In this document: positions 1 through 14,270 of the stretch, piece after piece
How positions within the stretch are numbered: the stretch's first letter is position 1
How the letters are laid out: each line of letters starts with the position of its first letter
NCBI RefSeq assembly: GCF_035285525.1
Contig: NZ_JAYKGW010000236.1
Coordinates: 1-14,270 of the forward strand
Direction of reading: 5' to 3'
Length of the DNA stretch: 14,270 bases
DNA from: Okeania sp.
GTDB taxonomy: Bacteria > Cyanobacteriota > Cyanobacteriia > Cyanobacteriales > Microcoleaceae
Translations under genes and position numbers: made by a program
Notes under the pieces: generated by a model
Told to the model about the DNA's origin: nothing
The model's database searches: none
The model's input: only the letters and a program-made list of their open reading frames with translations

Positions 1-150
1 CTCAATCTTAGACTCAGTAGCAAAATTCTAACTCAAACCCCTCCCTACTATTGCACTATTAATGGACGTGGGTGAGGGCGGGTTTATCTCAATCTTAGAC
101 TCAGTAGCAAAATTCTAACTCAAACCCGCCCCTACATATTGCACTATTTT
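1..150. repeat. Tandem 87-bp repeat, two copies (left copy cut by window edge), with GTAGGGGCGGGTTT-type inverted termini
   Basis: 1-62 and 88-150 are near-identical (ctcaatcttagactcagtagcaaaattctaactcaaaccc...ctac.tattgcactatt). 68-85 gtgggtgagggcgggttt is the imperfect reverse complement of 124-137 aaacccgcccctac, giving a ~14-bp-stem hairpin over 68..137. Confidence 0.8.
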
Positions 151-181
151 AGGTGTGTCAATAATAAATAACTATAATCAA

Positions 182-253
182 AGGCGGCACCCAGATTCGA
201 ACTGGGGGATGAGGATTTTGCAGACCCTTGCCTTACCACTTGGCCATGCCGCC
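182..253 (-). tRNA. tRNA-Cys (anticodon GCA)
   Basis: Reverse complement reads GGCGGCA UG GCC AAGUGGUAA GGC A AGGGU CUGCAAA AUCCU CAUCC CCCAG UUCGAAU CUGGG UGCCGCC U. It has a 7-bp acceptor stem, a 3-bp D stem with GG in the loop, a 5-bp anticodon stem (one G-U), loop C-U-GCA-A-A, a 5-nt variable loop, a 5-bp T stem with UUCGAAU loop and discriminator U. CCA is not encoded. Confidence 0.93.
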
Positions 254-265
254 ACACATATTTTT

Positions 266-294
266 AATATACACCATCTAAGTAAATATAGCAA
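266..294 (-). promoter_or_regulatory. Putative sigma70-type promoter for tRNA-Cys (TTGCTA-17 nt-TATATT)
   Basis: On the minus strand, TTGCTA (289-294) and TATATT (266-271) are separated by exactly 17 nt. The -10 box ends 12 nt upstream of the mature tRNA 5' end (253). Confidence 0.4.
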
Positions 295-542
295 CCCTTA
301 AAATAAATAGAAGCAATATTATTGATGGCCATATTTTTTAGGAGACTATAGACAAATATTTAGGGTTTACTGAATAATTCTTTTTGTTGAGATAGAGATT
401 AGTTAAGAGTCAGAAAAAATAGGGCTATTAATTGATGCGGTAGATATTTTTCTAACTTTTACACGGCACTATACCAACGGACATTATATTAGAGATAAAT
501 TTAGTATATCACAATAAATGTATAATTGTGTCTAACTTTTTC

Positions 543-872
543 TAATTAGAGCTTGCTGATTAAATCCGAAAACTTTGACATATATAGCAGGGAACACTGA
601 ACTGGAAACAGGGAACAGTTGTTCAAGTGTTTCCGCTCTCTAAGATTCATCATCATTCCATATCCTAACCGCCAAGGCAGTTGCTATAAAGGTAAGTGCC
701 TTTTTAGGTTCTGATTTCTTGGGAACCGTAAAAGTTCAACTTTTTGGGTAACTCTGGTTCCTCAAGGAGCGTATTTTGGTGAAGACTTGGGCAAAAAAAT
801 TACTCTCCATCCCCCCATCACCTCATCACCTCATCTCCTGAAAAAAGACTGAACAAGCGCAAACCCTAATTA
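543..872. repeat. Family-A modular repeat, single inverted copy (~330 bp) bounded by TAATTA
   Basis: The reverse complement shares its scaffold with the units at 4092-4818: taattagggtttgcgctt.ttcagtcttttt, agtaattttttt(t)gcccaa, cctaaaaa, ggatttaatcagcaag. The core is an octamer array catcacct x3 (816-839). A second short array gggaaca/ctggaaaca lies at 590-620. Confidence 0.75.
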
Positions 873-914
873 TTTTAATACTGTTGATAGCCCTTAATCA
901 CGGTCTCCCAATGC

Positions 915-2063
915 TCAAAACTCATCTAACTCCTGACACAAATCTTGCAACTGCTGATGTTCTACTTTCCTCGAAGAACGCCGATACTTTTTACTAGCTA
1001 ACTTAGGTTCCAACTTTCGTTTACCACCCGAACTTGTTTTCGCTTTTAAATTTGACTCACTATCAGGTTGCTGTTGCAATACTTCCTGTCGAGCGATCGC
1101 TTCTTCCAAAAATGTCAAATAATATTCATACCGCTCCCAGTCACCTCTCACGACACAGTTAGGTTCATCCCGATGCAAACAGTCACTAAATTGACAACTC
1201 CCCTCTGCTAAATACTTTCGTGCTTCTGGAAACAAATATGCTAACTCTATAGGTTCGCAGTCTAACTGTGGTTGATTAAAACCAGGTGTATCTGCTAACA
1301 AACCCCCATTCGGCAACTCAAATAACTCAACATGACGAGTAGTATGTCTCCCCCGCGACAACTTTCCCGACACTGCACTCACCCGTAAATTCACATTTGG
1401 AATCAAATAATTAATTAAACTCGACTTCCCTACACCAGACGGACCAGAAATTACTGTAATTTTATTCCTCAATTTTTCCCACAAAGAATGGGAGCTATCC
1501 TTCACTGCTCTCAAACCTGCTTCCGTTTTCACACTAATCAAAAAAGGTTCATAACCCCACTCAGAAATTTGACTGCACCATTCTTCCGTTTTTGCTTCAC
1601 TCACCAGATCCCATTTACTCAAACACAAACATATCTCTAAACCTGTTAACTCTGCTTTGACTAAAAACCTTGTCAAAGCAACCGGGTCTAAATTTGGTTC
1701 TGCTAAAGCAAATACTAACATTACCTGATTTGCATTAGCAATGGGAGGGCGGTCAAGTTCTGTTTCTCTTGGTAAAACCTCAGCTACTGCACCTCGTCCA
1801 CCCTCCCAGTCTGGATCTTCTATAATTACGCGATCGCCTACCATTACTTTTTGGCCTATTTTCTTTAATCGCGATCGCCGGGTACAAAGCAGAAATTTAG
1901 GTATATTTTCTCTTGCATTTTTTACGGAATTGTGATATTCATCAATTTTGACCTGGTAAAAATTTGCTTGAACTGCTACAACTGTCCCTAAGCAGTTATT
2001 ATCAGTTTGTTCCCATAAGTCATTTACTTCTGAAGTCCAATTCATGCTATTTTTTCTGGGCAA
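915..2063 (-). CDS. rsgA: Ribosome small-subunit-dependent GTPase A (RsgA/YjeQ)
   Basis: 382-aa ORF with circularly permuted GTPase motifs in the order G4 LSKWDL, G1 GPSGVGKSSL, G3 DTPGF. C-terminal zinc knuckle CQFSDCLHRDEPNC and basic tail. The alternative start at Met7 (2045) forms an ATGA overlap with the upstream ORF stop and may be the true start. Confidence 0.93.
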   Translation of the reverse strand: MPRKNSMNWTSEVNDLWEQTDNNCLGTVVAVQANFYQVKIDEYHNSVKNARENIPKFLLCTRRSRLKKIGQKVMVGDRVIIEDPDWEGGRGAVAEVLPRETELDRPPIANANQVMLVFALAEPNLDPVALTRFLVKAELTGLEICLCLSKWDLVSEAKTEEWCSQISEWGYEPFLISVKTEAGLRAVKDSSHSLWEKLRNKITVISGPSGVGKSSLINYLIPNVNLRVSAVSGKLSRGRHTTRHVELFELPNGGLLADTPGFNQPQLDCEPIELAYLFPEARKYLAEGSCQFSDCLHRDEPNCVVRGDWERYEYYLTFLEEAIARQEVLQQQPDSESNLKAKTSSGGKRKLEPKLASKKYRRSSRKVEHQQLQDLCQELDEF

Positions 2064-2356
2064 CGCACCTTCAGGACAAAATATTCAGACTGTTCTTTTA
2101 TTTCTACTATGGGGTAACCTTCTATCGCCAAACTATCAGGTACTTGTTCTATAGGTTCTCCTGGATCTAGCCACACTTCTAAAATTTCTCCTGGCATCAT
2201 CTTTTCTAGATACAGTTTGGTTCTCACAAAATTAATTGGACAGGGAGTACCCCGTAAATCTATTTGAGAATCTGACTTTTGTGCATTCTGAATTTGGCTT
2301 TGATAATCCATAAATAAATTAAATATTTTTTCTCCACTTTTTGACTTTTCTTTCAC
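2042..2356 (-). CDS. TusA/SirA-family sulfurtransferase-like small protein
   Basis: The 104-aa ORF starts at GTG. It has the conserved Cys-Pro context DLRGTPCPINFVRTKLYL followed by GEILEVWLDPGEP..VP, typical of the TusA fold. The first ATG is at 2311 (MDYQSQ..., 89 aa). The GTG-proximal codons lie inside a 39-bp duplicated segment, so the start is uncertain. Confidence 0.72.
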   Translation of the reverse strand: MKEKSKSGEKIFNLFMDYQSQIQNAQKSDSQIDLRGTPCPINFVRTKLYLEKMMPGEILEVWLDPGEPIEQVPDSLAIEGYPIVEIKEQSEYFVLKVRCPEKIA

Positions 2357-2471
2357 AAATAAATCCTATTTTTACCAAGTGGTAAAAATAAGCTTATAGC
2401 TGATTGCTGACTCCTAAATGCTTGCTTATTAATTTTTGACTTTTCTTTCACAAATAAATCCTATTTTTACC
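2338..2471. repeat. 39-bp direct duplication (2338-2376 and 2433-2471) flanking a 56-bp insert
   Basis: tttttgacttttctttcacaaataaatcctatttttacc occurs twice, identically, 95 bp apart. The insert starts with aagtggtaaaaata, which pairs with the preceding tatttttacc (10-bp stem). The insert also contains the gctgattgctgac...ctaaatgctt motif seen at 9122 and 9202. Confidence 0.85.
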
Positions 2472-2665
2472 TAAAAATTAAGTCCAAAGCCTCCCCTTTT
2501 CAGGGGATGAAAAAGCGGTCGTCAGCGGAGCTTCCCGAAGGGTGAGATGGATGGGTTCCCTAACCATCTCTAATCGACCAAGAGAAATATTTAACTTCAG
2601 TATTTTCAGCCTCCGACTTAACTCGGAGGTTAACTCTGTACTGATAACTGATCACTGAAATAACC
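2461..2665. repeat. Family-B MITE-like element, copy B1 (205 bp) with a 72-bp nested insert
   Basis: It aligns with 8761-8936 and, inverted, with 7207-7326. The shared order is ttttacc, aaagcctccccttttcagggg, atgaaaaa, atttaacttcagtatttt, hairpin cctccga-N6-tcggagg, ctgataa heptamers, gaaataacc. 2515-2586 is absent from copy B3. Confidence 0.8.
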
Positions 2666-2747
2666 ACTTGCTAAAGACAAGTTTTTTCAGATTAGGAAAA
2701 TATCAGCATTTAGCCATTAGCATTCAGATACTAAAGTTGAATTAATA

Positions 2748-2777
2748 GCAGTCAGCTAACAGCTGTTAGCTGACTGC
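2748..2777 (-). terminator. Perfect 30-bp palindrome made of inverted heptamers, possible dnaJ terminator
   Basis: gcagtcagctaacag|ctgttagctgactgc is a perfect inverted repeat, 36 nt downstream of the dnaJ stop. On the minus strand it is followed by tattaatt. No clean U-run, so terminator function is inferred. Confidence 0.4.
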
Positions 2778-2812
2778 TGTTTGCGCAGCATTCCGCAGGA
2801 AATGGTTATTAA

Positions 2813-3934
2813 TTAGTGAAATAAGTTTCCGAGGAATCCTTCTATACCTCCTTTTCCCGTACGTTCTCCTTTAATACTTGCCAATTTTTCCAATAACTCT
2901 CTTTCTTCAATAGTAACTTTTGTGGGAATATCTATTTCTATTGTAATTAAATGATCTCCACGACTTACCGGATTACCCAATTTTGGTACTCCCTTATCTT
3001 CCAAAGTTAAAACAGTATTTGGCTGAGTACCTGGTGGAATAATTAACTCCGACTTACCATCAACTGTATTAACTTCCAAAGAACAGCCTAAAATTGCTTG
3101 TAAATAACTAACTTTTAGTTGGGAAAGAATATTAATACCATCTCTTTTAAATTCTGGGTGATTTTTCACAGACAGAAAAACATACAAGTCTCCTGGAGGC
3201 CCACCCATCTTGCCTACATCTCCTTCATTAGATACTCGTAACCGAGTCCCATTGTCTACTCCCCCTGGGATAGTAATCTTAATCTTTTTCGTTACCTCGT
3301 TCTGGCCACGGCCTCCACAACTTATACATTTTTCCTCAATTATTTGTCCATTGCCATTACAGGAAGGACAAACTGAAACTTGAGTGAAACTACCAAAAGG
3401 AGTTCTTGTCGCTCGGCGAACTTGACCAGTACCTCCACAAGTTGAACAATTTTGAGGTCTTGTACCTGATTTCGCTCCTGAACCTTTGCAGGTTTCGCAA
3501 GTTTCAAGATGCTTAATAGTTAGTTCTTTATCTCCACCAAATATGGCATCCTGAAAGTCCAAACTCAGGTCTAAACGTAGGTCATCCCCTCTAGTCGGAC
3601 CTGTACGCCTACGTCCTTGAGTTCCCACTCCTCCGGAGAAACCACTAAAAAAGCTTTCAAATATATCAGCGAAGCTATCTGAAAAATCTGATGAAAAACC
3701 TGATGCTGCTCCCCCGGATACTCCTGCTTCTCCAAAGCGATCATAACGAGCCTTCATTTCTGAGTCAGAGAGAACTTCGTAAGCACTACTTATTTCTTTA
3801 AAGCGTTCTTCTGCTCCAGGCTCTTTATTCACATCTGGGTGGTACTTACGAGCCAAGCGACGGTAGGCACGCTTTAGTTCCTCCTTATCTGCTGTACGAG
3901 AAACACCTAGAATTTCGTAATAATCACGGGCCAT
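2813..3934 (-). CDS. dnaJ: Molecular chaperone DnaJ (type I Hsp40)
   Basis: 373 aa. It has a J domain with the HPD motif (KYHPDVNK), a G/F-rich linker and four CxxCxGxG zinc motifs ([32 protein letters not shown]), followed by the C-terminal substrate-binding domains. Confidence 0.97.
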
Positions 3935-4091
3935 AGAGCTATTTGCCTATATATAATTTAATGTTAGTTTGTCTGTTTGGAAATTTTATATTTTTATTTG
4001 GCGATTTTCTGCGTGGTATTTATTTCCCCATAGATTAATTATCGCCTTTCGTCAGTTTAACATAGAGTTACTTGAAAATCTACATTATTGA

Positions 4092-4818
4092 TAATTAGGG
4101 TTTGCGCTTCTTCAGTCTTTTTCTAGGAGTAGGGGAGCGCTTTGGTAGGGGAGTAGAGGAGCAAGAAAGTAATTTTTTTTGCCCAACGATCTGCTTAAAA
4201 TTGTAACTTTTTGATTTTTCAGCGATTTATCGGGAACCGTACCGTGCATTAAGCAGCTCAAAACCAGGTACTTTTTACCTGTCTAAAAATGCTAAAAACT
4301 TTATCTGTAAAGGCTTTTAGATTTAATCAGCAAATCCTAATTAGGATTTGCTGAAAAAGTAGAGGTAGAAGCCAGAAGCCAGAATCCAGAAGGAATACTC
4401 ATTATAGAAGAAGTAATCAGAAGAATCGTTCCTTAATTTTCTACCCTTATGTTGCCAAAAATCCTAGATTTTTGAAGCATTACTACCTAAAAGCTGGTAC
4501 TTTATTAGTATCTGAAAATTGTCAAACCTTAAGCTCGTCAAGATTTTGATATTTAATCAACAAGCCCTAATTAGGTTTTGCTGAAAAAAGCAGAGGGTGG
4601 GAAGTGTCGGAAGTGTCGGAAGTGTCGGAAGATAGAGAAAGTAGGAGGAATAATTTTTTCTTGATTTTTCTACCCTTGGCCTCCCTAAAATCCTAAAATT
4701 CATGATTTTTCCGGAACCGTCCTTGAGATATCTAAAAGCGACTAATTTTTCCATACCTAAAAATGCTAAAAGCTTTATCTATAAAATGCTTTTAGATTTA
4801 ATCAGCAAGTCCTAATTA
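4092..4818. repeat. Family-A modular repeat, three tandem units (246, 230, 245 bp), each with a different short-tandem-repeat core
   Basis: Unit boundaries are at TAATTA 4092, 4338, 4568 and 4813. The junctions are palindromes (cagcaaatcc-taatta-ggatttgctg). Cores are GTAGGGGAG-like (4125-4165), heptamer agaagcc x~4 (4367-4393) and 9-mer gaagtgtcg x3 (4601-4627). The shared scaffold is aatttttt, gatttttc, (c)gggaaccgt, cctaaaaatgctaaaa.ctttatct.taaa.gcttttagatttaatcagcaa. Confidence 0.85.
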
Positions 4819-4946
4819 CACATCTGCGGAAAAGAAATAGGCAATAGGGGGAAGTAATTCATAATTTCTGGATCAGAATTGATTTTATGTTTTTCTTTTT
4901 GGAGATGTCTATTGAATAATGAATATTATAGATAATGAATTCCATA

Positions 4947-6983
4947 CTACAGAAAAGGATTTTTGTCAAATTCATTCTCAGGATTATTAGTTGTTTCCTG
5001 AACTTCAGTTGAATTTACCTCACTTGTAATTGAGTTAGTATCAGTAAATGTCTCACTTTCTACAGAATCTTGAGAAATTTCTGATTCTGTAATTTTTGGT
5101 TCTTCTTCTTGAGTTTGAGGCATCTCAGAACTTGGTTCCTTTTCTAATAAGTTTAGCTTTTCATTTGCTCCTTTTTCATATAAAGTTCCACCTACAGCAA
5201 ATAGTTTTTCTCTAAATACTTGAACTTGCTGATTTAGTTGGTCGTAATTCACTTCAGTTTCAGAATTACTCAAAACTTGCTTTAATTCCTCATAACTATT
5301 CTGAACTTCTGTCCCTAACTCTTCATCAATTAAACCACCATATTCTTTGACAGTTGCTTCATAATTATATAAAAGAGTATCTGCCTGATTTGTCAATTCT
5401 ACTAATTGTTTTTGTTTATTATCTTCTTCTGCATAAACTTCTGCTTCTTCCTGCATTCGTTGAATTTCTGTATCATTTAAACCACCTGTATTACTAATTT
5501 CAATACCTTGTTCTTTACCTGTTCCTTGGTCTATAGCTTTAACTTTCAAAATTCCATTAGCATCTATATCAAAATTCACTTCTATTTGTGGTATTCCTCT
5601 GGGAGCTGGAGGAATTCCTTTTAGCAAAAATCGACCTAGACTTTTATTATCTTGTACCATTGCTCGCTCACCCTGGAGAACATGGATTTCTACAGAAGTT
5701 TGTCCATCGGCAGCAGTAGAATACATTTGGGAACGACTGGTAGGAATTGTGGTATTTCTCTCAATCACCTTAGTACATATTCCTCCCAAAGTTTCTAAAC
5801 CGAAGGATAGAGGTACCACATCCAATAATAGAAGGTCTTTCAGTTCACCTCCTAAAATACCTGCTTGAATAGCTGCCCCCAAGGCCACAGCTTCATCAGG
5901 ATTCACAGAAGTATCAGGAACTTTTCCATTAAAAAAATTACTTATTGCTGTTTGAACTATAGGTATCCTAGTAGAGCCTCCTACCAGAATAATCCTGTCT
6001 ATATTTTCGGGTTTGATCTCAGCATCTTTCAGGGCTTGTTCTACTGGTTTAATGGTACTTTCAACCAAAGGATGAACTAATTTTTCAAATTGAGCGCGAG
6101 TGAGGTAGGTTTCCAAATGCTTTGGTCCTATTTCATTAGCAGTAATAAATGGTAAATTGATATTTGTATTATTGGTAGAAGATAGTTCTATTTTGGCCTT
6201 TTCTGCTGCATCTCTAAGTCTTTGTACAGCCATTTTATCGGGAAATAAATCTATCCCTTCCTGTTCTTTGAACTGATCTATTAACCAATTAACTATACAA
6301 TTATCAAAATCATCTCCTCCCAGATGATTATTACCAGAAGTAGCCTTAACTTCAAATATTCCATCTCCTAACTGCAAGATAGAAACATCAAAAGTTCCTC
6401 CACCTAGGTCAAAAACTAAGATTGTTTGATCTTTATCCTGTTTATCTATACCATAAGATAGTGCAGCTGCAGTTGGTTCATTAATAATTCGTAGCACCTC
6501 CAGACCAGCAATAATTCCTGCATCTTTAGTTGCTTGTCTCTGTGCATCTGTAAAATATGCTGGTACTGTAATTACTACTTGAGTGACAGAATCACCTAGA
6601 TATTTTTCCGCATTCTGCTTCATTTTTTGCAGAATCATGGCTGAAATTTCTTGGGGAGTATAATTTTTTTCCTTAATGTGGACATCTACAGTATTGTCTT
6701 TACCCTCAACAGTTTTGTAGGGAACCCGGGAGCGTTCATCTTCTGTATCATCCCATCTTCTCCCAATAAATCTTTTGATACTATAGATTGTATTTACAGC
6801 ATTGGTTACTAATTGTCGTTTGGCAACTTGGCCAATTAAACGGTCGTTGGCTTTGCCAAATCCTACAATACTGGGCGTTGTACGTCCACCTTCTGAGTTA
6901 GGAATTACAATTGGTTTTCCTCCCTCTAAGACGGCCATACAACTATTTGTTGTCCCTAAATCAATGCCAATGACTTTTCCCAT
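4947..6983 (-). CDS. dnaK: Molecular chaperone DnaK (Hsp70), grpE-linked paralogue with an acidic Ser/Thr/Glu-rich C-terminal tail
   Basis: 678 aa with canonical Hsp70 signatures [38 protein letters not shown] and [10 protein letters not shown], plus the substrate-binding domain. The last ~70 aa are low-complexity. Confidence 0.97.
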
Positions 6984-7206
6984 AGTTTTTCGGAGTTATT
7001 ATATAATTTAGTCAAAAATTTCTATTCTTTTATCATAATGAATCTTTCAATCTTCCGTGTTTTACTAAGTCTTGAAAAGCAGAAAAATATCTAGATTTTT
7101 TATTCCTTTATTAGCTGAATAACTACGTTTTTTAGATAAAAAAATATATAGCAATTGTATTTTATTTGTGTATAAAAGTTTTACTAATTTTAGGTAAAAG
7201 GGAACA

Positions 7207-7326
7207 GGTAATTTCAGTTCTTAATAGACAGTGAACCGCTGACTAAAATCGGAGGCTTGAAATACTGATTTGAAATTTTTCATACCCTGAAAAGGGGAGG
7301 CTTTATACCTCCTTTTTTGGTAAAAG
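7207..7326. repeat. Family-B MITE-like element, copy B3 (inverted, 120 bp, no nested insert)
   Basis: The reverse complement reads cttttacc aaaaaaggaggtataaagcctccccttttcagggtatgaaaaa tttcaaatcagtatttcaagcctccga...ggttcact...gaaattacc. ggtaaaag occurs at both edges (7196-7203 and 7319-7326). Confidence 0.7.
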
Positions 7327-7713
7327 TTTGAGTTTTTTCATCTACTTTTTGATTTGTCGTCACCTATTTAGGATTGCTTGAAGTAGTGGTATGAAATCAA
7401 TTAGGAATTTTTTTTCATAAATGATTATAACCATAAAAAATAATTTATGAGAAAAAACTCTAGGCATTTGGTCTGCAAATATCTTGGAGCTGGGGTTTGG
7501 AGACCAAACCCAGCATTTATAAATCTTACAACCTATTTAGGATTGCTATACTTAACTAAGTTGTATCCAGAAAAAAATCTTCAGTTAAATTTCTACAATC
7601 ATTTAGATTGAATTTTTAACATTTGTGTTTATATTGTGGCTGATTTTATTTAGGTCTGAATACAACTTAAACTTAAAAGATCGGATAATCTAGTCAGAAT
7701 TAACTAACCAATA

Positions 7714-8433
7714 TTAATTTTCTGGTTCAGTTTGATTTTCTGTTTCATCATCTGTAGATTCTGGTACTGTTGCTACTTTTACCATAGCGTGTCGAAGTAT
7801 GCGATCGCCTATAATATAACCTCGGACTAATTCTTCTATTACTGTTCCTTCTGGATACTGTGTAGTTTCTTCTCGCATTACTGCTTCATGTAGATTGGGG
7901 TCAAATTCTTGACCTTCTGGACGCATCGCAGAAACTCCTAACTTTTTCAAAGAGTCTACCATTTGTTTATAGACACTTTGATAGCTTTTATGGATAGTCA
8001 TTTCTCCATCATTTGCTGGTTTTATCTGGGAACGAGCACGCTCAAAGTTGTCAATTACTGGTAGTAATTCAATAATTGTGGCACACTTTACCTGTAAGTC
8101 TAATTCTTCTTTTTCTTTTTGTGTTCGTTTCCGGAAGTTATCAAAGTCTGCTCCTAATCTTTTGTATTGACTTTCTTTTTCTTCTAGTTGAAGATTGGCA
8201 CTTTCTAACTGATTTTGTGATGCTTCATAAGCTTCTTTTAATAATACTATTTCTGGTGATGTTGTTGCAGAGTTTTGCTGCTCTGTTTCTACAGAGATAT
8301 TATCTTCAGAGACTTCTTGGTTATTCTCTACTGTTTGAGATGAATCTAAGTCTGGATTTTGCTCAAATATAACTTCAATATTTTCATTTATTTCTTGATT
8401 TTTTGTTTCTGTAGAAGGAATCTCTCCTGTCAT
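7714..8433 (-). CDS. grpE: Nucleotide exchange factor GrpE
   Basis: 239 aa. It has an acidic low-complexity N-terminus, then a coiled-coil region (DFDNFRKRTQKEKEE) and the GrpE beta-domain (GTVIEELVRGYIIGDRILRHAMVKV). An AGGAG Shine-Dalgarno sequence lies ~9 nt upstream of the ATG. Confidence 0.93.
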   Translation of the reverse strand: MTGEIPSTETKNQEINENIEVIFEQNPDLDSSQTVENNQEVSEDNISVETEQQNSATTSPEIVLLKEAYEASQNQLESANLQLEEKESQYKRLGADFDNFRKRTQKEKEELDLQVKCATIIELLPVIDNFERARSQIKPANDGEMTIHKSYQSVYKQMVDSLKKLGVSAMRPEGQEFDPNLHEAVMREETTQYPEGTVIEELVRGYIIGDRILRHAMVKVATVPESTDDETENQTEPEN

Positions 8434-8523
8434 TTAATTTTCTCCTAATGCCTAATCTAAGATTATTACTATTTATTGTTTGGCTTTTCTCCCTGATTTA
8501 TCATAATCAAGAAGTAATACAGA

Positions 8524-8546
8524 AACACTGAAATTATAACAGTGTT
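8524..8546 (-). promoter_or_regulatory. Inverted repeat AACACTG-N9-CAGTGTT centred on a TATAAT hexamer, ~90 nt upstream of grpE
   Basis: The minus strand reads aacactgTTATAATttcagtgtt, a 7-bp perfect inverted repeat enclosing a consensus -10 box. No good -35 is found at 17 nt. Operator or promoter function is inferred only. Confidence 0.3.
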
Positions 8547-8595
8547 AATATCAAGTTTATATTAATTGTAGCTATTTTCATAGCCTGGAATTTAA

Positions 8596-8653
8596 GACAT
8601 AGGGCAGAAGACATAGGACAGAAGACATAGGACAGAAGACAGAAGGCGGAAGG
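8596..8653. repeat. STRR-like tandem array, 14-nt unit gacatagg(g/a)cagaa x3 plus a degenerate tail
   Basis: Units at 8596-8609, 8610-8623 and 8624-8637, then gacagaaggcggaagg. Confidence 0.9.
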
Positions 8654-8677
8654 AAAAGGTTTTTGTTGGTATCGGGA

Positions 8678-8705
8678 GTAGGGATGTTCCATGAAACGTC
8701 CCTAC
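8678..8705. repeat. Hairpin repeat GTAGGGATGTT-CCATG-AAACGTCCCTAC
   Basis: ~11-bp stem (one G-T pair) with a short loop. A degenerate second copy (agggatgttccatgtaaccgcctctctac) lies at ~14049-14077. Confidence 0.7.
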
Positions 8706-8760
8706 AGAATCAATATAAGGATGGAAGTTATGGAGGTGGTAGTTATTTATAATAGTAGTA

Positions 8761-8936
8761 TTTTTTCTACCAAAAAATCAGGTCTAAAGTCTCCTCTTTT
8801 AAGTCGAGAGATGGATGGGTTCCCTAAGCATATCTAATCGACCAAGAGAAACATTTAACTTCAGTATTTTAAGTCTCTGAGTTGAGTCGGAGGTTCACTC
8901 TTTACTGATAACTGATAACTGATAACCGAAATAACC
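8761..8936. repeat. Family-B MITE-like element, copy B2 (176 bp) with a 47-bp nested insert
   Basis: Same module order as B1. The insert 8804-8850 (tcgagagatggatgggttccctaagcatatctaatcgaccaagagaa) matches the right part of the B1 insert. It ends with ctgataa x3 (8905-8925) and gaaataacc. Confidence 0.8.
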
Positions 8937-9249
8937 TCCTGTTACACCAAAATATTAACTTGAGGAACCTGAGTTATCTAACAACCTATGCTTTTTCGGA
9001 ACCTAAAAATGCTAAATTTTTTATATGTTATGAAGTAAACATTCAGCTATTAGCATTCAGCATTAAGCTTTTGTAAAGAATTAAGCAATTCTAAGATTAG
9101 CTGATGAGCAATTTTATTTCCTAGCTGATAGCTGATAACTCACGTCTAAATGCTTAATTAGGCTAATTTTTTCTTGGCTGTAATAATAAGTTAATAACTC
9201 AAAGCTGATAGCTGATAAATGACGGCTAAATGCTTATATTATTAATGCT

Positions 9250-9267
9250 TTGCTGATTAATCAGCAA
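9250..9267 (-). terminator. 18-bp perfect palindrome ttgctgatt|aatcagcaa just 3' of the RTX1 stop
   Basis: Read directly from the sequence. It is part of a family-A repeat terminus (aatcagcaagtcctaatta). No U-run follows, so terminator function is speculative. Confidence 0.3.
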
Positions 9268-9270
9268 GTC

Positions 9271-10473
9271 CTAATTATCAATGAAAATATCAAATGCTTC
9301 TAGTTCAGGACTTCCTTTTAAACGTGCAAATAAACCACCACTACCAAATCCATTATTGCTGCCATTTTCGTTGTAATATAAATCGCCATTGCTTCGATCG
9401 TAAACAATAAAAGCATCACTATTTTCTGCTGCCTCATTATTGTTAACAATCTCAAATTCTTGTTCTTCTAGTAGACTTCCGATGAAAGTTTCTAGTCTGC
9501 TAAAAGTTGTTCGAGATAAAACAATAGTATCTTCACCTAACACAAAATCTACGATTGTATCTACACCTATATCCTGTTTCCGAAAATTACGACCTGTGTC
9601 ATAAACAAAAACATCTTTACCTTTACCACCAGTTAAAATATCATTTCCCGCTTCACCATAGAGGTCATCATTACCACTTCCTCCATTAAGTTTGTCTTTA
9701 CCATTTCCTCCAATTAAAATATCATCTCCTCCGCTACCTACAAGGTTATCATTTCCCTTTCCACCATTGAGGTCGTCATTACCACTTCCTCCATTAAGTT
9801 TGTCTTTGCCACTTCCTCCGATCAAAATATCATTTCCTCCTCTACCTATGAGGTTATCATTTCCTCCTTTGCCATCTAATTTTTCGTCTTTATTAGTACC
9901 TCTAAGAGTGTCTTTTTTTCCAGTTCCTATTCCTGTATCACTTTCTATTTTGGCGTATAAACCTGCTGTGGTTATACTATTTTCTAAGGCTGAAAGTTCT
10001 TCTGTAAATGTTAGACCATTATCTTGACTAAAGCCGAGTAATCTAATAGTATAATCGTTGTCTTTATACTGAAAACTACCGCTACTAATTTCATTCACAG
10101 GAATAACAAAATCAGCATCTTCTTCTGGGTCGTCACTACCAGGTGTTGATATTAGATTAAAGTCAAATTCAAAATTACCAGTAATTCTAGTTGGATCATA
10201 TAATTCTAGTTCTATATTTAGGGGTACTGATTCAACGTTTGTGCCTATATTAACTGAACCATTAAAATAGGTTAAGTTTCCTATTTTGAAGTTTTGATTC
10301 ACTTCAGTTGAGAAGGGATTAATGATAAAGTTCAGTTCGTTTCTGAATGTTTGTGGGTCTTCTCCCCATTTGAATGAGTGGGTATCAACACCTGCAAATA
10401 CGGGGAAATCATTTTCTATCCCTGGAGTAGGTTCTCCCCATTTACCATTAAAAAAGCCTGCAAATTCTACCAT
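9271..10473 (-). CDS. Leaderless RTX-type calcium-binding protein (copy 1, intact) with an unknown N-terminal domain
   Basis: 400 aa. Residues ~200-290 hold about ten GGxGxDxLx nonapeptides (GKGGNDNLIGRGGNDILIGGSGKDKLNGGSGNDDL...). The C-terminal module (DTIVDF..GEDTIVLS...FIVYDRSNGDLYYNENGSNNGFGSGGLFARL) is common in cyanobacterial hemolysin-type Ca-binding proteins. The N-terminal ~185 aa have no signal peptide and no motif I can name with certainty. Confidence 0.85.
   Translation of the reverse strand: MVEFAGFFNGKWGEPTPGIENDFPVFAGVDTHSFKWGEDPQTFRNELNFIINPFSTEVNQNFKIGNLTYFNGSVNIGTNVESVPLNIELELYDPTRITGNFEFDFNLISTPGSDDPEEDADFVIPVNEISSGSFQYKDNDYTIRLLGFSQDNGLTFTEELSALENSITTAGLYAKIESDTGIGTGKKDTLRGTNKDEKLDGKGGNDNLIGRGGNDILIGGSGKDKLNGGSGNDDLNGGKGNDNLVGSGGDDILIGGNGKDKLNGGSGNDDLYGEAGNDILTGGKGKDVFVYDTGRNFRKQDIGVDTIVDFVLGEDTIVLSRTTFSRLETFIGSLLEEQEFEIVNNNEAAENSDAFIVYDRSNGDLYYNENGSNNGFGSGGLFARLKGSPELEAFDIFIDN
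9661..9876. repeat. In-frame 108-bp tandem duplication inside RTX1 (9661-9768 and 9769-9876)
   Basis: The two 108-bp copies differ at roughly 15 positions by eye. Each encodes four nonapeptides (36 aa). The paralogue at 12675-13763 has only one copy. Confidence 0.9.
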
Positions 10474-10642
10474 GATTAAGTTAGGTTATTTGATGCAATT
10501 GAGTAACTATAATTGATAGTTTACATCATACAAGTATTATCGATCCGTAGTTAGGGATGTTTGATATTTTCTTTATCTTGGGGAATACTATTTTAATAAT
10601 TAATTATTAATTATTATTTCTGCCTAAAAGATGGAGAATTAA

Positions 10643-10739
10643 ACTATATTTTCTGGTTAAAAACAGAATTTAATTTGTAGGAGTTGTGGGTGGATACCGA
10701 GATTTTGATTCACTTTTTGAAGATGTAGATAAGGGTTAA
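10643..10739 (+). pseudogene. ParE/RelE-family toxin 3' remnant with an in-frame TAA
   Basis: It translates LYFLVKNRI*FVGVVGGYRDFDSLFEDVDKG*. This aligns with the C-terminus of the parE at 12279-12584 (IFYFQGKNRIEVVRVVSGYRDLDKLFEDMDKS*). TAA at 10671-10673 sits where the other copy has GAA. No recognisable N-terminal half lies upstream. Confidence 0.55.
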
Positions 10740-10875
10740 TTTACTATTTAAACATTTTATGAAGCTCCCAAATAGGGGAGTTGTGTGATGAAAATTTCCT
10801 ACTGTTTCACAATAGCTAATTCATTTTGTGAAGTTCCCGACTACTCCCATTACGCTCTAAGATTACCGAAAGATT

Positions 10876-10908
10876 GTAGGTTGGGTTGAGGTACGAAACC
10901 CAACCTAC
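10876..10908. repeat. Perfect 12-bp-stem hairpin gtaggttgggtt-N9-aacccaacctac
   Basis: Read directly from the sequence. A related GGGTTT/AAACCC hairpin lies at ~7490-7516 (gctggggtttgg agac caaacccagc). Confidence 0.85.
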
Positions 10909-11033
10909 CTTATAGGAAATCTTCCACTATTTTAATAATGGATACTTACCTCTCCCTAAAATTTAGTCCAGTAGTGGACTGTTTCATCTAAAACTGTGCA
11001 TTAGCTTTGAACTTGAAAATTCTTAATGCATCA

Positions 11034-11070
11034 CTTTTGAATTTTAACTTTTGAATTCAATTTTAGAATT
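11034..11070. repeat. TTTTGAA-type degenerate heptamer array, inverted partner of 11687-11757
   Basis: cttttgaattttaacttttgaattcaattttagaatt. It overlaps the last 9 codons and the stop of the 212-aa ORF. Confidence 0.7.
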
Positions 11071-11682
11071 GCTATATTCTTGAAATGGCTGCAAAATAAT
11101 TCCTAAAATTTTATCAATTTCTTTAACATAATATTCCCCTACATCTATACGCACAATTTTTTCTTCAAGTGTTAAAAATTTCCAATTTGTTCCAGTTGTA
11201 ACTGCACCATAAATAACCTTAACTGAATTACCACAACGCTGATTAAATAATTGCCCTCCCACCATACTAGCAACACATTGTCCTAAACCACGAATAATAT
11301 TTTCATTTTTAGCTTCAACAATAGTAATAACTGGAGCAGTAATAAAATATTGTGCAGAGGAAAAACTGAGCAAAAAATCACAATATCCTTGTAATCCTAA
11401 TTCTGCTTCTACATTAAACTCTGTTCCCGAAAAAAGACTAATTTGATAATTTAATTGTCGTCTAACTTCAGCTAAAATTTGCGAAATTAATAGTTCTGAA
11501 CGAGCTTTTCCTGTATTAATAGCAGTTGCTAAGGGAATATATTCTCCTAAAATAGTTGTGAGAATTTCCGAAGGTTTAATTGGTTGAATTTTAGGAAATA
11601 AATCTTGATTTTCTTCTAAAGTTAATTCAAAATTTATTTTGGCATTTTCTAGTGTAAATTTACTGTAAGAAAGATTGCTCAT
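11044..11682 (-). CDS. Orphan PD-(D/E)xK nuclease-fold protein (HsdR N-terminal-domain-like)
   Basis: 212 aa. The motif order is E63 (KARSELLI), D102 (GYCDFLL), E123-A-K125 (ITIVEAKNE), Q135 and TTGTNWKF, matching the restriction-endonuclease-like core. No methylase, specificity, helicase or ATPase partner is present in the window. Confidence 0.6.
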   Translation of the reverse strand: MSNLSYSKFTLENAKINFELTLEENQDLFPKIQPIKPSEILTTILGEYIPLATAINTGKARSELLISQILAEVRRQLNYQISLFSGTEFNVEAELGLQGYCDFLLSFSSAQYFITAPVITIVEAKNENIIRGLGQCVASMVGGQLFNQRCGNSVKVIYGAVTTGTNWKFLTLEEKIVRIDVGEYYVKEIDKILGIILQPFQEYSNSKIEFKS

Positions 11683-11686
11683 GGAA

Positions 11687-11757
11687 ATTCAAAATTCAAA
11701 ATTCAAAATTCAAAAGTAAGAATTGAAAAGTCAAAATTGCAAAGGGAATTCAAAATT
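11687..11757. repeat. STRR-like heptamer array attcaaa x4 plus a degenerate tail, starting 5 nt upstream of the 212-aa ORF start
   Basis: There are four perfect copies at 11687-11714. These are followed by agtaagaattgaaaagtcaaaattgcaaagggaattcaaaatt. Confidence 0.85.
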
Positions 11758-11996
11758 ATAACAGTTTTTATTATAGGGGAAATTCATTAGAATATTTAGC
11801 TAATGAGTAAAACATGGAAATTCAAAAGTATAGGGATTTTGATGATAAGGAAAATTCATTTGAGTAGCCATCTTTAGAGGCTAAATGCCATTTGCTCCTG
11901 GGATAATATGACCGTTACGTGTGTAAGTCCTGTAAATATTATTATTGTATAGTTTATAATTACTATCAAAAGAATGTTTACCTAATCAGTAAAACT

Positions 11997-12278
11997 ATGG
12001 ATATTGTCTTAACTCCAGATATAGAAAAACTTGTTGAAGAGCAAATTGAAACTGGAAACTATCAGGATGCTCTGGCAGTTATTCGGGAAGGGTGACAATT
12101 ATTGGTAGAAAGAGAGAGGATTTATAAAGGAAAATTCTACCAACTTAAAAAAGAAGTGGAAATTGGCATTGAAGAATTAAAGCGAGGTGAAATATTGGAT
12201 GGTGAAGCAGTATTTTATGAATTAGAAAAAGATATTAGGCAAATAGAAATTGCAATGGAACACAGAGGTAAAAATTAA
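11997..12278 (+). pseudogene. parD: ParD/CopG-type antitoxin interrupted by one in-frame TGA (codon 33)
   Basis: Hand translation gives MDIVLTPDIEKLVEEQIETGNYQDALAVIREG*QLLVERERIYKGKFYQLKKEVEIGIEELKRGEILDGEAVFYELEKDIRQIEIAMEHRGKN*. This fits the ParD pattern (..SLTPELE.FV...V..G.Y.SASEVIREALRLL.E). TGA lies at 12093-12095. The stop abuts the next ATG (TAAATG). Confidence 0.7.
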
Positions 12279-12584
12279 ATGGGTAGATATATTATTGCTT
12301 CTCCAGCACGATTAGATTTAAAAGAAATTAATACTTATCTATCTCAAAAAAATCCACAAGCAGCAAAAAAACTACAAGCAAAAATTAGAGAAAAGTGCAG
12401 ATAATTAGCAGATTTTTCAGGAATGGGGTGTAACCGTGAAAAGTTAGCTTTAGGATTAAGAAGTTTTCCTGTGGATGATTATCTTATCTTTTATTTTCAG
12501 GGTAAAAACAGAATTGAAGTTGTACGAGTCGTGAGTGGATATCGAGATTTAGATAAACTTTTTGAGGATATGGATAAGAGTTAA
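12279..12584 (+). pseudogene. parE: ParE/RelE-family toxin interrupted by one in-frame TAA (codon 42)
   Basis: Hand translation gives MGRYIIASPARLDLKEINTYLSQKNPQAAKKLQAKIREKCR*LADFSGMGCNREKLALGLRSFPVDDYLIFYFQGKNRIEVVRVVSGYRDLDKLFEDMDKS*. It shows the typical ParE features (A..DL..I..Y, L..FP.MG, LRSFPV..YLIFY, IEVVRV..G.RDL). TAA lies at 12402-12404. Confidence 0.75.
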
Positions 12585-12602
12585 TTTAGTATTAATTGAA
12601 TA

Positions 12603-12636
12603 GGGCAACCATTAGTAGATTGCCCCTAATTTTTTA
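12603..12636 (+). terminator. Putative intrinsic terminator after parE
   Basis: gggcaa (12603-12608) pairs with ttgccc (12620-12625) around an 11-nt loop. It is followed by ctaa and tttttt (12630-12635). Confidence 0.45.
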
Positions 12637-12674
12637 TTCTTTAATTATATAAGCGTTTCCTACGGAATGCTTAC

Positions 12675-13763
12675 TTAATTATCAATGAAGAAATCACTCG
12701 CTTGTAGTTCAGGAGTTGTTTCTAAACGGGCGAATAAACCACCACTACCAAATCCATTATTACTGCCATTTTGGTTATAGTATAAATTGCCATTATTTTG
12801 ATTGTAAACAATAAAAGCATTACTATTACTTGCGGCACTGTTAGTATTAACAACTTCAAATTATTGCAGTATATTTCCTGGTACAGTTTCTATTTCATTG
12901 AAGGTAGTTCGAGATAGAATAATAGTATCTTCATCTAACACAAAATCGACTATTTTATCTACTCCTACATCCCGTTTCCGAAAATTACGACCTGTGTCAT
13001 AAATAAAGTTATCTGCTCCACCACCACCAATTAAGGTATCATTTCCGGGTCCACCATAGAGGTCGTCATTTCCACCTCCTCCATTAAGTCTATCTTTACC
13101 ATTTCCTCCAATCAAAATATCATCTCCTCCCTTACCTATGAGGCTATCATTTCCTCCTTTACCATCTAATCTTTCGTCTTTATTAGTACCTCTAAGGGTT
13201 TCTTTTTTTCCAGTTCCTATTCCTTTATCAATTTCTATTCTGGCATACAAACCTGCTGTTGTTCTGGCGTTTTCAAATACTTTAAATTCTTCTGTAAATG
13301 TTTTACCTTTGTCTTGACTAAATCCTAGTAATCTAATTGTGTAATCTTTTCCTTTAGAGCTGAAACTACCATTACTAACCTTACTTAAAGGAAAGACAAA
13401 ATCAGCAGCTTCTTCTGGATCGTCACTAGAAGGTGTTGTAACAATATCAAAGTCAAAGTCAAAAGATTCAGTACGTCTAGTAGGATTATATAGTTCTAGT
13501 TCTATTTCCAGAGGTACTGATTCAACATTTGAACCAGTTGAACCATTAAAATAGATTAAATCTCCTACTTTAAACTTTTTATTTAGTTGAGTAGAGAAAG
13601 GATTAATTACAAAGCTCAGTTCATTTGGGTATGTTCTAGAGTTTCCTATTTCCCCCCACTTGAATGAGTGGGTTTCAACACCTTCAAATACAGCAGAAGA
13701 GATACTTTCCCCTCGAATAGGTTCTCCCCATTTACCATTAAAAAAACCTTTAAATTCTACCAT
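12675..13763 (-). pseudogene. RTX-type calcium-binding protein paralogue (copy 2) with a single in-frame TAA at codon 301
   Basis: The track ORF 12861-13763 (300 aa) ends at TAA 12861-12863. The same frame then continues open for 61 more codons (FEVVNTNSAASNSNAFIVYNQNNGNLYYNQNGSNNGFGSGGLFARLETTPELQASDFFIDN*) to TAA 12675-12677, colinear with the C-terminus of copy 1. Copy 1 has CAA GAA TTT GAG where copy 2 has CAA TAA TTT GAA. Confidence 0.85.
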
Positions 13764-14270
13764 GATAGTTATTTGATCAAATCTAGGAAGTATTGATTGA
13801 GATTTTAATTCATCAAAACATTATTCATAATATCTGCACATTTTTTTTATATTGGCTTTTTCTATCCCTCCTACCCTCCTTTCAAACCTATGGTTTATAA
13901 ACATCTTTCTCTTTTCATAAAACTTCTAGTGATAACTGATAACTGAAATGGTGAAGGGAGATTTCGGGGAATTTTCAATCTACTTTGAGCGATCGCTTAA
14001 AACAATAACTAAATATTAGGCAAAAGTGCTGGAAAGCTTATAAATATAGGGATGTTCCATGTAACCGCCTCTCTACTGATAACTATATAAGCGATCGCTT
14101 ATTAGCACAAGTTGAATTAAAAATCATGCGTATAGACGAACAACCCCAGTCGAATTTCATTATATCAAATTTTCGGTCCCAACGCAAGGGCATCTTTTTT
14201 AGGGGCGCGATTTTTTCTTGGGGGTAGCTCTCACAAAATGAACATCTTGGTACTTTGCTACTGATATGAG

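Follow-up and report, generated by a model that had tools for sequence, protein, structure and literature searches.

Type II toxin-antitoxin modules of the ParDE kind, as in RK2 and Caulobacter, place the antitoxin gene first, with the toxin start abutting it. RTX substrates of type I secretion carry GGxGxD nonapeptide repeats (PF00353) and a conserved C-terminal block, lack a recognisable N-terminal signal peptide and are commonly, though not obligatorily, linked to transporter genes. The family modelled by NF038131 ('choice-of-anchor K domain-containing protein') is related to THxN PEP-CTERM proteins. Among small nucleases, Shah et al. 2018 (PMC6546367) place PD-DExK cluster 45 (representative Marme_0670) among the accessories of type III CRISPR. 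Defence islands and variable islets, in turn, are variable, repeat-rich and synteny-breaking, with toxin-antitoxin modules and nucleases among their content.

Here, we analyse a window of 14,270 nt, the full length of a short, 14.3-kb metagenome-type assembly contig from which all genes and stop codons below are read, and in which RTX, parDE and PD-(D/E)xK genes share an islet at 9271-13763. The contig is labelled "Okeania sp." (Oscillatoriales) and its GrpE is nearest to those of Dapis (81%) and Trichodesmium (75-79%), so the host is not a member of the Nostocales, as an earlier reading made from the DNA alone (the sequence-only reading) had supposed. The islet does exist as a variable region, but an ordinary one: a mosaic of known gene families with no indication of a joint system. 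It holds one intact and one truncated RTX gene, an interrupted parDE pair, an intact PD-(D/E)xK gene and a parE relic, in the order, from the right, RTX2, parE, parD, PD-DExK, parE relic and RTX1 (Table 1). Although it resembles defence islands in being variable, repeat-rich and synteny-breaking with a toxin-antitoxin module and a nuclease, it has no recognised defence system and no tRNA-flanked boundary, and the entire 14.3-kb window is free of type I secretion, transposase and integrase genes, as had been noted before. Its genes descend within a clade at a single locus and were not horizontally assembled, and its GC content is the same as that of the remaining contig. The main use of the result is to close off a false lead: of the five islet genes, three are pseudogenes, their co-location reflects linkage inherited at a single variable locus, and as a system the islet is of little importance.

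Table 1. Features of the islet and its flanks, in window positions
Feature	Position	Strand	Remarks
Non-coding stretch from the end of grpE-side synteny to RTX1	8585-9270	.	Many short dispersed and tandem repeats
RTX1	9271-10473	-	Intact 400-aa ORF; NF038131 2e-36, PF00353 4e-26
parE 3'-end relic (…GYRDFDSLFEDVDKG*)	10647-10750	+	About 34 codons; found also by tblastn
Single repeat unit	10753-10839	.	Matches of 81-87 nt; tandem arrays of 76-nt period in relatives (L003 11156-11471, L004 7026-7341)
Heptamer (TTTGAAT-type) repeat	11033-11057	.	Overlaps 3' end of the nuclease gene; inverted repeat arm
PD-(D/E)xK gene	11044-11682	-	Intact, 212 aa, stand-alone; PADLOC PD_DExK 1e-46
parD pseudogene	11997-12278	+	TIGR02606 3e-10, PF03693 0.003 on read-through
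parE pseudogene	12279-12584	+	PF05016 4e-17 on read-through
RTX2	12675-13763	-	Paralogue, nonsense-truncated after 300 codons; read-through runs to 12675
Repeat of ~145 nt, one unit	14110-14263	.	In relatives, repeated as arrays that separate ftsH from the PD-DExK gene

RTX and parDE genes of the islet

Two minus-strand RTX paralogues flank the other genes, as the sequence-only reading had described, and its estimate by eye of two-thirds identity is borne out by a computed 71% over 360 aligned residues. At the DNA level the genes are 80-91% identical across several blocks of more than 1 kb combined, far above chance. Both match NF038131 over its full length (positions 4-169 of 169; RTX1 125.5 bits, RTX2 118.5 bits, cut-off 30), and the NCBI record already labels the protein itself as choice-of-anchor K domain-containing. 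In RTX1 this N-terminal domain is followed by about nine RTX nonapeptides and a conserved C-terminal region ending ...DIFIDN; 36 extra residues, equal to four nonapeptides, are a private expansion relative to RTX2 in the alignment, and PF00353 scores 91 bits in five stretches in RTX1 and 45.5 bits in RTX2. The second paralogue had been described by its 361-codon read-through, and as a paralogue it stands, but a GAA to TAA change at 12861-12863 truncates the product to 300 aa. The 61 further in-frame codons are still conserved (dN/dS 0.35 past the stop versus 0.40 ahead of it), and 13 of 13 aligned relatives have Glu at the stop position. The stop, replacing a universally conserved Glu, appears to be recent; the 300-aa product is also encoded by a Logan assembly, which probably derives from the same reads.

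In a neighbour-joining tree, RTX1 is a long branch outside the clade formed by RTX2 and its orthologues P0402, P0399 and P0395, the first two of which sit on PD-DExK contigs while the locus of the third (L090) is without PD-DExK. The exact architecture is narrow, with about 17 near-full-length relatives, all named ones from Okeania, and the pair represents duplication, divergence and loss within a small RTX/choice-of-anchor K family. Like type I secretion substrates, the proteins carry the nonapeptide repeats. The conserved C-terminal block is retained by RTX1 in the alignment and lost by RTX2 with its last 61 residues, and the proteins appear to have no recognisable N-terminal signal peptide. 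They differ in being small (about 363-400 aa) and in having no linked transporter: ABC transporter and membrane-fusion genes are absent from the 14.3-kb window and from related loci L001, L005 and L090. RTX1 is the one live exoprotein; it would leave the cell by way of a type I secretion system encoded elsewhere, by means of its C-terminal region, with a beta-roll that would fold upon extracellular Ca2+ binding and display the choice-of-anchor K domain; RTX2 would just have lost its export region to the nonsense mutation. The predicted RTX structure was a model of poor quality.

The parDE pair lies where the sequence-only reading had placed it, but it is no working module: both genes contain in-frame stops, so the pair amounts to two pseudogenes and the module is dead. 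In parE the change is CAA to TAA at 12402-12404, an AGA-TAA haplotype also found in Okeania SIO3I5; Okeania KiyG1 has the AGG-CAA haplotype and an intact gene of 101 aa. In parD a private TTA to TGA change at 12093-12095 affects a codon that L004 and L009 keep as TTA (Leu). The pair resembles described ParDE modules in having the antitoxin gene first and the toxin start abutting (TAAATG), typical sizes of about 93 and 101 aa, and a clear ParE profile match on read-through (PF05016, 62.9 bits, cut-off 23, 88 of 89 profile positions covered). Okeania KiyG1 has both orthologues intact, and its ParD is 81% identical in amino acids to the read-through here. The differences are the two nonsense interruptions, a ParD score under the curated cut-offs (PF03693 18.5 bits against 21, TIGR02606 40 bits against 46.2) and an extra parE 3' fragment 1.8 kb off. 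This remnant had already been recognised; its bases 10647-10748 are 84% identical to 12492-12593 and 83% identical to the Okeania KiyG1 parE.

The parD, parE and RTX2 stops are each a single substitution, and only the RTX2 stop is seen in a second assembly. Toxin loss before antitoxin loss is the usual order in toxin-antitoxin decay. Here ParE, by family a gyrase-poison-type toxin, would have been disabled first by the stop common to Okeania SIO3I5, and ParD, useless once ParE was dead, would then have gained its private nonsense codon, making this a clean natural example of a ParDE module decaying toxin-first.

A cyanobacterial PD-(D/E)xK family

The 212-aa ORF, correctly delimited from the DNA alone, carries the PD-(D/E)xK motif as D102, E123-A-K125 and Q135. 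Across 32 aligned sequences, K125 and Q135 are invariant (32 of 32), D102 occurs in 31 (one Gly) and E123 in all but one (Lys), and the islet protein deviates only once at columns conserved to at least 95%. The PADLOC PD_DExK match spans residues 58-204, and an AF2 model (pLDDT 85) has a helix and strand order compatible with the restriction-endonuclease-like alpha-beta-beta-beta-alpha-beta core. The best Foldseek matches in the PDB are all weak: mitoribosomal protein chains (0.015), which presumably have a restriction-endonuclease-like fold, the putative restriction-endonuclease domain protein 9y1l (0.12) and CinB (0.19). A PDB sequence search gave no match.

The gene had been called an orphan. 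It instead belongs to a large cyanobacterial family, with 5492 matches and 60-67% identity in Nostoc and Microcoleus; orthologues in about 70 other species have 59-67% identity, and neither Pfam nor NCBIfam has a model for this family of about 5500 sequences. The gene is intact and under strong constraint, and its product would act alone as a metal-dependent nuclease. In the 70 more distant species the genes directly beside it mostly have housekeeping roles (Ham1, phosphoglucomutase, CPBP protease, geranylgeranyl reductase), and islet-type parDE or RTX neighbours are absent around the orthologues in about 70 other species. The one lead comes from a Rivularia clade, where in five loci the orthologue lies inside type I restriction-modification (R-M) gene clusters, in the order hsdM-PD-DExK-hsdS (L019 and L032), with hsdM upstream (L023) or with hsdS downstream and a Uma2 gene inserted (L022 and L026); a 777-aa ORF further upstream has a putative HsdR-like N-terminus. 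This association, in one clade, is probably a single event. A very well conserved, uncharacterised family that occurs within type I R-M clusters in one clade is a reasonable target for biochemistry.

The PADLOC profile (PDLC01472) carries the label 'CAS-associated' and is assumed here to derive from cluster 45 of PMC6546367. The islet protein resembles that accessory family in its strong profile match, stand-alone ~200-aa size and D...ExK motif; it differs in that there are no cas genes or CRISPR arrays near this gene or 80 orthologues (for arrays, none within 10 kb in 80 loci), and in that its orthologues in cyanobacteria show high conservation and are found mainly among housekeeping genes.

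Related loci and competing explanations

A comparative map of 12 related loci has a clade-specific order of ftsH, parE/parD, RTX and PD-DExK, in which the combinations vary. Okeania KiyG1 has intact parDE and RTX without PD-DExK at the locus, Okeania SIO3I5 and L009 have parDE and PD-DExK without RTX, L001 and L005 have the relic, RTX and PD-DExK, and L002 has PD-DExK alone. All pairwise combinations are found, every component is missing somewhere and gene order varies among genomes; components have been lost independently across lineages, and their adjacency is thus inherited linkage and not a module. The sequence-only reading expected merely coincidental neighbours to be never adjacent in other genomes and to lie in syntenic core. 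In other genomes the genes do adjoin, but through common descent: this is seen in a single clade, at the ftsH-proximal locus, with no independent co-occurrence in the loci of about 70 other species. The region is most probably a lineage-specific variable locus, and not a system, with functionally independent parts. Within the Okeania/Trichodesmium/Dapis clade, the space between ftsH and the gene for a 577-aa membrane protein is variably filled by a parD-parE cassette in divergent orientation, a single choice-of-anchor K/RTX gene, the conserved PD-(D/E)xK gene and short-repeat arrays; here parDE-RTX material would have been duplicated and reshuffled, by segmental duplication and then differential deletion, into a block that abuts grpE.

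That the RTX proteins, the nuclease and ParDE work together as a single multi-gene module, for instance a secreted effector with immunity or addiction functions, is very improbable. The co-location does recur in several assemblies and persists through several genera of the clade, and a parE relic beside RTX1, with a parE gene beside RTX2, suggests that parDE was copied along with RTX, which makes a degree of selective linkage conceivable. However, for every component there are relatives that lack it but keep the others intact, gene order is unlike between genomes, nothing co-occurs outside the clade, and here only the nuclease and RTX1 escape interruption; the differential-loss pattern largely refutes a single module. 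The earlier description as a 'variable or defence-type islet' is supported for variability, given pilBTC in relatives and the patchwork of losses, but not for defence, given the housekeeping neighbours, the adjacency confined to one clade, the dead parDE, the truncated RTX2 and a PADLOC scan that finds no multi-gene system in the window and a single-gene PD_DExK match, with none for RTX1, ParD or ParE. We consider it unlikely that the ftsH-proximal locus is a defence or addiction hot spot and the islet an eroded small defence island, in which a stand-alone defence nuclease was once accompanied or stabilised by a now spent parDE, with the RTX genes as bystanders. The PADLOC match, the same-named CRISPR accessory cluster, the Rivularia R-M loci and the variable, repeat-rich locus would fit, but no second defence gene occurs in the window, the R-M association comes from one clade, CRISPR arrays are lacking within 10 kb in 80 loci, and 60-67% identity between orders is more than a defence gene with fast turnover usually shows. 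It is highly doubtful, too, that the ~205-aa protein serves throughout the cyanobacteria as a stand-alone nuclease for defence or genome surveillance and has settled time and again beside other defence and addiction genes, with the islet as the eroded trace of such a partnership. Candidate partners would be parDE (Okeania/Trichodesmium clade), hsdM and hsdS of type I systems (Rivularia clade) and, elsewhere, type III CRISPR loci.

The sequence-only reading noted a change of gene content beside the grpE cluster, but placed the islet downstream of it; in fact the islet adjoins grpE on that gene's 5' side, where the promoter is. Where the islet stands, Dapis, Okeania KiyG1 and Trichodesmium have pilB-pilT-pilC. 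Homology to Dapis (L084) stops at window base 8584, and this end of synteny, at about 8585, indicates that the DNA was rearranged or else that the contig has an unverified assembly joint. That the islet-to-grpE-dnaK-dnaJ junction is a chimera, assembled at the repeats around 9120-9240, and not a biological rearrangement is rather improbable, even though the contig is a metagenome-type assembly, the joint would lie among 34-nt direct repeats (9123-9156 and 9203-9236), pilBTC occupies the corresponding position in three related genera and an independent Logan contig from grpE (L083, 100% match over 7522-9212) halts inside the repeats. The deposited contig is unbroken, Dapis homology is gone well ahead of the repeats, within sequence backed by the second assembly, and Okeania and Trichodesmium genomes are repeat-rich and rearranged.

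Repeats

The non-coding stretch on the grpE side also contains a 14-mer present four times (8594-8663) and CTGATAA heptamers. Within the islet, a 25-nt inverted repeat (I1, 92% complementary) has arms at 11033-11057 and 11693-11717, the second within a heptamer block (11685-11731). The heptamer run recurs at unrelated positions in loci of Nostoc and Okeania and is hence a generic short repeat, not the end of an element. At the right end of the window, the ~145-nt repeat unit marks this end as belonging to the same variable locus.

Contig and islet genes

The window spans an entire contig of 14,270 nt, deposited under the name "Okeania sp.", with a GC content of ~35% throughout and no compositional step at the accessory islet to the right of grpE. 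The best GrpE matches are from Dapis (81%) and Trichodesmium (75-79%), followed by named Okeania (~73%), which makes the organism an oscillatorian of the Trichodesmium/Okeania group and not a member of the Nostocales. All islet genes listed in the sequence-only reading are present where it placed them. A permissive Rfam scan of the entire window returned just a tRNA-Cys and one chance lncRNA match, hence the islet contains no known RNA, and promoter and terminator scans gave site counts not above those of shuffled controls. The spacers between the genes from tusA to grpE are unusually long (0.45-1.0 kb) and share short repeated segments with other Okeania loci, in keeping with the low coding density of the group.

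Coordinates of features in the window and in compared loci of relatives (L numbers)
Feature	Locus	Position	Strand
tRNA-Cys	window	182-253	
rsgA	window	915-2063	-
tusA-like gene	window	2042-2356	-
tusA/dnaJ spacer	window	2357-2812	
dnaJ	window	2813-3934	-
dnaJ/dnaK spacer	window	3935-4946	
dnaK	window	4947-6983	-
dnaK/grpE spacer	window	6984-7713	
grpE	window	7714-8433	-
RTX1	window	9271-10473	-
parE 3' relic (102 nt)	window	10647-10748	
76-nt-period repeat, one copy	window	10753-10839	
~35-nt hairpin-forming sequence	window	10868-10908	
212-aa PD-(D/E)xK gene	window	11044-11682	-
parD	window	11997-12278	+
In-frame TGA in parD	window	12093-12095	
parE	window	12279-12584	+
In-frame TAA in parE	window	12402-12404	
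RTX2, start to end of conserved frame	window	13763-12675	-
In-frame TAA in RTX2	window	12861-12863	
~145-nt repeat copy	window	14110-14263	
Heptamer/14-mer repeats	window	8594-8663, 8903-8922, 9123-9156, 9203-9236, 11685-11731, 13927-13946	
~145-nt repeats	L001	5073-9899	
~145-nt repeats	L004	7518-9093	
~145-nt repeats	L006	7641-9249	
~145-nt repeats	L007	9086-9692	
~145-nt repeats	L090	9022-9673	
76-nt-period array	L003	11148-11515	
76-nt-period array	L004	7026-7341	
76-nt-period array	L006	6820-7133	
Decayed parE of SIO3I5	L004	9270-9400	
parD, parE and RTX of KiyG1	L090	7952-11092	
Type I R-M cluster	L019	5547-12520	
Type I R-M cluster	L032	5470-12568	
Type I R-M cluster	L026	5365-12458	

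The islet is bracketed by two exoprotein paralogues. RTX1 is an intact ORF of 400 aa that matches the choice-of-anchor K profile of NCBIfam in full length (2e-36) and, after this domain, has RTX nonapeptides (PF00353, 4e-26); NCBI already names it "choice-of-anchor K domain-containing protein". Its predicted structure (pLDDT 55) is too poor for a fold search. By eye it carries no N-terminal signal-like sequence, and besides the RTX repeats it has a C-terminal block that is conserved. Type I secretion is the established route of RTX proteins and, by analogy, RTX1 is a probable substrate, for which the transporter would be encoded outside the window. Nothing specific on toxin-antitoxin pseudogenes, choice-of-anchor domains or RTX proteins of Trichodesmium emerged from literature searches. 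RTX2 is 71% identical to RTX1 over 360 aligned residues (dS 0.43), with the 36 extra residues of RTX1 corresponding to four nonapeptides. The RTX2 frame is interrupted by TAA after 300 codons and continues for 61 conserved codons, and dN/dS between the paralogues is 0.40 upstream and 0.35 downstream of the stop. All 13 relatives compared retain Glu at this site, hence the stop is recent. The identical 300-aa product is encoded in the Logan assembly of SRR19514071. Without its last 61 residues RTX2 is probably non-functional. In sequence comparison RTX2 clusters with three orthologues from relatives, P0402, P0399 and P0395, of which the first two share contigs with PD-(D/E)xK genes and the third (L090) has none at its locus; RTX1 is a long-branched paralogue.

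The toxin-antitoxin module proposed from the sequence does lie between the nuclease gene and RTX2, but both ORFs are interrupted and it does not qualify as a working ParDE pair. At the TGA of parD, Okeania SIO3I5 (L004) and a Microcoleaceae MAG (L009) have TTA. The AGA-TAA haplotype of the window parE is common to SIO3I5, in which the gene has several additional stops and a 124-nt insertion, and Okeania KiyG1 has AGG-CAA in an intact gene of 101 aa. Reassignment or read-through of the three in-frame stops in the islet was rejected, given that two different stop codons are involved, that the housekeeping neighbours read normally and that relatives have sense codons at these sites. ParDE is thus extinct in the window. 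The toxin ParE would have been lost first, through the allele common to SIO3I5, and the antitoxin ParD later through a private mutation. The insertion in SIO3I5 lies just 3' of the shared TAA codon, begins with TGATAAT-type repeats and may be a small inserted element.

A variable locus in close relatives

The locus shared by close relatives runs from ftsH through parE/parD (on the opposite strand), RTX and PD-(D/E)xK to a 577-aa membrane-protein gene further on, and is represented by a different subset in each lineage. KiyG1 (L090) has intact parD (93 aa), parE and RTX (363 aa) and lacks the nuclease at this syntenic locus; it is thus the reference of choice for the toxin-antitoxin module in its ancestral state. 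L001 and L005 have a parDE relic with RTX and nuclease; L004 and L009 have parDE and nuclease but no RTX; L003, L006, L008 and L081 have the nuclease with small relics, L007 the nuclease with an RTX C-terminal relic, and L002 only the nuclease. L088 retains RTX and a parD relic without the nuclease. The components have therefore been gained and lost independently, which counts against an obligate module. The window order (RTX2, parE, parD, nuclease, parE relic, RTX1) is unlike the common one; to reach it, parDE-RTX material would have had to be duplicated at least once, with deletions in addition.

The reading of the islet as variable thus holds, given its patchy occurrence in relatives, but joint function as a conserved module does not, and the parts are most likely functionally independent. 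A defence-type system had also been suggested; PADLOC detected no multi-gene system in the islet, which leaves no recognised defence system there. The reported absence of type I secretion, transposase and integrase genes was upheld across the window by the ORF survey and by a Pfam search with ten small intergenic ORFs, which matched nothing and, at its sensitivity, excludes hidden relics of a transposase or integrase gene. All islet genes fall into catalogued families, and the islet is a new instance of known gene kinds in a variable locus.

In Dapis (L084), KiyG1 (L086) and Trichodesmium (L091), pilB-pilT-pilC lies divergently upstream of grpE-dnaK-dnaJ-tusA-rsgA. Homology of the window to Dapis ends at base 8584, and hence the islet replaces pilBTC or separates it from grpE. 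Alternatively, the joint between grpE and the islet could be an assembly chimera, given that an independent assembly, which supports the sequence to 9212, ends there within a pair of 34-nt direct repeats, and the final 60 nt before RTX1 are present in the deposited contig alone. We consider a chimera unlikely, and it would leave the reading of the islet as a variable locus unaffected. The right-hand part of the islet matches the ftsH-proximal locus of relatives, including the ~145-nt repeat. Exact-sequence look-ups with GrpE and RTX2 returned only Logan contigs of 1.2-1.7 kb, none extending the window, and those with the nuclease and RTX1 returned no further contig.

The predicted nuclease family of the 212-aa protein

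Pfam and NCBIfam profile searches gave no match for the 212-aa protein, and the PADLOC profile "PD_DExK" matches it at 1e-46. Shah et al. 2018 (PMC6546367) list a cluster named PD-DExK (cluster 45, representative Marme_0670) among type III CRISPR accessories, and we assume the profile to be derived from this cluster. The gene had been called an orphan; instead it has 5492 matching proteins in 1910 clusters at 50% identity, with full-length identities of 59-67% to orthologues from Nostoc, Scytonema, Microcoleus, Coleofasciculus and Leptolyngbyaceae. In an alignment of 32 sequences, K125 and Q135 are invariant, E123 nearly so, and D102 is present in 31; the single departure of the window protein from strongly conserved columns is E110A. 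AlphaFold models the protein with good confidence (pLDDT 85). Foldseek matches were weak throughout, the best (E 0.015) to mitoribosomal protein chains, which we take to be restriction-endonuclease-like, and still weaker ones to a putative restriction-endonuclease domain protein and CinB. A sequence search of the PDB found nothing. Based on motif and profile we call the protein a predicted member of the PD-(D/E)xK family. The gene is intact and constrained.

Neighbourhoods were compared for 80 species-level loci carrying the nuclease orthologue. In the approximately 70 distant species, neither an RTX gene of the window type nor a close homologue of the window parDE pair adjoins the nuclease; L035 and L069 have unrelated parD(E)-like genes nearby (31-33% identity). 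Clustering of neighbours in these species showed synteny at genus level only, the immediate neighbours being Ham1/RdgB (16 members) and phosphoglucomutase (13) in Microcoleus, and a CPBP protease (11) and a geranylgeranyl-reductase-like flavoprotein (8) in Nostoc. CRISPR-like arrays were found within 10 kb of the nuclease in 0 of the 80 loci, where only 76-nt-period tandem repeat arrays turned up. In five Rivularia-type genomes the orthologue (65-67% identical) lies inside type I R-M gene clusters: between hsdM and hsdS in L019 and L032, downstream of hsdM in L023, and between an inserted Uma2 gene and hsdS in L022 and L026. Further upstream, L019, L026 and L032 have a 777-779-aa ORF with a putative HsdR-like N-terminus by appearance. 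The predicted nuclease probably acts alone, and we regard a defence role as quite improbable. The family is exceptionally conserved, uncharacterised and without a curated model and, with its presence in type I R-M clusters in one clade, is the only thread worth following.

Repeated sequences

The ~145-nt repeat forms same-orientation arrays in relatives (period about 280-340 nt; 12 copies in L001, six in L004 and three each in L006 and L007), located between ftsH and the PD-(D/E)xK gene. On the ftsH-co-oriented strand the unit has a conserved promoter-like TTGCAT-17-TATCAT (TTGCGT-17-TATAAT in the window), followed by a weak G-U-rich hairpin, without covariation support, and a T-run. It matched no Rfam family and may represent a MITE-like element or small RNAs arrayed in tandem.

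The 76-nt-period repeat, present once in the window, forms head-to-tail arrays of at least five copies in Okeania and Dapis relatives. These were rejected as CRISPR arrays, given that whole units are repeated without spacers. Intergenic DNA in the window is filled with tandem heptamers and 14-mers, including AAGACATAGGGCAG in four copies and runs of CTGATAA and AATTCAAA, which resemble the short tandemly repeated sequences of filamentous cyanobacteria. One heptamer pair flanks the nuclease gene in inverted orientation; mobile-element ends were rejected here, as the same run occurs at unrelated sites in other genomes. Copies of the ~35-nt hairpin-forming sequence GTAGGTTGGGTTGAGGTACGAAACCCAACCTACC, 88-97% identical, occur in distant cyanobacterial loci, among them those of Nostoc and Microcoleus; it is a widely dispersed short repeat.

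Follow-up and report, generated by a model that had tools for sequence, protein, structure and literature searches.

Loss of a bacterial gene through a single nonsense mutation is already a known form of decay. Among the single-lesion pseudogenes of Salmonella, 131 of 346 (38%) are nonsense, and they concern accessory or redundant genes in which a single point mutation is disabling and the frame is otherwise intact (Kuo and Ochman 2010, PMC2916853). It is also reported to be common for different bacterial species to share an in-frame stop, with dN/dS below 1 (Belinky et al. 2021, PMC7918605), and conserved stops with open frames are also known from Salmonella proteogenomics (PMC9122581). Internal stops can be spurious, too, as products of low coverage or of certain assemblers (PMC11017572). 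The gene families closest to the present locus are the chromosomal type II ParD/ParE modules of the RelE/ParE superfamily, in which the antitoxin gene precedes the toxin gene, and the choice-of-anchor K proteins of filamentous cyanobacteria with RTX (HemolysinCabind) repeats.

The window, i.e. the whole stretch of DNA analysed here, is an entire 14,270-bp contig of a metagenome-assembled genome (MAG) of Okeania sp., which is AT-rich (35% GC). A first-pass annotation had read four single in-frame stops in it as possible signs of very recent inactivation, and had drawn a parallel with host-associated Nostocales; the parallel falls away, since Okeania belongs to the Oscillatoriales. Collectively, the evidence presented below makes ordinary pseudogenisation of accessory genes, at different ages and with no special mutational event, the probable explanation, and we hold it with good confidence.

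Results

The features of interest are collected in Table 1. All four stops were confirmed at the positions first read for them, and two of the inferred changes are G>T, one is C>T and one T>G.

Table 1 Accessory features of the window and the in-frame stops that interrupt them
Feature	Coordinates	Strand	Extent	In-frame stop	Ancestral codon (change)	Remarks
RTX1	9271..10473	-	400 aa			intact; NF038131 125.5 bits, PF00353 91 bits
parE 3' scrap	10646..10747	+	last 31 codons + stop + 9 nt	TAA 10671-10673	GAA (G>T)	
ORF212	11044..11682	-	212 aa			intact; conserved upstream neighbour of parDE
parD pseudogene	11997..12278	+	93 codons	TGA 12093-12095	TTA, Leu (T>G)	own stop 12276-12278
parE pseudogene	12279..12584	+	101 codons	TAA 12402-12404 (codon 42)	CAA, Gln (C>T)	ATG at 12279
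RTX2	12675..13763	-	362 codons	TAA 12861-12863 (TTA on plus strand)	GAA, Glu (G>T)	choice-of-anchor K domain, RTX nonapeptide repeats, conserved C-terminal region; terminator 12675-12677

It can be deciphered from alignment with intact Okeania orthologues that parD, parE and RTX2 are colinear with them codon for codon, without frameshift, and that each sets a stop against an orthologous sense codon, as is characteristic of unitary nonsense pseudogenes. Comparison with sister strains, which had been suggested as a check, returned TTA for parD, CAA or CAG for parE and GAA for RTX2. The frame also remains open past the stop for longer than composition allows in all three (shuffle P = 0.001 for parD, 0.004 for parE and 0.005 for RTX2). 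Uninterrupted frames on both sides of one stop, as claimed at first for four genes, are thus a property of these three at full length and not of the parE scrap, in which the 21-codon open stretch after the TAA is not significant (P = 0.15).

The ParD site is Leu in six intact or nearly intact orthologues, being encoded by TTA wherever DNA was available (KiyG1, L003; Okeania sp. SIO3I5, L005; metagenome contig L008); beyond these three DNA sequences, 4 further orthologues have Leu at the protein level. Window ParD scored just below the cut-offs of both its profiles (PF03693, 18.5 bits against 21; TIGR02606, 44.7 bits against 46.2). Orthologues 78-87% identical to it carry precomputed PF03693 matches, one of them being named ParD family antitoxin by NCBI; the protein search gave only 5 matches, a number that does not allow conservation across the family to be analysed as it was for ParE. 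The toxin gene was recognised strongly by PF05016 (62.9 bits, cut-off 23) over residues 4-90 of 101, across the stop, and all 120 ParE homologues carry this domain. Its stop site is CAA or CAG in KiyG1, in a sister genome (L004) and in L008, and TAA in SIO3I5. The stop codon of parD directly abuts the ATG of parE, an arrangement kept in KiyG1 and SIO3I5 and relaxed to a 1-nt spacer in L008. ORF212, with no Pfam or NCBIfam match, has a homologue 90% identical in the same position and orientation beside parD in SIO3I5 (L005 8923-9579). Exact-product look-ups returned nothing for ORF212, RTX1 or the ParE C-terminal fragment.

The two RTX paralogues are 64% identical and every indel between them comprises whole codons, RTX1 having an extra in-frame 36-residue repeat block. 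RTX2 matched NF038131 (118.5 bits, cut-off 30) and PF00353 (45.5 bits, cut-off 23). At its stop, the 10 homologues with sequence there have Glu (Asp once), and the stop removes the last 61 residues. The C-terminal part of RTX proteins usually bears the type I secretion signal. This region, which hardly varies among the 10 homologues with a C-terminus, is not translated in RTX2, so its presumed role in secretion would be lost. The initial reading of GAA to TAA for RTX2 and the scrap holds good, as GAA is found in RTX1 and the KiyG1 orthologue for the former and in every other parE copy for the latter.

An error of sequencing, assembly or MAG consensus, put forward earlier as one of three explanations, would suit the MAG source and the short Logan contigs (1-1.7 kb), which hint at modest coverage; low coverage, like some assemblers, is known to give spurious stops (PMC11017572). 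However, the Logan assembly of run SRR19514071, a second assembly made with another assembler and probably from the same reads rather than independent ones, matched the window exactly over 11693-12762 and 12733-13923, reproducing the parD TGA and parE TAA in contig L007 and the RTX2 TAA in contig L002; the grpE region is identical in both assemblies as well. The assembly of SIO3I5, unrelated to these two and derived from a different sample, has the parE TAA as well. Only 4-6% of random errors give stops, so for three to arise 1.7 kb would have to contain dozens of errors, while stops interrupt 3 of 556 codons in the accessory genes and none of 2,388 codons in seven intact genes (Fisher P = 0.0067). 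Error as the source of the stops is therefore extremely improbable. A 93-aa parD product in the Logan gene table (P0152), considered as evidence of a sense codon, was rejected: the Logan DNA has TGA there and the product Trp, and this public gene call is the outcome of a code reading TGA as Trp and is not to be trusted. The source contig was absent from the matches returned by the genome scan, and a metagenome scan with ParE yielded a single relative, L006, 49% identical, and no population data for the species.

Recoding had been regarded as least likely, and this judgement stands. Intact genes of the contig end in TGA (rsgA and the tusA-like gene), TAA (dnaJ, grpE and ORF212) and TAG (dnaK and RTX1), and the orthologous residues at the stops are Leu, Gln and Glu rather than Sec, Trp or Gly. 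Neither a recoding element nor a suppressor tRNA turned up in Rfam, tRNA and tandem-repeat scans of the window, the sole tRNA in the contig being Cys-GCA; within the window, neither reassignment nor recoding was evident. In E. coli, TGA followed by C is a weak termination context and TAA followed by T a strong one. The parD stop is of the former type and the parE and RTX2 stops are of the latter. Tolerated or regulatory stops (pseudo-pseudogenes), with low readthrough, notably at the parD TGA-C, and down-tuned genes, would accord with that parD context, with the frames open past all three stops and with the reported frequency of stops shared between species (PMC7918605). Against them stand the two TAA-T contexts, the use of the same three stop codons as genuine terminators, the lack of a suppressor tRNA in the contig, a pN/pS of 1 or more in window parE with radical changes at conserved residues, and the plainly dead parE of SIO3I5, which shares the TAA and has 5 stops, an insertion and a lost stop codon. 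We consider such readthrough very improbable.

The run of nonsense lesions, earlier described as standing out from ordinary decay, is not beyond chance. If 38% of lesions are nonsense, three out of three has P = 0.055 in a cluster picked post hoc, and for genes as AT-rich as these the value is higher; the lack of any small indel in three full-length frames is nevertheless somewhat one-sided, with P about 0.05-0.2 depending on the nonsense share assumed. Codons one step from a stop make up 49% of parD and 46% of parE (bacterial mean 22%, PMC7918605), and random substitutions create stops in 6% of cases in parD and parE and in 4% in RTX. With 21 or so substitutions falling at random, a gene would be expected to gain 1.45-1.53 stops; a single one was seen in each.

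A burst of mutation or a skewed spectrum (G>T through oxidation, a mutator episode, or strong GC>AT pressure at a very low rate of indels), producing roughly simultaneous lesions, draws on two of the four stops being G>T and three being GC>AT, on the private changes of window parE (GC>AT 8 versus AT>GC 4, in a gene of 34% GC), on the lack of small indels in the 556 accessory codons and on the stop-rich parE of SIO3I5. Yet the four stops comprise three types of change, one of which, T>G, opposes the bias. The G>T theme proposed at first loses its force further when the available routes are counted: of the 253 routes by which a stop can arise in these genes, G>T accounts for 77, more than any other class, and GAA>TAA for 46, more than any other single route; two or more G>T among four have a probability of about 0.35 at p = 77/253. 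Furthermore, the private changes of parD are unbiased (5 GC>AT versus 6 AT>GC), indels and deletions do occur in this module in sister genomes, and the ages of the lesions differ, the parE stop being old and shared and the RTX2 stop private. A burst is accordingly very unlikely.

The statement that stops alone, with no indels, mark this locus also requires correction. The parE scrap is a truncation: it aligns to window parE (12492-12593) at 84% identity over 102 nt without a gap, upstream homology being absent (blastn), and it lacks the 5' two thirds of parE (about 70 codons) and all of parD. Judged from this alignment, it was damaged chiefly by deletion or rearrangement. In the sister genomes, the module bears a 5' deletion (L004, which lacks parD together with codons 1-14 of parE) and a 124-nt insertion (SIO3I5).

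Nor is the stop the only damage to window parE. Its private changes comprise 1 synonymous and 12 missense, compared with 6 and 4 in the intact KiyG1 gene (Fisher P = 0.019), and it carries the rare residues P47S, R51C, E55K, V75G and A93K at positions conserved in 96-114 of 120 homologues; it is neither an uninterrupted gene nor one that has kept the conserved residues of ParE. This excess of private missense over synonymous changes, several of them at conserved residues, indicates that parE has long been dead, and together with the occurrence of its TAA in a short haplotype shared with SIO3I5 it speaks against the very recent inactivation first suggested. Relaxed constraint was evident in parE only. 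In parD, constraint is intermediate (4 synonymous and 6 missense private changes; pairwise omega 0.22-0.27), with 7 private replacements where 5 orthologues are invariant. In RTX2, constraint upstream and downstream of the stop follows one and the same pattern, as a recent lesion would leave it.

Among the five lineages seen, parE is disabled in three, with a different lesion set each time. The SIO3I5 copy has 5 stops, where 1.6 are predicted from the substitution count (P = 0.008, post hoc), together with the insertion and the loss of its own stop codon, and its parD is intact; intact parDE is kept in KiyG1 and L008. The window and SIO3I5 share AGA-TAA in parE. For plain common ancestry as the source of this TAA the picture is mixed: the three lineages are about equidistant and quartet site patterns conflict (10, 8, 6). 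Of the six sites at which the window agrees with SIO3I5 and L008 with KiyG1, five lie in parE nt 45-141, and this clustering favours, rather than proves, a shared haplotype with SIO3I5. A parallel C>T event is conceivable, SIO3I5 having been struck at several of its few C>T nonsense targets.

These observations bear on selection. Adaptive silencing would have a null allele of a costly toxin favoured and spread by recombination, with the parD and RTX2 stops as selected knock-outs, and it would be in line with the same TAA lying within a block of shared variants of about 100 nt while the rest of the module gives a conflicting phylogeny, with the recurrent loss of parE through different lesion sets, and with the surplus of stops in SIO3I5. 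The same data fit the neutral loss of a dispensable toxin-antitoxin module on the chromosome, though, and stops after the first cannot be selected. Intact parDE persists in two lineages, no sign of benefit was seen from truncated RTX2 or parD, and the counts involved are low and the tests post hoc. A silenced toxin could be a product of selection in the case of parE; adaptive silencing, of the parE allele and of parD and RTX2 with it, appears unlikely.

Discussion

Overall, parD, parE and RTX2 are real pseudogenes of accessory genes, and the relaxed selection proposed for them in the first-pass annotation is upheld. The locus can be pictured as an accessory patch in a free-living Okeania, made up of a chromosomal parDE module, a parE scrap from a second copy and two paralogous, secreted calcium-binding RTX proteins, whose members would have decayed one by one. 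The parE toxin was probably inactivated first, by CAA>TAA, with a null allele common to another Okeania lineage, and would then have drifted, gathering radical missense changes. Without an active toxin, parD would have become dispensable, later acquiring TTA>TGA and extra replacements. From the sequence comparisons, the order was probably toxin first and antitoxin afterwards. RTX2, which is redundant since RTX1 is an intact paralogue, would have gained its GAA>TAA privately, and the parE scrap would derive from a deletion or rearrangement, its stop being incidental. Loss of function of the genes, and of RTX2 secretion, is what we infer from these lesions. With nearly half of their codons only one substitution away from a stop, the genes would be about as prone to a nonsense change as to a frameshift as their first hit, which would explain why stops are what is seen.

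A broader reading is that genes in Okeania, and perhaps in the related Trichodesmium clade with its low coding density, decay mainly by substitution, with small indels unusually rare and little bias towards deletion, leaving long, stop-studded, frame-preserving relics. It is prompted by the three nonsense-only genes and the SIO3I5 parE with its surplus of stops, and we consider it improbable. If true throughout the genome, it would amount to a mutational property of the lineage that helps explain the abundant non-coding DNA of these cyanobacteria, and the locus would be of wider interest only if a census revealed indel-poor decay across Okeania and Trichodesmium. The significance beyond annotation is otherwise small. 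For annotation purposes, parD, parE and RTX2 should be flagged as pseudogenes, and not as short hypothetical or truncated proteins (MEB3343436.1, MEB3343437.1). The locus offers a small example of toxin-first, antitoxin-later decay, and of AT-rich codon usage making nonsense a leading route to gene death.

Compared with chromosomal type II ParD/ParE modules, the window shows the same gene order and abutting junction, the same strong match to the ParE toxin profile and close intact Okeania orthologues, and the decay follows the order expected for such modules, with the toxin disabled and the antitoxin either intact (SIO3I5) or disabled later (window). Unlike intact modules, both window genes are interrupted, ParE carries radical replacements and ParD falls just short of its profile cut-offs. 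RTX1 and RTX2 share the full architecture of the cyanobacterial choice-of-anchor K/RTX proteins, the Okeania homologues of which are 363-365 aa long, whereas RTX2 ends 61 residues before the conserved C-terminus. The parE stop resembles the conserved in-frame stops described by Belinky et al. (2021, PMC7918605) and by Salmonella proteogenomics (PMC9122581) in being the same codon in two species with open frames; it differs from them and from pseudo-pseudogenes in that no trace of purifying selection is seen in window parE, the other carrier is heavily degraded and the TAA-T context argues against readthrough. The three pseudogenes resemble the Salmonella nonsense set (Kuo and Ochman 2010, PMC2916853), with the same single disabling point mutation in accessory or redundant genes and the same intact frames. 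They differ from it in that all three full-length cases are nonsense, as opposed to 38%, which fits the AT-rich codon usage of this genome.

Interrupted reading frames

All four in-frame stop codons lie exactly where the first-pass annotation had placed them. Its description of frames that are open on both sides of a single stop fits parD, parE and RTX2 (the interrupted paralogue of the intact RTX1), each of which is full length, and fails for the parE remnant, which is truncated. The ParE_toxin profile spans the parE stop (62.9 bits). The ParD profile scores slightly below the curated cut-offs, and ParD-domain orthologues are 78–87% identical to the window parD product. In both RTX1 and RTX2 a choice-of-anchor K domain is followed by RTX repeats. 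The frames stay open for 59–61 codons past the parD, parE and RTX2 stops, beyond what composition would give (P = 0.001–0.005, composition-matched shuffles), and these are therefore true interrupted genes, not chance ORFs. For the remnant, hereafter the parE scrap, the 21-codon open stretch past its TAA was not significant (P = 0.15, shuffles), and no alignment to parE was found further upstream of the homologous segment. It has lost about 70 parE codons and the entire parD, and its chief lesion is a deletion or rearrangement.

Coordinates of the interrupted genes and of neighbouring repeats, spacers and reading frames (window unless another locus is named)
Feature	Position	Strand	Remarks
parD pseudogene	11997-12278	+	93 codons, TGA = codon 33
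parE pseudogene	12279-12584	+	101 codons, TAA = codon 42
RTX2 pseudogene	12675-13763	-	362 codons, TAA = codon 301
parE scrap	10646-10747	+	102 nt homologous to parE 3' end, 84% identity, gapless
ORF212	11044-11682	-	intact, 212 aa
ORF212 homologue	SIO3I5 (L005) 8923-9579		90% identical
SIO3I5 parE	L005 10001-10440		five in-frame stops/101 codons
RTX1 additional block	9639-9864		36-codon RTX nonapeptide block (108 nt); tandem repeat period 108, 2.1 copies
Chaperone-gene spacers	3935-4946; 6984-7713; 8434-9270		0.7-1.0 kb
Tandem repeat	4600-4631		9-mer x3.6
Tandem repeat	8594-8641		14-mer x3.4
Tandem repeat	11685-11743		7-mer x8.3, upstream of parD
Repeat family, ~150 nt	14110-14270; KiyG1 (L003) 8585-9236; SIO2B3 (L004) 9762-9991; SIO3I5 (L005) 10454-12029		70-92% identical
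Second short repeat	10753-10839		71-73% identical to three overlapping copies at L005 12206-12451
Hairpin	~10878-10906		perfect 9-bp stem

Authenticity and decoding of the stops

Sequence error, raised by the first-pass annotation as a possible source of the stops, is made unlikely by a second assembly, by a related genome and by the distribution of the stops. In the Logan assembly of run SRR19514071, three contigs are identical to the window over 7522-9212, 11693-12762 and 12733-13923, the latter two covering the parD TGA and the TAA codons of parE and RTX2; as this assembly probably derives from the same reads as the metagenome-assembled genome, it is a check of the assembly and not of the reads. 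An unrelated assembly, that of Okeania sp. SIO3I5, likewise has TAA at this parE codon. Only 4–6% of random base changes in parD, parE and RTX2 create a stop, so three stops would need dozens of errors. Stops occupy 3 of 556 codons in these genes versus 0 of 2,388 in seven intact genes of the contig (Fisher P = 0.0067), a distribution expected under selection and not under random error. A public Logan gene call gives parD as an intact 93-aa protein. A sense codon at its stop was rejected, since the DNA of the Logan contig (L007 305-586) has TGA and the product (P0152) has Trp; P0152 is a call on a short AT-rich contig under a genetic code with TGA as Trp, a database artefact masking a pseudogene.

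Recoding had been considered the least likely explanation, and remains improbable, as TGA, TAA and TAG each end intact genes in the contig. The tRNA and Rfam scans of the contig returned Cys-GCA as the sole tRNA and no other Rfam match. The TAA codons of parE and RTX2 are followed by T and the parD TGA by C, the latter being a context generally regarded as leaky; with the toxin dead, a readthrough antitoxin would have no task.

Genomic setting

The window is one complete contig of 14,270 bp, assigned to an Okeania sp. metagenome-assembled genome (taxid 3100323, proteins MEB33434xx), with a GC content of about 35%. The placement of Okeania in Oscillatoriales, family Microcoleaceae, removes the analogy with host-associated Nostocales drawn at first pass. 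Along the contig the genes run tRNA-Cys, rsgA, a tusA-like gene, dnaJ, dnaK, grpE, RTX1 (-), the parE scrap (+), ORF212 (-), parD-parE (+), RTX2 (-) and, at the contig end, a repeat. The chaperone genes are separated by unusually long spacers that hold short tandem repeats, and a further tandem array lies upstream of parD; long spacers with such repeats are in keeping with a low coding density of the genome.

Each Okeania locus examined has, next to parDE and RTX, several copies, tandem or dispersed, of a ~150-nt repeat family that gave no Rfam match and may be a MITE or another element; the end of the window contig falls within one of them. A second short repeat, adjoined by a hairpin with the stem GGTTGGGTT...AACCCAACC, lies between the parE scrap and ORF212. 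ORF212 gave no Pfam or NCBIfam match; its homologue in SIO3I5 is likewise placed and oriented next to parD, making it a conserved neighbour of the module. RTX1 contains an extra in-frame block that is missing from RTX2 and the nine other aligned homologues and is a recent repeat expansion. Two close RTX2 homologues (P0138 and P0139, one from Okeania sp. SIO3B3) start at an internal Met corresponding to residue 49, so that one third of the choice-of-anchor K domain is missing at its N-terminal side, which could reflect N-terminal truncations or miscalled starts.

Ancestral codons and mutation types

For comparison, three Okeania loci were taken from a ParE genome scan (KiyG1, SIO2B3 and SIO3I5) and one metagenome contig (L008) from a protein search. 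KiyG1 has intact parD and parE with an intact 363-aa RTX2 orthologue 1.5 kb upstream; parD and parE are likewise intact in L008, whose ParE is 89% identical to that of the window. At the parD stop site TTA (Leu) is found in KiyG1, L008 and SIO3I5, and Leu in four further ParD orthologues. The parE site is CAA (Gln) in KiyG1 and L008 and CAG in SIO2B3. At the RTX2 site both the KiyG1 orthologue and RTX1 have GAA (Glu), and homologues covering it have Glu in nine of ten cases and Asp in one; the scrap site is GAA in all other parE copies. The changes were therefore T>G in parD, C>T in parE, and G>T in both RTX2 and the scrap. The GAA to TAA transversion noticed at first pass thus stands for the scrap and RTX2 but does not unite the four lesions. 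Of the 253 routes by which these genes can reach a stop, G>T makes up the largest class (77) and GAA>TAA is the commonest individual route (46); codon composition by itself gives two G>T changes among four a probability of about 0.35. Codon 48 of parD (window 12138-12140) reads TAC (Tyr) against a Gln codon, CAA or CAG, in every orthologue, a double substitution that necessarily passed through His or a stop codon.

Ages of the lesions

The lesions in parD, parE and RTX2 differ in age and are not contemporaneous. Window and SIO3I5 parE have AGA-TAA in common where the other sequences have AGG-CAA, and five of the six sites at which these two agree against L008 and KiyG1 lie within parE nt 45-141 (window 12323-12419), around the stop. 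This pattern favours a shared haplotype, whether inherited or exchanged by recombination. A parallel C>T change is conceivable, since the lineages lie at about equal distances from one another and the quartet patterns disagree (10, 8, 6); the parDE alignment has a mosaic phylogeny, which suggests recombination or gene conversion between Okeania alleles.

Private parE changes number 1 synonymous and 12 missense in the window versus 6 and 4 in the intact KiyG1 copy (Fisher P = 0.019), and P47S, R51C, E55K, V75G and A93K in window ParE fall at positions where 96–114 of 120 homologues agree. parE has therefore long been free of constraint, with damage beyond the stop. parD is less decayed (besides the TGA, its private changes are 4 synonymous and 6 missense), with pairwise omega of 0.22–0.27 for the window versus 0.16 among intact copies, and its product has seven private replacements where five orthologues are invariant. 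The RTX2 stop is private; synonymous and non-synonymous differences stand in a similar ratio on either side of it, consistent with a recent lesion. SIO3I5 has a wrecked parE beside an intact parD. The likely order of parDE decay would be toxin first and antitoxin later, the sole viable one because earlier loss of the antitoxin would free the toxin.

Mode of decay

Indel-class lesions do occur in this gene family, in the truncated window scrap and in two other strains: SIO2B3 has lost parD and the first 14 parE codons, its RTX being reduced to a C-terminal scrap, and in SIO3I5 parE is split after codon 50 by a 124-nt insertion and no longer has its terminator, changed from TAA to TCA. Several whole-codon indels, the 36-codon repeat block among them, distinguish RTX1, RTX2 and the KiyG1 orthologue. 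The stops in SIO3I5 parE lie at E16, Q42, Q74, R83 and R88 and are mostly C>T; five compare with 1.6 expected from 18 randomly placed substitutions (P(>=5) = 0.008, in a test chosen post hoc). Together with the three nonsense-only genes, they give some slight room for an unusually indel-poor mode of decay in Okeania, which if true could be of wider interest.

Overall, the stops are real, and unifying mutational or recoding accounts are unsupported. Very probably, a dispensable chromosomal parDE module and a redundant RTX paralogue have become pseudogenes in the ordinary way and at different times, in an Okeania genome that is AT-rich. The nonsense-only run, at first taken as exceptional, is made ordinary by substitution simulation, codon usage and the record of another bacterium. 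Placing each lineage's ~21 substitutions at random predicts 1.45–1.53 stops per gene, and one was observed in each. Codons one step from a stop make up 49% of parD and 46% of parE, about twice the bacterial mean of 22% (PMC7918605). At a nonsense share of 50–60%, plausible for this codon usage, three nonsense lesions of three have P = 0.13–0.22, and at 38% P = 0.055, values uncorrected for a pattern picked post hoc; among Salmonella single-lesion pseudogenes, 131 of 346 are premature stops (PMC2916853).
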